NCBI GenBank assembly: GCA_025455685.1
Contig: JALOMB010000001.1
Span: 19,673 to 83,672 of the forward strand
DNA length: 64,000 bases
Direction: 5' to 3'
Source: Chitinophagales bacterium
GTDB lineage: Bacteria; Bacteroidota; Bacteroidia; Chitinophagales; JADJOU01
Below are positions 1 through 64,000 of this stretch, piece by piece; positions within the stretch are counted from its first letter, which is position 1, and the number at the start of each line of letters is the position of its first letter. Made by a program: the position numbers and the translations under genes. A model generated the notes under the pieces. It was not told the origin of the DNA and did not search any database. It saw nothing but the letters and a program-made list of their open reading frames with translations.

Positions 1-383
1 AAAATACTTTTAGAGGCTTGCATTTTCAGCGACCTCCTTTTATGGAGTCCAAATGTATTCGTTGTATTTCGGGTGCCGTAATTGACTTTGCTTTAGATTT
101 GAGAAAAGACTCGGATACTTTTTTACAAGTATTTGAAATCGAATTAAGTGCTAAGAACAGGAAAATGATATATATCCCCAAAGGTTTTGCTCATGGTTTT
201 TTAACGCTTGAAGATAATTCAGAATTAGTATATTTGCACGATGAATTTTATCATTCTGACTATGATTCTGGCGTGTTTTATGGGGATGAAATGATTATAA
301 ACCCTATAAACATAACGCCTGAAATAATTTCAGAAAAAGACAAAAATTATTCTCGATTGGATGTAAATTTTAAAGGAATATAA
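1..383 (+). CDS. rfbC: dTDP-4-dehydrorhamnose 3,5-epimerase family (RmlC-type cupin), 5'-truncated by window edge
   Basis: Frame is open back to nt 3 (NTFRGLHFQRPP). RmlC hallmarks GLHFQ, KCIRC.SGAV.DFALDLR, IPKGFAHGF. The listed start at 18 is an internal TTG. Confidence 0.75.
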   Translation, partial: NTFRGLHFQRPPFMESKCIRCISGAVIDFALDLRKDSDTFLQVFEIELSAKNRKMIYIPKGFAHGFLTLEDNSELVYLHDEFYHSDYDSGVFYGDEMIINPINITPEIISEKDKNYSRLDVNFKGI

Positions 384-1607
384 ATGAATTGTAGACATTG
401 TAATCATTCTTTAACAAAAGTGTTCTGCGATTTGCAGACATGCCCTCCCTCCAATGCAATGGTGAAGCCAGAGTTGGTCAATCATCCAGAAACTTATTTT
501 CCATTAAAAGTATATGTGTGTGAGCAATGCTGGCTGGTACAGGTAGATGAAATTGAGAGAGCAGATGCTATATTTAACGACGAGTACACCTATTTTTCAT
601 CATACAGCTCAAGCTGGCTCGCACATGCTAAGAAATATGCTGATGAAATGACAAGTCGATTAGGTTTCAACGAAAACAGTTTAATAGTTGAGATTGCTTC
701 AAACGATGGATATCTATTGCAATATTTCAAAGAAAAAAATATTCCTGTATTGGGTGTCGAGCCTACCGCAAATACGGCGAAAGTTGCTCGTGAAAAAGGA
801 ATCGATTGTATCGTTGATTTTTTTGGGAGCGCAATAGCTTCAGAGAGACTCCTCGGTAAAGCAGATTTAATTGTAGGAAATAATGTATTGGCTCATGTTC
901 CCGATATCAATGATTTCGTCAAAGGTGTAAAAATAGCCCTTAAACCAAATGGTGTCAATACTTTTGAATTTCCACATCTATGCAAACTCGTTGAATTTAA
1001 TCAATTTGACACAATTTATCACGAGCATTTTTCCTATTTGTCTTTGACCGCGCTTAAATCTGTATTCGAAAAACAAGGGCTCGAATTTTTCGATGTTCAA
1101 GAGTTACCGACCCACGGAGGTAGCCTTAGAATTTTTACCAAACATATTGAAGATGAGTCAAAAGAAATTTCTCCTTCGGTAGCTGCCATGCTTCAAAAAG
1201 AAAAGGAGTTGGGGGTAGATACATTAACCTATTATAGTGGATTTCAAGAAAAAGTAGATGAAATTAGAAATGAATTTTTATCATTTTTACTCCAAGCTAA
1301 AAAAGAGGATAAAAAAGTAGTCGGCTATGGTGCCGCCGCCAAAGGAAATACCTTGCTCAATTATTGTGGTGTAAAAGCCAATGATTTAATCGATTATGTC
1401 GTGGATGCTTCTCCTTATAAACAAAACAAATTATTGCCAGGCTCACGTATTCCGGTATATCATCCAGATAAAATCAAAGAAACTAAGCCCGACTATGTGG
1501 TGATTTTTCCTTGGAATTTAAAAGATGAAATTAGTGTTCAGCACAACTATATTAACGAATGGGGCGGGCACTTCGTGACTGCTATACCAAATCTTCATAT
1601 TTTATAA
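384..1607 (+). CDS. NDP-hexose C-methyltransferase family (TylCIII-like: zinc ribbon + class I SAM fold + C-methyltransferase C-terminal domain)
   Basis: N-terminal Cys4 ribbon CRHC...CEQC; SAM-binding VEIASNDGYLL; C-terminal VVGYGAAAKGNTLLNY...DASPYKQNK. Start codon abuts the upstream stop. Confidence 0.7.
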   Translation: MNCRHCNHSLTKVFCDLQTCPPSNAMVKPELVNHPETYFPLKVYVCEQCWLVQVDEIERADAIFNDEYTYFSSYSSSWLAHAKKYADEMTSRLGFNENSLIVEIASNDGYLLQYFKEKNIPVLGVEPTANTAKVAREKGIDCIVDFFGSAIASERLLGKADLIVGNNVLAHVPDINDFVKGVKIALKPNGVNTFEFPHLCKLVEFNQFDTIYHEHFSYLSLTALKSVFEKQGLEFFDVQELPTHGGSLRIFTKHIEDESKEISPSVAAMLQKEKELGVDTLTYYSGFQEKVDEIRNEFLSFLLQAKKEDKKVVGYGAAAKGNTLLNYCGVKANDLIDYVVDASPYKQNKLLPGSRIPVYHPDKIKETKPDYVVIFPWNLKDEISVQHNYINEWGGHFVTAIPNLHIL

Positions 1608-1611
1608 AGAA

Positions 1612-2439
1612 ATGAAAATTTTAGTTTCTGGCAGTACGGGATTTATCGGACGCTATGTTTTAGAAGAACTTTCAAATTTTAAAGAAATTCAAGTTATATC
1701 AACGGCGAGAGGTGATTTAAAATCAAATTTTTCAACTCATATAAATTATGATTTAAAGCGTGATAATGAAGAAAATCTATATGATAAATTTAATCAACCG
1801 GACCGTTTAATACACTTAGCTTGGGAAGGATTACCAAATTATATGAATGATTTTCATATGACCGAAAATTTGCCAAATCATATTAAATTTCTTAAAAATC
1901 TAATCGACAATGGTTTAAAAAACCTGACTGTAGTAGGTACTTGTTTTGAATACGGACTTCAAGAAGGATGTTTGAATGAAGAAATGCCTTGTTATCCGAG
2001 TAATTACTACGCCTTGGCCAAAGATTCTCTTAGAAGATTTTTGGAAATTTATTGTGCAGAAAAAGAGGTGAACTTAAAGTGGGTACGACTTTTTTATATT
2101 TATGGGGAGGGGCAAAATCCAAATTCACTTATCCCCCAACTTGATAAAGCCATAGCTGATAATTTAGATGCCTTTAATATGAGTGGTGGAGAGCAAATTC
2201 GAGATTATCTCCCTGTAGAAAAAGTAGCTGAAAACATCGTAAAAATTGCACTTCAAGATAAGGTAACGGGCATTATCAACAATTGTAGCGGCAATCCAAA
2301 AAAATTGGTTACATTTGTACAAGATTATTTATCAATGAAAAAAAGTAAAATCAAACTAAACCTTGGTTTTTATCCCTATTCGCCTATAGAACCAATGGAG
2401 TTTTGGGGAGATAATCGTAAATTAAAACAAATTTTATGA
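1612..2439 (+). CDS. NAD-dependent epimerase/dehydratase family short SDR (probable NDP-ketohexose reductase/epimerase)
   Basis: Rossmann GSTGFIGRY at the N-terminus; catalytic YxxxK (YALAK); sugar-locus context; 4-nt overlap with the next gene. Confidence 0.65.
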   Translation: MKILVSGSTGFIGRYVLEELSNFKEIQVISTARGDLKSNFSTHINYDLKRDNEENLYDKFNQPDRLIHLAWEGLPNYMNDFHMTENLPNHIKFLKNLIDNGLKNLTVVGTCFEYGLQEGCLNEEMPCYPSNYYALAKDSLRRFLEIYCAEKEVNLKWVRLFYIYGEGQNPNSLIPQLDKAIADNLDAFNMSGGEQIRDYLPVEKVAENIVKIALQDKVTGIINNCSGNPKKLVTFVQDYLSMKKSKIKLNLGFYPYSPIEPMEFWGDNRKLKQIL

Positions 2440-3578
2440 CTTTGATATATAAAGCAAACAATTTCCCAATTTTACAAAATAGAGTGTATCAAGATAAGTT
2501 TGATGCTATTAATTGTCCTAAGGGTAATATTGTAATAGAAATGGATAATAGTGGTTTTGTATCAAATTCAGAATTTGATGAAAGCAAAATGGTCTATGAT
2601 CAAGAATATGATAATTCTGTTCCTTCTGATTTTTTTATTAAGTATTATGAACGAATTGGTAAATATTTGATAGAAAAGTATCATTTAAACGAGACCTCTA
2701 CAATTCTTGATATTGGCTGTGGAAAAGGAACTTTTCTAAACTTATTATATGATTCTTTAAAATATAAGGGCAAAGCAATTGGAATTGATCCTTCTTATGA
2801 AGGTAATTTAATCGCTAACAATGGCAAGTTAACCTTTGTCAAAGAGTACTTTAACGAAAAGCATTTGGAAGAAATTAACTCTGTTTCGCTTGTATTGCTT
2901 AGACATACGCTTGAACATATTCCTTACCCCAAAGCTTTCCTAAAAGAACTATTTTATATTTTCGAATCTAAAAATTTAACTAATATTCCAATTTTTATTG
3001 AAGTTCCAGACCTAGATTGGATAATGGAAAATAAGGCATATTGGGATTTCTTTTATGAACATGTAAATTATTTTACTAAGTCTAGTCTTTTGGACTGTAT
3101 AGAAGATGCTAAGGGAATAGCAACTGAAATTAAAAATGAATTTGGGAGCCAATATATTTGGGCAGAAGCCTCTATAAATAGTTCATTAAACAAAAAGTTA
3201 CAAATCCCATTGAAAGAGGTCTCTTTTGATTTTTCTAATGAAATTAAAGAAAATGTCAATAAGTTAAAGATGGCTATTGCTCCAAATACCGCTCTAGCCA
3301 TATGGGGAATGGCCAGTAAAGGCATCATATATACTTTGCATTTAAAAGAGTATAACATAGAGCCTCGTTATTTAATAGATATCAATTCAAATAAACAAAA
3401 TAAATATATTCCTTTGTTAGGCTATCAAATATTAGCGCCTGAAAATCTTCCAAAAGATAAAGAATTATCAATTATCTGTATGAATCCAAATTACTACAAA
3501 GAAATTTATGATACTTGTGTCCGTTTAGCACTTAAATTTACTTTATACACTCCCAATCTTGAACAAATTAATTTTTAA
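2436..3578 (+). CDS. class I SAM-dependent methyltransferase with C-methyltransferase-type C-terminal domain (paralog of 384..1607, no zinc ribbon)
   Basis: SAM motif ILDIGCGKGTF. C-terminal IWGMASKGIIYT...DINSNKQNK parallels GYGAAAKGNTLL...DASPYKQNK of the first enzyme. Confidence 0.6.
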   Translation: MTLIYKANNFPILQNRVYQDKFDAINCPKGNIVIEMDNSGFVSNSEFDESKMVYDQEYDNSVPSDFFIKYYERIGKYLIEKYHLNETSTILDIGCGKGTFLNLLYDSLKYKGKAIGIDPSYEGNLIANNGKLTFVKEYFNEKHLEEINSVSLVLLRHTLEHIPYPKAFLKELFYIFESKNLTNIPIFIEVPDLDWIMENKAYWDFFYEHVNYFTKSSLLDCIEDAKGIATEIKNEFGSQYIWAEASINSSLNKKLQIPLKEVSFDFSNEIKENVNKLKMAIAPNTALAIWGMASKGIIYTLHLKEYNIEPRYLIDINSNKQNKYIPLLGYQILAPENLPKDKELSIICMNPNYYKEIYDTCVRLALKFTLYTPNLEQINF

Positions 3579-3580
3579 AT

Positions 3581-4321
3581 ATGCATCCAGAGATCAAAAA
3601 ATTTTATGATGAAAAAAATTCTTTAATTTCATCAAACGCACAAAATCCTTCGCTACAAAAAGCTGCTCAAGACTTCAATACCGAGTCTAATAAAGCAAAA
3701 TATTCCTACAACTTTAGCTGGATGGGTCGTCCTATCATCGCTTATCCACAAGATATGATTGCGATGCAAGAGATTATCTGGGAGGTAAAGCCCGATTTAA
3801 TTATAGAAGCAGGTATCGCTCACGGTGGCTCATTGGTTTATTACGCTTCTTTGCTAGAGCTAATAGGTGGTGAGGGGATGGTCTTAGGGCTAGATATAGA
3901 TATCAGAGCGCACAATAAAGAACTGATAGAAGCCCACCCTATGATGAAACGCATTCAGATGATAGAGGGCGACTCCACTTCCCTAGAAATAGCGAATCTA
4001 GTATATGAAATCGCAAAAGACAAAAAACGTATTTTAGTTTGTTTGGATTCCAATCATACCCACGATCATGTGCTCAAAGAACTCGAACTTTATGCTCATT
4101 TAACTACTGTCGGCAGCTATTGTGTAGTGTTTGATACGATTGTCGAAGATTTACCTGCTGATTATATGCCTGGTGGCAGACCTTGGAACCCTGGAAATAA
4201 TCCAAAAACAGCAGTTTTTGAGTTCTTAAAAACCAATGATAATTTTGAAATAGATAAATCTATCGATCACAAAATATTAATTTCAGTTGCCCCGGATGGA
4301 TATTTGAAAAGAGTAAAATAA
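3581..4321 (+). CDS. CmcI (cephalosporin hydroxylase) family methyltransferase, probable sugar O-methyltransferase
   Basis: Family signature FSWMGRPIIAYPQDMIAMQEIIWEVKPDLIIEAGIAHGGSLVYYASLLELIG...LGLDIDIRAHN. Confidence 0.7.
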   Translation: MHPEIKKFYDEKNSLISSNAQNPSLQKAAQDFNTESNKAKYSYNFSWMGRPIIAYPQDMIAMQEIIWEVKPDLIIEAGIAHGGSLVYYASLLELIGGEGMVLGLDIDIRAHNKELIEAHPMMKRIQMIEGDSTSLEIANLVYEIAKDKKRILVCLDSNHTHDHVLKELELYAHLTTVGSYCVVFDTIVEDLPADYMPGGRPWNPGNNPKTAVFEFLKTNDNFEIDKSIDHKILISVAPDGYLKRVK

Positions 4322-4325
4322 AAAG

Positions 4326-5513
4326 ATGGAAAATATTAAGTTTTCAATTATTATCCCTACTAGAGATCGTGCTGAAACCCTTAGATACACCTTAAAAACT
4401 TTAGTAAATCTAAACTATAAAAACGCAGAATTTATCATCAGTGACAACTGTAGTTCTGATAACACATCCAAAGTTATTAAAGAATTTGTTGATCCCAGAA
4501 TAATTCATATAATGCCTGAAAAAAGGTTATCAATGTCACATAATTTTGAATTTGCTTTTTCTTACGCTACTGGTGATTTTATAACTTGTATGGGTGATGA
4601 TGATGGTATATTACCTGAGACGTTGAACTATGTTTGTGCTCTTATTAACAAATACGGAAAAATGCCAATTTCTACTCAATATTCCAAATTTAACTGGGGC
4701 AATAACTATTTTAAGCCTAATTTTCTAAGTATCAACATGAGAAGTGGTTATCGAGTTTATAATACAAAGGAAACTTTAAAAAGATTTTTTGAATTCAAAA
4801 ATTATTATTCCTCCTTACCTATTGTTTACTACGGATTTATCCCTAGAGATTTATATGAATCTGTAAAAGAAAAATCTTCAGGAAACTCTTTTTTTCAGTC
4901 TATGATTCCAGACGTTTATTCTAGTCTAGTGCTTTCTAATTTTACTGAACATCATATTGTATCCTTAAGGCCTTTGTTTATAGCTGGAATTTCTAAATTT
5001 AGCAATGGGCAGTCTACACTTACTGGCAAAAATGAAAAAGAAAAAAATGAAGGCTTAAAATTTTTATCTGAAGCTCCTTCTATACCTTTTCATCCTAAAG
5101 TCGCGTTTTCGCTTTCTTCAATATATTTAATTATTTTAGAGAGTTATTTCCAATTGCTTGATAACGTATCTGATGTAAGGTTGAATTTAAATATAGAAAA
5201 ATTTCTTAACAAAACCTATCATATTCATTGTTCTCAAAATGACCCTAAAATTATAGAAGCAATACAAGAAACTTGTAAAATAAATAAAATAGTTCTTGAT
5301 ACAAATTTTAAAATAAAAAAACAATCTCAATTTTCCAAGTTTAAAACTAAACTTAAATATAACCTCACGTATTATTCTATTTCTGATGAAAATATTGAAA
5401 ATATTGAAAATGCAGTTAGAATTCATGAATCTATATATAATTCAAAATCTCATCTTCTTTTTAATTTTTTTCGAAGACTTTCTGAAATTATCTCTAGAAC
5501 TGTAAACCTATAA
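4326..5513 (+). CDS. glycosyltransferase family 2
   Basis: N-terminal FSIIIPTRDRAETL, ISDNCSSD and GDDDG acidic motifs typical of GT-A/GT2. Confidence 0.7.
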   Translation: MENIKFSIIIPTRDRAETLRYTLKTLVNLNYKNAEFIISDNCSSDNTSKVIKEFVDPRIIHIMPEKRLSMSHNFEFAFSYATGDFITCMGDDDGILPETLNYVCALINKYGKMPISTQYSKFNWGNNYFKPNFLSINMRSGYRVYNTKETLKRFFEFKNYYSSLPIVYYGFIPRDLYESVKEKSSGNSFFQSMIPDVYSSLVLSNFTEHHIVSLRPLFIAGISKFSNGQSTLTGKNEKEKNEGLKFLSEAPSIPFHPKVAFSLSSIYLIILESYFQLLDNVSDVRLNLNIEKFLNKTYHIHCSQNDPKIIEAIQETCKINKIVLDTNFKIKKQSQFSKFKTKLKYNLTYYSISDENIENIENAVRIHESIYNSKSHLLFNFFRRLSEIISRTVNL

Positions 5514-5515
5514 AT

Positions 5516-6634
5516 TTGACTATCTCCATCAACCTTTGGATTCTTCGCAATAAACAATACGATGGGATTGCTTTGTATTGTATCAATTTATTTCAAGAAG
5601 TTATCGTTCAAAATCCTGAAATTCAGTTTCAGCTCCTTCTTCCTATGAATTACGAGGAAAATTTCTTCGATTTTCCAAACGTAAAACAGTTTAAAATCTT
5701 TCCGCCGCTCAGACATCCTTTGTTATATTTGCTTTGGTTAGAAATCTTTTTACCGATCTTTTTCTTGATAGTTAAAACTGATTTGTTTATTGGTGCTGAC
5801 GGAATGTTAAGTTTATTAAGTCCTATAAAACAAATTCCAATCATTTACGATTTGAATTTTCACCATTTTCCAGAGGTAATGGATCGTAAAAACCGTTGGT
5901 TTTACAATCTTTTTTTTCCTAAATATGCCAAAAAAGCATATCAAATAATCACTATTTCCAATTTTTGCAAACAAGATATCGCCCTTACTTATAAAATTGA
6001 CCTTAAAGATATTCATGTCGTCTATGCCAATGCAAATATTATTGGCGAGATTCTTGATGAGGATATCAAAAATTCTATTAAGAAACAGTATGCCAATGGA
6101 TTTGACTATTTTTTCTTTGTTGGCAGCTTACTGCCAAGAAAAAATCTGACAAATCAAATTTTGGCGTTTCTTAAATTTAAAGAAAAAACCAATTCAAACT
6201 ATAAGTTATTAATATCTGGAAATTCCTTGTGGGGGGCAAATGAAATTCTAAAAACTATTCAAGAAAATAATTTTAATAATGATATCATTTTTCTAGGACG
6301 ACTTAAAGATACAGAATTAAAGAACGTATTAGGAGCTGCTTTTGCTCTATGTTATGCATCTAAATTTGAAGGATTTGGAATTCCAATAGTTGAAAGTTTT
6401 TTGTCGGGAGTGCCTGTAATCACTTCCAATACTTCTTCAATGCCTGAAATAGCAAATAATGCTGCTGTATTAGTAAATCCTGATAATATAGACGATATTG
6501 CAGAAGCAATGAATTTATTATATATTGACGATTCTTTAAGAAAGGAATTAATTCTAAAGGGCTTGGTTCGAGCAAAGGATTTTTCTTGGACAAATAATGC
6601 TCAATCTTTTTCTAAAATTATATCTTCGTCTTAA
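5516..6634 (+). CDS. glycosyltransferase family 4 (GT-B)
   Basis: C-terminal FFFVGSLLPRKN...SKFEGFGIPIVESFLSGVPVITSN (E-x7-E region); TTG start. Confidence 0.7.
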   Translation: MTISINLWILRNKQYDGIALYCINLFQEVIVQNPEIQFQLLLPMNYEENFFDFPNVKQFKIFPPLRHPLLYLLWLEIFLPIFFLIVKTDLFIGADGMLSLLSPIKQIPIIYDLNFHHFPEVMDRKNRWFYNLFFPKYAKKAYQIITISNFCKQDIALTYKIDLKDIHVVYANANIIGEILDEDIKNSIKKQYANGFDYFFFVGSLLPRKNLTNQILAFLKFKEKTNSNYKLLISGNSLWGANEILKTIQENNFNNDIIFLGRLKDTELKNVLGAAFALCYASKFEGFGIPIVESFLSGVPVITSNTSSMPEIANNAAVLVNPDNIDDIAEAMNLLYIDDSLRKELILKGLVRAKDFSWTNNAQSFSKIISSS

Positions 6635-6641
6635 AATCAGT

Positions 6642-7535
6642 TTATTCTCCCACCATCCACTTTACCATTTTTTCAATTTGATTTTCACTAATTTTTACGA
6701 GTTTTATTAATTGTGTTTCATTTCCTTTTAATTCGTGAATTTCATTGGCTCGTATAAAGTTTGGGTTTTGATATACTGTAATTTTATGGCTAGTAATTTC
6801 CTCGCAAATCGTCAAAACATCTCGAATAGAATGCGTCTTTCCGGAACAAATATTTACGACAAAATTTGTAGCTTCCGTTTCCGCTAGCTGTCTATATACT
6901 TCCGCTACCCATCTCACATCGTTGTATTCTCTATGCGTATCTATATTTCCTAGTTCTATAATGTCTCTTTTCTCTTTAAAATGTTTCACAATTTTTGGTA
7001 TCACAAAATTCTCACTTTGTCCTCTGCCGGTGTAATTAAAAGGTCTAGTAATAATAATTGGAAGTTGTTCAAAGAAATTTTTAGCCACTTGCTCCATCGC
7101 CCATTTGCTTATTCCATAATGATTTATAGGATTTGAGGGCATCGATTCATCTAAAACATTAGCGTCTTGATTGCCATATACGGTTGCACTACTCGCCAAA
7201 ACTAATTTTTTAATATTTTCTTGATAAGGCAACAAGGCTTGAAGTAGGTTTTGGGTGCCTATTGTATTTACACTATAGAAGTCCAAAGGATTTGGGTGCT
7301 GTACAAAAGAAATGCCCCCTAAATGTATGATAAAATTTGGGCGGATTTTCTCAATAACATTCTGAATTGATGCTTTATCCGTCAAATTCATTTTAAATAC
7401 ATTCTCGCTAGATTTACTTTGAGATGTCCCATAAACTTCATACCCATTATTCAGAAATTCTTTGGCCACATAGCTCCCTGTAAAGCTATCTATAGCCGTT
7501 ATCAATACACGATTAGAATGAGAATCCATTTTCAT
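6642..7535 (-). CDS. rmd: GDP-6-deoxy-D-mannose (GDP-4-keto-6-deoxymannose) reductase, Rmd-like SDR
   Basis: Collinear with P. aeruginosa Rmd as recalled: IIHLGG, HYGISK (YxxxK), [37 protein letters not shown]. Directly downstream of gmd and overlapping it. Confidence 0.6.
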
Positions 7536-8547
7536 TTCTTCTGAGGTCTGCGTCTATCATTATTTTACAGAGTTCCTTGAGAGTGGTTTTCGCTTCCCAT
7601 CCCAAAATTTCTTTGGCTTTATTAGGATCTCCAATAAGTAATTCTACTTCGGCAGGTCTATAAAAAACTGGATTTACTTTTACCAATGTTTTTCCGTTAG
7701 TAGTATCTATACCTACTTCATTAATTCCTTCTCCAGTCCACTCTATTTTAACATCTATATTTTCAAAAGCTAGCTCTACAAATTTTCTGACCGTTTGTGT
7801 TTGATTGGTAGAAAGCACAAAAGTGTCTGCTTCTTTGGCTTGTAGCATGAGATACATTCCTTCTACATATTCTTTGGCATAGCCCCAATCGCGCTGGGCG
7901 TCTAAATTACCTAATTCTAGCATATTTGCCTTGCCAAGTTTGATTTTGGCTACCGTATCAGTAATTTTTCTAGTGACGAATTCTCTTCCTCTAAGTGGCG
8001 ATTCGTGATTGAATAAAATGCCACTTACCCCAAAAATATCATAACTTTCTCTATAGTTTACCGTTGCCCAATGTGCAAAAAGTTTTGCAAAACCATAGGG
8101 ACTTCGTGGATAAAAAGGCGTATTTTCTGTTTGAGGAATTTCCTGAACTTTTCCAAACATTTCTGAAGTGGACGCTTGATAAAAGCGAATTTTTGGGTTT
8201 ATGATTCTTATTGCTTCTAGTAAATGAAGTGCTCCGAGTCCTGTGGTGTGGGCGGTAGATAGTGGCTGATCAAATGACACTCCTACGAAGCTCTGTGCTG
8301 CTAGATTGTATATCTCGTCTGGTTCTACTTCTGAAATTAATCGAATATTTGAAGATTGATCGTTCAAATCGTATTCTTTTAGGGTTAAATTAGGGTGGTT
8401 TTGAATCCCTAGCTCTTCTATTCTCCAGAAATTCATAGAACTCGAGCGTCTATAAGTACCATAGACTTTATACCCTTTTTCTAAAAGGAGCTGTGTGAGA
8501 TAGGCTCCGTCTTGTCCGGTAATGCCTGTGATGATTGCTTTTTTCAT
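7513..8547 (-). CDS. gmd: GDP-mannose 4,6-dehydratase
   Basis: [24 protein letters not shown] and NHESPLRG motifs; length 344 aa. Confidence 0.9.
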
Positions 8548-8556
8548 AAATTTTGA

Positions 8557-9666
8557 TTAAATAATTGTTTCAATAATGGCTTCCCAATGATATTTTTCGT
8601 AAAAGTCTTTTGAAATGTCTGAATTGTTTTGGATACTTTTTAATAAATTTTCATACAAATTTTGCCAATCACCATCTTTTGAAATATACAATTTATTACT
8701 TGCCACTTCTCTATTGATTCCATAGGCACTATTCTCAAAAGACACAAGATTTTTGTTGAAAGCAAGTGCTTCTATGGCTTTGGTTTTGATTCCGCCGCCA
8801 ATCAAAGTAGGGTTGAGCATAGTAGAGCAATGATGAATGACGTCATCTATATTTTCTACGAATCCTAAATATTTCACTTGAGGCGTTGATTTTTTGAGGA
8901 TTTCATCAATTTCTAAAGGAAGTCCTCCTCCAATAATTAGAATTTGAATCGGGTCTGAATTTTTAGAAATTCTTGTACAAATCTCTCGACAAATATCTTC
9001 TACAGCTTTATAGTTTGGCATATATGATTGTGAACCGATAAAATAAACCCATTCTTTATTTGCATCAAGACTAAATATTTCAGCAGTCTCTTGTTTTGAA
9101 TACTTTGAAGATGTTTTTGGTATTTCTTTAAAATCCGTACCAAAAGGTGTAAAAAAGCATATATCCTTGTTCAATCTATAGTTCTCAATGGCTTGATTCA
9201 TATCCTCTTCGGTTACGAAGCAAACTTTGTCTGCACTTCTCATTACCCATTTTTCATAATAAAACAAAATGCGCCACCACGACTTTCCCATAGATTTAAA
9301 TCGAAACGCTTCAATATTGTGGGATATTAGCGTAAGATTTTTATTTAATAGTTTTGACAATGAAATAAACGTTGCACCTAAGTAGGGTTGAATTATTATT
9401 ATATTGCTAATTTGCAGTTTTTCAATTATTTTCTTGAGTGTTAAGAATTTATAAAACGGTAAATATCTATATTTTTTCGGTGCTAAAATATTTATTTCTT
9501 GATAGGATTGTTCCTTTGGTTTCTCATTATCACTAGTACTCAATACAAAAGTTTGGTAATTAAAGCCTAGATATTGAGCTATTTTATAGTTCAATATCTT
9601 TCCGCCACTATTTGTAAATGGAATATATTGATAGGGATTAACGACTAAATAATGTTCTTTTTTCAT
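8557..9666 (-). CDS. glycosyltransferase (GT-B, GT4-like)
   Basis: C-terminal LIIGGG...YLGFVENIDDV...GGGIKTKAIEALA. Start moved to the ATG at 9666, because the listed TTG at 9672 lies between the -7 box at 9675..9682 and the TSS position that box predicts. Confidence 0.5.
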   Translation of the reverse strand: MKKEHYLVVNPYQYIPFTNSGGKILNYKIAQYLGFNYQTFVLSTSDNEKPKEQSYQEINILAPKKYRYLPFYKFLTLKKIIEKLQISNIIIIQPYLGATFISLSKLLNKNLTLISHNIEAFRFKSMGKSWWRILFYYEKWVMRSADKVCFVTEEDMNQAIENYRLNKDICFFTPFGTDFKEIPKTSSKYSKQETAEIFSLDANKEWVYFIGSQSYMPNYKAVEDICREICTRISKNSDPIQILIIGGGLPLEIDEILKKSTPQVKYLGFVENIDDVIHHCSTMLNPTLIGGGIKTKAIEALAFNKNLVSFENSAYGINREVASNKLYISKDGDWQNLYENLLKSIQNNSDISKDFYEKYHWEAIIETII

Positions 9667-9674
9667 TTTCAAGA

Positions 9675-9682
9675 CAAAAATA
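9675..9682 (-). promoter_or_regulatory. Bacteroidota -7 promoter box (TATTTTTG on minus strand) for GT gene 8557..9666
   Basis: Plus strand reads CAAAAATA, which matches TAnnTTTG. The ATG at 9666 lies 9 nt from the box edge. Confidence 0.45.
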
Positions 9683-9694
9683 ACATTATATTTT

Positions 9695-9702
9695 TATTTT
9701 TG
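9695..9702 (+). promoter_or_regulatory. Bacteroidota -7 promoter box TATTTTTG for GT4 gene 9707..10840
   Basis: Matches TAnnTTTG. The ATG begins 5 nt after the box, implying a leaderless or near-leaderless mRNA. Confidence 0.45.
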
Positions 9703-9706
9703 TGAG

Positions 9707-10840
9707 ATGAAACAAAAATTCTTTATTATCTCACCTGCCTATCCTTATCGTGGTGGTATTTCTGATTTTACGCATCGATTTGCCGACTCGTTGATTTATT
9801 TAGGATATGAGGTAGAAATTATCACTTTTTCCCTTCAGTATCCGAGATTTCTTTTCCCCGGTAAAACCCAATTTCTCGAAGAAGAAAAAACATATGCATA
9901 TCCCATATATCGAAAAATCAACGCCATTAACCCCTTTTCTTGGATTTCGACAGCTTTTTATCTCATTGGTCAGCCTAAATCTAATCTTGTGTTTGCTTAC
10001 TGGATGAGTTTTTTCGTGCCTTGCTTTGCCTCGATTAATTTGCTTTTACGTCTATTTTCTCGGCATAAAACTATCGGTCTAATGCATAATTTCATTCCCC
10101 ATGAATCAAAGTTTTATGATTTATTTTTAGCTAAATTTTTTCTGTCTCGTCTCGATGAAATTGTTGCTATGAATGGTTTTGACTATGAAAAACTGAAAAA
10201 AGAACTTCCTTGTAAAAAATCGATAAATCTATTTCATCCGCTTTACGATCATTTCGGGTCTCTCGTGGATAAATCTACGAGTGCCGAATTTCTAAAGCTA
10301 AGTTCTGAGCGAAATTATATTTTATTTTTTGGACTCGTTAGAAAATACAAAGGGCTCGATATGTTGATTAAGGGATTTAGTTTAATTGCAGAAAAGTTTC
10401 CATTGCTCGATTTAATCATTGCTGGTGAGTTTTATGAGCCTTTGGATTCTTATCAAATTTTGATAGATAAACTTAATTTGTCAAATCGAATTTATATTTT
10501 CAATAAATTTCTAGATGAGGCTGAGGTTAAATATTATTTTGGGATAAGTGACCTTATCGTTCAGCCATATAGAAGTGCCACTCAAAGTGGTGTGTCTCAG
10601 GTAGCGCTTCATTTCCTAAAGCCTTCTTTGGTCACGGATGTAGGTGGTTTAGGTCAAATGGTGGCGGAAAACAATTCTGGTATCGTTGTTAAACCTAGCT
10701 TTGAATCTATCGCTGAGGGTATTCATAATTTTTATATTAATTCTTCTGTTTTTGATTGGACAGTTCATCTCTCACAGGTAAAAAATCGCTTTAGTTGGGA
10801 AATTTTTACTACTCGATTTCTTGATTTTACAAAAGATTAA
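9707..10840 (+). CDS. glycosyltransferase family 4
   Basis: ILFFGLVRKYKGLD...IIAGE...VQPYRSATQSGVSQVALHFLKPSLVTDVGGL, typical GT4 C-terminal half. Confidence 0.65.
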   Translation: MKQKFFIISPAYPYRGGISDFTHRFADSLIYLGYEVEIITFSLQYPRFLFPGKTQFLEEEKTYAYPIYRKINAINPFSWISTAFYLIGQPKSNLVFAYWMSFFVPCFASINLLLRLFSRHKTIGLMHNFIPHESKFYDLFLAKFFLSRLDEIVAMNGFDYEKLKKELPCKKSINLFHPLYDHFGSLVDKSTSAEFLKLSSERNYILFFGLVRKYKGLDMLIKGFSLIAEKFPLLDLIIAGEFYEPLDSYQILIDKLNLSNRIYIFNKFLDEAEVKYYFGISDLIVQPYRSATQSGVSQVALHFLKPSLVTDVGGLGQMVAENNSGIVVKPSFESIAEGIHNFYINSSVFDWTVHLSQVKNRFSWEIFTTRFLDFTKD

Positions 10841-10890
10841 TCTATTGTTTTTCAAATGTTTATTAACATATATATAAAGCTATAGTTTAG

Positions 10891-10980
10891 GATTTGGTTT
10901 CAGGGACAGGTTTTTGAAATTGATTTGGTTTGAAACGATGGCATTTTGTTTCGTTCTGTAGGGACAAGGTTTTTTTAATT
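10891..10980. repeat. duplicated bipartite motif GATTTGGTTT...AGGGACA(A)GGTTTTT in a convergent intergenic region
   Basis: Unit 1 spans 10891..10915. Unit 2 spans 10922..10974, with a 28-nt insertion between the two half-motifs. Confidence 0.7.
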
Positions 10981-11031
10981 AATTTCAAATAAAAAATACA
11001 CAAAATCAAAATTTCCGCTTTTTACAATATA

Positions 11032-13305
11032 TTACTTTGCTTTTCGCATTTTTGCAAATTTCAATACAATAGTTTTTAAGCCTTCACTCTCGAAAGTAAT
11101 CCGAGCTAGAATTTTATCGCCTTCCCCTTCTAAGGAATCAATATGACCTTTTCCAAATTTAATATGTTCGATATTATCGCCTTCTTCAAAGGAATCAAAT
11201 GGGTCAGGAATAAAATTCGATACGTCTATTCTTGGGGAGTTCGTTTTGGCTGCGATATTTTGTTTTAGATTTCTTAGCACATTTGGTGTGTTTGAATAAT
11301 CTTCATCTCTTCGTGGTGAATAGAGGGTTTCTTGTGTTTTGAGAATTTGTGGGTTTTCGAGTACTATTTCTGGCACTTCTCTGAGAAAAGAAGACGGCAT
11401 TTGATTTTCTAGCTTGCCCATTTTATAGCGCTGTGTTGCGAAGCTAAAAGTTAGATACGCTTCAGCTCTAGTAACGGCTACATAAAATAGTCTTCTTTCT
11501 TCTTCTAAATCATCCTCATCATAAGTCGCACGAATAGATGGAAATAAATTATTTTCCATACCTACTAAATATACGGCCTTGAATTCAAGACCTTTGCTCG
11601 CATGAATCGTCATAATTTTTACGGTATCTTCTCCTTCTTTTTCTTTGTCTTGGTCTGTTAAAAGCGTAACGCTTTGCAGGTAATAACCTAAGGATCTATA
11701 TTCATCCAAACTTATGCCTTCGATATGTTCGTCTCTTTCGGTATGTTCCTTGATACTGTTTAATAATTCTACTAAATTTTCGTATCTTGAGATTCCTTCT
11801 ACGGATTTATCGCTATCTAACTCGTGGTATAATCCTGAAGTTTTTAATAAATTTTCTGCGACTTGGTATGCGTTTTCATTTATTCTAAGTCGATGTAGCG
11901 CTATTAATTCATGAAAATTCATCAAAGCCTCTTTGGCTTTTCCGGTGATACCTATCTCTGCTACTTCTGGCAAAGTATCGTAAATGCTTTTATTGTTTTG
12001 CTGAGCATAGAGCATGACTTTGGTCATAGAGGTGTTTCCGATACCTCTTGTCGGATAGTTTATAATTCGTTTTAAGGTTTCGTCGTCGTGAGGATTTATG
12101 AGCAATTTGAGATATGCGATTGCGTCTTTGATTTCTTTTCGCTGAAAAAAGCTTAAGCCTGCATAAACACGATATGGTATATCTGAGCGTCTCAGCGCTT
12201 CTTCAAAAGCCCTTGATTGAGAATTTGTCCTACATAAAATTACTATTTCATGGTTATGGACTTGATAGCGGTGCTTGAGTTCAATGATATGATTGACTAC
12301 TTTGATGCCTTCGTCGTTGTCAGATACGGCTTTTAAGATTGGCATTTTCATCCCATCATCATTCTTGGTCCATATCGTTTTATCGAGTTGTTTCGTATTA
12401 TGTTTTATGACTTTATTGGCAATTTCTACGATATTTTTGGTTGAGCGATAGTTTTGTTCGAGCAAAAATATTTTCGCTGTGGGATAATCTTTTTTGAAAT
12501 TTAAAATATTATCGATTGATGCACCTCGAAAACCATAGATGGATTGTGAATCGTCTCCGACCACACAGATATTTTGAAATATATCTCCAAGTTTCTTTAT
12601 AATCTCGTATTGACTTAGGTTGGTGTCTTGAAATTCATCGATCATCAAATATTTAAACTTATGCTGAAGCTCATAGAGCACTTCAGGAAACCTTACGAGG
12701 AGTTCATAAGTTTTGAGCAATAAGTCATCGAAATCCATCGCGTTGTTTTTGAAACATCTGCGAACGTATTCTTTATAAATATCACCCATTTTAAACAAAT
12801 ATCTTTCGTTATCTTGCATTTGAATATCTAAATTTGAGGCATAAAGTTTGTAATTGATCAAATTATTTTTCAAATTAGAGATACGACTCTGTACTGACTT
12901 GGGTTTATAGACGCTGTCGTCGAGATTAAAGTCTTTGATAATTTGTTTAATTAATGTTCTAGAGTCCTCTGTGTCATAAATAGTGAAGTTATTTGTATAA
13001 CCCAACAATTCTGCTTTATTTCTTAAAATTCTGCTAAAAACCGCATGAAACGTTCCCATAAATAAATACTGTGCTTTAGAACCGATAAGGCTTTCAATCC
13101 TTTTTTTCATTTCTTTGGCAGCTTTATTTGTAAATGTCAAGGCAAGGATATGATATGGTTCTATTCCTTGTTCGAGCATGAAGGCAATTCTATAGGTCAA
13201 AACCCTTGTTTTTCCTGAGCCTGGACCTGCATTTATTAAAACAGGACCTTCTATTTCCGTCACTACTGATTTTTGTATTTCATTTAACTCGTCTAAGTAA
13301 TACAT
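11032..13305 (-). CDS. uvrD: ATP-dependent DNA helicase, UvrD/PcrA family
   Basis: Walker A GPGSGKT, DEFQDT, QNYRST, VTRAE motifs; 757 aa. Confidence 0.85.
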   Translation of the reverse strand: MYYLDELNEIQKSVVTEIEGPVLINAGPGSGKTRVLTYRIAFMLEQGIEPYHILALTFTNKAAKEMKKRIESLIGSKAQYLFMGTFHAVFSRILRNKAELLGYTNNFTIYDTEDSRTLIKQIIKDFNLDDSVYKPKSVQSRISNLKNNLINYKLYASNLDIQMQDNERYLFKMGDIYKEYVRRCFKNNAMDFDDLLLKTYELLVRFPEVLYELQHKFKYLMIDEFQDTNLSQYEIIKKLGDIFQNICVVGDDSQSIYGFRGASIDNILNFKKDYPTAKIFLLEQNYRSTKNIVEIANKVIKHNTKQLDKTIWTKNDDGMKMPILKAVSDNDEGIKVVNHIIELKHRYQVHNHEIVILCRTNSQSRAFEEALRRSDIPYRVYAGLSFFQRKEIKDAIAYLKLLINPHDDETLKRIINYPTRGIGNTSMTKVMLYAQQNNKSIYDTLPEVAEIGITGKAKEALMNFHELIALHRLRINENAYQVAENLLKTSGLYHELDSDKSVEGISRYENLVELLNSIKEHTERDEHIEGISLDEYRSLGYYLQSVTLLTDQDKEKEGEDTVKIMTIHASKGLEFKAVYLVGMENNLFPSIRATYDEDDLEEERRLFYVAVTRAEAYLTFSFATQRYKMGKLENQMPSSFLREVPEIVLENPQILKTQETLYSPRRDEDYSNTPNVLRNLKQNIAAKTNSPRIDVSNFIPDPFDSFEEGDNIEHIKFGKGHIDSLEGEGDKILARITFESEGLKTIVLKFAKMRKAK

Positions 13306-13329
13306 TTTCTTTTGTTTATTGATACAACT

Positions 13330-14697
13330 TTATATGTTTTTATTGATAAATTTAGTCAAGTCGTCTAAATTTAGCGTCTCTTGTTGAAAAGTTTTGAGAT
13401 TTTTGATGTTAATTTTGCCTTGCTTTTGCTCTGAGTCCCCATAAATTAAGGCATAGTCGAATTTATTTTTGTCTGCATATTGAAATTGTTTATCTAGTTT
13501 TGATTTTTCGGGATAAATGTCTATGATGAGATTTTTCGAAGCATTTTCTAAAATATTTTTTCTTAATGAAATAAGTTCCTTCGTATTTTCTATTAGATGA
13601 AGGATTATAATTCTAATCATATTTGACGATTTGAATTCAAAAATTTCCTTTTGATCGAGACAGAATTCTATCCGCTCTAGCCCGAAACTAAATCCGATGC
13701 CATTCATTCGCTCCAAGCCAAATAGAGAAGTCAAATCGTCATATCTTCCGCCGCCGCCTATTGAGCCTATATTTATATCAATTGGTTTGAGTTCGAATAC
13801 AGTTCCTGTATAATAATCTAAACCTCTTACTAAATGTAAATCAAATTGGATAAGTTCTGGATTTGGAGCGTTTTCTAAGATAAATTGTAAACTCTCTGTG
13901 GCTTCTTTTGGAATTCCTTTTTGGATTAAATCATCGATAGTGGTTGAATTCATTATATCGATAAAATTGTTGAATTTTGTATTATCTTCAAAATCTTTTT
14001 CATTTGCTAGAATTTCTGTTAATTCATTCGAATAAGATTCTGCTGATATTTTTTCTTTTTTATCTATGAGAATAGAAATTTGTTTTTTCTGAGAGTCGTC
14101 GAGCTTGAGCAGCTGACCAATCGCATCGAAGATTTTTCTATCGTTGATATGAACTTTTGCTTTGAGGCCTATTTCCTGGATAAAATCGTTTATAATATAG
14201 AGTATTTCTATTTCATGGAGATTTGTTTTGGATCCTACTATATCGATATCACACTGAGTAAATTCTTGAAATCTTCCTTTCTGAGGTCTATCTGCGCGCC
14301 AAACAGCTCCTATTTGAAAACGTTTAAATGGAAAACTCAAATCGTTTTGATGCTGAGCTACGTATCGAGCAAGTGGTACAGTCAAATCGTATCGAAGTCC
14401 TTTGGTAGCTATTTTGGGTGTAATTTCTTTGGCGTCGTAAATTTCAGATTTTAATAAAGTTTGTACCGTTTCATCGTGAAGATATTCTCCTGAATTGAGG
14501 ATTTTGAACAATAATTTCTCATCTTCTCCATATTTGCCCATCAAAGTATCTAATCGTTCAAAAGCGGGTGTTTGAATGTTTTGATAGGCGTATTTCGAAA
14601 AAATTTCTCTTAACTTATCTAAAATATAATTTCTTCTTGCCATTTCTCTTGGCAATAGATCTTTGACTCCTTTGGGATTTGCCGGTTTGATTTTCAT
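13330..14697 (-). CDS. hisS: histidine--tRNA ligase
   Basis: GLRYDLTVPLARY, FQIGAVWRADRPQKGRFQEFTQCD, GGGRYD class II motifs. Confidence 0.9.
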   Translation of the reverse strand: MKIKPANPKGVKDLLPREMARRNYILDKLREIFSKYAYQNIQTPAFERLDTLMGKYGEDEKLLFKILNSGEYLHDETVQTLLKSEIYDAKEITPKIATKGLRYDLTVPLARYVAQHQNDLSFPFKRFQIGAVWRADRPQKGRFQEFTQCDIDIVGSKTNLHEIEILYIINDFIQEIGLKAKVHINDRKIFDAIGQLLKLDDSQKKQISILIDKKEKISAESYSNELTEILANEKDFEDNTKFNNFIDIMNSTTIDDLIQKGIPKEATESLQFILENAPNPELIQFDLHLVRGLDYYTGTVFELKPIDINIGSIGGGGRYDDLTSLFGLERMNGIGFSFGLERIEFCLDQKEIFEFKSSNMIRIIILHLIENTKELISLRKNILENASKNLIIDIYPEKSKLDKQFQYADKNKFDYALIYGDSEQKQGKINIKNLKTFQQETLNLDDLTKFINKNI

Positions 14698-15233
14698 GAA
14701 TTAAATTGTTTAAAAAAATCTTTTTCTTCTAATTTTTTAATTATTTCTCTAAACCAAAAAGCATAATTTTCTGGTGTTTCTAGAAATTTTTCTTTTAAAT
14801 CTCTATAAGAAATCCATTGAATATTTTGAACTTCTTCTAAATTGGGTAAAATTTCAGTCGAATTTGGGATACATGCAGTAAATACATAGTCTAATTCATG
14901 TTCTATAAGTTTCGTTTGATCATCTTGTGCTTTATAAATAAAGGATAGCGCAAATTGCACCTTAATATCTATATTCAACTCTTCTTTTAATCTTCTTTGA
15001 GCAGCATTTTCATAGCTTTCTCCTGGATAAGGATGGGAACAACACGCATTAGCCCATAGATTAGCAAAATGATATTTCGAACTTGCTCTTTGCTGAAGCA
15101 AAATATTTCCTTGTTTATCATACAAAAATACACTTATCGCTCTATGAAGTAAGCCGAGTTCATGGGCTTTAATTTTTTCGATCAAACCAATTTCTCTGTC
15201 GTTCTCATCTACCAATACTACTGTTGATACCAT
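14694..15233 (-). CDS. idi: isopentenyl-diphosphate delta-isomerase, type 1 (Nudix)
   Basis: LHRAISVFL, NACCSHPYPGES...AAQRRLKEELNI match the IDI-1 active-site region; 4-nt overlap with hisS. Confidence 0.75.
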   Translation of the reverse strand: MVSTVVLVDENDREIGLIEKIKAHELGLLHRAISVFLYDKQGNILLQQRASSKYHFANLWANACCSHPYPGESYENAAQRRLKEELNIDIKVQFALSFIYKAQDDQTKLIEHELDYVFTACIPNSTEILPNLEEVQNIQWISYRDLKEKFLETPENYAFWFREIIKKLEEKDFFKQFNS

Positions 15234-15733
15234 TGACTGTACATTATATAGTTATTAGAAATTCTCGCTAAGGTCTCTTGTTGTAGTTCAATATCTAGAT
15301 TTTTGATAAATTTTGCTGGATTTCCAGCATAAACAGAGCCTTCTTTGATAATAGTTTTTTGAGTTACTACTGATCCAGCTCCAATAATACAATTAGGTTC
15401 AATAACGACATCATCCATGATGACTGCGCCCATTCCGATGAGTACATTATCGTAAATCGTACAGCCATGAACGATTGCATTGTGTCCAATAGAAACTAGA
15501 TTGCCGATATTTGTCGGGGATTTTTTATAGGTACAATGTATCGTCGCGTTGTCTTGAATATTGGTTTTTTGGCCAATTTTAATATAATGCACGTCTCCTC
15601 GTATCACTGCATTAAACCAGACACTACAGAATTCTCCAATTTCTACTTCACCTGTAATCGTAGCATTAGGGGCAATCCATACATTTTTAGCAATCTGAGG
15701 TGTTTTGCCTTGTACTGTTATAATATGACTCAT
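15218..15733 (-). CDS. gamma carbonic anhydrase family / hexapeptide-repeat protein
   Basis: Left-handed beta-helix hexapeptide repeats with conserved His (IHCT, IGHNAIVHGC); 171 aa. Confidence 0.75.
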   Translation of the reverse strand: MSHIITVQGKTPQIAKNVWIAPNATITGEVEIGEFCSVWFNAVIRGDVHYIKIGQKTNIQDNATIHCTYKKSPTNIGNLVSIGHNAIVHGCTIYDNVLIGMGAVIMDDVVIEPNCIIGAGSVVTQKTIIKEGSVYAGNPAKFIKNLDIELQQETLARISNNYIMYSQWYQQ

Positions 15734-17202
15734 TTAATTTCTATGATTTGATTTGAATGATTAATTTCAAGGTCAAATATAGTAAATTTTTCTGAATTCT
15801 CGGGATAATTTTGTCTATCGAAATCCCATAATTTGTTTTTGTTTGTATCTTCAAAATAACTAAGACTATTTTTGCCTTTGAGTAAATTTACGGTCATAGA
15901 TTTTTTTGAGGGTATCGAGATTGTTTTTTCAATATGATTTATGGGAATCTTAACTACGATATCATTGAGTAACTTATTGATTATCTCGACATTTTTTGCT
16001 TGTTCATTATCTTTTAAAATCGTTGCAGAAATATTAAATTTTTGATTAAATACTTGGTGCGCTAGAATAGCAGAATCTTTAAATATTAGTTCGATAAATC
16101 CAGAATCTTTTGAAATTGGTATCGATATTTTATTTTCTTTCCAGGTGCCATTTATGGCTAGTGTATCTGATAAATGTTTTATAATAACTTTTTGAAAATC
16201 AACATTTTCAATTATGGCATCTACATTAATGATTAAGGTATCTTTAAAAGAATTAAATCGCTCTATTGGCAGTAATTTTATTTTTGAAATTTTTTGGAAT
16301 ATGGTTGGTGGTATAGTAACTTTATCGTAGTTTATCACAATTTTAATACTATCTTTTATTAGTGAGTCGCTCGTAAAATAGAAGAAAGATCCTAAATCCG
16401 TTTGAGCGAATTGATCTACCTGTATTTGATAAATATTTTGCTTGGGAATTTTAAACGTAAAAGGATTGATCCAGCTTAAATTTTTCAAGTTTTCCTTAAC
16501 GTCACTACGTGGTAAAAAATATAAAGGTAAGTCTTGACTATCACTTTTTGGAATTATTGTTTTTTGGTCAGAATACAAATCAAAATCATTAAATATCTTG
16601 TCTTGATTGACGTCCACAAATCCATAAATCAAATAGGATTTACTTCCTGATAAATATTCTATTGAATGATTAATTTCTTGTGCAGCTATTTGATAGCCTT
16701 TGTTTGAGTCATTTTGTTCTTTTATAATATAAAAGAGATTATTCAAAATATCTTTTTGATTTAAGGGATAAGTAGGTAACTTAGGTTTTATTTGTATCTT
16801 ATTTGAATCTATATTGTTTCCCGTAGAAAAAACCAAGGTGTTTTTTTTCATTGAATTGCCTTCTCTAAAGTCCTTAACGGCTTCATGTAGTTCGAGGGAA
16901 TATGTCGAATTGGGAAGTAATGAATTATTTAAAAAGGTTATATTTAGACGTTTTCCATTAATTTTGGGAATAATATGACTTTGTGAAATAAACGGAAAAA
17001 TCTTAATCTTAGATTTATCGACCTCTATATATTCATCAAATATGAAGGATAAAATATTACCTTTAAAATTTGTGGTTTTATGTTCAATAGAGGCTTTTTT
17101 AATTCGAGGTGCTTGAGTATCTTTGGGTCCTCCATGTAAGACAGTAATTTGCGCACAGCTGATATAAAAAAGAAGATATAAAATAACTAAAACTAATCTC
17201 AT
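15730..17202 (-). CDS. Ig-like (SbsA/Big_5-type) domain lipoprotein, function unknown
   Basis: Lipobox LFYISC followed by GGPKDTQAP, the usual start of this Bacteroidota family; otherwise no motifs. Confidence 0.4.
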   Translation of the reverse strand: MRLVLVILYLLFYISCAQITVLHGGPKDTQAPRIKKASIEHKTTNFKGNILSFIFDEYIEVDKSKIKIFPFISQSHIIPKINGKRLNITFLNNSLLPNSTYSLELHEAVKDFREGNSMKKNTLVFSTGNNIDSNKIQIKPKLPTYPLNQKDILNNLFYIIKEQNDSNKGYQIAAQEINHSIEYLSGSKSYLIYGFVDVNQDKIFNDFDLYSDQKTIIPKSDSQDLPLYFLPRSDVKENLKNLSWINPFTFKIPKQNIYQIQVDQFAQTDLGSFFYFTSDSLIKDSIKIVINYDKVTIPPTIFQKISKIKLLPIERFNSFKDTLIINVDAIIENVDFQKVIIKHLSDTLAINGTWKENKISIPISKDSGFIELIFKDSAILAHQVFNQKFNISATILKDNEQAKNVEIINKLLNDIVVKIPINHIEKTISIPSKKSMTVNLLKGKNSLSYFEDTNKNKLWDFDRQNYPENSEKFTIFDLEINHSNQIIEIK

Positions 17203-19058
17203 CTGCCTAAGTATATCAATAAAATACTAATATCAGAAGGTTTTATCCCACTTATTCTTTTAGCTTGTCCAATATTTTCCGGTTTTATTTTCTTAAATTT
17301 TTCCCTTGATTCAATGGAAATAGCTGATAATTTATCATAGTTAAACTCCGATGGAATTTTGACATATTCGAGCTGATTCATTTTCTGAGCTATATCTTCT
17401 TCTTTTTGAATATAACCTTGGTACGTCCATTCTATTTCTGCACTCTCCAAAGCAGATTTATCTATTTTTTCGAAATGACTTTTGAGGTTACATTGTTCGA
17501 TCAAATCTGATAAATCAATTTCTGGTCTAAGCATAACTTGAGCTAGAGGCATTTTTTGGGTTAGCGGATTTCCATTTCTTTCTATGAGATAGTCGTTAAT
17601 TTGATTTGGTTCAACACGAAGTTCTTTAAACAAATCTATAGCCTGTTTTATCTGGTCTTTTCTTTGATTATAACGATTTAAACGATTCTCATCGATTAGT
17701 CCATAAGGGATTACTCTAGGAGTCAATCTAATATCGGCGTTATCTTGTCTCAGTAATATTCTAAATTCTGCTCTCGAGGTAAACATTCTATAGGGTTCTT
17801 CTGTTCCTTTGGTGATTAAATCATCAATAAGTACTCCGATATAGCTTTCATTTCTTTTTAGAATAAAAAATTCTTTATCTTGTGCATACAAACTTGCATT
17901 TATACCTGCTATATAACCTTGGCCAGCCGCTTCTTCATATCCGGTAGTTCCGTTGATTTGTCCAGCAAAAAACAACCCTTTTATAAGTTTCGTTTGAAGA
18001 GAGGAATCTAATTGTATCGGCGGAAAATAATCATATTCTATAGCATATCCAGGTCGATACATTTTTACGTTTTCTAATCCTACTATTTTTCTTAAGGCTT
18101 TAAATTGAACCTCTTCAGGAAGTGAAGTACTAAAACCATTGATGTATATTTCATTGGTATGCCAACCTTCAGGTTCGATAAATAGTTGATGACGATCTTT
18201 GTCACTAAATCTATTAATTTTGTCTTCTATACTCGGACAATATCTCGGTCCTAATGACTGAATTCTTCCATTAAACATAGGACTTCTATCAAATCCTTCT
18301 TTAAGGGTTTCATGGACTATATCACTTGTATAAGTAATATAACAAGAAGCTTGCTGTTTGGGTTTAGGAATATCCAAAAAGCTAAATCCTTGTACCTCTT
18401 CATCTCCTTTTTGTTCTTCTAATAAATCATAATTTATACTTCTCCCGTCTAATCTAGGTGGTGTACCCGTTTTCATTCTTCCTGATTCAAAACCTAGTTT
18501 TATTAGATTTTCTGTTAGTCCAGTGGCTTTATTTTCGCCTATTCTACCTCCACCTAATTGTTTATCACCAATATGAATCAATCCATTTAAAAAAGTACCG
18601 TTGGTAAGTACTACGGCATTTGCTAAAATTTCATGTCCCAGACTCGTTAGAACTCCTTTAATGATATTATCTTTGACAATAAGTCCTACTACCATATCTT
18701 GATAAATATCGAGATTTGGTATATTTTCCAATTTTTCTCGCCATTTCATAGAAAAGAGCATCCTATCGTTTTGTGCGCGAGGTGACCACATCGCTTTTCC
18801 TTTTGAACGATTGAGCATACGAAACTGAATCATAGACTCGTCTGATACTATACCAGAAAAACCACCTAAAGCATCTAATTCTCTAACTATTTGACCTTTT
18901 GCGATACCACCCATAGCAGGATTACAAGACATTTGACCCAAAGTCATCATATTCATAGAAATCAAAAGTGTTTTACAACCACTTCTAGCCGAGACAGCTG
19001 CTGCTTCACATCCTGCATGACCTCCACCTACTACTATTACTTGATATAAATCAAACAT
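17199..19058 (-). CDS. mnmG: tRNA uridine-5-carboxymethylaminomethyl(34) synthesis enzyme MnmG (GidA)
   Basis: FAD motif VVGGGHAGCEAA; full-length collinearity, 619 aa. Confidence 0.95.
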   Translation of the reverse strand: MFDLYQVIVVGGGHAGCEAAAVSARSGCKTLLISMNMMTLGQMSCNPAMGGIAKGQIVRELDALGGFSGIVSDESMIQFRMLNRSKGKAMWSPRAQNDRMLFSMKWREKLENIPNLDIYQDMVVGLIVKDNIIKGVLTSLGHEILANAVVLTNGTFLNGLIHIGDKQLGGGRIGENKATGLTENLIKLGFESGRMKTGTPPRLDGRSINYDLLEEQKGDEEVQGFSFLDIPKPKQQASCYITYTSDIVHETLKEGFDRSPMFNGRIQSLGPRYCPSIEDKINRFSDKDRHQLFIEPEGWHTNEIYINGFSTSLPEEVQFKALRKIVGLENVKMYRPGYAIEYDYFPPIQLDSSLQTKLIKGLFFAGQINGTTGYEEAAGQGYIAGINASLYAQDKEFFILKRNESYIGVLIDDLITKGTEEPYRMFTSRAEFRILLRQDNADIRLTPRVIPYGLIDENRLNRYNQRKDQIKQAIDLFKELRVEPNQINDYLIERNGNPLTQKMPLAQVMLRPEIDLSDLIEQCNLKSHFEKIDKSALESAEIEWTYQGYIQKEEDIAQKMNQLEYVKIPSEFNYDKLSAISIESREKFKKIKPENIGQAKRISGIKPSDISILLIYLGR

Positions 19059-19515
19059 AAGACTTATTTTTATTTTGTTCCACGTGGAACATATATTGTT
19101 TAATAAAATTATCTTCTAATTTTCTCATTATTTTTATTTCTTCTTCTTGATGATCTAAATAGCCTAAAAAATGAAATAAACTATGGGCTAAATTTCTTAG
19201 TAACTCTTCCTGAAATGATACATTATAAAAATTTGCATTATCTTTTACCATTTGGATACATATAAAAAAAACTCCTTGGGATTCTTTTTCTGAACTTAAA
19301 TTAAAAGTAATATTATCAGTAGTATAATTATGATTGAGATAATTTTTATTTATATCTTTTATTTTCTTTTTTCCAATAAAGAAAACTTTAATTGTTCCAC
19401 GTGGAACTTTATATTTTTTTAAAATATTTTGATATAAATCTGATATTAAGTCGAATCTGATATCGAGATAAATTGTTTTTGTTTTATTGTGAAACTCTAT
19501 TTGATATAAATCCAT
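19051..19515 (-). CDS. ybeY: rRNA maturation RNase YbeY
   Basis: Zinc motif HSLFHFLGYLDH (HxxxHxxGxxH); 154 aa; 8-nt overlap with mnmG. Confidence 0.8.
   Translation of the reverse strand: MDLYQIEFHNKTKTIYLDIRFDLISDLYQNILKKYKVPRGTIKVFFIGKKKIKDINKNYLNHNYTTDNITFNLSSEKESQGVFFICIQMVKDNANFYNVSFQEELLRNLAHSLFHFLGYLDHQEEEIKIMRKLEDNFIKQYMFHVEQNKNKSYV
19077..19090. repeat. perfect 14-bp palindrome GTTCCACGTGGAAC (copy 1; extends to 16 bp, TGTTCCACGTGGAACA)
   Basis: Read directly. Lies in the 3' end of ybeY, 19 nt upstream of the mnmG ATG (19058). Confidence 0.95.
19394..19407. repeat. perfect 14-bp palindrome GTTCCACGTGGAAC (copy 2)
   Basis: Read directly. Lies about 110 nt into ybeY. It is read in a different codon phase from copy 1 (VPRGT versus FHVEQ). 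Confidence 0.95.
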
Positions 19516-19517
19516 TA

Positions 19518-20300
19518 TTAATTATAAATAAAATACCTACCTTTATCTGAAATACCTACATTTGGTAAAATTCTATTTTTTTCGAAATATTCGTAAATTA
19601 ATTTCATATCACTCCAGAATTCTATCATTTTAAAATTGTCTTTGAAGTAATCCGATTTTAATTTGTTGAAATTTTTATCCGTTAAACGAGCTGGGAAAAT
19701 ATGAATAGGAATTTCGGAAATATTATATAACTTATTGAAAATCAAATTAGTTATGAAAATTTCTTCAATAAGACTATCTGTCATTGGCAAACATCCTACA
19801 GTTTCACATTTACCATGAATATAGATATCACCACCTGGATTTTTGCTATTAAAATATAAATCACTTTGATTAGGATAATTAACTCGAAGTGATAAATGAT
19901 ATTTCGAGTTTGGATTAAATTCTGTAATAGAATAGACACCTTCTGGTATCTGAAAATCTCCTGAACGTCTCTTAGGTCCTAAGTCTCCTACAGTTTCGCA
20001 AATTGGATAGGTTTTTATCAAAATATAACGCATAGAATCAGGTGCATATGCCCATAATTCTAATTGTTTATTAAATTTATACGCTCGCCAAAAAGGTTTT
20101 GAGTTTTCTAAATTATAAATTTTTTTATCTGAAAACATTTTATTAACTTTCAAGATATGACTATCATAAATTGGTTTAATTTTGGGATTTGATACTAGAT
20201 ATGTCTGTAAGCCATTCATTACATCAGAATTTATTTTCTGAGCATAAGATTGGGTGCTACAGATAAATCCAAAACAAAGTAAAACTACTAAATATTTCAT
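19518..20300 (-). CDS. L,D-transpeptidase (YkuD) family protein, secreted
   Basis: YIHGKCETVGCLPM (His...Gly-Cys active site). Signal peptide MKYLVVLLCFGFICSTQSYAQ begins at the ATG at 20300. The listed TTG extension contains the -7 box at 20326..20333. Confidence 0.65.
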   Translation of the reverse strand: MKYLVVLLCFGFICSTQSYAQKINSDVMNGLQTYLVSNPKIKPIYDSHILKVNKMFSDKKIYNLENSKPFWRAYKFNKQLELWAYAPDSMRYILIKTYPICETVGDLGPKRRSGDFQIPEGVYSITEFNPNSKYHLSLRVNYPNQSDLYFNSKNPGGDIYIHGKCETVGCLPMTDSLIEEIFITNLIFNKLYNISEIPIHIFPARLTDKNFNKLKSDYFKDNFKMIEFWSDMKLIYEYFEKNRILPNVGISDKGRYFIYN

Positions 20301-20325
20301 ATTTCTAAATTTAATTTCTGAAACG

Positions 20326-20333
20326 CAAAAGTA
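20326..20333 (-). promoter_or_regulatory. -7 box (TACTTTTG on minus strand) for ldt-ybeY-mnmG unit
   Basis: Plus strand CAAAAGTA; 26 nt upstream of the ATG at 20300. Confidence 0.4.
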
Positions 20334-20673
20334 ACACAAAATTATTATTATATATTTTATTTACTTTTAATGTAATAATATTATAATAATATATAGTGTG
20401 TGAATTTGTGAAAACAAATAAAATTATACACTTGATTTTTTAATTATACACATTTTTATATTTAATAATAGCTTAATCTATTAGTAAATATAAGCTATGA
20501 ATTATTATTTCAAATTTATGTTAATTTAAAATTGTGGAAATTTATAGCTTATGTGTATTTAGAATTTTGGTGGAAAAACATGAAGAAATTTATGTATAAA
20601 AAGTAGAATATTTTTATTTTTCATATTATGCTCACATGCATCACTTTTAATTCACATACCAATCAACATAGAT

Positions 20674-20979
20674 TTATCCAAATAAATTCAAACCAGGTAT
20701 ATTAGGTACAATATCTTTTAGTTCCTTTAAAACATAATTTTGAGATTGATTTAAGCCTTCTTTTATCGTATTTAATAAAACCTCCTCTTGTTTAGATTTA
20801 TCCAATGAATGAAATTCATCACTTAGTTTCAAATCCAATAAATGTTTTTGTCCATTAAAGATACAGTTCACATATTTTTGCTCCTTATCTTGTATAGGTA
20901 AGCGATAATCTGATGATCGAGTCATGAAGTCTTTGGCTTTTGTTTTCAAATCACCAAACATAGAAAATAAATCAAACAT
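20674..20979 (-). CDS. ybaB: YbaB/EbfC family nucleoid-associated protein
   Basis: About 100 aa, N-terminal MFGDLK...K-rich helix and Bacteroidota-typical C-terminus VPNIPGLNLFG. Confidence 0.6.
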   Translation of the reverse strand: MFDLFSMFGDLKTKAKDFMTRSSDYRLPIQDKEQKYVNCIFNGQKHLLDLKLSDEFHSLDKSKQEEVLLNTIKEGLNQSQNYVLKELKDIVPNIPGLNLFG

Positions 20980-21003
20980 AATTTAAAAATTTAAAATGAA
21001 AAA

Positions 21004-22062
21004 TTAAGGGTTATAATATATGCCACTAATAGTATCTTTATGGCTACCGGTAGCAGTTTTGATACAATTGATACGATCTAAAAGATATAAATATCCAAAA
21101 TAAGCCATGCCAATACTCTCTTTGTTATCTATTAGAACTGAATCTACATACAAAAGTTTAGCTTTACTATAAGATAAAATTTCTTTAACCAAAAATTTAT
21201 TGTGACCGCCACCTCCTGTTATCATAATTGTAGCATCTTGAGCAATATATTTAGATAACTGAAAGGCGATATGATGAACATAGGTATGAAGTAAATCAGC
21301 AATATTTTCACGATTAAATCTATTTAAAATTTCTCTATGATACATAGAAAAACTATTGTCTAATGATTTAGGTATTTTTTTGGAAAAGTAGTCCATTTGA
21401 TTTAATAAATCAAATACATGGGGTAAAAATTTACCTTGAATCCCTATAGAACCTTCATTATCATAAGGTAGTCCCAATTGATTGGCGAGATAATTCAAGA
21501 TTTGATTACACAAACAAACATCAAATGAGTTTATAATTTCTCCTTTTATAGATAGATTAGCTATACCACCAAGGTTGATACATATTTCTGTATCTGGAAA
21601 AAAATCAAGATCAAAAATAGTAATAATCGGTGCACCTTGGCCACCATTACAGATATCTCTATTTCTCAAATCTCCTAAAACAGGTATATTTAATTGCGAT
21701 GCTATATATTGATGATTGGAGAGCTGAAGACTATAAAAATCCTCAGGTTTATGTAATATAGTATGACCATGATTTACGATTAATGCAATGTCTATATCTT
21801 TTGAAGGAAGTTTTTTTAGAAAATTCTGAATAGACGAAAGGGTAAATAAAGTAAATTCTTTTTCTATTTGTTTATAGGTATTTATATCTGATTTAGTAAT
21901 CAAAGACAAAGAATGACTCAAAGAATCAGGAAAACTAAATGTATCAACCGATATAATGTTTAACGCTTGAGGATTTTGATCATTAAAATTCACTAAAGCT
22001 ATATCAAGTCCATCTAGAGACGAGCCTGACATTAAGCCAATGATATTTTTTGCGTTTTTCAT
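21004..22062 (-). CDS. anmK: anhydro-N-acetylmuramic acid kinase
   Basis: IIGLMSGSSLDGLDIALV N-terminal motif, ITGGGGHN. I prefer the ATG at 22062 over the listed GTG at 22110, which adds 16 non-conserved residues. Confidence 0.8.
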   Translation of the reverse strand: MKNAKNIIGLMSGSSLDGLDIALVNFNDQNPQALNIISVDTFSFPDSLSHSLSLITKSDINTYKQIEKEFTLFTLSSIQNFLKKLPSKDIDIALIVNHGHTILHKPEDFYSLQLSNHQYIASQLNIPVLGDLRNRDICNGGQGAPIITIFDLDFFPDTEICINLGGIANLSIKGEIINSFDVCLCNQILNYLANQLGLPYDNEGSIGIQGKFLPHVFDLLNQMDYFSKKIPKSLDNSFSMYHREILNRFNRENIADLLHTYVHHIAFQLSKYIAQDATIMITGGGGHNKFLVKEILSYSKAKLLYVDSVLIDNKESIGMAYFGYLYLLDRINCIKTATGSHKDTISGIYYNP

Positions 22063-22184
22063 TTGCAAAAGAACTTTTTTTTTTAGATAAGGAACTATGT
22101 TAATTTCCACAAGTTAAGAAAAAGTAAACAATTTGTATTTAATTATATACAGAATAAGTTAAAGAAGGAAAGAAATTTTTTTAT

Positions 22185-22192
22185 TATATTTG
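22185..22192 (+). promoter_or_regulatory. -7 box TATATTTG for lemA
   Basis: TAnnTTTG match 16 nt upstream of the ATG at 22208. Confidence 0.45.
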
Positions 22193-22207
22193 CAAAAACA
22201 TAACGCT

Positions 22208-22783
22208 ATGAACAAAATATATTTAATTTTCTTGATTTTAGGTACTTTTTTGGTATCTTCATGTGGCTATAATGACATGGTAACTAAATCAGAAATGGTT
22301 CAAAAACAATGGGGAAATCTTCAATCTGCTTATCAAAGAAGATTAGATTTAATTCCTAATTTAGTAGAAACGGTAAAAGGAGAAGCAAAATTCGAACAAT
22401 CTACGCTGACAGAAGTAGTAAATGCAAGAGCTAAAGCGACATCTATTACCATTGACCCGTCAAAATCATCTCCTGAACAACTCATGGCATATCAAGAATC
22501 TCAAGGACAGCTCAGTCAAGCATTAGGAAAGTTATTATCCATATCAGAAAACTATCCAACCCTTCAAACAAACGCAAGCTTCAAATCCCTCAAAGTAGAA
22601 ATTGAAGGTACAGAAAATAGAATTCAAACAGAAAGAAACAAGTATAATGAAGCAGTAAATGAATATAATTCTTTTATAAAACAAATCCCTCAAAGTTTCT
22701 TTGCAGGACAATTTGGATTTACACCTAAGCCTTATTTCGAAGCAGAAAAAGCTGCAAGTCAAGCGCCAAAAGTTCAATTCTAA
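22208..22783 (+). CDS. lemA: LemA family lipoprotein
   Basis: Lipobox LVSSC; QWGNLQSAYQRRLDLIPNLV...ENYPTLQTN...ENRI LemA signature. The listed TTG start (22190) sits inside the -7 box at 22185..22192. Confidence 0.8.
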   Translation: MNKIYLIFLILGTFLVSSCGYNDMVTKSEMVQKQWGNLQSAYQRRLDLIPNLVETVKGEAKFEQSTLTEVVNARAKATSITIDPSKSSPEQLMAYQESQGQLSQALGKLLSISENYPTLQTNASFKSLKVEIEGTENRIQTERNKYNEAVNEYNSFIKQIPQSFFAGQFGFTPKPYFEAEKAASQAPKVQF

Positions 22784-22790
22784 GCGATAA

Positions 22791-23216
22791 ATGTATTTAA
22801 AAAAAAGAGAACTTAAGCGCTTAGTATCCAATATACAAGACTTAGAGTCAAAAACTAATTGTGAATTAAGAATTCATATAGACAAGCGATTGAATACATC
22901 AAATTCTTTGTATGAAGCCAAAAGAGTTTTTAAGAAGTACAAAATGTATGAAACAAAAGAAAGAAACGGTATATTACTTTATATAGCCATTAGAATAAAT
23001 CAAATTGCCATTTTTGAGGATATTGGATTAAGTAAAATACTCAGTGAAGATTTTCTAAGACAAAGTATTGATAAGGTAATGCCAAAATTTAAAGCAGGTA
23101 AATATTGCAATGCTATAGAAGAAATCATAGAAATCATCGCACCAAAGGTGATACAGGCCTATCCTAAAACTTCAGAAAATCAAAATGAACTCAGTAATGA
23201 AATTTCCTTTACATAA
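22791..23216 (+). CDS. TPM domain-containing protein
   Basis: Standard LemA-TPM-TPM gene order; NGILLYIA...IAIFED core typical of TPM/DUF477. Confidence 0.55.
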   Translation: MYLKKRELKRLVSNIQDLESKTNCELRIHIDKRLNTSNSLYEAKRVFKKYKMYETKERNGILLYIAIRINQIAIFEDIGLSKILSEDFLRQSIDKVMPKFKAGKYCNAIEEIIEIIAPKVIQAYPKTSENQNELSNEISFT

Positions 23217-23979
23217 AGCAATTAAATTAGGCGTTGTAATAGTTCAAATATGCTTTAGTTCTAACTTATGGGCACAAGCAAATAAATCAGTAAATTTTGG
23301 TGAAGTTCTCGCTAAGCCAAATACGCCGTCTTTGTTGATAGACGAAGCGGATTTGCTCAATGCGGAAGAAGAAAACAAATTATTAGAATTTCTTCATGTT
23401 TATCAAGATTCGACCTCAAATGAACTCTTAGTACTTACCGTAAAAAGTCTAAATGGTCTTAGACCGTATGAATATGCAACACAGATAGGCGTAAACTGGG
23501 CAGTAGGCGATAAAGAAAAAGACAATGGTATCGTATTTCTCATAGCGCCAAACGAAAGAAAAGCCTTTATCGCTACAGGTTATGGACTTCAAAGCAGATT
23601 AACAGACTATCAAGCGAAAGAAATTTTGGATCAGTTAGTCATGCCTTATTTCAAGAAATCTCAATATTTTCAAGGAATAGCAAACGGAATAATTGCAATA
23701 ACCGCTCAAATTCAAGGAGAATATATTCAAGATAAACCAATTGATGAGTCATCAGGCCAAGGAATTCCTTTTTGGTTGATTATTATCATTATACTTTTAG
23801 TGTATTTTTGGTCCAAAAAAAGCCGCTTTAATCCATATCATACGACCATTGGAAGAGGCTTAATGGGAGGAAGTCATAGTCCTTGGTTTGATATGAATTC
23901 ATCAGGGGGATCATCAAGAGGCGGATTTGATTTCGGAGGCGGAGATTTCGGAGGAAGTGGTGCAGAAAGTAGTTGGTAA
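23185..23979 (+). CDS. TPM domain-containing protein (YgcG-like) with TM helix and Gly-rich tail
   Basis: Signal peptide, NGIVFLIAPNERKAFIATGYGL core, TM FWLIIIIILLVYFW, C-terminal GGFDFGGGDFGGSGAESSW. Confidence 0.65.
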   Translation: MNSVMKFPLHKAIKLGVVIVQICFSSNLWAQANKSVNFGEVLAKPNTPSLLIDEADLLNAEEENKLLEFLHVYQDSTSNELLVLTVKSLNGLRPYEYATQIGVNWAVGDKEKDNGIVFLIAPNERKAFIATGYGLQSRLTDYQAKEILDQLVMPYFKKSQYFQGIANGIIAITAQIQGEYIQDKPIDESSGQGIPFWLIIIIILLVYFWSKKSRFNPYHTTIGRGLMGGSHSPWFDMNSSGGSSRGGFDFGGGDFGGSGAESSW

Positions 23980-23982
23980 TAT

Positions 23983-26367
23983 ATGATTGCGTCTATAGAG
24001 GATTTTTTGGATTGTATTGAGCCGACAGACGTAGTCATACGTGTCGAGAAAGAACCAATTCAAGATGTATTTATAGACACAAGACAATACCATCAAAAGA
24101 TAGGCCATTATTTTTTCTGTTTGCCCGGTCAGAGATTTACAATTTATGATTTATTAGAAAAAATAAATCATCTAGGAATTTCCCAGGTAGTTACTTGGCA
24201 TGGATATAGAGAAATTATAGAAAAATCAACGATTAATGCAAATTTTTATTTTGTAGATGATACTATAGATGCATTGCAGCGATTAAGTATCTTTCATAGA
24301 AATAAATTTTCGATTCCTGTAATAGGAATTACCGGATCAAATGGTAAAACAACCGTAAAAGAATGGCTTTATGAGATTCTTCACGAAGACTTCAAGGTCT
24401 GTATTACGCCAAAAAGTTATAATTCACAAATAGGCGTAGCCTTAAGCGTACTAAAACTAAAACCATATCATAATCTAGCTATTTTCGAAGCAGGAATCAG
24501 TAAATATGGAGAAATGGAAAAGCTAGCGCGCATGATTCAACCTACCCTAGGGTTATTTCTAAATCTAGGACAAGCGCACAGTACAGGATTTAAATCGAAA
24601 CAAGATAAGTTAAAAGAAAAATTAAAATTATTTGAACATTGTCCATTTTTAATCAATAAAAACTTTCAAGATGAAATAGAGAAGCATTTTAAACCAAGGT
24701 ATTTTGATAGACAGACTATTTTAGAAAAATTAAACCTAAGCTTACAAGACCTCTATAGAAATTTAACGACTCAAGATTATGTCTCTTTAGAAAATCGCTT
24801 AAGTGTATGTTTGATATTAGATGCACTAAATCTTCCTGTGAGCAAATATTTAGAAAAAATACAGAATCTTCAGCCGATTAAAATGCGCACAGAAATTATT
24901 TCAGGAAATTATGATATTCAAATAATCAATGATACCTATAGTTCTGATGCTGAGAGTTTAATTCACGCTTGTTCTATCTTAGACCAAATTAACGATCAAA
25001 GAAAGAAATCATTAGTAGTTACAGATTTTCATGAAAGTCAGGGTCAAGAGATTTATCAAGTCTTGAGACAAATAATTCAAAATCAAGGGTTTTATATAGT
25101 TGTAACTATAGGCGAAATGTCGAAAATAGCCTTATCAAATATGAAAATCCAATCAAAACGCTATCATTATGAAACCGTTTTAGACTTTGAGCAGGACTTT
25201 GATATGACTTTGTTTGCTCAGCAAACGGTATTGTTCAAAGGAACTAAGCGATTTAGACTAGATAGATTAGTTAGAAAAATTCAGCGCAAAACGCATGATG
25301 CTCAGCTCTTAGTCAATTTATCCCAAATAAGAGAAAATATACAAATTTTAAAGAATAAACTAAATACCAAAACGAAACTCATGCTCATGCTTAAAGCAAA
25401 TGCCTATGGCGTAGGGTCGTTGGAAATAGCGAAAACATTCGAAGATAATATCGTAGATTATTTCGCAGTAGCCTATTTAGATGAAGCTATTAAATTAAGA
25501 AATAAAGGCATAGTAAAACCGATACTTTTGATCAATCCAAATTTAGAAGATATTCAAAGAATGATTAATTATCAAATTCAAGTAGAGATATTTTCGATAT
25601 CACAACTCAAAAAAATAGCGCAAATCGACCAAAGTATTACGATTCATCTAAAAATTGACACAGGAATGCACCGATTAGGTTTTGATATAGATGAACGAAA
25701 TGAAATATTTGACATCTTAGAAAAAAACCCACAGATTAAAGTAGAATCCATTTTTTCACACTTAGCAGCTAGTGAAGAGAAGATTCATGATAAATTTACG
25801 AAAAGTCAAGCGCATTTATTAAAAGATTTTTATGAAGATTTTTTGAAGCATTTTCCTGAAAAACCTCGACCATTTTGCCATATTCTAAATTCACAAGGGA
25901 TTAAAAATCATATAGATTTACAAGAAGATATAGTACGAGTAGGCATTGGCATGTTTGGAATAGGATATGAAGACTTGAATTTTCCGCTAAAACTTAAAGC
26001 GAATATTGTACAAATAAAAACAGTAGCCAAAGGAGAATCAATAGGCTATGGACGAAAAGGTTTAGTCCAAGAAAATACCAAAATAGCTATCGTAAATATA
26101 GGCTATGCAGATGGGTATAGTAGAATATTTGGAAATGGTAAAGCACAGGTATATATCAATGGAAAAAGGTATAATACGATAGGTCAAATATCAATGGATT
26201 TGCTAGCCGTAGATCTAAAAACAGATGAAATCGAGGAAAATACAGAAGTTGAGCTGTTTGGCGAACATATACCTATTGAAGAATTATCGGAGCTAGCACA
26301 AACAATTCCTTATGAAATGCTCACAAGGATATCGAGTAGAATTCCTAAAGTCTATTTTTTTGACTAA
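23983..26367 (+). CDS. bifunctional UDP-N-acetylmuramoyl-tripeptide--D-alanyl-D-alanine ligase / alanine racemase (MurF-Alr fusion)
   Basis: N-half has the Mur ligase P-loop GITGSNGKTT. C-half has the alanine racemase PLP site MLKANAYGVG and ...GYADGY. Confidence 0.85.
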   Translation: MIASIEDFLDCIEPTDVVIRVEKEPIQDVFIDTRQYHQKIGHYFFCLPGQRFTIYDLLEKINHLGISQVVTWHGYREIIEKSTINANFYFVDDTIDALQRLSIFHRNKFSIPVIGITGSNGKTTVKEWLYEILHEDFKVCITPKSYNSQIGVALSVLKLKPYHNLAIFEAGISKYGEMEKLARMIQPTLGLFLNLGQAHSTGFKSKQDKLKEKLKLFEHCPFLINKNFQDEIEKHFKPRYFDRQTILEKLNLSLQDLYRNLTTQDYVSLENRLSVCLILDALNLPVSKYLEKIQNLQPIKMRTEIISGNYDIQIINDTYSSDAESLIHACSILDQINDQRKKSLVVTDFHESQGQEIYQVLRQIIQNQGFYIVVTIGEMSKIALSNMKIQSKRYHYETVLDFEQDFDMTLFAQQTVLFKGTKRFRLDRLVRKIQRKTHDAQLLVNLSQIRENIQILKNKLNTKTKLMLMLKANAYGVGSLEIAKTFEDNIVDYFAVAYLDEAIKLRNKGIVKPILLINPNLEDIQRMINYQIQVEIFSISQLKKIAQIDQSITIHLKIDTGMHRLGFDIDERNEIFDILEKNPQIKVESIFSHLAASEEKIHDKFTKSQAHLLKDFYEDFLKHFPEKPRPFCHILNSQGIKNHIDLQEDIVRVGIGMFGIGYEDLNFPLKLKANIVQIKTVAKGESIGYGRKGLVQENTKIAIVNIGYADGYSRIFGNGKAQVYINGKRYNTIGQISMDLLAVDLKTDEIEENTEVELFGEHIPIEELSELAQTIPYEMLTRISSRIPKVYFFD

Positions 26368-26378
26368 AAAAAAATGTT

Positions 26379-26386
26379 TATCTTTG
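26379..26386 (+). promoter_or_regulatory. -7 box TATCTTTG for 26406..27533
   Basis: TAnnTTTG match 20 nt upstream of the ATG. Confidence 0.4.
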
Positions 26387-26405
26387 TTTATTTTAAATTT
26401 TATAT

Positions 26406-27533
26406 ATGATTAAGATTGTACCAATAGATTTAATGGACAAAAAGCAGAAGAAACTATTTGTTGATTATGATTATGAGATTTATCGAGACAATCCATATTG
26501 GGTAGCGCCTCTGAGAATGGATATAGAAGAGCGGCTAAATCCCAAAAAACACCCATTTTATCAAAACGCTTCTATTCAGGCTTTTTTGGCTTATAGAAAC
26601 GACAAAATCGTGGGTCGTATAGCAGCGATAAATAATGAAAAATACAATGAATTTCATAATTCAAAAGTTGGTTTTTTTGGTTTCTTTGAATGTATCAACG
26701 ACGTAGAAGTAGCTCGAGAATTAATTCATGCAGCCAAACAATGGAACAAAAACAATGGTGTAGAAATCATGCAAGGTCCTGTGAATCCATCCACAAATTA
26801 TGAATCAGGGCTTTTAACCAAAGGATTTGAGGATCCACCTAGATTAATGATGGCATATAATCCAGAATACTACAAAGATATATTGCTTCAAGCAGGCCTT
26901 AACACCAAAATGACTATGTTTGCCTATAAAATGGAAAAAGACAAAGTTTATAATGATCCTAAACTCACTAGAATCAAAGATATAGCCTTAAAAAGAGCCA
27001 AAATTAAAATTAGAAATCTCGATAAAAAAAATTTAGAAAATGAAATCGTTCAAATAAAAAAAATATATAATATCGCATGGGAAAATAATTGGGGCTTTGT
27101 ACCGATGAGTGACAGAGAATTCGACAAGCTTGCCAATGAACTAAAACTCATAGTAGATGAAGATTTGGTACCAATATTAGAAAATGAAGCCGGAGAAATC
27201 ATTGGATTTGGAATTTCCTTACGAGATATCAATCAAATTATACAATCCTTTAATGGAAAATTATTTCCGTTTAACTTTCTAAAGCTTTTTTATCAAAAGA
27301 AAAAAATGACTTGGATTAGAGTGATACTTTTAGGGATTTTGCCACAATATCATGGAAAAGGATTAGACGCAAGTTTATATACTCATATCATAGAAGCAGC
27401 TTTAAAAAGAAATATTAATTTAGCTGAGGCATCATGGATTTTAGAAACTAATGAAGCGATGAATGCCGGTTTAAAAGTAGTCAGTGGAGAAATTTACAAG
27501 ACCTATGAAATATTTGAAACGCCAATAGACTAA
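26406..27533 (+). CDS. GNAT-like acyltransferase family protein (two-domain), function unknown
   Basis: Recalled conserved family pattern NPYWVAPL...VGRIAAINN...FGFFEC...GPVNPSTNYESG; -7 box upstream; weak assignment. Confidence 0.4.
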   Translation: MIKIVPIDLMDKKQKKLFVDYDYEIYRDNPYWVAPLRMDIEERLNPKKHPFYQNASIQAFLAYRNDKIVGRIAAINNEKYNEFHNSKVGFFGFFECINDVEVARELIHAAKQWNKNNGVEIMQGPVNPSTNYESGLLTKGFEDPPRLMMAYNPEYYKDILLQAGLNTKMTMFAYKMEKDKVYNDPKLTRIKDIALKRAKIKIRNLDKKNLENEIVQIKKIYNIAWENNWGFVPMSDREFDKLANELKLIVDEDLVPILENEAGEIIGFGISLRDINQIIQSFNGKLFPFNFLKLFYQKKKMTWIRVILLGILPQYHGKGLDASLYTHIIEAALKRNINLAEASWILETNEAMNAGLKVVSGEIYKTYEIFETPID

Positions 27534-27536
27534 ATT

Positions 27537-28859
27537 ATGAAAAAAAACCTTTGGATTTTTCTCTACATATTACCAAATTTGCTTTTAGCACAAATAGAAT
27601 CGAATTACGAAGTCGTTTATCAAAAAAAATTAATTAATCCTAATATAAAACTTATTAGCGATGAGGACTTTTATTCTACGGTTCAAAACAAAGGCTTATC
27701 TCAGGAAACATGGAGTATTCAAGGTAACAAAACCTTTATCGAAAATGAAGAAAGATATTTAGAAATTGATCAAACAGTAGGAAAAATAAATGTATTGAGC
27801 AAAACATCTGCCGATTCTATTATAGAACTCAATAGTGCTTATTTTGATGAAAATTATAAATTGGTAAGTATTGACTCATCCCTTTTATCAAGCAATATGC
27901 TCATATATAAATATAAATCGGCTTTTTCATCGACTTTCTTAGTATATTTTTTAGAATCGCCCAAGGTATCTAGTCAAGCTATGAACAATTATAATAAATA
28001 TGGATTTAGCGATTTTGTAAGAAGAACTCAGACCTTACCTTTTAGAATAGATGTTTTTTCAAGTTTTGAGAATTTTAGACTTCATCAGATAAAAGAAACA
28101 AATAAGCCTCTTAAAACCTATAATTTACAAACGTTATTTTTAGAAAAGGTAGACAAATTTAAAAAACAAGGAAAATCCATTAATCTTTCAGAGCCTAAGG
28201 CAAAACCCGAAAATAATTTTAAACCAGACATTCCAAAAAGAATAGACCCGTCGAAAGCGGCTACTATGACCCCTGATGAGATAAAGGATATCAAAAACAA
28301 TAAAGAAAAACCAACAATTGCTCCTAAGAATTCAGAATCTAAACCAAAAATTGAAGAAAAACCAAAACCTAAAACAGAACCGACCAATAAAAAGACTGAT
28401 ACAGAAATTAAAAACAAAACAGAAAACAAAGCTGTAGATAAACCCAAAACAGAGCCAAAAGAACTAAATCAACCAAAACTAGATAAAAATCAAAAGCCAG
28501 ATATAACCATCAAAAACAAAGAAAAAGAAATCAAAGAGTTTAAAGAAAAAGTCAAAGAAACCAATAAAGAAAAAAATAATCCAAGAAATTTTAGAGAAAT
28601 CAACGTTTCAGAGGAGATTAAAAAGGTAAAACTCGAAAAACAACCAATAGACTCGAAAACGACTCAAAAGCCAGCGAAAACGGAAACAAACAAAAATTCA
28701 AATAAAGAAAATTCGCCAAGCAAATTAAAAGAAACTTCTCAAAAAGAAAAGGAATCAAAAACAACACCAAAAACGGACATAAAAAAAGAAATAAAGCCTG
28801 AGAAAAAATCAAATCAGACAAAAGAAGTGAAAGAGGAAAACAAGCCAAAAAGCAAATAA
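27537..28859 (+). CDS. secreted protein with about 230-aa Lys/Glu/Pro/Thr-rich low-complexity C-terminal tail, function unknown
   Basis: Signal peptide MKKNLWIFLYILPNLLLAQ, globular N-half of about 200 aa, then a KPK/KTE/KEK-rich tail running to the stop. Confidence 0.5.
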   Translation: MKKNLWIFLYILPNLLLAQIESNYEVVYQKKLINPNIKLISDEDFYSTVQNKGLSQETWSIQGNKTFIENEERYLEIDQTVGKINVLSKTSADSIIELNSAYFDENYKLVSIDSSLLSSNMLIYKYKSAFSSTFLVYFLESPKVSSQAMNNYNKYGFSDFVRRTQTLPFRIDVFSSFENFRLHQIKETNKPLKTYNLQTLFLEKVDKFKKQGKSINLSEPKAKPENNFKPDIPKRIDPSKAATMTPDEIKDIKNNKEKPTIAPKNSESKPKIEEKPKPKTEPTNKKTDTEIKNKTENKAVDKPKTEPKELNQPKLDKNQKPDITIKNKEKEIKEFKEKVKETNKEKNNPRNFREINVSEEIKKVKLEKQPIDSKTTQKPAKTETNKNSNKENSPSKLKETSQKEKESKTTPKTDIKKEIKPEKKSNQTKEVKEENKPKSK

Positions 28860-28883
28860 AAAAAGACAAAATAAGCAAAAAAA

Positions 28884-29810
28884 CTAATGTTGCATATAGC
28901 AAGAATCATCTAATGTCTTAAGAAAATCTAAAATTGCACTTTGTTCCTGAATCAATAAATTTATGCTTGGCATGTCATGTGGATGATTCTGTATATTTAA
29001 ATGTACAGTTAAGAAGTCTTTTAAACTAGGATAAGCACCATTATGACCATAAGGAGCTGTAACACTTAAATTTCTAAGGGAAGGCGTTCTAAATCTAAAT
29101 TTATCTCGAGCATCTAAGGTATGGGCATATAAGCCTATGTCAAAAGTATCAAAGCCAGTATTATAATGCTTTTGATCGGTAAAAAGAGGAGGCCTATGAC
29201 AAGAAGCACATTGACCCTTACCAAAAAAAAGAAAATACCCAAATTGTTCCGATTTTGAGAAAAGACTTGTATCGTTGCGCGATACAAATAAGTCGTATTT
29301 ACTATGGAAGTGAACCAAAGAAGACAGATATGACTTGAGAGATTGTCCGATAAGGGCAGCAGTAATAGGCTTTTTGTAGGCTTTATGCGACAAATCCTGA
29401 GCAAAATCATCTAATGTTAATAACTTTTCATAAGCATATATATTGAAATTCATTTCATTGGATTTATGAATCGGAATTAGAGCCTGTAGCGCTAAATCTG
29501 AAGCAGCACTATCATACATGAAATGAGAATAAAATCCGACATTGACCAAACTCAAACTATTGCGGTTCGTAAACTGACCATCGACACCTTTGCTAAGTGG
29601 CAAAGTATCAGCAAAGGCAAATTTGTCTATATGACAGGATGCACAGGATATTTTTCCATCAGAAGAGAGCCTTTTGTCTTCGAAAATGAATTTACCTAAA
29701 GAGATTTGAGCATCTTTAGAAGAAAGGTCTTTTTTTGAGTTACAGCTATTAATTAAAAGAAATAGCGTACTGCAAATTATTAAGGGCCTTTTCAGCTGTT
29801 TCTTGATCAT
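28884..29810 (-). CDS. di-heme cytochrome c peroxidase/MauG family enzyme (MbnH-like)
   Basis: Lipobox LLINSC; two CxxCH motifs (CASCHIDKF, CASCHRPPLF); PSLRNLSVTAPYGHNG typical of the CCP/MauG family. Confidence 0.7.
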   Translation of the reverse strand: MIKKQLKRPLIICSTLFLLINSCNSKKDLSSKDAQISLGKFIFEDKRLSSDGKISCASCHIDKFAFADTLPLSKGVDGQFTNRNSLSLVNVGFYSHFMYDSAASDLALQALIPIHKSNEMNFNIYAYEKLLTLDDFAQDLSHKAYKKPITAALIGQSLKSYLSSLVHFHSKYDLFVSRNDTSLFSKSEQFGYFLFFGKGQCASCHRPPLFTDQKHYNTGFDTFDIGLYAHTLDARDKFRFRTPSLRNLSVTAPYGHNGAYPSLKDFLTVHLNIQNHPHDMPSINLLIQEQSAILDFLKTLDDSCYMQH

Positions 29811-30522
29811 TAGGCGTAGAGTGTGTTACTTTGTCTATAGTCAATGTAAAAGGAATACCTTTAGGATGAGTCGGGAAGAAAAATTCGTCAACGTTAAATA
29901 AGGCATTTATTTCCGTAGTTTTCTTATCATCTAAATTAATATCGATATTTTGAGAGAGATTTTTATCATATTTGAAATTACCACCGAGGTGATAACCTAC
30001 TTTGATGAGTTCCGAAGAGTTTTTTCGTTTATAAGTCCCTTCGAATACGATATATCGATATTTAGTCCAATCGTCCCAATACATATTAGTAATGCCACGA
30101 AGGGGATTATTAGCAGAATAATCATCACCAATTGGACTAGAGGCATTTAAGGTATCATCCAAACCAAAGAAAAAGTTGATTTTTTCCCCTTTGAATATTG
30201 TAAAATCTTTTAAGGAACTAGAATCAAGACAGGTCTTACCAAGACGCAATAAAACAACTCTAGAGATATTTTTTTTGAGATTAAATGAAGCATTTGACAA
30301 AGAAACATCGGAAATGTAAAAATCCAAAACCGAAATAGCAAAAGAATCACCATTTTTTAAAGCAAAAAATTTATCGAGTTTATCCGTCGTTTCTGAGTTC
30401 AATTGAGCCAAAAGTGTATAAGAAATTTTAGGGTTAGAATCAGATGAATTATTCTGATCATTGCAGCTATATTGAAAGATGAGCAAAAGAAATAAATAAA
30501 AAAAAGAGCGATTGGTTTTCAT
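29749..30522 (-). CDS. MbnP-like lipoprotein (partner of MbnH)
   Basis: Lipobox IFQYSC; LDFYISDVSL and NMYWDDWTKYRYIVFEG resemble recalled MbnP family motifs; immediately upstream of and overlapping the di-heme enzyme gene. Confidence 0.5.
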   Translation of the reverse strand: MKTNRSFFYLFLLLIFQYSCNDQNNSSDSNPKISYTLLAQLNSETTDKLDKFFALKNGDSFAISVLDFYISDVSLSNASFNLKKNISRVVLLRLGKTCLDSSSLKDFTIFKGEKINFFFGLDDTLNASSPIGDDYSANNPLRGITNMYWDDWTKYRYIVFEGTYKRKNSSELIKVGYHLGGNFKYDKNLSQNIDINLDDKKTTEINALFNVDEFFFPTHPKGIPFTLTIDKVTHSTPNDQETAEKALNNLQYAISFN

Positions 30523-30543
30523 ATTCTAAGAAGTTTTATACTA

Positions 30544-30551
30544 CAAATATA
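30544..30551 (-). promoter_or_regulatory. -7 box (TATATTTG on minus strand) for the MbnP/MbnH-like pair
   Basis: Plus strand CAAATATA; 22 nt upstream of the ATG at 30522. Confidence 0.4.
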
Positions 30552-30604
30552 ACGAAAAAAAATGAGATTGTGGATATATGAGTAAAAAACAAAATTTTTT
30601 TCCT

Positions 30605-30612
30605 TATTTTTG
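30605..30612 (+). promoter_or_regulatory. -7 box TATTTTTG for DUF3109-aminotransferase-ruvC-rsmF unit
   Basis: TAnnTTTG match 12 nt upstream of the TTG start at 30624. Confidence 0.4.
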
Positions 30613-30623
30613 TCTATAAAAAT

Positions 30624-31202
30624 TTGAGTTTGATAGCCATAGATGATATTTTGATTAGTGATGATATTTTTGAAGAGCAGTTTGTATGTGATTTACAGAA
30701 ATGCAAAGGCGCGTGCTGTGTAGAAGGCGATAGTGGAGCACCTGTTCTAGAAGAAGAGCGTCCAAAAATGCAAGCGGCCTTAGATAAATTAAGTCAAATT
30801 CTCCCACAAGAATCCCTTGAAGAAATTAACCAAAAAGGTGTAGCAATTTATGATTCAGAAGACAAGACGTATAAAACTACCTTGAATCAAGACGGAACAT
30901 GTAGCTTTGCTATAAGAGAAAATGGCATTTTATTTTGTGGATTTGAGCGATTGTATCAAAAAAAAGAAATAGATTTTCCTAAGCCAATTTCCTGTCATTT
31001 ATATCCTATTAGAATCTCAGAGCTAGGAAGCTTAACTACAATAAACTATGAAGTATGGAATATTTGTGCAGATGCCTGTTTACTTGGCAAAGAAATGCAA
31101 ATACCCGTTTATAAATTTGTACAAAATGCGATCAAAAGGAAATTTGGAACAGAATTTTACGCAAAATTAGATGATTATTACACACAAAACTATAGGTTAT
31201 GA
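30624..31202 (+). CDS. DUF3109 family Cys-rich protein
   Basis: FVCDLQKCKGACCVEGDSGAPVLEEE matches the recalled DUF3109 N-terminus. TTG start (30624, or alternatively 30630), with no in-frame ATG nearby. Confidence 0.55.
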   Translation: MSLIAIDDILISDDIFEEQFVCDLQKCKGACCVEGDSGAPVLEEERPKMQAALDKLSQILPQESLEEINQKGVAIYDSEDKTYKTTLNQDGTCSFAIRENGILFCGFERLYQKKEIDFPKPISCHLYPIRISELGSLTTINYEVWNICADACLLGKEMQIPVYKFVQNAIKRKFGTEFYAKLDDYYTQNYRL

Positions 31203-32386
31203 TTACAAATAGAATAAAAAACCTGCATGAATCAGCAACATTAAAAATGGCAAAACTCGCAAGAGATTTAAAAGCGTCAGGAAGAGATATTATTAGTCTT
31301 AGCCTAGGAGAGCCAGATTTCGACACGCCTCAAATTATCAAAGAGGCAGCCAAAAAAGCGCTAGATGAAGGCAATACAAAATATACCGCAGTAGCAGGAC
31401 ATTTAGCGCTCAGAGAAGCAATATGCCATAAATTAAAGAGACAAAATGGATTGGAATATTCGCCAAATCAAATCGTAGTCTGTAATGGTGCCAAACAAGC
31501 CATATCAAATGCTTGTATGTCTTTGCTCAATCCAGGAGATGAGATTTTAATTCCAGCTCCATATTGGGTAAGCTATAAACCTATAGCGCAGCTCGCAGAA
31601 GCAATTATTACAGAGGTGCCGACTACCGTAGAAGAGAATTATCTCGCTTCAGCCAAACTACTAGAAGCAAATATATCAGAAAAAACCCGAGCGATTATTT
31701 ATTCCTCACCATGTAATCCTACAGGCTCAGTTTATGAAAGACATCAACTCGCAGAAATAGCAGAAATGCTCGAAAAATATCCCAATGTATTTGTATTGTC
31801 TGATGAAATATATGAACATATCAATTATTTGAATAAACATGAGAGTATAGCGCAGTTTCCAAAAATAAAAGACCGAGTCGTTCTCATTAATGGATTTAGC
31901 AAAGCCTATTCGATGACAGGATGGAGAATGGGCTATACCGCGACAAATTTAGAACTCGCTCAGGCCATTGAAAAATTCCAAGGGCAAGTGACCTCAGGAA
32001 TCTGTAATTTTAATCAAATTGCAGGCATCACAGCACTAGAAAAAACAGATGCAGAAGTTAAGTCTATGGTAGAAGCCTTTAGAAAAAGAAAAGAAGTGAT
32101 CATGGAAGGGCTTAGAGAAATTCCAGGTATCAAACTCAATAATCCACAAGGTGCTTTTTATGCTTTTCCTGATATAAGTAGTTATTTTGGAAAAAGCTAT
32201 GAAGGAAAGAAAATAGAGACCTCGAGTGATATGGCAATGTATATACTCGAAGTAGCAGAAGTAGGATGTGTGGGAGGCGATGATTTCGCAGCAGATAAAT
32301 GCATTCGCTTTTCATTTGCCGCTAGTGAAGAACAAATAAGAGAGGCGATGAAGCGCGTAAAAGCGGCTTTAGAAAAACTACAATAA
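31199..32386 (+). CDS. pyridoxal phosphate-dependent aminotransferase (aspartate aminotransferase class I)
   Basis: GEPDFDTP, PAPYWVSY, NGFSKAYSMTGWRMGY (PLP lysine). Confidence 0.85.
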   Translation: MITNRIKNLHESATLKMAKLARDLKASGRDIISLSLGEPDFDTPQIIKEAAKKALDEGNTKYTAVAGHLALREAICHKLKRQNGLEYSPNQIVVCNGAKQAISNACMSLLNPGDEILIPAPYWVSYKPIAQLAEAIITEVPTTVEENYLASAKLLEANISEKTRAIIYSSPCNPTGSVYERHQLAEIAEMLEKYPNVFVLSDEIYEHINYLNKHESIAQFPKIKDRVVLINGFSKAYSMTGWRMGYTATNLELAQAIEKFQGQVTSGICNFNQIAGITALEKTDAEVKSMVEAFRKRKEVIMEGLREIPGIKLNNPQGAFYAFPDISSYFGKSYEGKKIETSSDMAMYILEVAEVGCVGGDDFAADKCIRFSFAASEEQIREAMKRVKAALEKLQ

Positions 32387-32971
32387 TTGAATCAAAGAAT
32401 AATTTTAGGTATAGACCCAGGCACAGTTTCCTTAGGCTATGCCGTAATTTCGGTACAAGACAAAAAAGTAGATATACTCGTCATAGGAGAGCTCAATCTT
32501 AAGAAATTAGACAATCAGCAGCTTAAATTAAAAATGATTTTTGAGCAATTGCTTCAAGTCATAGACATGTATTTGCCAGATGAATGTGCTGTGGAAGTAC
32601 CTTTTTTTGCCAAGAATCCTCAAAGTTTACTCAAACTTGGCAGAGCACAAGGCGTAGCTATGGCAGCCGCCCTCTATCGACAAATACCTGTAGCAGAATA
32701 TTATCCAACTAAAGTAAAAGCAGCGATTACAGGAAATGGACGAGCTACCAAAGAACAACTCTTCGACATGATTCAGAAACTTTTAGGTAAATCCCTAGAC
32801 GTCAAAACTTATGACGCATCAGATGCCTTGGGTGTCGCACTTTGTCATTGCTACCAAAACCAAAATCAGCTGACCCAAAAATCGACGCTGCCTAAGGCAA
32901 AATCAAATAGAAAATCGTCATGGAATGATTTCGTAAAAACCAATCAAGATAAGATAATCAAAAAAACATGA
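32387..32971 (+). CDS. ruvC: crossover junction endodeoxyribonuclease RuvC
   Basis: ILGIDPGT, catalytic acidic residues, DASDALGVALCH; basic C-terminal tail. Confidence 0.85.
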   Translation: MNQRIILGIDPGTVSLGYAVISVQDKKVDILVIGELNLKKLDNQQLKLKMIFEQLLQVIDMYLPDECAVEVPFFAKNPQSLLKLGRAQGVAMAAALYRQIPVAEYYPTKVKAAITGNGRATKEQLFDMIQKLLGKSLDVKTYDASDALGVALCHCYQNQNQLTQKSTLPKAKSNRKSSWNDFVKTNQDKIIKKT

Positions 32972-34299
32972 CACTTCCTCTAGGTTTTATTGATAGAATG
33001 AAAGGCCAAATCAATGATTTTGAAGCCTTTGAGCGATCAATGAGCTTACCGATGAGACCAAGTATTAGAATTAATCCAACTAAAAAATATACGCCATCAA
33101 ATGATATGGAGCCAATACCATGGCATCCAAATGCGTTTTTTGTGAAGCAACGTCCGACCTATGTCCTAGACCCTCAATTTCACCAAGGCGTCTATTATCC
33201 ACAGGAAGCAAGCTCGATGTGCCTTGATTTGATTCTGAAATACTTAAAGAAACAAGGGCTAAAAATGGATTTATGTCTTGATTTTTGTGCGGCACCAGGA
33301 GGAAAATCTCAAATCATCCTAGATCATTTATCCCCAAAACAAATACTGATATCAAATGAAATCAATGAATCGAGAAATGAGATTCTAAGAGAGACCTTGA
33401 CAAAATGGGGAAAACCCAATTTTATCATTACCCAATCACCCGCTGCAAATTTACCCAAATTAGGAGAAGTATTTGATTTAATCTTGCTCGATGCCCCTTG
33501 TAGTGGAGAAGGTATGTTTAGAAAAGACAGCTTTGCTAGAGCGCAATGGTCAGAGGAGCTCTGTACCCAATGTGAAACCACACAAGCAGAAATCATCGAC
33601 AAAGCTATAGATTCGCTCAAAAACCAAGGGTTTTTGATTTATGCTACATGTACCTATAATCCAAAAGAAAACTTAGAGCAAATCAAATCGGCATTAAAAA
33701 AATATAACTTGGAATCTATAGAAATCCCAGCATTAGAAGAGTACCATGTGGAAAAACAAGAAAAAGACAAGGCGATAGGATATCAATTTTATCCGCACAA
33801 ATCATTAGGAGAAGGATTTTTCGTAGCTATACTTAGGAAATTGAGCTCAGAGAACCAAGAAATAAATTCAAGAGCGGTAGCACAAATAAAGCCGGCATTT
33901 CAAAACATACTACAAGCCAAAGATGGTTATGAATTGATACAGTATCGAGACGTGGTATCAATAGTATCATCGTCTGTTTACGACGCTTTGATTCATATAG
34001 CGCCATTTAAAATTAAACAAACAGGCATTCCAGTACTTGAAACTACTTATAAAACAACGAATCTACACGAATATCTACCATTTGTCTATGCTTTTTTAGA
34101 TACAGAAATACCCCAAATAGAGGTAAACAAAGACCAAGCGTTGAAAATACTGCGATTAGAAAGTGATTTAATCTTAGAAAAGCAGATAGGAGAAAATGTC
34201 ATGTCGTGTTATCATGAAAATCCCTTGAGCATCATGAAAATCCTCCCCAATAGAATTAATAATAAATATCCCAAAAATTGGCGGATTAGATCAGCCTAA
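32968..34299 (+). CDS. rRNA cytosine-C5 methyltransferase, RsmB/RsmF (NOL1/NOP2/Sun) family
   Basis: DFCAAPGGKS SAM motif and DAPCSGEGMFRK, TCTYNPKEN catalytic cysteines. Confidence 0.75.
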   Translation: MTLPLGFIDRMKGQINDFEAFERSMSLPMRPSIRINPTKKYTPSNDMEPIPWHPNAFFVKQRPTYVLDPQFHQGVYYPQEASSMCLDLILKYLKKQGLKMDLCLDFCAAPGGKSQIILDHLSPKQILISNEINESRNEILRETLTKWGKPNFIITQSPAANLPKLGEVFDLILLDAPCSGEGMFRKDSFARAQWSEELCTQCETTQAEIIDKAIDSLKNQGFLIYATCTYNPKENLEQIKSALKKYNLESIEIPALEEYHVEKQEKDKAIGYQFYPHKSLGEGFFVAILRKLSSENQEINSRAVAQIKPAFQNILQAKDGYELIQYRDVVSIVSSSVYDALIHIAPFKIKQTGIPVLETTYKTTNLHEYLPFVYAFLDTEIPQIEVNKDQALKILRLESDLILEKQIGENVMSCYHENPLSIMKILPNRINNKYPKNWRIRSA

Positions 34300-34797
34300 T
34301 TAACGAGTAAGAGGAGATTTAGAGATCTCAAGAAAAAAACTCGCCAAAGTGTCCTTGCTAGACTTAGCACGATGTTTAATAATAATTTCGAAATCAGAAT
34401 TTTCTTTTAAAGTCATAGAGAAACTATCTTTTGAGCTTATAGAAGTATAGACTTTGTTTTTATTTTTGAATTTTTTCTTGTCTTTGTCTTTTTCAGCGAA
34501 ATTACTTTTTAATAAATTCATGTTGACATTATTTTCAGCAGACTTTAATAAAAAAGTAACCTCATACCCACTATCTACAGAATAGAAATAATTTTTATGA
34601 ATATCTAGACCTACATATCCTTCATAAACGTCATTTTTATTGGATTCAGCTAAAAGCAGCTCTTGAATTTTAGCGGCATTCAACGTATCTTTAGTCTCTT
34701 GTAAAGAATCTGTATGCATTTCTTTTTGTGAAGCGCCCTCATCACAGCTAATCAAATAAACCAAAATAAGAAATAAAAAGGACTTAAACAATGACAT
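34300..34797 (-). CDS. hypothetical lipoprotein
   Basis: Lipobox LVYLISC; no recognisable domains; last gene of the clpP-hpt transcription unit. Confidence 0.45.
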   Translation of the reverse strand: MSLFKSFLFLILVYLISCDEGASQKEMHTDSLQETKDTLNAAKIQELLLAESNKNDVYEGYVGLDIHKNYFYSVDSGYEVTFLLKSAENNVNMNLLKSNFAEKDKDKKKFKNKNKVYTSISSKDSFSMTLKENSDFEIIIKHRAKSSKDTLASFFLEISKSPLTR

Positions 34798-34800
34798 ATT

Positions 34801-35343
34801 TTAAGATTTTAACTGATAAATGCTGTTAAGATTCCGAGCAAGACCTTCATAGTCTAGACCGTAGCCTATAACGAACCGATCCGGAATAGAAAACCCAATT
34901 TGATCAATAGGGAAATCATGAAGGAATTTATCGGGTTTACAAACTAAGGTAGAAATAAAAATGGACTTACATTGCATTTGAGATAAACTATCCAAGAGAT
35001 ATCTAATCGTATTGCCGGTATCAATAATATCTTCTAAAATGATAATCGGTCTATTTGAAACGATTTCAGGACTAATTCCAATTAAGGGCTTTAAGGTACT
35101 ACTGTGTAATCCACCGTGATAAGAAGCAACTTTTACGAATTCTATCTCGAGTTCGAAATCTAAATTTGCGATTAAATCGGCAGCAAATCGAATAACGCCA
35201 TTGAGCACTCCTAAAATAATAGGTCTTTCATTTTGAAAACGAGCAGTTATTTCAAGCGCCATTTCAGCAATTCGACGCTGAATATCTTCAGCGCATATCA
35301 ACTCTGTAAATTCTAAATCTAGAACTTTAATTTTTTGATTCAC
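34801..35343 (-). CDS. hpt: hypoxanthine phosphoribosyltransferase
   Basis: PRPP-binding loop PIIILEDIIDTGNT; GYGLDY; 180 aa. Confidence 0.85.
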   Translation of the reverse strand: MNQKIKVLDLEFTELICAEDIQRRIAEMALEITARFQNERPIILGVLNGVIRFAADLIANLDFELEIEFVKVASYHGGLHSSTLKPLIGISPEIVSNRPIIILEDIIDTGNTIRYLLDSLSQMQCKSIFISTLVCKPDKFLHDFPIDQIGFSIPDRFVIGYGLDYEGLARNLNSIYQLKS

Positions 35344-35714
35344 GCGATAGGATTTAAAACGATTTGATAAATAGTATAGGAGTTTACTTGACGATTATAA
35401 AAAAATTTATCGATGATCTCTACGATATTTCTACCGCGAAAAAAACTCTTAAAACGTTGACTTGAGCTTGCTTCAGCCCATTCAATAGTATAGACGAGTT
35501 CTAAATTAAAATTAGTTTGAATATAACCGAGCATTTTTTCTAAAGCTTCTTGCTTATTTACAGCGATTAAGCTATGAAAAAGAAAAGTATTTTGGTGCAG
35601 CGGATTCTTCGTATAGAGATTGAGTTCTACAATATTTCCTTTTTCGAAAAACTCGAAATTCAAATTTTCAGGAGCAATAGCTAAAATAGAAGCGATTTGA
35701 GTTTCGATTTGCAT
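35340..35714 (-). CDS. hypothetical protein (124 aa)
   Basis: Clean ORF, ATGA-coupled to hpt and 1 nt after the clpP stop; no motif recognised. Confidence 0.4.
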   Translation of the reverse strand: MQIETQIASILAIAPENLNFEFFEKGNIVELNLYTKNPLHQNTFLFHSLIAVNKQEALEKMLGYIQTNFNLELVYTIEWAEASSSQRFKSFFRGRNIVEIIDKFFYNRQVNSYTIYQIVLNPIA

Positions 35715-35715
35715 G

Positions 35716-36336
35716 TTATAGTTTTTCTACTATTTCATCGATAATGCCGTATTGAAGTGCTTCTTGAGCATCCATCCAATAGTCTCTATCGAAGTCTTTG
35801 AGGATTTTATCGAGGGGTTGATTGCAATTTTCCGCGAGAATTTCAGCTAAAACGAGTTTACTTTTATTTATTTGTTTGGCTGTAATCTCTAAATCTATTG
35901 CTTGACCTCTAATACCACCAATAGAAGGCTGATGAATCATAACTCTAGCGTTCTTATAAGCACGTCTTTTTCCTTTGGTTCCATGACTAAGTATCATAGC
36001 TCCCATAGAAGCGGCTAAACCGATACATGTTGTATTTACAGGAGATTCTATAGCACGCATTGTGTCCATTAGCGCTAAACCACTCGTAACCGAACCTCCG
36101 GGCGAGCTCAAAAAAATATCTATAGGCTTTCCGCTATCGAGACCATCAAGCAAAAGGACTTTGTTCAATATTTTTTCCATTGATTTATCATCGACGGGAC
36201 CCCAAAAGAAGATTCTTCGTTGTTTGAGAAATAATTCTTCTGCTTTTTTAGATAGATTGTCTTTTTCTTCTTTTTCTTTTTCTTTATCATCGCTGTCATC
36301 ATTGCGCCAATTATTCCATAAATAATCTAAATTCAT
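35716..36336 (-). CDS. clpP: ATP-dependent Clp protease proteolytic subunit, ClpP1-type paralog
   Basis: Catalytic triad context GLAASMG (Ser), MIHQPS (His), DRDYWM (Asp). The N-terminus is acidic low-complexity and resembles chlamydial ClpP1 (RRIFF..PV), not the canonical axial loop. Confidence 0.8.
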   Translation of the reverse strand: MNLDYLWNNWRNDDSDDKEKEKEEKDNLSKKAEELFLKQRRIFFWGPVDDKSMEKILNKVLLLDGLDSGKPIDIFLSSPGGSVTSGLALMDTMRAIESPVNTTCIGLAASMGAMILSHGTKGKRRAYKNARVMIHQPSIGGIRGQAIDLEITAKQINKSKLVLAEILAENCNQPLDKILKDFDRDYWMDAQEALQYGIIDEIVEKL

Positions 36337-36359
36337 ATCCTGCTATTTTTTTTAAAGCA

Positions 36360-36367
36360 CAAAAATA
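36360..36367 (-). promoter_or_regulatory. -7 box (TATTTTTG on minus strand) for clpP unit
   Basis: Plus strand CAAAAATA; 24 nt upstream of the ATG at 36336. Confidence 0.4.
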
Positions 36368-36400
36368 AGGATAAATATTTATAGTGTTAAGATAAAATTA

Positions 36401-37897
36401 CTACTCTTTTTGTGAAATTAATTTAATCGTTGATTTTATAGATTTTTCATGAAGAAATGCCCAGATCAAACCAATACCCAAAAGCATAATCCAATACCAA
36501 AAGTCGAAGAAATCACGATAAGCTGCGAGCACAAATTTCAAGGAGAGAAAGCACAAACCTAAAATCCCGGAATAAATTAAAAAGAATGTAATTGGTCTTA
36601 TCCAGTTTAACTTAATTTGTTCTATAGATTTAGAAAAATATCTAAAACAGAGCACTAAAATCAAAAAACTAAGACACCCTGATACCGTCATTAGCATTTG
36701 ACGCAGTAGTATATTTGCCCAGAATAAATTACATAAAATCAAAACAGTAAACACAAAAGCGAGCAGAACACTGCGAAAATAAACCGAACCTTTGAGCGTA
36801 AAATCAGAGGACAATTTGCTAAAATTAGTAAATCCGTAGATCAAGGGTTGAAGGGATAAAAAAACAAAGTAATATCGAGCAGGCCAGAACTCTAAGTCCG
36901 TAAATCGTATCACATATCCATAAACGAAGAGACAGAGCAAAAACCATAAACCAAAACCAAATTGCATATATAAATCAAATGAAAAAGAAGCATGATTTTG
37001 CATATCTTCTGTGTTTTTGGATTTCAAGAGTACAGGATTAAAAGCAGACCAAAAACCGTTAACGAAAGCTAGAATCGCTTGACTAAGCATCATTGCTAAA
37101 GCAAAGGAAGAAAATTCTAGCTTATTGATGAAGTAAATAAACAAAAAGGGATGAAAATAAGTCATAGCAATCAAGGCAAAATTTCCAGGAATTAACGGAA
37201 GACAAAGAAGAAAGAGTTTTCGTAAATGATTGGAAAACGCAACAAAATTAACGAGCCAAGGCATCATTTTAATCAAAGCGAGAACCCCAAAAAGTACATG
37301 TACCATAGCCATAGCCCAAAAAAAGCTATTGTAACGCCCAATATGTAAAAATTCAGGAAAGGCTATAGGAAGAGAAGTAACATATAAGAATAAAATCATT
37401 AAAAGAAATGGAAGACTACCATAAATTATATTCCACCAAAATACCGTTTTGGCTTTTTGAATCGAACGAAGATAGACTAAATAAACAGAAATAGGGGTTT
37501 GAAAAAATAAAATAACGACCAAGAGAAAATAAAGTTCGAGACAACCTTTTTTGAGGAAAAGTTCATCAGAGACAACCTTAGCCAAGAATGGCCATAAAAA
37601 ATATAAAAGAACACTAACAAAAAATACGAATAGACTCTGAAAAAACAATCGAGTTAAATATGCAACGTCGCCATTATGACCTTGTCTTTTTAAATAAAAG
37701 TAATAATTTGTTGCAGCGTAGTCTGAATTGAGCGTAGTCAAAAAAACTAGAATTGTAACGAGTTGCTGAAAAACACTGATATGACTATAGCCTTCAGCTT
37801 GAATAAAAGACAAAATATATGGCAACGCTAAAATCTGAATACCTCGACCAAACAAAGTACCAAAACTATAGAGTATCGTATGCTTAATCGCTTTCAT
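36401..37897 (-). CDS. polytopic membrane protein, MOP/Wzx-like polysaccharide biosynthesis (flippase) family
   Basis: 498 aa, about 12-14 hydrophobic segments, N-terminus YSFGTLFGRGIQILALPYIL reminiscent of Wzx-type flippases; assigned on topology only. Confidence 0.45.
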   Translation of the reverse strand: MKAIKHTILYSFGTLFGRGIQILALPYILSFIQAEGYSHISVFQQLVTILVFLTTLNSDYAATNYYFYLKRQGHNGDVAYLTRLFFQSLFVFFVSVLLYFLWPFLAKVVSDELFLKKGCLELYFLLVVILFFQTPISVYLVYLRSIQKAKTVFWWNIIYGSLPFLLMILFLYVTSLPIAFPEFLHIGRYNSFFWAMAMVHVLFGVLALIKMMPWLVNFVAFSNHLRKLFLLCLPLIPGNFALIAMTYFHPFLFIYFINKLEFSSFALAMMLSQAILAFVNGFWSAFNPVLLKSKNTEDMQNHASFSFDLYMQFGFGLWFLLCLFVYGYVIRFTDLEFWPARYYFVFLSLQPLIYGFTNFSKLSSDFTLKGSVYFRSVLLAFVFTVLILCNLFWANILLRQMLMTVSGCLSFLILVLCFRYFSKSIEQIKLNWIRPITFFLIYSGILGLCFLSLKFVLAAYRDFFDFWYWIMLLGIGLIWAFLHEKSIKSTIKLISQKE

Positions 37898-37906
37898 TTC
37901 TGCTTC

Positions 37907-39646
37907 TTAGGAGCTTTGTTGAATCCACATGGCGCGGTATTTTTCATTTTTATGGAGTAAATCATCGTGAGAACCCGAAGCGACAATACGCCCTTTGTCA
38001 AGAACGAAAATTTCATCACAATGTTTAATTGTAGAGAGTCTGTGCGCCACAATTAATATGATTTTATCTTGAAGCCTTGAAATTTCTTGAATAGTCTTGG
38101 TGATATGCGCTTCTGTAATAGAGTCTAGGGCAGAAGTAGCTTCATCGAAGATAAGCACACTAGGATTTCGGAGAAGAGCCCTAGCTATAGCAACACGTTG
38201 TTTTTCGCCACCTGAGAGACGCACCCCATTTTCCCCAATATTCATGTGTAAGCCGAGGTCTGATTTATCTAATATAAACTGACCTTCAGCTTGAGCCAAA
38301 CAGGTCATGACATCTTCAACTTGAGCTTTTTGATTGGAAAAAAGTATATTATCCAGCAAAGTCCCAGAAAAAAGATGAATGTCTTGGGAAACGAGACTTA
38401 AATGTTTTTTATAGGCGGTACGATGTATTTGCTCAAAAGGAGTATCGTTTACCATAAATTTTCCTTCTTGAGGCTGATATAGTCCAAGAATAATTTTTAA
38501 TAGAGTCGATTTGCCAGCGCCAGAACTTCCTACGAAAGCGTAGGATTTGCCACGATTAAGCTCGATATCAATGTCTTGAAGACTCCAGGAGTTTGACAAA
38601 GGATGCCGAAAAGAAACCTGTTTAAGGCTAAGTGCATTAATTATTGAAGGTTCTACTAGGTTGTCACTTATCGGTTCAGTAGCTAAGTTCATAAAATTAT
38701 TAAAATTGTCTAGAGAAGCATCTGTTTCACGATAGACTGTGATGAAGGTGCCGATTTCTTGTAAGACATTAAACACATAGAAAGAATACATATACAAACT
38801 AAAATACTGACCAAGGGTTAATTTACGATAAAAGATCAAAAAAAGTAACCCCATAGCCAAAACTGTTCTGATAAAATTTATTGTCGTACCTTGAATAAAA
38901 CTAATCGATCGAAGTTTTTTGACCTTTTCGAGTTCTAAGGCGAGAATTTGATTGGTATTATTTTCGATGACTTTGATTTCTTGTTCTTGGAGCCCTAGGG
39001 ATTTGATAAGTTCTATGTTTCTAAGGCTTTCTGTCATATAACCAGAGAAAGCAGCCGTTTTTTGAGTGATAATCGTTTGAATTTTTTTGATTTTTCGACT
39101 GAGATAAGTGGAAGTGAAGAAAATCAAAGGAATACTTAGGCCATATATGACGAGTATCATAGGATGAATCGCTATAGAGACCCAAAACACAAAAACAAGA
39201 GAAACTACAGCCGCTACGACCACATTGACGAATACATGAGTAAGACGCTCGATATCAATTTTTACTTTCTGTAGAATATTTATTGTTTCACCACTTCTAA
39301 GCGATTCATAAGTTTCAAATTTCAAATTCATGCTATGATTCATGCCATCAACAAAAATTTGGGTAGCCACACGTTGATTTAAGACGTTTAGAAAATAATC
39401 TTGAAGATTTTTTGCGATACGAGATACCATTGCGACACCGACGATAGCGAGAAGTATTTTGCTCAAATCCAAAGCATAATCGGAGATTTTGTAATTGTCA
39501 AAGTAAAATCGACTCGCGTAATCATCTATGATAATTCGATATAAATAAGGATCCATCATCGAGAAACTGACATTTATCGCAGCTAAAATGAGGATTAAGA
39601 GCACTTTGAGCTTATGAGGAGCGATATAAGAAAAGAAAATTTTCAT
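37907..39646 (-). CDS. ABC transporter permease/ATP-binding fusion (ABCB/MsbA-like half transporter)
   Basis: N-terminal 6-TM domain; Walker A GSSGAGKST, signature LSGGEKQR, Walker B LIFDEATS. Confidence 0.85.
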   Translation of the reverse strand: MKIFFSYIAPHKLKVLLILILAAINVSFSMMDPYLYRIIIDDYASRFYFDNYKISDYALDLSKILLAIVGVAMVSRIAKNLQDYFLNVLNQRVATQIFVDGMNHSMNLKFETYESLRSGETINILQKVKIDIERLTHVFVNVVVAAVVSLVFVFWVSIAIHPMILVIYGLSIPLIFFTSTYLSRKIKKIQTIITQKTAAFSGYMTESLRNIELIKSLGLQEQEIKVIENNTNQILALELEKVKKLRSISFIQGTTINFIRTVLAMGLLFLIFYRKLTLGQYFSLYMYSFYVFNVLQEIGTFITVYRETDASLDNFNNFMNLATEPISDNLVEPSIINALSLKQVSFRHPLSNSWSLQDIDIELNRGKSYAFVGSSGAGKSTLLKIILGLYQPQEGKFMVNDTPFEQIHRTAYKKHLSLVSQDIHLFSGTLLDNILFSNQKAQVEDVMTCLAQAEGQFILDKSDLGLHMNIGENGVRLSGGEKQRVAIARALLRNPSVLIFDEATSALDSITEAHITKTIQEISRLQDKIILIVAHRLSTIKHCDEIFVLDKGRIVASGSHDDLLHKNEKYRAMWIQQSS

Positions 39647-39652
39647 AAAGGA

Positions 39653-40657
39653 TTAAAATGAGGGCATAAATTGCCCTAAATTGAGATAATGAGTATGCAT
39701 TTCATCTAAAATTTCTAAAATTTCAACTTTGTTTTGGGAAGTAACTAAACGCATACGAAATTCTTTAACGCCTTCGAAACCTTTGAAATAGGCCGCGTAA
39801 TGCTGTTTGGTTTCATTGATACCTAGGACTTCTCCCTTCCATGCTATGGCGCTAAGCAAATGGGTTTTTACGGCTTCTATTCTATCGGTAATCGTTGGAG
39901 GAGGAAGCTTTTCGCCTGTTTTAAGGTAATGTTTGATTTCTCGAAAAATCCAGGGATAGCCGATAGCGGCACGACCGATCATGATGCCATCGACACCAAA
40001 TTTATTTTTATATTCCAATGCTTTTTCAGGACTGTCGATATCGCCATTACCGAAAATTGGAATATGCATTCTAGGATTTTCTTTGACTTGAGCGATATAT
40101 CGCCAATCAGAATGACCTTTGTACATTTGAACTCGAGTGCGTGCATGAATTGAAAGTGCTTTTACGCCTATATCTTGAAGTCTTTCGGCGACTTCAACGA
40201 TATTAATGCTTTTTTCATCCCAACCCAATCGAGTTTTAACGGTTACCGGTAGATTAGTAGATTTGACGATAGCTTCTGTGAGCTGAATCATCAAAGGAAT
40301 ATTTTGCAAAATACCAGCACCTGCGAGTTTGCAAACGACTTTCTTGACCGGACAGCCGTAATTTATGTCTAAAACATTTGGGTTATATGGCTCGATGATG
40401 CGCGCGCTATAAGTCATTGCATCGAGATTGGAGCCGAAAATCTGTATGCCGATAGGTCGCTCATAATCATAAATATCGAGTTTCTTGACACTTTTTTCAG
40501 CATTTCTAATGAGACCTTCTGTAGATATAAACTCTGTGTACATCATATCTGCACCGTTTTCTTTGCACAGTTTACGAAAAGGAGGATCGCTAACGTCTTC
40601 CATAGGCGCAAGGAGAAGCGGAAAATCTTCAAAGGTCAAATTTCCAATTGATATCAT
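39653..40657 (-). CDS. dusB: tRNA-dihydrouridine synthase
   Basis: LAPMEDVSDPPFR, INYGCPVKK, HARTR motifs. Confidence 0.85.
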   Translation of the reverse strand: MISIGNLTFEDFPLLLAPMEDVSDPPFRKLCKENGADMMYTEFISTEGLIRNAEKSVKKLDIYDYERPIGIQIFGSNLDAMTYSARIIEPYNPNVLDINYGCPVKKVVCKLAGAGILQNIPLMIQLTEAIVKSTNLPVTVKTRLGWDEKSINIVEVAERLQDIGVKALSIHARTRVQMYKGHSDWRYIAQVKENPRMHIPIFGNGDIDSPEKALEYKNKFGVDGIMIGRAAIGYPWIFREIKHYLKTGEKLPPPTITDRIEAVKTHLLSAIAWKGEVLGINETKQHYAAYFKGFEGVKEFRMRLVTSQNKVEILEILDEMHTHYLNLGQFMPSF

Positions 40658-40659
40658 AG

Positions 40660-40709
40660 TTACAAAAATAAAGAAAATCTAGGAAATCAACAGAGTTTTG
40701 ATTTTCTAG
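40660..40709 (-). terminator. rho-independent terminator candidate after the SpsF-like gene
   Basis: Inverted repeat 40679..40690 / 40698..40709 (12 positions, one C-A mismatch on the minus-strand RNA), 7-nt loop, then minus-strand ATTTTCTTTATTTTTG. Confidence 0.5.
40663..40670 (-). promoter_or_regulatory. -7 box (TATTTTTG on minus strand) for dusB
   Basis: Plus strand CAAAAATA. The ATG at 40657 begins 6 nt from the box edge, so the mRNA is near-leaderless. The box is embedded in the T-tract of the upstream terminator. Confidence 0.4.
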
Positions 40710-40726
40710 GCAAATAAAAATAAAAT

Positions 40727-41524
40727 TCAATCAATTTTTTTAGTTTTCGAAGCATCGATTGTTTTGAGTTCATCGAGATGATTTCTATACCAATTAACAC
40801 CTGCGAAATGAGCATTAATTTGATAAATTTCTGGTTTTTTTTCGAGCAAATCCAATATATCTTCTAAGCTAAATCGTGGATTAGAGGGATATAGAGCTTC
40901 AAAGACAGCTTTGATAAATTCAAAATCTTCGAGGTAGTCTATCGTAAATCGATGCGACATCGAATAGTCATATCCTTTTGGCCAAGTGAAATTTGCCAGA
41001 GAAAACTTGTCGGGATTTTCCCAAAAATAGGGTGTAGTATGTTCTCTTTCGAGAGGTTTCTGAGCTTCGAGATGGGCTTTTTCAAGCGCAGAGAAACGAA
41101 AAATTTCTACATCATTTCCATCGGGATATGTCGCAGGGTGAAGGTTGGAGACGAAATCAACTGAATGAGACAAGAAATAACCATAGACATCATCGATAAT
41201 TTTTGGGTCTATCAAAGGACAGTCCGAAGGAATTTTAGCGACGATATCAGCTTGCAAGGCTTTGGCGGCTTGATAATGTCTGTCGAGCAAATCTAACTCA
41301 GACCCTCTAAATACGACGATTTTATCGTTATTTCGAAATAAATCTTCAATGATATCATTTTCCGCATGCTCAGAAGTTGCGATTACTATTTGACCAATAT
41401 GTTTGGCTTGAAGAAGTCTTTCGACCATGAGTTCGAGAATAGTTTTGCTGAGAATGGTTTTCATAACTTTATTTGGCAAGCGTGTAGAGCCGACTCGAGC
41501 CTGAACGACAGTAACTATTTTCAT
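40727..41524 (-). CDS. cytidylyltransferase-domain protein, SpsF/COG1861-like (CMP-sugar synthetase homolog)
   Basis: VQARVGSTRLPNKV N-terminal nucleotide-binding motif and RFTIDYLEDFEFIKAVFEAL C-terminal signature. Confidence 0.7.
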   Translation of the reverse strand: MKIVTVVQARVGSTRLPNKVMKTILSKTILELMVERLLQAKHIGQIVIATSEHAENDIIEDLFRNNDKIVVFRGSELDLLDRHYQAAKALQADIVAKIPSDCPLIDPKIIDDVYGYFLSHSVDFVSNLHPATYPDGNDVEIFRFSALEKAHLEAQKPLEREHTTPYFWENPDKFSLANFTWPKGYDYSMSHRFTIDYLEDFEFIKAVFEALYPSNPRFSLEDILDLLEKKPEIYQINAHFAGVNWYRNHLDELKTIDASKTKKID

Positions 41525-41525
41525 G

Positions 41526-42551
41526 TTATAAATATTTAGTAACCAAAGGATGATGATAAATAGAAGCCTTATCCGTCATATCCAAATATATATCCAAAAT
41601 TTCAGCAATAATTTCAGCAGACATTCCTTCGTTTTGAATAGGTTTACAAGCGTATAGTTCATTGATATCAAAATAACTATAAACTTTTTTTTGCAGTACC
41701 AAACCGATAAGCGCCACTGTAGAAAATTGAGTAATTAAGGTTTTGCAATGATAAATCATCGGGTCGATACTGCCTGAAGTATAAATCAACGCGTTAGGAA
41801 GAATCTCGAGAATCTCTCGACGAACGATGTCGTGATTTTCATTAGGATGAAGCTTAAATATGATTTGATCAAAGCCAGCTATATCTTTGCACGCTAATAG
41901 GAAAGACACTCGGTCATCATTTCCACCAAGCTCACGAATATCAGAAGTAGCGACCAAGACATAATCTTGATACTCAAAGTCATATTGAGCCAGCGCATAT
42001 AAATCATCAAAATTTGGAATACCAGTACAAAGAATTTTATGGGCCTCTGTGCCGTTTTTGACGAAAAGCGATTTAAAGCCTTGACTAGCACTAAAATACA
42101 AGTCTGCTAAATTAGAGCTGCCGTTTAACGAAGTAGAGCCTGTGAGATATCGAGGCAATTTGAGTTTGAGAATCAAATTAGAAAAAAAAGTTTGCGGGTC
42201 TATCATTCCTTCTTGAATCCAAGCCGTTTTAGTTTTGGATAAAAAAGAAGGAAAAACGATATCTGTGGACAAGACAGCCAAATCATATGAATTGCCCAAG
42301 CTTTCACCTCTATAATCGTAGCGAATATTGTGATCTTGAATGTATTGACGGCTTATTTTAGAAAAAGAACTATTCTTACCAAATACAGTATGATCAAAGA
42401 AACCAGACTCAGCTAAAAACTCATAAAACTTACCATCTTGAAAAACTTGCGTAAAAAAAATCTCGTGTCTAGGCTCAAGATATGAAGCGATTTTATGAAG
42501 CTGAGTCGTTTGATTTAAGGAACCAGTTACGAAGAGAATCTTTTTCTTCAT
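41526..42551 (-). CDS. hypothetical GT-B-fold-like protein (2-epimerase / glycerophosphotransferase-like layout with HP motif)
   Basis: MKKKILFVTGS N-terminus, LVATSDIRELG...IIFKLHPNE...TLITQFSTVALIG resembles the C-terminal Rossmann half of GT-B enzymes; assignment tentative. Confidence 0.35.
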   Translation of the reverse strand: MKKKILFVTGSLNQTTQLHKIASYLEPRHEIFFTQVFQDGKFYEFLAESGFFDHTVFGKNSSFSKISRQYIQDHNIRYDYRGESLGNSYDLAVLSTDIVFPSFLSKTKTAWIQEGMIDPQTFFSNLILKLKLPRYLTGSTSLNGSSNLADLYFSASQGFKSLFVKNGTEAHKILCTGIPNFDDLYALAQYDFEYQDYVLVATSDIRELGGNDDRVSFLLACKDIAGFDQIIFKLHPNENHDIVRREILEILPNALIYTSGSIDPMIYHCKTLITQFSTVALIGLVLQKKVYSYFDINELYACKPIQNEGMSAEIIAEILDIYLDMTDKASIYHHPLVTKYL

Positions 42552-42557
42552 GAAGAT

Positions 42558-43301
42558 TTAAATTTGATTTAATCCTAGAAACTGTTCAGCGATTAGACTA
42601 GCACCACCGATAAGCCCTCCGTTAATATTGGGTTGAGAAAAAAGCGAAGCGGCATTATCTAGGTTACAGCTGCCACCGTATAAAATCGTGATTTCTTCAG
42701 GGTTTAATTTAGGATATTCTGCTGTCAAGGCGTTGAAGATATTTAAATGCATCTCTTGAGCCTGTTCTTTCGAAGCGGTTCTTCCGGTACCGATAGCCCA
42801 TATTGGCTCATAAGCGAAAACAAGTTGCTTAAAGCTATTTAACTGAGTCAAAGCGAGTCCAGATTTGATTTGAGCCAGGACATAATCGATTTCCTGACCT
42901 TTTTCTCGAATTTCTAGAGGTTCACCGAAACAAAAAACAGGGATGATTTGATGCGAGAGACAAGCGGCTATTTTTTTTGCGATAAGTTCGTCGCTTTCCT
43001 GAAAAATCTGTCTTCGCTCAGAATGACCAATAAGCACATAACCAATCGATAGGCTTTTTAGCATAGGAATAGAAATTTCTCCTGTAAATGCGCCTTTTTC
43101 TTCGAAATATAGGTTTTGCGCCGCAAAGGAGATTTGCGGATTTTTATTTCTAAGGTGCAATCCTTGAAGATAAAGACTTGGAGCAGCGATAATAGTCGGT
43201 TTATCTAAGGATTTGTCCAAGAAAAAATCTACAAATTCAGTTGCTTCTTCCCAGGTTTTGTTCATTTTCCAGTTGGCGATGACTAAATTAGATGAGGACA
43301 T
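42558..43301 (-). CDS. tpiA: triose-phosphate isomerase
   Basis: IANWKMN, IGHSERR, YEPIWAIGTG, GGASL. Confidence 0.9.
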   Translation of the reverse strand: MSSSNLVIANWKMNKTWEEATEFVDFFLDKSLDKPTIIAAPSLYLQGLHLRNKNPQISFAAQNLYFEEKGAFTGEISIPMLKSLSIGYVLIGHSERRQIFQESDELIAKKIAACLSHQIIPVFCFGEPLEIREKGQEIDYVLAQIKSGLALTQLNSFKQLVFAYEPIWAIGTGRTASKEQAQEMHLNIFNALTAEYPKLNPEEITILYGGSCNLDNAASLFSQPNINGGLIGGASLIAEQFLGLNQI

Positions 43302-43304
43302 AGT

Positions 43305-44420
43305 TTAAGTTTTAGGATAAAGAGAGTGTAATAAATTTTTTTGAAATTCGGTAAGCGATAAATTCCTTCGTTTACAGACGATTTCTATAGTCGCTAAAGC
43401 TTTTGAAAAATCGTAGATTTCACTTGAATTACCAACAAGCCAAGTGAAATCAGGGATAAATTTAGGAGGAAAACCAGAAGTGGCTATTAGGGCACAGACA
43501 CCTACTACGGTAGCGGTATTGAATGTAGTACCAATAGAAGATTTGCTGTAATCCCCCATGATTAAACCGATAAATTGCTGACCACTTGGTTCAAAAGAAT
43601 TTGAAGAATAATGATACAAGTCTATTAAGCTATAATTGTTTTTGAGATTGGAACTAATCGTACCAGCGCCTAGGTTACACCAAGAACCGAGTACAGAATT
43701 ACCAAGAAAACCATCGTGAGCTTTATTGGTAAATGGATGAATAATTACATTGCTGAGCTCGCCTGCAACTTTACAAGATTTGCCTATAGAAGTAGCCCCA
43801 TAAATTTTAGTGCCCATTTTGACTTGAGCTTCACAACCAAGATAAAAAGGACCTCTAATTTGACATCCTTCCATAATTTGTGCGTGATCATCGATAAAAA
43901 TTGACCCGGTGGTAGTGTTCAAAATGCAAGGCAAAATCGTTGGATTACCTCTTACATAGAGCTCGTCTCCTAGAATTGTGACCCCTTCTATAGAAGAAAC
44001 TTTACGAAAATCATTAGCATTAATAGCATCTAAAAGAAAAATTTCATGATTTTTTAGAAATATATCCCAGAGATGCGCTATTTGAATGAAATCCAAAGAA
44101 ATTTCTTTCCAATCGTCTATTTCATTAGATTTTAAAAGCCATGTTTTTCCTAAAGAAACATTTGATTTTCCTAAATTTTCTTGAATCACCTTAATGATGT
44201 CCTTACTAGGAATAATACTAGCATTTATAAGAAAGGAATTAGAAGCAAGTTCAGGATTCCAATCTAGATTTCCTTGCTCAAGCGAATAACCAAATTCTTT
44301 TGTCCATTTTTCAGAAATGCTCGATAAACCGACTAAGATATCAGAGATATAACGAGTACTAGTAATCGGCTTGAGATTAAGTCTAGTGGTGTCATCATCC
44401 CATAATACGACATTATTCAT
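43305..44420 (-). CDS. GlmU-like putative sugar nucleotidyltransferase/acyltransferase (C-terminal left-handed beta-helix)
   Basis: Hexapeptide repeats in the C-half. Start moved to the ATG at 44420 (MNNVVLWDD), because the listed start would overlap the upstream peptidase gene by 92 nt. Confidence 0.6.
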   Translation of the reverse strand: MNNVVLWDDDTTRLNLKPITSTRYISDILVGLSSISEKWTKEFGYSLEQGNLDWNPELASNSFLINASIIPSKDIIKVIQENLGKSNVSLGKTWLLKSNEIDDWKEISLDFIQIAHLWDIFLKNHEIFLLDAINANDFRKVSSIEGVTILGDELYVRGNPTILPCILNTTTGSIFIDDHAQIMEGCQIRGPFYLGCEAQVKMGTKIYGATSIGKSCKVAGELSNVIIHPFTNKAHDGFLGNSVLGSWCNLGAGTISSNLKNNYSLIDLYHYSSNSFEPSGQQFIGLIMGDYSKSSIGTTFNTATVVGVCALIATSGFPPKFIPDFTWLVGNSSEIYDFSKALATIEIVCKRRNLSLTEFQKNLLHSLYPKT

Positions 44421-47061
44421 TATCATCGTTTTCTTCATTATCATTTGTATCATCTTCAGCGTTAGCCGCTTTGGAAATGAGTTTAGATTTTTTGACGAGG
44501 TCAAGCTTTTCTTTTTTGGCTACAAACGTCGCATCAGGTGTCATGAGACTACCTATAAGTGATTCAATCACATATTTTTTGGTATATTTGTTTACTTCAT
44601 TTTCCTCTGTAGTTTTACCTTCTAGCGATTCCATACCCTTTCTGAAGATTTCTAGCGGTTGATTTACAATATAGTTCGAAAAATTAATACTCGCAGAAAT
44701 TTTTTCATAGCCCGATACCTTGTCAATTTTTTCTTCGAAAAGCGCATAATTGTCTGTTTTATTATCTTTTTGGAGAATTACAGCAGCATGGTATAGTAGG
44801 TTAGAATTGTTTGAGGATTGATATGCTTTTCGAGCATAAGACATACCTAAAGCACTATCTAAGGTATAAAAAAGAGATAGCGAAGCAGCCTCAACCAAAT
44901 AGGAAGAGTCTTGAAGCAGTTTTGTCGCTAACGTCATAAATTGGTTTTCATTAGATTTGTCAAACTCAGTTATTTCATTTATCACGAATAATGCTCTAGC
45001 CCGCAGCAGTGATTTTGATTGTTTGTTTTCAGCGATTTTGATTAAACTTGATCGAATTTGATCTAAATAAGGATTTGTGTTAAATCCTGATACCAGTTTG
45101 AGGATATGAAATTTAATCCAATCACTTTGTTTTGATTTTAGCACTTCATTGACGGTCGCTTGCACCAAGTCAAGCTTTATCGCATTAGTATCTGTAGAGA
45201 GGGATTTAATCGCACGGTATTTAGTAAGATAACCAACCTCTGGGATTTGAAGCAAGGCGACCCAATCTGCTACATCTCTTTTTTCAGTAACCCTACCAAC
45301 CAAAGCATTGTCCGAATCAAATTCAATAACTTTTAGTTTGTCTTTATAAGGTAAATCTTTGAGCAAAGAATTTGCAGCGATATTCATACTAGGTTCATTA
45401 AAATTAATGGTATGAACTTGTTTTGGAAGATTATCCAAAAAATGAAAAGTAAGCTTGAGCGGAAGTCTATACACAAAACTATCATAGAAATTATGCGTCT
45501 GTGATAGCTTAAGGGCTTTTTCTCTGTTAGAAGTTTCAGCAGAAATTTTAATTTCCGGATGACCACCTACGAGATACCATTGATAAAAATACCAATCGAG
45601 GTCTTGTCCACTATGTTTTTCGAAAATTTGCTTTAAGTCGTTGTATTCAGTAGTTTTGAAGCTATAAGTTTTGAGATAATCTGATAAAGAAGCGAAAAAA
45701 ACCTTATCCCCTAGATATTTACGAAGCTGATGAAGAATTTTACCGCCTTTTTGATAAGAAATGACGTCAAACATGTCGTCAGGGTCTTGATAATTGTTTC
45801 TAAACAAGGGTTCACGTTTGGACTTAGCACTAAAGAGGTATTGTTCGAAGTCTTTTCGCCAATACTCCAAAGCCTCATCTATACCGTTTTTATGTTCATG
45901 CCAAAGAAATTCAGAATAATTTGCAAAAGATTCATTAAGCGTCAAATGTCCCCAACTTTCACAGGTTACTAAATCACCAAACCAATGATGAAAGAGTTCG
46001 TGAGCGATAGTCTCATCATCATTATTATCTTTTAGCTCACGTCTATCCTTGAGTACGAAGTCATTAAAAGTAACGGCAGTAGTATTTTCCATAGCACCGG
46101 AAACGAATTCTCTCACAATTACTTGACTATATTTATCCCATGGGTAAGGGACTTGAAGTAATTTCTCAAAGAAAGGAATCATTTCAGGAGTTCGTCCAAA
46201 AATAGGTTTAGCTAAATCTTTATGTTTGTGTTCGATAAAATATTCTAATGGAATATTATTCGGTGTTTTATCTTTTACTACATGAAAATCACCGACGACC
46301 AAGACCGTTAGATAGGTAGAATGAGGTTTTTTTAGCGACCAAACGTCTTTTCGTTTTTTATTGGGAAGTGGGAGCGAAGAGATAAGTGTTCCGTTGGATA
46401 AGGTCTCTAGGCTATCGTCAACGATTACAGTGAGCTGCTGCGTATATTTCTCCGTTGGGAAGTCAAAAGTAGGAAACCATCCTGAATTAGACATAGGCTC
46501 TCCTTGAGTCCATAAATGCATAGGATATTCCGGGTTTTTTCCATCGGTATTGATGAAATAAGCTCCTTTGCTATCTTGTATGCTTTTACTTTTTTTAGAA
46601 ACAATCAAATCAGAATTTGCAGTATAAGAAATAGAAAATACCCGTTTATTGTTTAAAGTAAGGGGTGATTTTAACTCAAGAATCAATTTGGCGGAGTCAT
46701 ATTTATAATTCAAAGCAACTTCTTTGCCAGAAATGATCTCTGAAACTTGGTGAATCAGAAACATTTTAGCGTCAAGAGCGATTTCCTGAGTAGGAATAAT
46801 CGTTTGGGCTGAAATTGTCAGTTTAGCGTTACCGATGATTTGCCTCGTTTTAAAGTTAGGGGTAATCTTAAGGTCTAAATGATGTATGTCAAACAATTTT
46901 TCGGGACAAGAAGCTGTCGGGATAGTGCCTGAGAAATGCAATTTATCAGACTTTTGAGCTTTGAGAATGCTATCAATAGCATTTTTGATTTGATTCGTTT
47001 CTTGAGCGAAGATTAGATTTAGGGAAAATAAACCCAAAACCAAAATAAAATTTTTTATCAT
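44413..47061 (-). CDS. M1 family metallopeptidase (aminopeptidase N-like) with C-terminal helical-repeat domain and acidic tail
   Basis: Signal peptide; GAMENT, HELFHHWFGDLVT...WLNESFANY (HExxH-x18-E); tail AEDDTNDNEENDDNE. Confidence 0.85.
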   Translation of the reverse strand: MIKNFILVLGLFSLNLIFAQETNQIKNAIDSILKAQKSDKLHFSGTIPTASCPEKLFDIHHLDLKITPNFKTRQIIGNAKLTISAQTIIPTQEIALDAKMFLIHQVSEIISGKEVALNYKYDSAKLILELKSPLTLNNKRVFSISYTANSDLIVSKKSKSIQDSKGAYFINTDGKNPEYPMHLWTQGEPMSNSGWFPTFDFPTEKYTQQLTVIVDDSLETLSNGTLISSLPLPNKKRKDVWSLKKPHSTYLTVLVVGDFHVVKDKTPNNIPLEYFIEHKHKDLAKPIFGRTPEMIPFFEKLLQVPYPWDKYSQVIVREFVSGAMENTTAVTFNDFVLKDRRELKDNNDDETIAHELFHHWFGDLVTCESWGHLTLNESFANYSEFLWHEHKNGIDEALEYWRKDFEQYLFSAKSKREPLFRNNYQDPDDMFDVISYQKGGKILHQLRKYLGDKVFFASLSDYLKTYSFKTTEYNDLKQIFEKHSGQDLDWYFYQWYLVGGHPEIKISAETSNREKALKLSQTHNFYDSFVYRLPLKLTFHFLDNLPKQVHTINFNEPSMNIAANSLLKDLPYKDKLKVIEFDSDNALVGRVTEKRDVADWVALLQIPEVGYLTKYRAIKSLSTDTNAIKLDLVQATVNEVLKSKQSDWIKFHILKLVSGFNTNPYLDQIRSSLIKIAENKQSKSLLRARALFVINEITEFDKSNENQFMTLATKLLQDSSYLVEAASLSLFYTLDSALGMSYARKAYQSSNNSNLLYHAAVILQKDNKTDNYALFEEKIDKVSGYEKISASINFSNYIVNQPLEIFRKGMESLEGKTTEENEVNKYTKKYVIESLIGSLMTPDATFVAKKEKLDLVKKSKLISKAANAEDDTNDNEENDDNE

Positions 47062-47080
47062 GATAGCATTATATTTAAAG

Positions 47081-47088
47081 CAAATTTA
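47081..47088 (-). promoter_or_regulatory. -7 box (TAAATTTG on minus strand) for the M1 peptidase unit
   Basis: Plus strand CAAATTTA; 20 nt upstream of the ATG at 47061. Confidence 0.4.
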
Positions 47089-47111
47089 TATAATTAATTC
47101 AAAATCATCCG

Positions 47112-48833
47112 TTATTTTTCCAGAATACGTTCAAAGAACTGTTGATAAACTTCACTTTTTTCCAAAAGAACTTCATGAGTGCCTATCGCCTCAATCCTGC
47201 CTTGATTCATGACGACAATTTGATGGGCGTCGACAATAGTGGAAATTCGATGTGCGATTACCAGTGCCGTTTTATCTTTCATGAGCAAACCCATCATTCT
47301 TTGGATTAGGGCTTCGGTATTAGAATCAATAGATGCCGTAGCTTCGTCTAAAACAATAATTTGCTTTTGCTGAAGAATAGCTCGAAATATAGAAATAACT
47401 TGTCTCTGACCAAAGGATAAGCTACCAGAATTGGCAGAAATTTTTTGGGATAAACCATCTTCGAAACCGGATAAGATACCCTGAAGATTCATGGTATTGA
47501 TCATATCTAAAACCCCTTGCTCTGTAATGTTTAGGTTGCCAAACTGTAAGTTTTCTAATATCGTACCAGAGAGTATAAATACATCTTGATTTACTACAGA
47601 AAAAGCCTGACGATAACGATTAAGATGATATTCTTGGATATTTACATCATCTAAGGTAATTCTCCCGTCATAACCATCATACAATCTTAGAATTAAATTA
47701 ATCAAAGTAGTTTTGCCAGATCCAGTATTTCCTACGATTGCGGTAGTTTTGCCACTAGGGATATTTAGCGTGACATTATTTATTATTGGAAACTTATCTT
47801 GATAACAAAAGCTTAAGTTTTCAATTTTGATAGTGCCTTTAATTTCTTTTAACTCAAGACGGTAAGATGTGTCTTCTGTCTTTAATTGAAGCATTTCATA
47901 AATTCTTTCTAGGGCTACTACACTGCTTTGGACGACATTAAATCTATCTGCGATAAATCGAATGGGTCGGTACAACATTTGAATATATAAGACAAATGCA
48001 GAAACTTTGCCGATATCTATAGATTGAAGAGTAGAAGTACGATAGGCAAGCAAGCAAATAAAAAAAATAGTACTTAAGGTCACCGCTATCTCCATCAAAG
48101 GTAAAAACCAAGAAAAAGACTTAATCGTTTTGAAATTAGCATCATAGAAATCTTTAACTAAGTCTTGATGTTTTTGATTTTGGAAATCCTCTGCACGATA
48201 CGCTTTGATGATTTTTAGTCCACGTAAATTTTCTTGGATAAAACCAGCGAGTTCTCCAATGACGCGACGAATGACATGGTTTAACTTTCGATTTTGTTCT
48301 TTGAACACATAGGTCAGTATAATGACAAAAGGTAAAACAAGAAGCGACATCAAAGTTAAGGGAACATCGATGTAAAACATAAAGCCTAAAACGATGAAAA
48401 TTGTCAAAAAATCAGTAATCAACGAAAAAAAAGTATTGGTCAATAAATCATTAATCGTCTCTACATCAGAAATTGTTCTCGTAGCAAGAATACCTACTTT
48501 GGTTTGATCAAAATATCGCTGAGGTAAATGTATAATTTTATCAAAAAGTTCATTTCTCAAATTCATTACGATTTGCTGACTAAATTCAGCGGTATAAAGC
48601 TGAAATTTATAACGAATTGCCGTTTCGAGAATCGTAACCAAAAGAAATAAGCCGATCAAAAGATAAATTACAGTGAATTCAACGGTTTTAACGGTTTCAT
48701 CTAGAATTAACTGAATGATTTTAGGTTTAAGAGGACCGATTATGCTAAAACAAACCGATAAAAAAATGCCTAAATAGATACGCCTACGGTATACGCTAAA
48801 ATAGTAAAAAAAATAACGAAAAGAAGCATTCAT
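47112..48833 (-). CDS. ABC transporter permease/ATP-binding fusion (ABCB-type)
   Basis: 6-TM N-half; Walker A GNTGSGKTT, signature LSFGQRQ, Walker B IVLDEATAS. Confidence 0.85.
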   Translation of the reverse strand: MNASFRYFFYYFSVYRRRIYLGIFLSVCFSIIGPLKPKIIQLILDETVKTVEFTVIYLLIGLFLLVTILETAIRYKFQLYTAEFSQQIVMNLRNELFDKIIHLPQRYFDQTKVGILATRTISDVETINDLLTNTFFSLITDFLTIFIVLGFMFYIDVPLTLMSLLVLPFVIILTYVFKEQNRKLNHVIRRVIGELAGFIQENLRGLKIIKAYRAEDFQNQKHQDLVKDFYDANFKTIKSFSWFLPLMEIAVTLSTIFFICLLAYRTSTLQSIDIGKVSAFVLYIQMLYRPIRFIADRFNVVQSSVVALERIYEMLQLKTEDTSYRLELKEIKGTIKIENLSFCYQDKFPIINNVTLNIPSGKTTAIVGNTGSGKTTLINLILRLYDGYDGRITLDDVNIQEYHLNRYRQAFSVVNQDVFILSGTILENLQFGNLNITEQGVLDMINTMNLQGILSGFEDGLSQKISANSGSLSFGQRQVISIFRAILQQKQIIVLDEATASIDSNTEALIQRMMGLLMKDKTALVIAHRISTIVDAHQIVVMNQGRIEAIGTHEVLLEKSEVYQQFFERILEK

Positions 48834-49594
48834 AAGATACCGAGTTCTTCGGGATATTGAATATTCACAAGATGAAGACCTTGAGGAGCAGCTAAGTAAA
48901 TATGTTTCATTGTGGCTTGTGTATCCATGATCGTTCTCAAATCGTTTATACTAAGGCGGTTGGTGCCGACTAAAAGCATAGAACCCACAATTCGTCGGAC
49001 CATATTATGTAAGAAACGATTCGCTTGAATTTCATATCGATAAGTCGTATCGGTAAGTTGAGTCCACTCACTTTTCATGAGGGTACAATGTGTTTTTGGG
49101 TCATCTTTATTGAGTTTGATCACAGGAAGAAAATGCGTATAGTCTAAGAATAAGCTAGCAGCTTCTCGCATGAGTAAGAAATCTATGGGACGATAAAAAA
49201 ATTCGGTAGAATAGTGTCGAATAAAGGGATTTTTTTGTGTATGAAGAAAATAGTGATAGGTACGTGAAACGGCCTGAAATCGACAATTAACATTTGGATT
49301 GACCTCAAAAATTTTTTCAATAGAAATACTTCGAGGTAAAATAGCGTTGAGTTTCACCAAAAGTTTATCATCTAGCGCTTCGCTATAATCCCAATGAGCA
49401 TAAAACTTATCTGCGTGAACACCGGTATCCGTTCGACCACAACCCACAATATGCTGAGGCTTTCGACAAACGGTTGTTAAGGCAGATTCTATAACTTCTT
49501 GAACAGTATCACAGCTATAAGCTCGTTTTTGAGATTGCCAACCACAGAAATTAGTCCCATCAAAACTAAGCTTAATAAAATATCGTTTCATCAA
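48830..49594 (-). CDS. truA: tRNA pseudouridine(38-40) synthase TruA
   Basis: GCGRTDTGVHA catalytic Asp motif; NMVRRIVG. Confidence 0.9.
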   Translation of the reverse strand: MMKRYFIKLSFDGTNFCGWQSQKRAYSCDTVQEVIESALTTVCRKPQHIVGCGRTDTGVHADKFYAHWDYSEALDDKLLVKLNAILPRSISIEKIFEVNPNVNCRFQAVSRTYHYFLHTQKNPFIRHYSTEFFYRPIDFLLMREAASLFLDYTHFLPVIKLNKDDPKTHCTLMKSEWTQLTDTTYRYEIQANRFLHNMVRRIVGSMLLVGTNRLSINDLRTIMDTQATMKHIYLAAPQGLHLVNIQYPEELGIL

Positions 49595-50565
49595 TCTTCT
49601 TGCTTTATATTATGAATACTTGCTTTGTCATTTACAAGATGAGCAATAACATAAATGATTTTCAAAAAATTTTCATGAGTTAGCTTTAGGTCTATATGAT
49701 CTATATCGTCGAGAGTCGTCATAAAAAGTGAGTCAGAGAGATCAGAGCTCGAAATAGTATGACTAGGGGTATAATACACGGACTCAAAAACCTCGTCGCC
49801 ACGAAGAGAATATACTTGCAAATCATTATCATCAGTATAGTTAGTAAAAACAGGCTTATCAAACAAGGCATTTGAATAAGGAAGAAAGGTACTTTTTTCA
49901 GCATTATTGACTAGCAACATATGCTGTTTATTTTGCCGTCCAAGCATTTCTACGTGCAAAGCTAGCGTAATAGAATAATTTTCTTTTTTCAAGATAGAAG
50001 CCAAGTTGCCAACTCCCATATTTGCGTGATGTTTGGCAGAGGTAAAGGCAAAAATAACGCCTTTTTTAGTTGGTCTTTTATTAAAAAAATTAGCAAGCTG
50101 AAGCACCAAAGCGACACCGGTAGCATTGTCGTTTGCCCCGTTGTAAATAGAGTCATCAGATCCAAAAAGATAGTCAGGGTGAACGCCTAAATAATCATAA
50201 TTGGCATAGACAAGGATATATTCGTCAAGCTCTAAAGGGTCTTTGATCCCTACTATATTTTCGGCATGTATTTGATGATTCACAAAGGTTTTAAAGCGAA
50301 AAGAATTGTTAAAAATCGGTTTTGCCTTAGTAGATTTAAGGGCTTTTTCGATATAAACTATAGTTTTTTGAATTGCCTCAGGATCTTCGAGGGCTCTACC
50401 GCGGAGTTTATCACTAGCCAAAAAATTAAGAATAGAAGAGGTATTTTTCAAAGTAACGCTTTCCGAGACTTCTTTCCATAGGTTAGCATTAAACTGAGCG
50501 TATCCAAAAGCTACCTTAGCCAAAAGACAAAGCATTAAAGGATACCGAAGATACTTATACATCAA
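49591..50565 (-). CDS. M28 family peptidase, secreted
   Basis: Signal peptide; NGANDNATGVALVLQLA zinc-ligand region. Confidence 0.65.
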   Translation of the reverse strand: MMYKYLRYPLMLCLLAKVAFGYAQFNANLWKEVSESVTLKNTSSILNFLASDKLRGRALEDPEAIQKTIVYIEKALKSTKAKPIFNNSFRFKTFVNHQIHAENIVGIKDPLELDEYILVYANYDYLGVHPDYLFGSDDSIYNGANDNATGVALVLQLANFFNKRPTKKGVIFAFTSAKHHANMGVGNLASILKKENYSITLALHVEMLGRQNKQHMLLVNNAEKSTFLPYSNALFDKPVFTNYTDDNDLQVYSLRGDEVFESVYYTPSHTISSSDLSDSLFMTTLDDIDHIDLKLTHENFLKIIYVIAHLVNDKASIHNIKQED

Positions 50566-52324
50566 TTTTATCTTTTAGTTCTTGCATAAAGAAAGGCTCA
50601 CCGGTATTTTTTAAAATAGGAGTAATGGGAAAATCTCCAAAAGATTTTAAATAACGAAAGAGCTGTCCAGAGTTTAACTCAACGAGATAAATTTTGTCAT
50701 ATGTTGCTAAACGAGTTAAGGTATCTGTTGCAAGGGGTTGAATCCATTGTAACACCATCAAATCGACGTATTTGCCTTGAGCTTCTAGTTCTTCTTGAAG
50801 TTTATGACACACGCTAGAATTAGAACCCCATGTTAGCAATAAAGTGGCCGTTTTTTGACTGGAAAAACTAATTTTTTGTGGCGGTATTTGTTTGGCGATA
50901 GCGTTGATTTTATCAGCACGAACACGAGTCATTAATTGATGGTTTTCTGGATCATAAGAAATTTTTCCGGTATAAAAATCTTTTTCAAGGCCACCTAAAA
51001 TTTGAATTCCATTTGGATTTCCTACTTCAACCCAAGGCTTGACGTAGTTTTCATTGCGTTTCATAGAATTGCCTTTTTCAATGGAATAAGTTCTTTTTTG
51101 GATATCCGGGATTTTCCAAGGGCTGGAACTATTTGCTATAGTCGTGTCGGATAGAATAATTATAGGCGTTTGAAATTCGAGCATGATTTTTGTGGCGTCG
51201 AGAATTTGATCATAAGCCGATACTGGGCTTTCGATAGCCATTATAGGCAAAGGGCTCTCACCATGTCTTCCAAATAATGCGAGATTTAAATCAGATTGTT
51301 CTGTTTTGGTGGGCATACCCGTACTAGGACCAGCGCGCATAATATTGAGAATCATTAAAGGAAGCTCAGCCATTACCGCGAGATTAATCATTTCTTGTTT
51401 TAAAGAAATCCCAGGACCAGAGCTCGCAGTAATGCCTACTTCTCCAGCAAAACCAGCACCTAGAGCTATTCCAGCCGCAGCAATCTCGTCTTCGGCCTGA
51501 TGTGCTTGAACGCCTTCAACGTTTTTAGCGATGAGCTCATGCATGATATCAGATGCAGGCGTAATGGGATAACCGGAAAAGACGACCTTGTGACCAAATA
51601 CTTCAGGAATAGACATGATTGCCAGACTAATGGCAGTGTTTCCATTGATATTGCGATATATGCCTTCGAGCAGAGATTTTCCCTGAGTCTTAATAGATAG
51701 AGAAAATTCAACGTGTTCCGCCAAATTAATGCCAATTTGAAAAGCATCAAGACTTGTCTGTGTGAATTTTTTATTTTGAACAAGGGCTTTTTCTAACATG
51801 TTTTGAATATGAACATGCTCTAAATTTAACGATTGAAGCAAAAACCCAAGGAAAAGGAAATTTTTATTGAGCCCTCTTTCTTTGATGTCAATATTTTTTT
51901 GATTTAATATTTCTGAATTTTTTAGCAAATCAAAAGCCTGAATAGCTGTTTTTGGTTGCGTACATCGTTCAAATTCACTTAAATCAATACCAGAGAGTTT
52001 TTGATTTTTATTGTCGAATCCATTTGGGTCGTAGAGAATATGCGTATTAGCTTGAAGTTTATGGCGATATTTATGAAAGGAAGCCAGGTTGAGGCATACA
52101 AATAAATCTAACTCGTCGGCTATAGTATAGTTTTCTTGGGTAGCTATAGAGATTTTAAAAGACGATATACCATCTAAAGTACCAATAGGTGCTCGTATCT
52201 CAGCAGGAAATTCTGGGTAGGTATTGAGATAAAAATGGGACATAGCCACAGAGGTTCCGAAGAGATTACCGAGAAGCTGAATTCCATCGCCAGAGTCGCC
52301 CGCAAATAAAATAGAAATTTCCAT
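50555..52324 (-). CDS. korA: 2-oxoglutarate/2-oxoacid:ferredoxin oxidoreductase subunit alpha (gamma-alpha fused)
   Basis: N-terminal FAGDSGDGIQ (gamma domain), GYPITPASD, GAGFAGE..TASSGPG, collinear with KorA; 589 aa. Confidence 0.8.
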   Translation of the reverse strand: MEISILFAGDSGDGIQLLGNLFGTSVAMSHFYLNTYPEFPAEIRAPIGTLDGISSFKISIATQENYTIADELDLFVCLNLASFHKYRHKLQANTHILYDPNGFDNKNQKLSGIDLSEFERCTQPKTAIQAFDLLKNSEILNQKNIDIKERGLNKNFLFLGFLLQSLNLEHVHIQNMLEKALVQNKKFTQTSLDAFQIGINLAEHVEFSLSIKTQGKSLLEGIYRNINGNTAISLAIMSIPEVFGHKVVFSGYPITPASDIMHELIAKNVEGVQAHQAEDEIAAAGIALGAGFAGEVGITASSGPGISLKQEMINLAVMAELPLMILNIMRAGPSTGMPTKTEQSDLNLALFGRHGESPLPIMAIESPVSAYDQILDATKIMLEFQTPIIILSDTTIANSSSPWKIPDIQKRTYSIEKGNSMKRNENYVKPWVEVGNPNGIQILGGLEKDFYTGKISYDPENHQLMTRVRADKINAIAKQIPPQKISFSSQKTATLLLTWGSNSSVCHKLQEELEAQGKYVDLMVLQWIQPLATDTLTRLATYDKIYLVELNSGQLFRYLKSFGDFPITPILKNTGEPFFMQELKDKIDV

Positions 52325-52325
52325 A

Positions 52326-52763
52326 CTAGAAAATTAGGAGGAAGCCAAAAGAAAGGCTTGCTAATAGGATATAGCCAACAATACCGCTAGCTCCGACATA
52401 ATCTTTGGCGAGACGCTGACCAGCGTAGAGCAATATGAGTAGTTTAAGAAGATACAAATATATCAACAAATAATAAGGCTTAAAAATAGCATACAAGTGA
52501 AAAGCATTGCTAATAAAGAGATACATCATCCCAACAATAACGAATAAAGATAAAACACCAGCGACCCATTCTAATAGCGTTAAAATTCCAAAAACCAAGT
52601 TCATACGAGAAGCTAAAAACGTTTTTGAAAAATGAGCTTGAAGCCAATCGAGATTTCCTTGCTTATTCTTGGTCTTATCCCAAGCAGATTCTAAAAAGGT
52701 AATCGCAAAAAAAAGAGAAATTAAAATAAAAAAAAGTAAGAAAAAAAAATTCAGGTCCATCAT
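52326..52763 (-). CDS. DoxX-like small membrane protein
   Basis: Four hydrophobic segments in 145 aa; 1 nt upstream of korA; family call by topology only. Confidence 0.4.
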   Translation of the reverse strand: MMDLNFFFLLFFILISLFFAITFLESAWDKTKNKQGNLDWLQAHFSKTFLASRMNLVFGILTLLEWVAGVLSLFVIVGMMYLFISNAFHLYAIFKPYYLLIYLYLLKLLILLYAGQRLAKDYVGASGIVGYILLASLSFGFLLIF

Positions 52764-52768
52764 AAGTA

Positions 52769-54418
52769 TTATTTTAGTATTTTTTTATATTCCGCTGAAT
52801 TATTGAGCAGTTTAGTGGCTTCTTGGATATCTTTATCAAATTGAAAACTGTTTTCGATGACACCACTTTGATAAAAGTATTTTTCGACGATTTTAAATTG
52901 AATAAGCTCCATAATCGAAGTTTTTAACTTTTCGAACTCTTTTAAACGAATAGATTTTAATTTAGATTCTAGCATTTCAATATCTTCTTTGACTTCTGAG
53001 CTGTTTTCTTCCTCTGCTGTTTTCTTGAGTGCTTCTATTTGTTTTTCTACAGGCGTTTGATATTTGAAGTCGGAATGTGCCTTAGCAAAGCTGACAAAAT
53101 TAGCATATTCGTTTTCTTTAAATTGATAAGATTTAGCATTTAGCGGTTTAGGATTATTGATGACATATCGAATAGCATAATCATCAATGATACCTTTTCC
53201 AATAAGCTCTAACTCCAAAGATTTAATATATTCAGGCTTGGTTTTGATATCTGGTTCTATACCGCCACCGTCATATACCTTCCTTTTATTGACTGTAAAA
53301 AATTCTTTTTTGAGGGAATCAGGAACTTTTTTCACGGAGCCATCAGGATTTTTTTCTGCGTAGTTTATAGCCTGAATACAACGTCCAGAAGGAATATAAT
53401 ATTTGGCAGTAGTGAGCTTGAGCGTTGTGTTAAAAGGAAGAGATTTAGTGGTTTGTACGAGACCTTTTCCGAAGGTTCTACCACCAAGCACTACAGCTCT
53501 ATCATAATCTTGGAGAGCGCCAGAGACGATCTCGCTTGCGGAAGCAGAGCTACCGTTGACCAAAACGACGATAGGGATGTTTAAATCCTCAGGATTATTA
53601 GAAGTAATATGCTCTTTTTGCATTTCTTTTATTTTACCCTTAGTGCTTACGACAATTTGACCACGAGGTAAAAATAAATTGCAGATATCTACGGCTTCAT
53701 TTAGAAGACCACCAGGATTGCCTCTAAGGTCTAAAATCAACGATTTAACTTCATTTTTAGCTTTGAGCTCGACCAAAGCGTTTTTCACATCTTTAGAAGC
53801 ATTTTCCATAAAATTAGTGAGTTTAATATAACCTATACCATCAGAAGCCATACCGTAATAAGGAACATTTTTTAGAACTACTTCTTTTCTCGTAATTTTA
53901 AAATTCATTCTTTTATAAGAGTTGTCTTTTTGAAGGCGGTCAATGCTTATCTGAAAAGTAGTCCCAGCGGTACCTTTGAGGAGTTTAGTTACTTGATCCG
54001 TTGTTTTGTCTTTCATTGATTTACCGTCTATTTCTATAATTCTATCACCGGATTTTAAACCCGCTATATCTGCAGGCATGCCTTCATAAGGCTCTAGAAT
54101 TATAACATAGTCATCTCTTTTGCTAATAATAGCACCGATACCACCATATTTACCAGTAGTTTGAATCAAAAAATCCTCTCGCTCAGATTCACTATAAAAT
54201 TCCGTATAAGGATCGAGGTCAGTAAGCATGGCATCAATAGCTTTGCGCATAGATTTGGTAGCTTCAATATTTTCTACATAGCTCATATTGATCTCACGAA
54301 ACATGGCGATGAAAATTTCGACATTTTTTGAAATTTCAAAAAAATCCACATTACCAGAAGATACAGAGAAGAATCCCAGAGAAGCGATGAGCACGATAGA
54401 AGTCAAAATTTTTCTCAT
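52769..54418 (-). CDS. S41 family carboxy-terminal processing peptidase (PDZ-containing)
   Basis: PDZ segment GLKSGDRIIEIDG; catalytic NGSSASASEI (Ser) and TFGKGLVQ (Lys). Confidence 0.85.
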   Translation of the reverse strand: MRKILTSIVLIASLGFFSVSSGNVDFFEISKNVEIFIAMFREINMSYVENIEATKSMRKAIDAMLTDLDPYTEFYSESEREDFLIQTTGKYGGIGAIISKRDDYVIILEPYEGMPADIAGLKSGDRIIEIDGKSMKDKTTDQVTKLLKGTAGTTFQISIDRLQKDNSYKRMNFKITRKEVVLKNVPYYGMASDGIGYIKLTNFMENASKDVKNALVELKAKNEVKSLILDLRGNPGGLLNEAVDICNLFLPRGQIVVSTKGKIKEMQKEHITSNNPEDLNIPIVVLVNGSSASASEIVSGALQDYDRAVVLGGRTFGKGLVQTTKSLPFNTTLKLTTAKYYIPSGRCIQAINYAEKNPDGSVKKVPDSLKKEFFTVNKRKVYDGGGIEPDIKTKPEYIKSLELELIGKGIIDDYAIRYVINNPKPLNAKSYQFKENEYANFVSFAKAHSDFKYQTPVEKQIEALKKTAEEENSSEVKEDIEMLESKLKSIRLKEFEKLKTSIMELIQFKIVEKYFYQSGVIENSFQFDKDIQEATKLLNNSAEYKKILK

Positions 54419-54436
54419 AAATTGTCGATTTCTTTT

Positions 54437-54444
54437 TATCTTTG
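54437..54444 (+). promoter_or_regulatory. -7 box TATCTTTG, candidate uppS promoter
   Basis: TAnnTTTG match 68 nt upstream of the ATG at 54512; faces the opposite box at 54457..54464. Confidence 0.35.
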
Positions 54445-54456
54445 TTGATTAATTGA

Positions 54457-54464
54457 CAAAGTTA
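54457..54464 (-). promoter_or_regulatory. -7 box (TAACTTTG on minus strand), candidate S41 peptidase promoter
   Basis: Plus strand CAAAGTTA; 39 nt upstream of the ATG at 54418. Confidence 0.35.
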
Positions 54465-54511
54465 ATATATTATTTTTTAGAATACTAGAGATTTAAATAT
54501 TTTTATAAGAA

Positions 54512-55225
54512 ATGCAGGATAAAAAAGTCAATCATATAGCTATAATAATGGATGGAAATGGTAGGTGGGCGAGCAACCAAAACCAAGAAAGAACATATGG
54601 TCACAAATATGGCGTTCAAGCCGTTAAGGAAGCCATTAAAGGCAGTATAGAAAATGAGGTACGCTATCTGACCCTGTATGCTTTTTCTACAGAAAATTGG
54701 AAAAGACCTCAGGAAGAAGTAGATTTCCTCATGAATCTCCTAGTAGAAGCCATAAATCAAGAGCTTGAAGAGCTTCATGCCAACAATGTAAAAGTACACA
54801 CAATAGGAAAAATAGAAGCACTATCTCCCTTAAGTCAGCAACATATAGCTTTAGCAAAAGAAAAGACCAAAGAAAACACAAAACTCAATTTAATTTTAGC
54901 CTTAAATTATGGCAGTAGAGATGAACTCGTGGAAGCTGCCAAAAAATTTGCACAAGACTGTGAAATGGGTATGATGAAATCGTCAGATTTAGACGAGTCG
55001 AAGCTAGAAAGATATTTATACACCGCTGAGTTTCCAGATCCAGATATTTTAATCAGAACGTCAAATGAAAAAAGAATATCCAATTTTTTGCTGTGGCAAA
55101 TTTCTTATACAGAGCTTATTTTTATAGAAAAACTTTGGCCGGAATTCACCAAATCTGACATAAAAGAGGCTATATTAGAATTTCAAATGAGACATAGAAG
55201 ATTTGGCGGGATAAAATCAATCTAA
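54512..55225 (+). CDS. uppS: isoprenyl transferase (undecaprenyl-diphosphate synthase)
   Basis: HIAIIMDGNGRWA, FSTENWKRP, RTSNEKRISNFLLWQ. Confidence 0.9.
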   Translation: MQDKKVNHIAIIMDGNGRWASNQNQERTYGHKYGVQAVKEAIKGSIENEVRYLTLYAFSTENWKRPQEEVDFLMNLLVEAINQELEELHANNVKVHTIGKIEALSPLSQQHIALAKEKTKENTKLNLILALNYGSRDELVEAAKKFAQDCEMGMMKSSDLDESKLERYLYTAEFPDPDILIRTSNEKRISNFLLWQISYTELIFIEKLWPEFTKSDIKEAILEFQMRHRRFGGIKSI

Positions 55226-56095
55226 ATCACGAATCCAAGCACAATAGCCTAAGGCTAAATTAAAATTATCATAAGTAAGATATTGTTCGGAGCAAGTAGA
55301 TGAATCGCTAAAAAGACCTAGGTGACGAAGTAAGGTCTCGAAATTTTTCATGGATAAATGATTCGCATAGAGATTGATAAGGACGACCCCATTTGAGGTC
55401 AATAATTTTTTGACTGAGCTGAGTAAGTCGAACAAATTGTCTTCTAGAACCCATTTTTCCCCTTTAGGACCGCGACCGTAACTCGGAGGGTCTAAAATGA
55501 TTAGATCATAGGAATTCTGACGATTGACTTCTTTTTGAACGAATTTAGGCGCATCTTCAATCACCCAAGAAATTGTATTGGGCAAACCACTTAGGACACG
55601 ATTATAGTTTGCCCAGGTTACGACTTGCTTTACAGAATCGACATGGGTTACTTTAGCGCCAGCGGCACAAGCCACCAATGAAGCCAAGCCAGTATAGCCA
55701 AATAAATTTAAGACTTTATAGGAATCCTTAGATTTTTTTTGTTCTATAATTAGCGCATGAATTTGGTTCCAGTTGTCGTATTGTTCAGGAAAAATCCCAA
55801 CATGTTTAAAGGAAGTCAGCGCAAGTTTTGCTTTGATTTCAAAACCAGAATAGCGACCAATTTCCATTTCCCATGAATCTAGAAGTTTATTTTTCTTTTC
55901 CCAATTCCCAGAGTCTTCTTTGTTAGAAAGCACACCTAGACTTTTTCTTTGGAAAAAAGCATCGCTCAATCGTTTAAAATCGTCTATTTCGTACTGATAA
56001 GACCACCAAGCCTGAGGCTCAGGCCGTGCTATCGTATAGCTGCCGAAACGCTCTAATTTATAGCCTTGAGCGACATGAAGCAGTTGATAGTCCAT
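55217..56095 (-). CDS. class I SAM-dependent methyltransferase (RlmI/RlmK-like large-subunit rRNA methyltransferase core)
   Basis: LNLFGYTGLASLVAC (SAM), IILDPPSYGRG (DPP motif). Confidence 0.65.
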   Translation of the reverse strand: MDYQLLHVAQGYKLERFGSYTIARPEPQAWWSYQYEIDDFKRLSDAFFQRKSLGVLSNKEDSGNWEKKNKLLDSWEMEIGRYSGFEIKAKLALTSFKHVGIFPEQYDNWNQIHALIIEQKKSKDSYKVLNLFGYTGLASLVACAAGAKVTHVDSVKQVVTWANYNRVLSGLPNTISWVIEDAPKFVQKEVNRQNSYDLIILDPPSYGRGPKGEKWVLEDNLFDLLSSVKKLLTSNGVVLINLYANHLSMKNFETLLRHLGLFSDSSTCSEQYLTYDNFNLALGYCAWIRDLD

Positions 56096-57183
56096 TATTT
56101 AAAAGCCCAATCAAATTGGTCTAAATTTAATAAGCAGTGCTTAAGCAGCTCGATAGAACCTAAAATATCTTCTTTATGAGACATTTCCACGACTTGATGA
56201 ATATGTCTGGTAGGAATAGAAATAGCGCCAACTATGGCACCGTTTTTAGCCATTTTTTGCATGGCAGCAGCGTCTGTAGCACCTCCAGTTAGAATTTCGG
56301 TTTGATAAGTAATTTTTTGGTCTTTACAAATTTGTTTCATGTATTCGACCATACGATAATCGCTGATTATAGAGGTATCCATAATTTTAATAGCAGTTCC
56401 TTTTCCAAGGGCTGTAATTTTGTTGTGTTCGCTGCTTCCAGGAACATCATAAGCGATTGTAGTATCGAGACAAATCCCAAAGTCCGGATCGAGGTAATGT
56501 GCAGCTGTATTCGCGCCACGAAGTCCTACTTCTTCTTGTACGGAAAAGACAGCGTAAAAATCAAACGGAAGTTTTTTTCCTTTGAGTTGGCGCATCGCTT
56601 CGAGCAGAATATACACTGAAATTCTATTGTCTAGAGATTTACCATTGACACAGTCACCCATTTCGATAAGGCTACGTTCTCTCGTAATTGGATTACCGAC
56701 TTCGACATATTTGTGGACTTCTTCAGCACGCATGCCTAAATCGATAAAGTAGTCTGTGATTTGTGGCACTTTGGTTCGCTCTTCAGGAGTCATTACATGA
56801 ATTGGCTTAGAGCCCATTACGCCAATTAAAGTCTTTTGTTTGGTATGAATGAGAACTCTTTGAGCCGTGAGGGTTTTAGGGTCAAATCCACCTAAGGTGT
56901 GAAATCGTAAAAATCCGTTGGTATCGATATGTGTGACGATGAAGCCGATTTCATCCATGTGGGCAGGAACCATGACTTTTTGGCTGCTGTCTTTTCCTTT
57001 GATGAGGCATACGACATTGCCCATAGGATCGACAGAGATTTCATCGCTGTATGGAGTAGCTTCTTTAAGGATGACTTCGCGAATTTTTTGCTCAAACCCA
57101 GATACGCCAGGCGTTTCAGAGATAAGCGCGAGGAGCTTCATGTCTAAAGTATTGGCGGAGGTTTTTTTGGTAGCTTTGGCCAT
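56095..57183 (-). CDS. M42 family metallopeptidase (glutamyl aminopeptidase/FrvX-like)
   Basis: PGVSGFE, HMDEIGF, SLDNR, QEEVGLRG. Start moved to the ATG at 57183, since the -7 box at 57207..57214 lies inside the listed N-terminal extension. Confidence 0.8.
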   Translation of the reverse strand: MAKATKKTSANTLDMKLLALISETPGVSGFEQKIREVILKEATPYSDEISVDPMGNVVCLIKGKDSSQKVMVPAHMDEIGFIVTHIDTNGFLRFHTLGGFDPKTLTAQRVLIHTKQKTLIGVMGSKPIHVMTPEERTKVPQITDYFIDLGMRAEEVHKYVEVGNPITRERSLIEMGDCVNGKSLDNRISVYILLEAMRQLKGKKLPFDFYAVFSVQEEVGLRGANTAAHYLDPDFGICLDTTIAYDVPGSSEHNKITALGKGTAIKIMDTSIISDYRMVEYMKQICKDQKITYQTEILTGGATDAAAMQKMAKNGAIVGAISIPTRHIHQVVEMSHKEDILGSIELLKHCLLNLDQFDWAFK

Positions 57184-57206
57184 ATGGTAATTTTTTTTTG
57201 TAAATA

Positions 57207-57214
57207 CAAAGTTA
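57207..57214 (-). promoter_or_regulatory. -7 box (TAACTTTG on minus strand) for M42 peptidase
   Basis: Plus strand CAAAGTTA; 24 nt upstream of the ATG at 57183. Confidence 0.4.
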
Positions 57215-57300
57215 GTCAATTTTTTTTATTTTAAAATAAAACGAATTGAAAATACGCCCAACGAATAGTAAGTAAAAAATAAGAATAAAACCCAAACAAA

Positions 57301-57801
57301 TTAGTTTTCGTCTGCCGTAGGCCCAAATGTACTAGGCACTGGAATATCCAGCATCCTAAGATAGACTCCAAGTTGCGCTCGATGATGATATAAATGATTT
57401 AAACACCAAGTTCTACAAATCACACGCTTAGGAAGTTGGTAATAAATAGTATCACCGGAGCGCATAGTCCATATTTTGTCAAATTCAGACTCTTCCACAG
57501 ACTCGAGAATATCCTTGGCTTTATCTTTTAAGTCATGAGCATAGGCAATTAATGCTTCAGAATTACTAAAAGTTTTTGGGGTGAAATCACCTTCTGCGAA
57601 ATTTAACTCGTCATGAACCAAGCATTCTTTCCACCAACCAAGAATACTAGCTAAATGAACAGCCAAAGCACCAAGAGACATAGATTTCTCATGTGGCTTA
57701 TAATCCAATCGATCAAAAGGGACGGCTTGAAGATGATTTAAAGTTGGGATAAATTCATGGGAAAACTCATTCCAAAATGATTCAGCAGTAGTACTTTTCA
57801 T
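57301..57801 (-). CDS. DinB family protein
   Basis: Four-helix DinB pattern with LNHLYHHRAQLGVYLRML (H..HRxQ). Confidence 0.6.
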   Translation of the reverse strand: MKSTTAESFWNEFSHEFIPTLNHLQAVPFDRLDYKPHEKSMSLGALAVHLASILGWWKECLVHDELNFAEGDFTPKTFSNSEALIAYAHDLKDKAKDILESVEESEFDKIWTMRSGDTIYYQLPKRVICRTWCLNHLYHHRAQLGVYLRMLDIPVPSTFGPTADEN

Positions 57802-57825
57802 AGTAAACTTGATTTAAATTTACGG

Positions 57826-57833
57826 CAAAGATA
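57826..57833 (-). promoter_or_regulatory. -7 box (TATCTTTG on minus strand) for DinB family gene
   Basis: Plus strand CAAAGATA; 25 nt upstream of the ATG at 57801. Confidence 0.4.
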
Positions 57834-57854
57834 CCAAAAAAAATAGAAACAAAT

Positions 57855-58277
57855 TTACTTTACGCGATTCCAAACTTGAGTACGTCCAATTATCGAAAGT
57901 CCAAGGAAGCCTCTAACTTTAAGTTTATCCGCACCATCCAAAGACATTTTGCAGCTATAAGTTTTCCCTGATTTAGGATCGGTAATCGTACCACCAGACC
58001 ACTCCGTGCCAGATGCAGACATATTTCTGAGAATTTGAAGCCCTTCGATTGGTTTGTCTTTCATATCACCCGAACATTTGGTGCAAATGACGCTTTCTGG
58101 CTTAATGAGTAATTTATCAATTTTACCATAGAGTTTACCATTCGATTGAAAAATCTCAACGATACTTTTCACTTGTCCGGATTCATCATCGACCGTTTGC
58201 CATTTTCCTACAGGACTCTGAGCCATAAGTTCACTTGCCAACAATATCAACAAACTAAATATTAGAAGTTTTTTCAT
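57855..58277 (-). CDS. DUF2147 domain-containing secreted protein
   Basis: Signal peptide then GKWQTVDDESGQVKSIVEI...GKLYGKI, and GGTITDPKSGKTYSCKM. Confidence 0.55.
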   Translation of the reverse strand: MKKLLIFSLLILLASELMAQSPVGKWQTVDDESGQVKSIVEIFQSNGKLYGKIDKLLIKPESVICTKCSGDMKDKPIEGLQILRNMSASGTEWSGGTITDPKSGKTYSCKMSLDGADKLKVRGFLGLSIIGRTQVWNRVK

Positions 58278-58437
58278 AGTGTAGTAAAATTAAATTAATA
58301 AATTTTTATTGATTTCGAGAATCAATTTTTTTATTTGAATACGATACATGATAAAAGGTTTAATAGAAAATAATTTTTTTTTAATGTTTATAGCCAAAAA
58401 TTAATTTTTTTTAAAGCCGGATTGATTTCAAGTTAAC

Positions 58438-58445
58438 TATTTTTG
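58438..58445 (+). promoter_or_regulatory. -7 box TATTTTTG for BatD-like/batA unit
   Basis: TAnnTTTG match. The ATG at 58452 begins 7 nt after the box, so the mRNA is near-leaderless. Confidence 0.4.
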
Positions 58446-58451
58446 TGGCCT

Positions 58452-59840
58452 ATGAAACGACTAAGTCTTTTGTTTTTTTTAATGTTTTTTGGGTTAAATG
58501 CTTATTCACAGCAAGTAGAGACTAAGGTAAATGCTTCAGAAATCCTTATAGGAGACTATATAGAGCTGACCTATATCCTCAAGGATGACCAAAGCAGATA
58601 TAGTCCTAAAATTGACGATTCGACCTTGAAACCTTTTCGATTTATAGCCCTAAAAAAAGTAGATACACTCTATAGCGCTCAAACCAAAGAATATAAATAC
58701 AATTATATCATCTCCTGCTATGAAGACTCCGTGCAAACCATACCTTCACAACCATTTGTCTCGTTAAATTCAGATACGATATTTGGTGCAGCTATGACCA
58801 TCAAAGTCAATTTAGTAGCGATAGATTCGACTGAAAAAGACATTAAACCGATTAAGCCGACAATCGCTTTGCCATTGAGTCGAGAAGAATTGTTTTCCTA
58901 TTTATTGATGAGTTTATTAGTCTTAGCAATAGTAATCCTAGGCTTCTGGGCCTATATGAAATTTATAGCAAAGCAAAAATTTTCGACAAAAATAGAAAAA
59001 GAAGAAAAAATTCATGTGGTCGCTCTGACTCAGCTCAAAGAGTTAGAAAATTCAGACTTATTAAACAAAGATGTAAAAGCTTATTATCAGAGACTCACAG
59101 ACATAATGCGTCAGTATATAGAAAAAAGATTTGGATTCAATGCTACGGAAATGCTCAGCCATGATATTGTGACGACCTTGGGTGCTTTAGAGCTTTCAAA
59201 TGACATCCTTACCACCTGCCAAAGTACCTTTGAGCTAGCGGATCTAGCCAAATTTGCTAGAGAAAAACATGACTCGACCAAGAACAGAGAAATTTTATCC
59301 CTGACCTACGAATTTATTCAAAAAACACAAGGCATTTCGGATATTAATCAACAGGCCAATGTAAAAGTTGTGAAGAAGTTTTATTCCGTAAATAGGTATT
59401 TATTGCTGAGTGCTTATCAAAATCAACAACTTATTAAAGTTATGATTTTAGGGATGCTGTCGAGTTTTGCCTGTATAGCACTTTTATTAATCATCGGTTA
59501 TACTTTTGAACTCTATATAGTACTCAACTTTGTAGCGAATTATCCAATTTGGTATTTTGTAGGTATGGCGGTCTTAGGCTCTATAATTACGTTAGGATTC
59601 TTCGCTTATATCAGAGCCAAGATGGCAAGCTATGAAGTAGTATTTGATTTTTCACAGTTGATTTTTCGAAAAAGTCCAATTTTTTATAGTGAAATCAAAG
59701 AAATCCAGGCTTCCAAAAAAGGGTTGGATATTTACCTAAAAGACCAGAAGAAAATTACAATCCACCCATATACAGAGCACTATGATGAAGTCCAAGAAAG
59801 GCTTTTTGATATACAGCAACAAAATCAAATGACAAACTAA
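58452..59840 (+). CDS. composite membrane protein: BatD-like N-terminal beta domain + DUF4381-like TM/helical region + extra 2-TM C-terminal module
   Basis: Signal peptide MKRLSLLFFLMFFGLNAYSQQ starts at the ATG at 58452 (the listed TTG lies in the -7 box). DIKPIKP followed by a TM helix resembles the protein preceding batA in Bat operons. Confidence 0.4.
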   Translation: MKRLSLLFFLMFFGLNAYSQQVETKVNASEILIGDYIELTYILKDDQSRYSPKIDDSTLKPFRFIALKKVDTLYSAQTKEYKYNYIISCYEDSVQTIPSQPFVSLNSDTIFGAAMTIKVNLVAIDSTEKDIKPIKPTIALPLSREELFSYLLMSLLVLAIVILGFWAYMKFIAKQKFSTKIEKEEKIHVVALTQLKELENSDLLNKDVKAYYQRLTDIMRQYIEKRFGFNATEMLSHDIVTTLGALELSNDILTTCQSTFELADLAKFAREKHDSTKNREILSLTYEFIQKTQGISDINQQANVKVVKKFYSVNRYLLLSAYQNQQLIKVMILGMLSSFACIALLLIIGYTFELYIVLNFVANYPIWYFVGMAVLGSIITLGFFAYIRAKMASYEVVFDFSQLIFRKSPIFYSEIKEIQASKKGLDIYLKDQKKITIHPYTEHYDEVQERLFDIQQQNQMTN

Positions 59841-59850
59841 ATTAGAGAAA

Positions 59851-60792
59851 ATGAATGATTTGATTTTTGAGAATAAATGGGCATGGATATTTTTGTTAAT
59901 ACCTTTGTTCTTGATCTTTTGGCATTATTTCTATGGAAAAAAATCACATAGTCATCTAGGGTATCATTTACCTAAGAATCAAGAAAATAAATCATTAAAG
60001 TTAAAAGTCAAGCCTCTTTTGCCTCTTTTGCCAATTGTATCCGCCTTTCTTCTGGTTTTAGCTATCGCTAAACCAACCAAACAAAGCAAAAATGATAAGG
60101 TTTATGACAACGGGATAGATATCATTTTAGCTATGGATATTTCTAGGTCTATGCTCGAAGAGGACTTCACACCTAACCGACTTGAAGCGTCTAAAGTAGT
60201 AGCTCAAGAGTTTATCAAGAAAAGAATTAATGACAGAGTTGGTATCGTGGTATTTTCTGGAGAGAGTTTTGTATTATGTCCGCCGACGATAGACCATGGC
60301 ATGGCTATAGATCAGGTAAAAAGCATAGAAAATGGTATCATTCAAGACGGTACGGCCATAGGAATGGGTTTAGCCTCTGCAGTAAGAAGTCTTCAACACT
60401 CCAAAAGCAAATCCAAAGTTGTCATTTTGCTCACCGATGGTGTCAATACCACAGGGACAATTGACCCTTATACGGCAATAGATATAGCGAAAAAATTCCA
60501 GGTAAAAGTATATACTATTGGTATTGGAACGCCAAAAAATAATATTCTCGGTATTGATGAACCGCTCATGAGAAAAATCTCTAGTGAAACTCAGGGAAAA
60601 TATTATAGAGCCCAAAATAAACAATCACTGAATCAAGTCTATGAAGAAATCAACAAACTAGAGACCTATGAAATAGAAAAAACGTCTTTGATTAAACGTA
60701 AAGATGTTTTTTATTGGTTTGCTTTTCCAGCGTTTTTATTATTACTATTTTATATAATTTTAGAATATTACTATGCGAAGTCGCTGACGTAA
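59851..60792 (+). CDS. batA: VWA domain-containing protein, BatA-like
   Basis: N- and C-terminal TM helices; MIDAS DISRSM; LLTDGVNT; collinear with Bacteroides BatA. Confidence 0.75.
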   Translation: MNDLIFENKWAWIFLLIPLFLIFWHYFYGKKSHSHLGYHLPKNQENKSLKLKVKPLLPLLPIVSAFLLVLAIAKPTKQSKNDKVYDNGIDIILAMDISRSMLEEDFTPNRLEASKVVAQEFIKKRINDRVGIVVFSGESFVLCPPTIDHGMAIDQVKSIENGIIQDGTAIGMGLASAVRSLQHSKSKSKVVILLTDGVNTTGTIDPYTAIDIAKKFQVKVYTIGIGTPKNNILGIDEPLMRKISSETQGKYYRAQNKQSLNQVYEEINKLETYEIEKTSLIKRKDVFYWFAFPAFLLLLFYIILEYYYAKSLT

Positions 60793-60807
60793 TAGAAAAA
60801 TCAACGA

Positions 60808-61557
60808 CTAATACCGAGTTAATCCTCCACAAACAGCCAAAGTCTGACCTGTGATATAAGAGCTCATATCAGACCCTAAAAACACAACGGTTTGAGCGAC
60901 TTCATTAGCTTGTGCAAAACGACGCATAGGAATTTGAGCTAAGTATTTAGTTTTCAATTCCTCAGGAAGACTATCCGTCATTTCCGTTTCGATGAAGCCC
61001 GGAGCAATTACATTACAGCGAACATTTCGAGAACCTAGCTCATCAGCAAGAGATTTGCTAAAGCCAATAATTCCTGCTTTGGATGCCGCATAGTTTGCTT
61101 GGCCCGCCTGCCCTAGAAGTCCTATGACAGAAGAAATATTTACGATAGATCCTTTTCTTTGTTTGAGCATGTGTTGCGATACGAATTTAGATAGATTAAA
61201 CGTAGATTTCAGATTATTATTCATAACCGTATCCCACTGCTCTTCCGTCATACGAAGCATTAATGTATCTCGAGTGACCCCTGCATTATTCACCAAAATA
61301 TCAATTTGACCGAAATCACCTATGACGGCTTCCGTAAGCGACTTAGCAGCCGAAAAATCTGCTGCATCGGACTGATAGGCTTTGGCATGAATACCTAAGG
61401 CAAGGAGAGTTTTTTCTAATTCTAGCGCGGATGCAGTACTCGAATGATACGTAAAGGCGACGTTTGCACCTGAGTTTGCTAGCGCGAGACAAATAGCCTT
61501 TCCGATACCACGGCTGCCTCCTGTGACTAAAGCGACTTGATTTTGGAGCAATTTCAT
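60808..61557 (-). CDS. fabG: 3-oxoacyl-[acyl-carrier-protein] reductase
   Basis: TGGSRGIG, NNAG, YAASKAG. Confidence 0.85.
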   Translation of the reverse strand: MKLLQNQVALVTGGSRGIGKAICLALANSGANVAFTYHSSTASALELEKTLLALGIHAKAYQSDAADFSAAKSLTEAVIGDFGQIDILVNNAGVTRDTLMLRMTEEQWDTVMNNNLKSTFNLSKFVSQHMLKQRKGSIVNISSVIGLLGQAGQANYAASKAGIIGFSKSLADELGSRNVRCNVIAPGFIETEMTDSLPEELKTKYLAQIPMRRFAQANEVAQTVVFLGSDMSSYITGQTLAVCGGLTRY

Positions 61558-61627
61558 ATGATAATTTTTAGAAAGACAAAGAAAACAAATTTTCTTTTAA
61601 TGCAGTGAAAAAAATCCAAATATCCCA

Positions 61628-61635
61628 CAAATATA
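61628..61635 (-). promoter_or_regulatory. -7 box (TATATTTG on minus strand), candidate fabG promoter
   Basis: Plus strand CAAATATA; 71 nt upstream of the ATG at 61557. Confidence 0.3.
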
Positions 61636-61639
61636 ACGA

Positions 61640-62776
61640 TTAAACGAAGAATTTACGTATTTTTTCTATGATAAAATTTCTTTGGTCGTCGCTCATATGC
61701 GTATGCATCGGGAGCGATATCACTTCTTGACTCAGTTGCTCACTATTCGCTAAGGAAATCCTATCATCATATTCCGTATGATAAGCAGGCTGCTGATGAA
61801 GCGGTTTTGGATAATAAATCATGGATGGGATCTGATGAGATAAAAGGAATTTTTGAAATTCATCTCGCCTTCCATCCAAAATCTTAAGGGTATATTGATG
61901 ATATACATGACTAGAATAATCCATGGTTTGAGGCGTAAGGATTGCGTCAATATCATTTAAAGCATTCGTATAAAAACTAGCTAGATTTCTTCTAGAGGCT
62001 ATATATTCATCTAAATGAGTAAGCTTAATAGTTAAAATGCCAGCATGAATTGCATCTAGTCTAGAATTAACTCCAACTATGTCGTGAATGTATTTCTGAC
62101 TTAACTGTCCATGGTCACAAATTCCTGATATCTGTTGGAATAAATCTGCCTTATTACAGAAAATTGCACCGCCATCACCATAAGTACCTAGATTTTTGGA
62201 AGGAAAAAAAGAAGTAGTACCTAAGTCGCCTATTGTACCACAGAATTTTTCTGAACCGTTGCTAAATCTATATTTTGCGCCAATTGCTTGGGCGTTATCT
62301 TCTATAATCGCTACATGATGTTCTTTTGCCCAAGCTAGGATAGGCTCCATATCGGCACTCTGACCATAGAGATGAACGGGTATGGCAGCTTTGATATCCC
62401 GATGAATTTCAGAAATTAAATCAAGTTGAGAAACGTCTAAATTAAACGATTTCATACAGACGTCTATGAAAACAGGTTTGAGTTGCAACAAAGCAATTAC
62501 TTCCGCAGAAGCGACATAAGTCCAAGAAGGCACGAGGACTTTGTCCCCAGGCTTTAAGTTAAGTGCCATTAAAGCGACCTGTAAAGCATCTGTTCCATTG
62601 GCACAACCTAAAACGTATTTAGATTGAATATATTGACTCAGTTGGTCTTGAAATTCAGAAACGTAATTACCTTTGATGTAGTGGCTAGAGGATAGAATTT
62701 CAGAGATTTTTTCTAAGATTTGTGGTTTGATATCCTCGATTTGGGCAGTCAAATCCACCATTTGTATTGGTTTCAT
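61640..62776 (-). CDS. DegT/DnrJ/EryC1/StrS family sugar aminotransferase
   Basis: GCANGTDAL, SFFPSKNLGTYGDGGA (PLP lysine), NSRLD. Confidence 0.85.
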   Translation of the reverse strand: MKPIQMVDLTAQIEDIKPQILEKISEILSSSHYIKGNYVSEFQDQLSQYIQSKYVLGCANGTDALQVALMALNLKPGDKVLVPSWTYVASAEVIALLQLKPVFIDVCMKSFNLDVSQLDLISEIHRDIKAAIPVHLYGQSADMEPILAWAKEHHVAIIEDNAQAIGAKYRFSNGSEKFCGTIGDLGTTSFFPSKNLGTYGDGGAIFCNKADLFQQISGICDHGQLSQKYIHDIVGVNSRLDAIHAGILTIKLTHLDEYIASRRNLASFYTNALNDIDAILTPQTMDYSSHVYHQYTLKILDGRRDEFQKFLLSHQIPSMIYYPKPLHQQPAYHTEYDDRISLANSEQLSQEVISLPMHTHMSDDQRNFIIEKIRKFFV

Positions 62777-62795
62777 ATTGTGTGATTTATAGCGA

Positions 62796-62803
62796 CAAAA
62801 GTA
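62796..62803 (-). promoter_or_regulatory. -7 box (TACTTTTG on minus strand) for DegT aminotransferase gene
   Basis: Plus strand CAAAAGTA; 20 nt upstream of the ATG at 62776. Confidence 0.4.
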
Positions 62804-62833
62804 GAAAATTTATCCTAAAATCAGATTATTTAT

Positions 62834-62841
62834 TATCTTTG
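62834..62841 (+). promoter_or_regulatory. -7 box TATCTTTG for rnpB
   Basis: TAnnTTTG match ending 5 nt before the first P1 nucleotide (62847). The predicted TSS coincides with the mature 5' end region. Confidence 0.55.
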
Positions 62842-62846
62842 CGCCG

Positions 62847-63212
62847 GTAAAAGCCTATAATAGACTATCGCTGCGCGCAAGCGGAGAGGAAAGTCCGGAC
62901 AGCACAGAGCATCGTGCCACCTAACGGGTGGGCCTAGACGGAAAGTGTCGCAGAAAATAACCGCCTCACTAGATTTCTAGTGAGGTAAGGGTGAAAAAGT
63001 GAGGTAAGAGCTCACTATTTGCTTAGGCAACTAAGTGGATGGATAAACCCCACGAGCTGAAAGACCAAATAAATCTCGAAGAGGCTGCTCGCTTCGCCCA
63101 TTAGGATAGAGAAGGGTAGGTCGTAAGAGGCTATTCGCGAGGATAGTCCTAGATAAATGATAGTCATCGGGGTGACTCGAGACAGAATCCGGCTTATTTT
63201 ATAGGCTTTTAC
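62847..63212 (+). ncRNA. rnpB: RNase P RNA, bacterial type A
   Basis: Perfect 14-bp P1 helix (62847..62860 pairs with 63199..63212); CR-I GAGGAAAGTCCGGAC; GGGTGAAAAAGTGAGGTAAGAGC; CR-V ACAGAATCCGGCTTA; T-run after P1; -7 box 6 nt upstream. Confidence 0.9.
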
Positions 63213-63248
63213 TTTTTTTATTTTAACAGGAAAATTAAAGAATTTTTG

Positions 63249-63256
63249 TATTTTTG
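63249..63256 (+). promoter_or_regulatory. -7 box TATTTTTG upstream of a 22-codon sORF and the ATPase gene
   Basis: TAnnTTTG match. The ATG of the sORF (63261) begins 5 nt after the box. Confidence 0.35.
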
Positions 63257-63290
63257 GGAAATGAATCCAGAAGAATTTGTATCGTTTAGT

Positions 63291-63298
63291 TATATTTG
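63291..63298 (+). promoter_or_regulatory. -7 box TATATTTG, alternative promoter for the ATPase gene
   Basis: TAnnTTTG match 28 nt upstream of the ATG at 63326; lies inside the candidate sORF. Confidence 0.35.
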
Positions 63299-63325
63299 TA
63301 TTTTTGTTTATTATTTAAAAATTCC

Positions 63326-64000
63326 ATGAAAATTAAAGCCCTCTATTTAAAAAATTTTAAAAGATTTTCAGAGCTAAATATTGAAGATATTCCTGTAGAT
63401 AATAAACTAGTACTTTTGATAGGTTCTAATGGATCGGGAAAATCCTCTGTTTTTGACGCTTTTGGATATATTGACAATATCATTAAATGTGATGTAAATG
63501 TCAATCAAGAATTCTACAAATATTATAAAAAAAATGCAAATGAACAAATGTCTATTAAACTCTGTATGAACGATTCTGAGATTATTCTAACGGATAAACT
63601 ATTAACTACGCCAAATAATATAAAGGACTTAAATACAAATTCGTTTTATGGAAGGACGAGCTTCAGACAGATTTCAAAACTTACTAGAATTTCCTTGGGA
63701 CAAGGAGATTCGCTAGAAATCCAAAAAGACAACGATAGGCCAAAAAGTTTTATTGAGCGAGATATTAGATTTGAAAATGATGTAGAGAAAATCACGGCGG
63801 AAATTCTAAAAGATTTCTTCAGAAATAATGAAAATAATAAAATAAAAGAAACGATTATCGACCCTATAAATAAAGCGCTTCACAATGTTTTTAATCACAA
63901 GAATGGTACAAGTTTACAATTAATAGAAATCATTCCCCCACTTGAAGGCAAAGTAGCTCAAATTACCTTTAAAAAAGGAAAATCAGAATTTCATTATAAT
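63326..64000 (+). CDS. P-loop ATPase of the SMC/RecF/OLD-like (AAA_15/21/23-type) class, 3'-truncated by window edge
   Basis: MKIKALYLKNFKRFSELNIEDIPVDNKLVLLIGSNGSGKSSVFDAFGY is the classic N-terminal beta-strand plus Walker A of this class. The frame is open to nt 64000. It is not in the ORF track because it has no stop. Confidence 0.6.
   Translation, partial: MKIKALYLKNFKRFSELNIEDIPVDNKLVLLIGSNGSGKSSVFDAFGYIDNIIKCDVNVNQEFYKYYKKNANEQMSIKLCMNDSEIILTDKLLTTPNNIKDLNTNSFYGRTSFRQISKLTRISLGQGDSLEIQKDNDRPKSFIERDIRFENDVEKITAEILKDFFRNNENNKIKETIIDPINKALHNVFNHKNGTSLQLIEIIPPLEGKVAQITFKKGKSEFHYN

What the first reader, a model, noticed from the sequence alone, without database searches (positions are those of the whole stretch)
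63213..64000. Accessory-looking locus starting immediately after rnpB: candidate leaderless 22-aa hydrophobic sORF ATGA-coupled to a P-loop SMC/OLD-like ATPase (truncated)
A -7 box (63249..63256) sits 5 nt before an ATG at 63261. That ATG opens a 22-codon ORF (MNPEEFVSFSYICIFVYYLKIP). Its TGA stop (63327..63329) overlaps the ATG (63326) of the next gene in the classic ATGA arrangement. The next gene encodes the N-terminus typical of SMC/RecF/OLD-class ATPases (LYLKNFKRF...LLIGSNGSGKSSVFDAFGY). This class supplies the ATPase component of many anti-phage and abortive-infection systems, such as the Gabija, Septu, PARIS and Lamassu types. The ATPase gene runs off the window, so its partners are unseen. 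A small hydrophobic peptide coupled to such an ATPase, inserted next to a stable-RNA gene, is not an architecture I recognise. The caveat is that short ORFs arise easily by chance in AT-rich DNA. A second box (63291..63298) inside the sORF could also drive the ATPase alone.
Basis: partly seen in the sequence, partly recalled or inferred. Interest (0 to 1): 0.55.

Follow-up and report, generated by a model that had tools for sequence, protein, structure and literature searches.

The report
Insertion scar beside a single-gene ATPase-nuclease
The small "peptide gene" is a leftover copy of the start of the neighbouring tRNA-deaminase gene, created when a single accessory gene was inserted there; that gene encodes a fused ATPase and Toprim-type nuclease of the OLD/PARIS anti-phage kind, so this is a tidy but fairly ordinary case.

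Summary
A near-identical metagenome contig (99.94 %) extends the window by 8.6 kb and changes the interpretation.

- **The ATPase gene.** It is 556 aa and stands alone. It has a compact ABC-type ATPase (AAA_15/AAA_21) fused to a roughly 225-aa C-terminal domain. That domain carries invariant E…DxD…E motifs placed as in a Toprim fold, and it gives weak hits to AriB/DUF4435. There is no partner gene. The next gene is the housekeeping tRNA adenosine deaminase tadA.
- **The sORF.** A 22-nt direct repeat (GGAAATGAATCCAGAAGAATTT) brackets the 1.72-kb insert. The sORF's promoter box, ATG and first six codons (MNPEEF) are the displaced duplicate of the tadA start. The other 16 codons read through the insert's T-rich leader. 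The ATGA overlap follows automatically from the Met-Lys/Arg start, which 31 of 44 homologues share. No homologue has a related sORF.
- **The family.** Homologues are sporadic, mainly in Bacteroidota, and sit in different neighbourhoods. Four other loci carry comparable flanking duplications. In two of them the copies differ only at synonymous sites.

Verdict: a real accessory insertion and a divergent member of the single-gene OLD/fused-PARIS type. The defence function is inferred, not shown.

The parts
62851..63212 (+). rnpB (bacterial RNase P RNA, class A). A neighbour only, not part of the insert.
   Evidence: Rfam RF00010, 253.9 bits, full-length model match.
63249..63256 (+). TAnnTTTG box (TATTTTTG). 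Most likely the original promoter -7 element of tadA, now separated from tadA by the insert.
   Evidence: Sequence. It lies 4 nt upstream of the duplicated tadA ATG. The Bacteroidota -7 consensus is from general knowledge.
63257..63278 (+). Left copy of the 22-nt direct repeat GGAAATGAATCCAGAAGAATTT. It consists of 4 nt of leader, the ATG and 5 further codons of tadA.
   Evidence: An identical copy starts 6 nt after the ATPase stop on the extending contig (L090 4093..4114, virtual window 65002..65023), where it opens the intact 149-aa deaminase gene. blastn-short E = 1e-8.
63261..63329 (+). The 22-codon sORF. It is a chimera: codons 1-6 (MNPEEF) are the duplicated tadA start and codons 7-22 are read-through of the insert's T-rich leader. 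It stops at the TGA inside ATGAAA.
   Evidence: TadA begins MNPEEFHVYAMNQAL. No related sORF in 28 homologue loci. The leader RNA is unstructured, z = +1.97.
63279..63325 (+). The 47-nt leader of the inserted gene, carrying two overlapping TAnnTTTG boxes (63291..63298 and 63299..63306). Probably the ATPase gene's own promoter.
   Evidence: The boxes start 35 and 27 nt upstream of the ATG. 21 of 44 homologue loci have such a box starting 12-54 nt upstream of the ATG (the window locus also has one at 77 nt), against a background of 0.05 per 80 nt.
63326..64000 (+). The first 225 codons of a 556-codon ATPase-Toprim gene. It continues to virtual window position 64996. Walker A (GSNGSGKS) lies at 63422..63445.
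   Evidence: Translation. Family matches. The full length comes from contig Ga0392395_0009004, which is 99.94 % identical over window 60910..64000. The same protein, apart from one residue, is MCU0327429.1, 'AAA family ATPase [Chitinophagales bacterium]'.

Best explanation
The region 63213..64000 is the left end of a 1.72-kb single-gene insertion. It spans window 63279 to virtual position 65001 and landed in the first codons of the tRNA adenosine deaminase gene tadA, 48 nt downstream of rnpB.

**How the sORF arose.** The event duplicated 22 nt of the target, namely 4 nt of leader plus the ATG and five codons. The left copy kept tadA's old promoter box and start codon. It now opens a 22-codon reading frame that runs through the insert's T-rich leader. 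That frame ends at the TGA which any Met-Lys start (ATGAAA) contains. The sORF is therefore a scar, not a gene.

**How tadA is now expressed.** The right copy of the repeat opens the intact tadA gene 9 nt after the ATPase stop. tadA is probably now co-transcribed with the insert (inferred).

**What the inserted gene encodes.** It encodes one 556-aa polypeptide. The N-terminal part is a compact ABC-type ATPase with Walker A, an LSAGEKE signature, a Walker B DE pair and an H-loop. The C-terminal part is a roughly 225-aa Toprim-like domain with invariant E353, D395-R-D397 and E423.

**Most likely function (inferred from the family, not shown).** It is a stand-alone OLD/PARIS-type anti-phage effector. 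The ATPase would act as sensor and switch, licensing the Toprim nuclease to cut nucleic acid on infection. The target would be tRNA, as for AriB, or DNA, as for Class 1 OLD. The outcome would be growth arrest or abortive infection.

**How the gene spreads (partly shown).** It appears to move between related genomes together with a short piece of the adjoining core gene, by recombination in that piece.
For: **Shown: extension and anatomy**
- The extending contig matches the window with 2 mismatches in 3,091 nt.
- The gene order is DegT, rnpB, the 556-aa ATPase, the 149-aa deaminase (dCMP_cyt_deam_1/MafB19), DinB_2 and further housekeeping genes.
- The 22-nt exact direct repeat flanks the gene.
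- TadA homologues have N-termini of the same length, so this ATG is the native start.
- No terminator-like site lies between the ATPase gene and tadA.
- The insert's GC is 0.297 against 0.367 in the flanks.

**Shown: the protein**
- Pfam matches AAA_15, AAA_21 and SMC_N.
- PADLOC's best hit for the full-length protein is AriAB, E = 8e-18 (window protein) and 2.9e-19 (Raineya homologue). In the Raineya protein the alignment runs into the C-terminal domain.
- PADLOC AriB hits the window protein's C-terminal domain at E = 1.1e-6.
- Pfam DUF4435 hits 5 of 27 C-terminal-domain members, best E = 7e-5.
- The catalytic residues are invariant in 24 full-length homologues.
- The AlphaFold model of the C-terminal domain has pLDDT 90.8. 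It shows four beta-alpha units, with the Glu at the end of strand 1 and DRD directly after strand 3. That is the Toprim arrangement.
- The full-length model has pLDDT 85.9. Its ATPase half matches PtuA, SMC and Rad50 heads at E around 1e-12.

**Shown: it is a single-gene system**
- No neighbouring gene family recurs across clades.

**Shown: signs of an effector module**
- The same C-terminal domain is also fused to a larger AAA_15 ATPase, an LRR-Roc-COR GTPase, weak (sub-threshold) receiver-like matches and unknown N-terminal domains.

**Shown: mobility**
- Flanking duplications occur around homologues in L054 (173 nt, the 3' end of carB), L104 (65 nt, the 3' end of a convergent gene), L103 (24 + 17 nt) and L008 (11 nt).
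- All 9 differences between the copies in L054 and L104 are synonymous. Both copies therefore come from functional alleles.

**From the literature**
- PARIS occurs as a two-gene cassette or as a single-gene fusion (PMC9122126, PMC11464382).
- Class 1 OLD proteins are single genes away from other defence genes, and one defends Vibrio cholerae (PMC10568477, PMC12392090).
Against: - No experiment or transcript data exists for this locus.
- The Toprim assignment rests on motifs, a model and sub-threshold HMM hits.
- Foldseek found nothing significant for the C-terminal domain in the PDB (best E = 0.27; the OLD C-terminal domain 6nk8 scored E = 0.42) or in BFVD.
- A profile of the domain hit no PDB sequence, AriB included.
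- Pfam DUF4435 does not reach its threshold on the full-length proteins.
- The family is absent from sequenced phages and from IMG/VR viral contigs, unlike classical PARIS. It has one distant plasmid hit.
- No empty site (rnpB-tadA without the insert) was found. The only close copy of this tadA is the same contig, and relatives at 58-64 % identity have different neighbours.
- Within some clades the gene keeps one position, so it can be stably inherited.
- 22 nt is short for homologous integration, so the origin of this particular duplication is unresolved.
Confidence: 0.75

Rival explanations
1. The sORF is a real small gene, either a leader peptide or a hydrophobic partner. On this reading it is translated from a leaderless transcript and coupled through ATGA to control or assist the ATPase.
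For: The box, ATG and ATGA geometry are real. An ORF of this length ending at that TGA is uncommon in shuffles, P = 0.018. If the old tadA promoter still fires, the sORF would be the first ORF on that transcript (inference).
Against: The first 6 codons and the promoter are a duplicate of the tadA start. No similar sORF occurs upstream of 28 homologues. The few short ORFs ending at the same TGA there share only a chance match with this one. 31 of 44 homologues begin ATGA simply because residue 2 is Lys, Arg or Asn. The hydrophobic run is 13 residues (VSFSYICIFVYYL). It comes from translating T-rich promoter DNA, and the shared 'YIC' with L051 is the TATATTTG box itself. The cassette's own boxes lie inside the sORF at the position typical of homologues.
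Confidence: 0.07
2. The gene is a housekeeping DNA-repair ATPase (RecF/RecN/SbcC/Rad50-like) that belongs at this position.
For: NCBIfam gives weak N-terminal hits to RecF, SbcC, Rad50 and SMC, all P-loop region only and all far below their cut-offs. The flanking genes are housekeeping.
Against: All those hits cover only about 45-85 residues. The architecture is ATPase plus a Toprim-like domain, not RecF. The distribution is sporadic: 118 tblastn-confirmed relatives, many of them distant, among the candidates checked in 185,579 species genomes, with a best identity of 59 %. Neighbourhoods vary. A GC dip and a flanking repeat mark an insertion. Many copies are split or truncated.
Confidence: 0.03
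3. The gene is chiefly a selfish element rather than a defence gene. On this reading the ATPase-nuclease promotes its own spread or retention, in a homing-like or addiction-like way. That would explain why it sits tightly against essential or core genes (tadA, carB) with duplicated target ends.
For: Flanking duplications occur in 5 loci, and the right boundary always lies within about 10 nt of the stop codon. In the window, the essential gene tadA probably depends on transcription through the insert (inference). Pseudogenisation is frequent. Class 1 OLD enzymes nick DNA (PMC12392090).
Against: The synonymous-only differences between repeat copies (9 of 9) argue against cut-and-fill target duplication by the element's own nuclease. 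They favour ordinary recombination with a donor allele. The cassette ends share no sequence. Most loci have no repeats at all. The gene is stably inherited inside some clades.
Confidence: 0.12

Closest known systems
PARIS, single-gene fused form (AriA-AriB fusion; PADLOC model 'AriAB')
   Same: An AAA_15/AAA_21 ABC ATPase is followed in one polypeptide by a DUF4435-like Toprim domain. AriAB is the top PADLOC model and AriB hits the C-terminal domain. Fused forms are described in PMC9122126 and PMC11464382.
   Different: The protein is much shorter, 556 aa against a 694-position AriAB profile. The scores are low (62-67 bits). Pfam DUF4435 is sub-threshold or absent. No sequence or fold match to solved AriB was found. 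The family is not found on phages, satellites or viral contigs. Its trigger and target are unknown.
Class 1 OLD family nucleases (P2 Old, Thermus scotoductus OLD, Vibrio cholerae OLD, E. coli YbjD)
   Same: [quoted passage not shown] The gene stands alone, is not in a defence island and has no helicase partner (PMC10568477, PMC7049728).
   Different: No significant hit to OLD Toprim structures was found (6nk8, E = 0.42). Nothing resembling the helical dimerisation insert described for TsOLD (PMC7049728) was identified in the roughly 330-aa ATPase part, but this was not examined directly. The best structural matches are PtuA, SMC and Rad50 heads. The motif context (VENKD, DRDF, SIENYLYHP) is closer to DUF4435 than to OLD.
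Septu / retron-associated PtuA ATPases
   Same: These are the closest solved structures and sequence matches for the ATPase half, along with PADLOC PtuA hits.
   Different: PtuA works with a separate HNH nuclease, PtuB, and in retrons with a reverse transcriptase. Here the nuclease is a fused Toprim-like domain, and no PtuB or reverse transcriptase is nearby.
Integrative islands that duplicate the end of their target gene (attL/attR at tRNA or protein-gene ends)
   Same: Direct repeats made of the end of a conserved host gene bracket the accessory DNA, and the host gene stays intact.
   Different: The insert is a single gene with no integrase. The repeat length varies from 11 to 173 nt and the repeat sequence differs at every site.

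Membership tests
OLD-family / ATPase-Toprim nucleases (broad sense) | N-terminal ABC-type ATPase with Walker A, signature motif, Walker B and H-loop | tested here: met
   AAA_15, AAA_21 and SMC_N matches. GSNGSGKS, LSAGEKE, DEID-H and H290 are invariant in 24 homologues. The model matches PtuA, SMC and Rad50 heads at E around 1e-12.
OLD-family / ATPase-Toprim nucleases (broad sense) | C-terminal Toprim fold with a conserved Glu after strand 1 and DxD after strand 3 | tested here: inconclusive
   E353 and D395-R-D397 are invariant and sit at the expected places in a pLDDT-90.8 model. However, Foldseek found no significant Toprim match in the PDB or BFVD.
Class 1 OLD | A single gene with no UvrD/PcrA-like helicase, retron or other defence partner adjacent | tested here: met
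   The downstream gene is tadA and the upstream neighbour is rnpB. No neighbour recurs across clades.
Class 1 OLD | Sequence or structural similarity to characterised OLD Toprim/catalytic domains | tested here: not met
   The profile search of the PDB returned no OLD hit. Foldseek scored 6nk8_B at E = 0.42.
PARIS (fused AriAB) | AAA_15/AAA_21 ATPase together with a DUF4435 (AriB) domain | tested here: inconclusive
   PADLOC AriAB is the top hit (62-67 bits) and AriB scores E = 1.1e-6 on the C-terminal domain. Pfam DUF4435 appears in only 5 of 27 members, best E = 7e-5, and in none of 4 full-length proteins at E < 0.1.
PARIS (fused AriAB) | Activation by phage anti-restriction proteins and cleavage of host tRNA | not testable with these tools
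   This needs phage challenge and RNA analysis. The mechanism is known for E. coli B185 PARIS (PMC11464382, PMC12409363).
Translationally coupled small-protein partner (the sORF as a gene) | Conservation of the small ORF with the large gene in homologous loci | tested here: not met
   None of 28 homologue loci has a related upstream ORF. The start of the sORF duplicates the tadA start.
RecF/RecN/SMC housekeeping ATPases | A full-length match above the family cut-off and a conserved genomic position | tested here: not met
   RecF scored 26.5 bits against a cut-off of 172, and SMC about 20 bits against cut-offs of 567 and 729. Neighbourhoods vary.

The most novel reading that the evidence does not exclude
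The family may be a recombinase-free, single-gene mobile cassette. On this reading, an ATPase-Toprim gene travels with a short surrogate end of an adjoining core gene (tadA, carB and others) and integrates by single-crossover recombination in that piece. This leaves the core gene intact and leaves variable-length direct repeats. Its C-terminal domain would be a distinct, uncurated Toprim-like effector module. That module is also plugged into Roc-COR GTPases, weak (sub-threshold) receiver-like domains and other ATPases, and its target may differ from that of AriB or OLD.
Probability: 0.2. Interest if true: 0.55.

Novelty: new member of a known kind. Interest (0 to 1): 0.3.

Why it matters
- It shows how a convincing-looking "leaderless sORF coupled by ATGA" can be produced purely by the duplication that accompanies a gene insertion. 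That is a useful caution for small-ORF discovery in AT-rich genomes.
- It assigns a likely role to a Bacteroidota-centred protein family that databases label only as "AAA family ATPase". The family looks like a compact single-polypeptide ATPase-Toprim effector of the OLD/PARIS type.
- Single-gene forms of these systems are the least understood ones. The reviews cited here ask whether fused AriAB differs from Class 1 OLD, so a small, divergent, chromosomal clade could serve as a comparison point.
- The flanking duplications of core-gene ends, with only synonymous differences between copies, hint at how such genes move without a recombinase of their own.

Tried and rejected
- **Looking for the window's own genome in the species-genome collection.** The ATPase alignment was used as the query. 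The genome is absent and the best hit is 59 % identical.
- **Exact look-up of the neighbouring DegT protein.** This did find the extending contig.
- **Empty-site search.** An exact 30-mer spanning the predicted uninterrupted rnpB-tadA junction gave 0 hits in JGI metagenomes. TadA homologues other than the identical copy are at most 65 % identical, and the two examined (58 and 64 %) have other neighbours. Presence or absence in close relatives could therefore not be tested.
- **Conserved partner gene.** None recurs across clades.
- **A programmed stop or read-through.** L003, L006 and L007 carry stops within one codon of the same position. This was rejected as a general feature, because most genomic copies are uninterrupted and other split copies break at many different positions.
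- **Target-site duplication made by the element's own staggered cut.** This was disfavoured because 9 of 9 differences between repeat copies are synonymous.
- **Regulatory RNA structure in the leader.** None; z = +1.97.
- **Link to tRNA or stable-RNA genes as integration sites.** Only the two Chitinophaga loci have an adjacent tRNA-Pro.
- **Phage, plasmid or viral-contig relatives.** None, apart from one 30 % plasmid hit.
- **Fold and sequence searches of the C-terminal domain.** Searches against the PDB and BFVD gave nothing significant.
Full report
**1. The observation**

- rnpB lies at 62851..63212 (Rfam RF00010, 253.9 bits).
- A TAnnTTTG box, TATTTTTG, lies at 63249..63256.
- An ATG lies at 63261 and opens a 22-codon ORF encoding MNPEEFVSFSYICIFVYYLKIP.
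- The ORF's TGA (63327..63329) overlaps the ATG at 63326.
- The next ORF is a P-loop ATPase gene that runs off the window after 225 codons.
- The second box lies at 63291..63298. A third box, TATTTTTG, follows directly at 63299..63306.

In shuffles of the 113-nt spacer, an ORF of at least 22 codons ending at that TGA occurs in 1.8 %. The arrangement is therefore not noise. The question is why it is there.

**2. Extending the window**

The window's ATPase fragment has no close relative. The best hit among 5.8 billion proteins is 58 % identical. The best hit in one genome for each of 185,579 species is 59 %.

An exact look-up of the neighbouring DegT-type aminotransferase (window 61640..62776, minus strand) found JGI contig Ga0392395_0009004. 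This contig matches window 60910..64000 with 2 mismatches in 3,091 nt and continues 8.6 kb further. Locus L090 has the window's orientation, and window position = L090 position + 60909.

On this contig:
- The ATPase gene is 556 codons long (virtual window 63326..64996).
- Nine bases after its stop comes a 149-aa deaminase (dCMP_cyt_deam_1/MafB19). Sources annotate it as tRNA(adenine34) deaminase, that is, TadA.
- After that come a DinB_2 protein, a class IV aminotransferase, an Rce1-like protease and a CTP_transf_1-family (cytidylyltransferase) gene.

There are no defence partners. The protein is in NCBI as MCU0327429.1, 'AAA family ATPase [Chitinophagales bacterium]', from a MAG.

**3. What the sORF is**

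The deaminase gene begins ATGAATCCAGAAGAATTT (MNPEEF...), the same 18 bases as the sORF. The identity extends 4 nt upstream. An exact 22-nt direct repeat, GGAAATGAATCCAGAAGAATTT, lies at window 63257..63278 and again 6 nt after the ATPase stop (E = 1e-8).

TadA homologues have N-termini of the same length, so this ATG is the native tadA start.

The simplest reading is that rnpB was originally followed, 48 nt later, by tadA. tadA's box at 63249..63256 sat just upstream of its ATG. A 1,723-nt segment was then inserted after codon 6, duplicating 22 nt.
- The left copy keeps the promoter box and the ATG but now reads into the insert's leader.
- That leader is T-rich promoter DNA, so it translates into Phe, Ile, Tyr and Val codons. 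This accounts for the "hydrophobic" look of the peptide.
- The frame stays open for 16 more codons and ends at the TGA inside ATGAAA.

That TGA is not a designed coupling signal. 31 of 44 homologues start ATGA because residue 2 is Lys, Arg or Asn.

Upstream ORFs ending at the same TGA occur in four other loci. Their sequences are unrelated to the window's sORF. The one shared tripeptide, YIC in L051, is the translation of the promoter box TATATTTG.

The boxes inside the sORF start 35 and 27 nt upstream of the ATPase ATG. That is where homologues carry theirs: 21 of 44 loci have a box, most of them starting 12-54 nt upstream, against a background of 0.05 per 80 nt.

The leader has no notable RNA structure. 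No terminator-like site separates the ATPase gene from tadA. tadA is therefore probably now transcribed through the insert (inference). tadA is known to be essential in E. coli (my own knowledge).

**4. What the inserted gene encodes**

The ATPase half:
- The N-terminal roughly 330 residues match AAA_15, AAA_21 and SMC_N.
- They carry invariant Walker A (GSNGSGKS), signature (LSAGEKE), Walker B (DEID) and H-loop residues.
- In a full-length AlphaFold model (pLDDT 85.9), this half matches retron/Septu PtuA, SMC and Rad50 heads at E around 1e-12.
- The best PDB sequence hit, 9n69, is also a retron-IA ATPase.

The C-terminal half:
- The roughly 225 C-terminal residues have no Pfam hit at threshold.
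- Their invariant residues are E353 (in VENKD), D395-R-D397, E423 (in SIENY) and H428-P-x-N431.
- A model of this domain is confident (pLDDT 90.8). It shows four beta-alpha units, with the Glu at the end of strand 1 and DRD directly after strand 3, followed by a helical bundle. That is the Toprim layout (my knowledge of the fold).

HMM support is weak but specific:
- PADLOC AriB scores E = 1.1e-6 on the window protein's own C-terminal domain.
- Pfam DUF4435 appears in 5 of 27 members, best E = 7e-5.
- PADLOC's fused-PARIS model AriAB is the top hit for the full-length proteins. In the Raineya homologue its alignment runs into this domain.

Against this, Foldseek found nothing significant in the PDB or BFVD. 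A profile of the domain hit no PDB chain. I therefore call the domain Toprim-like and DUF4435-related, not a demonstrated AriB.

A profile search of 1.84 billion representative proteins found 382 relatives. Among them the domain is also joined to other N-terminal modules:
- a larger AAA_15 ATPase (952 aa);
- an LRR-Roc-COR GTPase (843 aa);
- weak, sub-threshold receiver-like matches (about 350 aa);
- unannotated N-terminal regions.

An output domain shared among different NTPase or switch modules is the usual pattern of effector domains in conflict systems (my knowledge).

**5. Distribution and mobility**

- Homologues of about 535-575 aa occur mostly in Bacteroidota (Cytophagales, Chitinophagales, Sphingobacteriales). 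Scattered copies occur in Acidobacteriota, Chloroflexota, Spirochaetia, Verrucomicrobiota and others.
- Neighbours differ between clades, and no partner gene recurs.
- Within two clades the position is conserved, so the gene can also be inherited vertically.
- Many copies are broken. There are 344-aa forms without the C-terminal domain, copies with in-frame stops, and split ORFs.
- No relative was found in 50,697 phage records or in IMG/VR. One 30 % hit lies on a Zymomonas plasmid.

Four further loci show direct repeats bracketing just this gene.

| Locus | Repeat | What is duplicated |
|---|---|---|
| L054 (Luteolibacter) | 173 nt, 96 % identical | The last 173 nt of carB |
| L104 | 65 nt, 97 % identical | The 3' end of a convergent reductase gene |
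| L103 | 24 + 17 nt | Sequence overlapping the last 9 nt of the ORF |
| L008 (Raineya) | 11 nt | A segment containing a promoter box |

In every case the right-hand repeat starts within about 10 nt of the stop codon.

All 7 differences between the copies in L054 and both differences in L104 are synonymous. With roughly a quarter of random changes expected to be synonymous, that is about a 4e-6 event under neutral decay. Both copies therefore come from functional alleles.

This argues against a transposase-like staggered cut. It favours arrival of the cassette together with a piece of the neighbouring core gene from a related donor, followed by recombination in that piece (inference). How the first such junction forms is not resolved. 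Whether the window's identical 22-nt repeat arose the same way is also not resolved.

**6. Likely mechanism**

Shown:
- A single gene was inserted.
- Its product joins an intact ABC ATPase to a domain with an intact Toprim-type acidic motif set.

Inferred from the related systems:
- The ATPase acts as a sensor or switch.
- The Toprim domain is a metal-dependent nuclease released or activated on phage infection, causing growth arrest.

Two precedents exist:
- In E. coli PARIS, AriA senses anti-restriction proteins and AriB cleaves tRNA-Lys (PMC11464382, PMC12409363).
- Class 1 OLD proteins are stand-alone ATPase-Toprim nucleases that cut or nick DNA, and at least one defends its host (PMC7049728, PMC12392090, PMC13261556).

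Which substrate this family attacks cannot be told from sequence. I put about 0.55 on "anti-phage effector". I put about 0.75 on the whole anatomical account, meaning the insertion, the scar sORF and the single-gene ATPase-Toprim.

**7. Comparison and novelty**

The architecture is that of Class 1 OLD and of fused PARIS. The literature itself notes that the boundary between these two is unclear (PMC10568477).

The family differs in several ways:
- it is compact (556 aa);
- its C-terminal domain falls below curated thresholds;
- it has no match among solved structures;
- it is absent from the phage and viral collections searched and near-absent from plasmids (one distant hit).

That makes it a divergent new member of a known kind, not a new kind. 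The sORF, which was the unusual part of the finding, is explained away.

**8. Verdict**

- Observation: confirmed.
- Interpretation: partly supported. It is an accessory, defence-type ATPase. It has no peptide partner and no unseen partners, and the rnpB adjacency is incidental.
- Interest is modest at 0.3. The useful by-products are the scar mechanism for spurious sORFs, the annotation of the family, and the synonymous-only flanking duplications.

Noticed in passing
L054 3616-3788 and 5494-5666; L104 2833-2897 and 4611-4675; L103 about 2679-2760 and 4638-4702; L008 1086-1096 and 2793-2803: Homologues of the ATPase-Toprim gene in four other genomes are bracketed by direct duplications of the end of a neighbouring host gene or promoter (173, 65, about 24+17 and 11 nt). 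All 9 differences between copies in L054 and L104 are synonymous, so both copies derive from functional alleles.
   Followed up: partly
L048 5830-5909 and 9231-9310 (Chitinophaga MAG); L046 5851-5925: In L048 the homologue lies between two 99 %-identical tRNA-Pro(tgg) genes 3.4 kb apart. An ORF that looks (by eye) like a serine-recombinase fragment overlaps the second copy, which gives the region an island-like look. L046 has a single tRNA-Pro 75 nt upstream of the gene.
   Followed up: partly
L003 1729-1731, L006 7150-7152, L007 7165-7167: Three independent homologues have a stop codon within one codon of the same position, between the Toprim Glu and DxD motifs (two of them in frame with the downstream part). 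Other split copies break elsewhere, so this looks like pseudogenisation, but the coincidence is unexplained.
   Followed up: partly
P0316 (843 aa), P0330 (952 aa), P0359 and P0363 (about 350 aa), P0327 and P0345 (about 424 aa): The same C-terminal Toprim-like domain is fused to other N-terminal modules: LRR-Roc-COR GTPase, a larger AAA_15 ATPase, weak (sub-threshold) receiver-like matches, and unannotated regions. It behaves as a shared effector module that no Pfam model captures at threshold.
   Followed up: partly
L001 8001-9035, L004 8001-9035; P0061 (Flavitalea flava, 387 aa): Some homologues are 344-aa ATPase-only forms that lack the Toprim-like domain. P0061 keeps only the C-terminal helical tail fused directly to the ATPase.
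   Followed up: no
virtual window 64994-65008 (L090 4085-4099): The deaminase gene tadA now starts 9 nt after the ATPase stop, with no promoter box or terminator-like site between them. Its expression probably depends on transcription through the inserted gene.
   Followed up: partly
window 63747 and 61036: These are the only two differences between the window and the metagenome contig. The change at 63747 (G to A) converts Ser141 to Asn in the ATPase.
   Followed up: no
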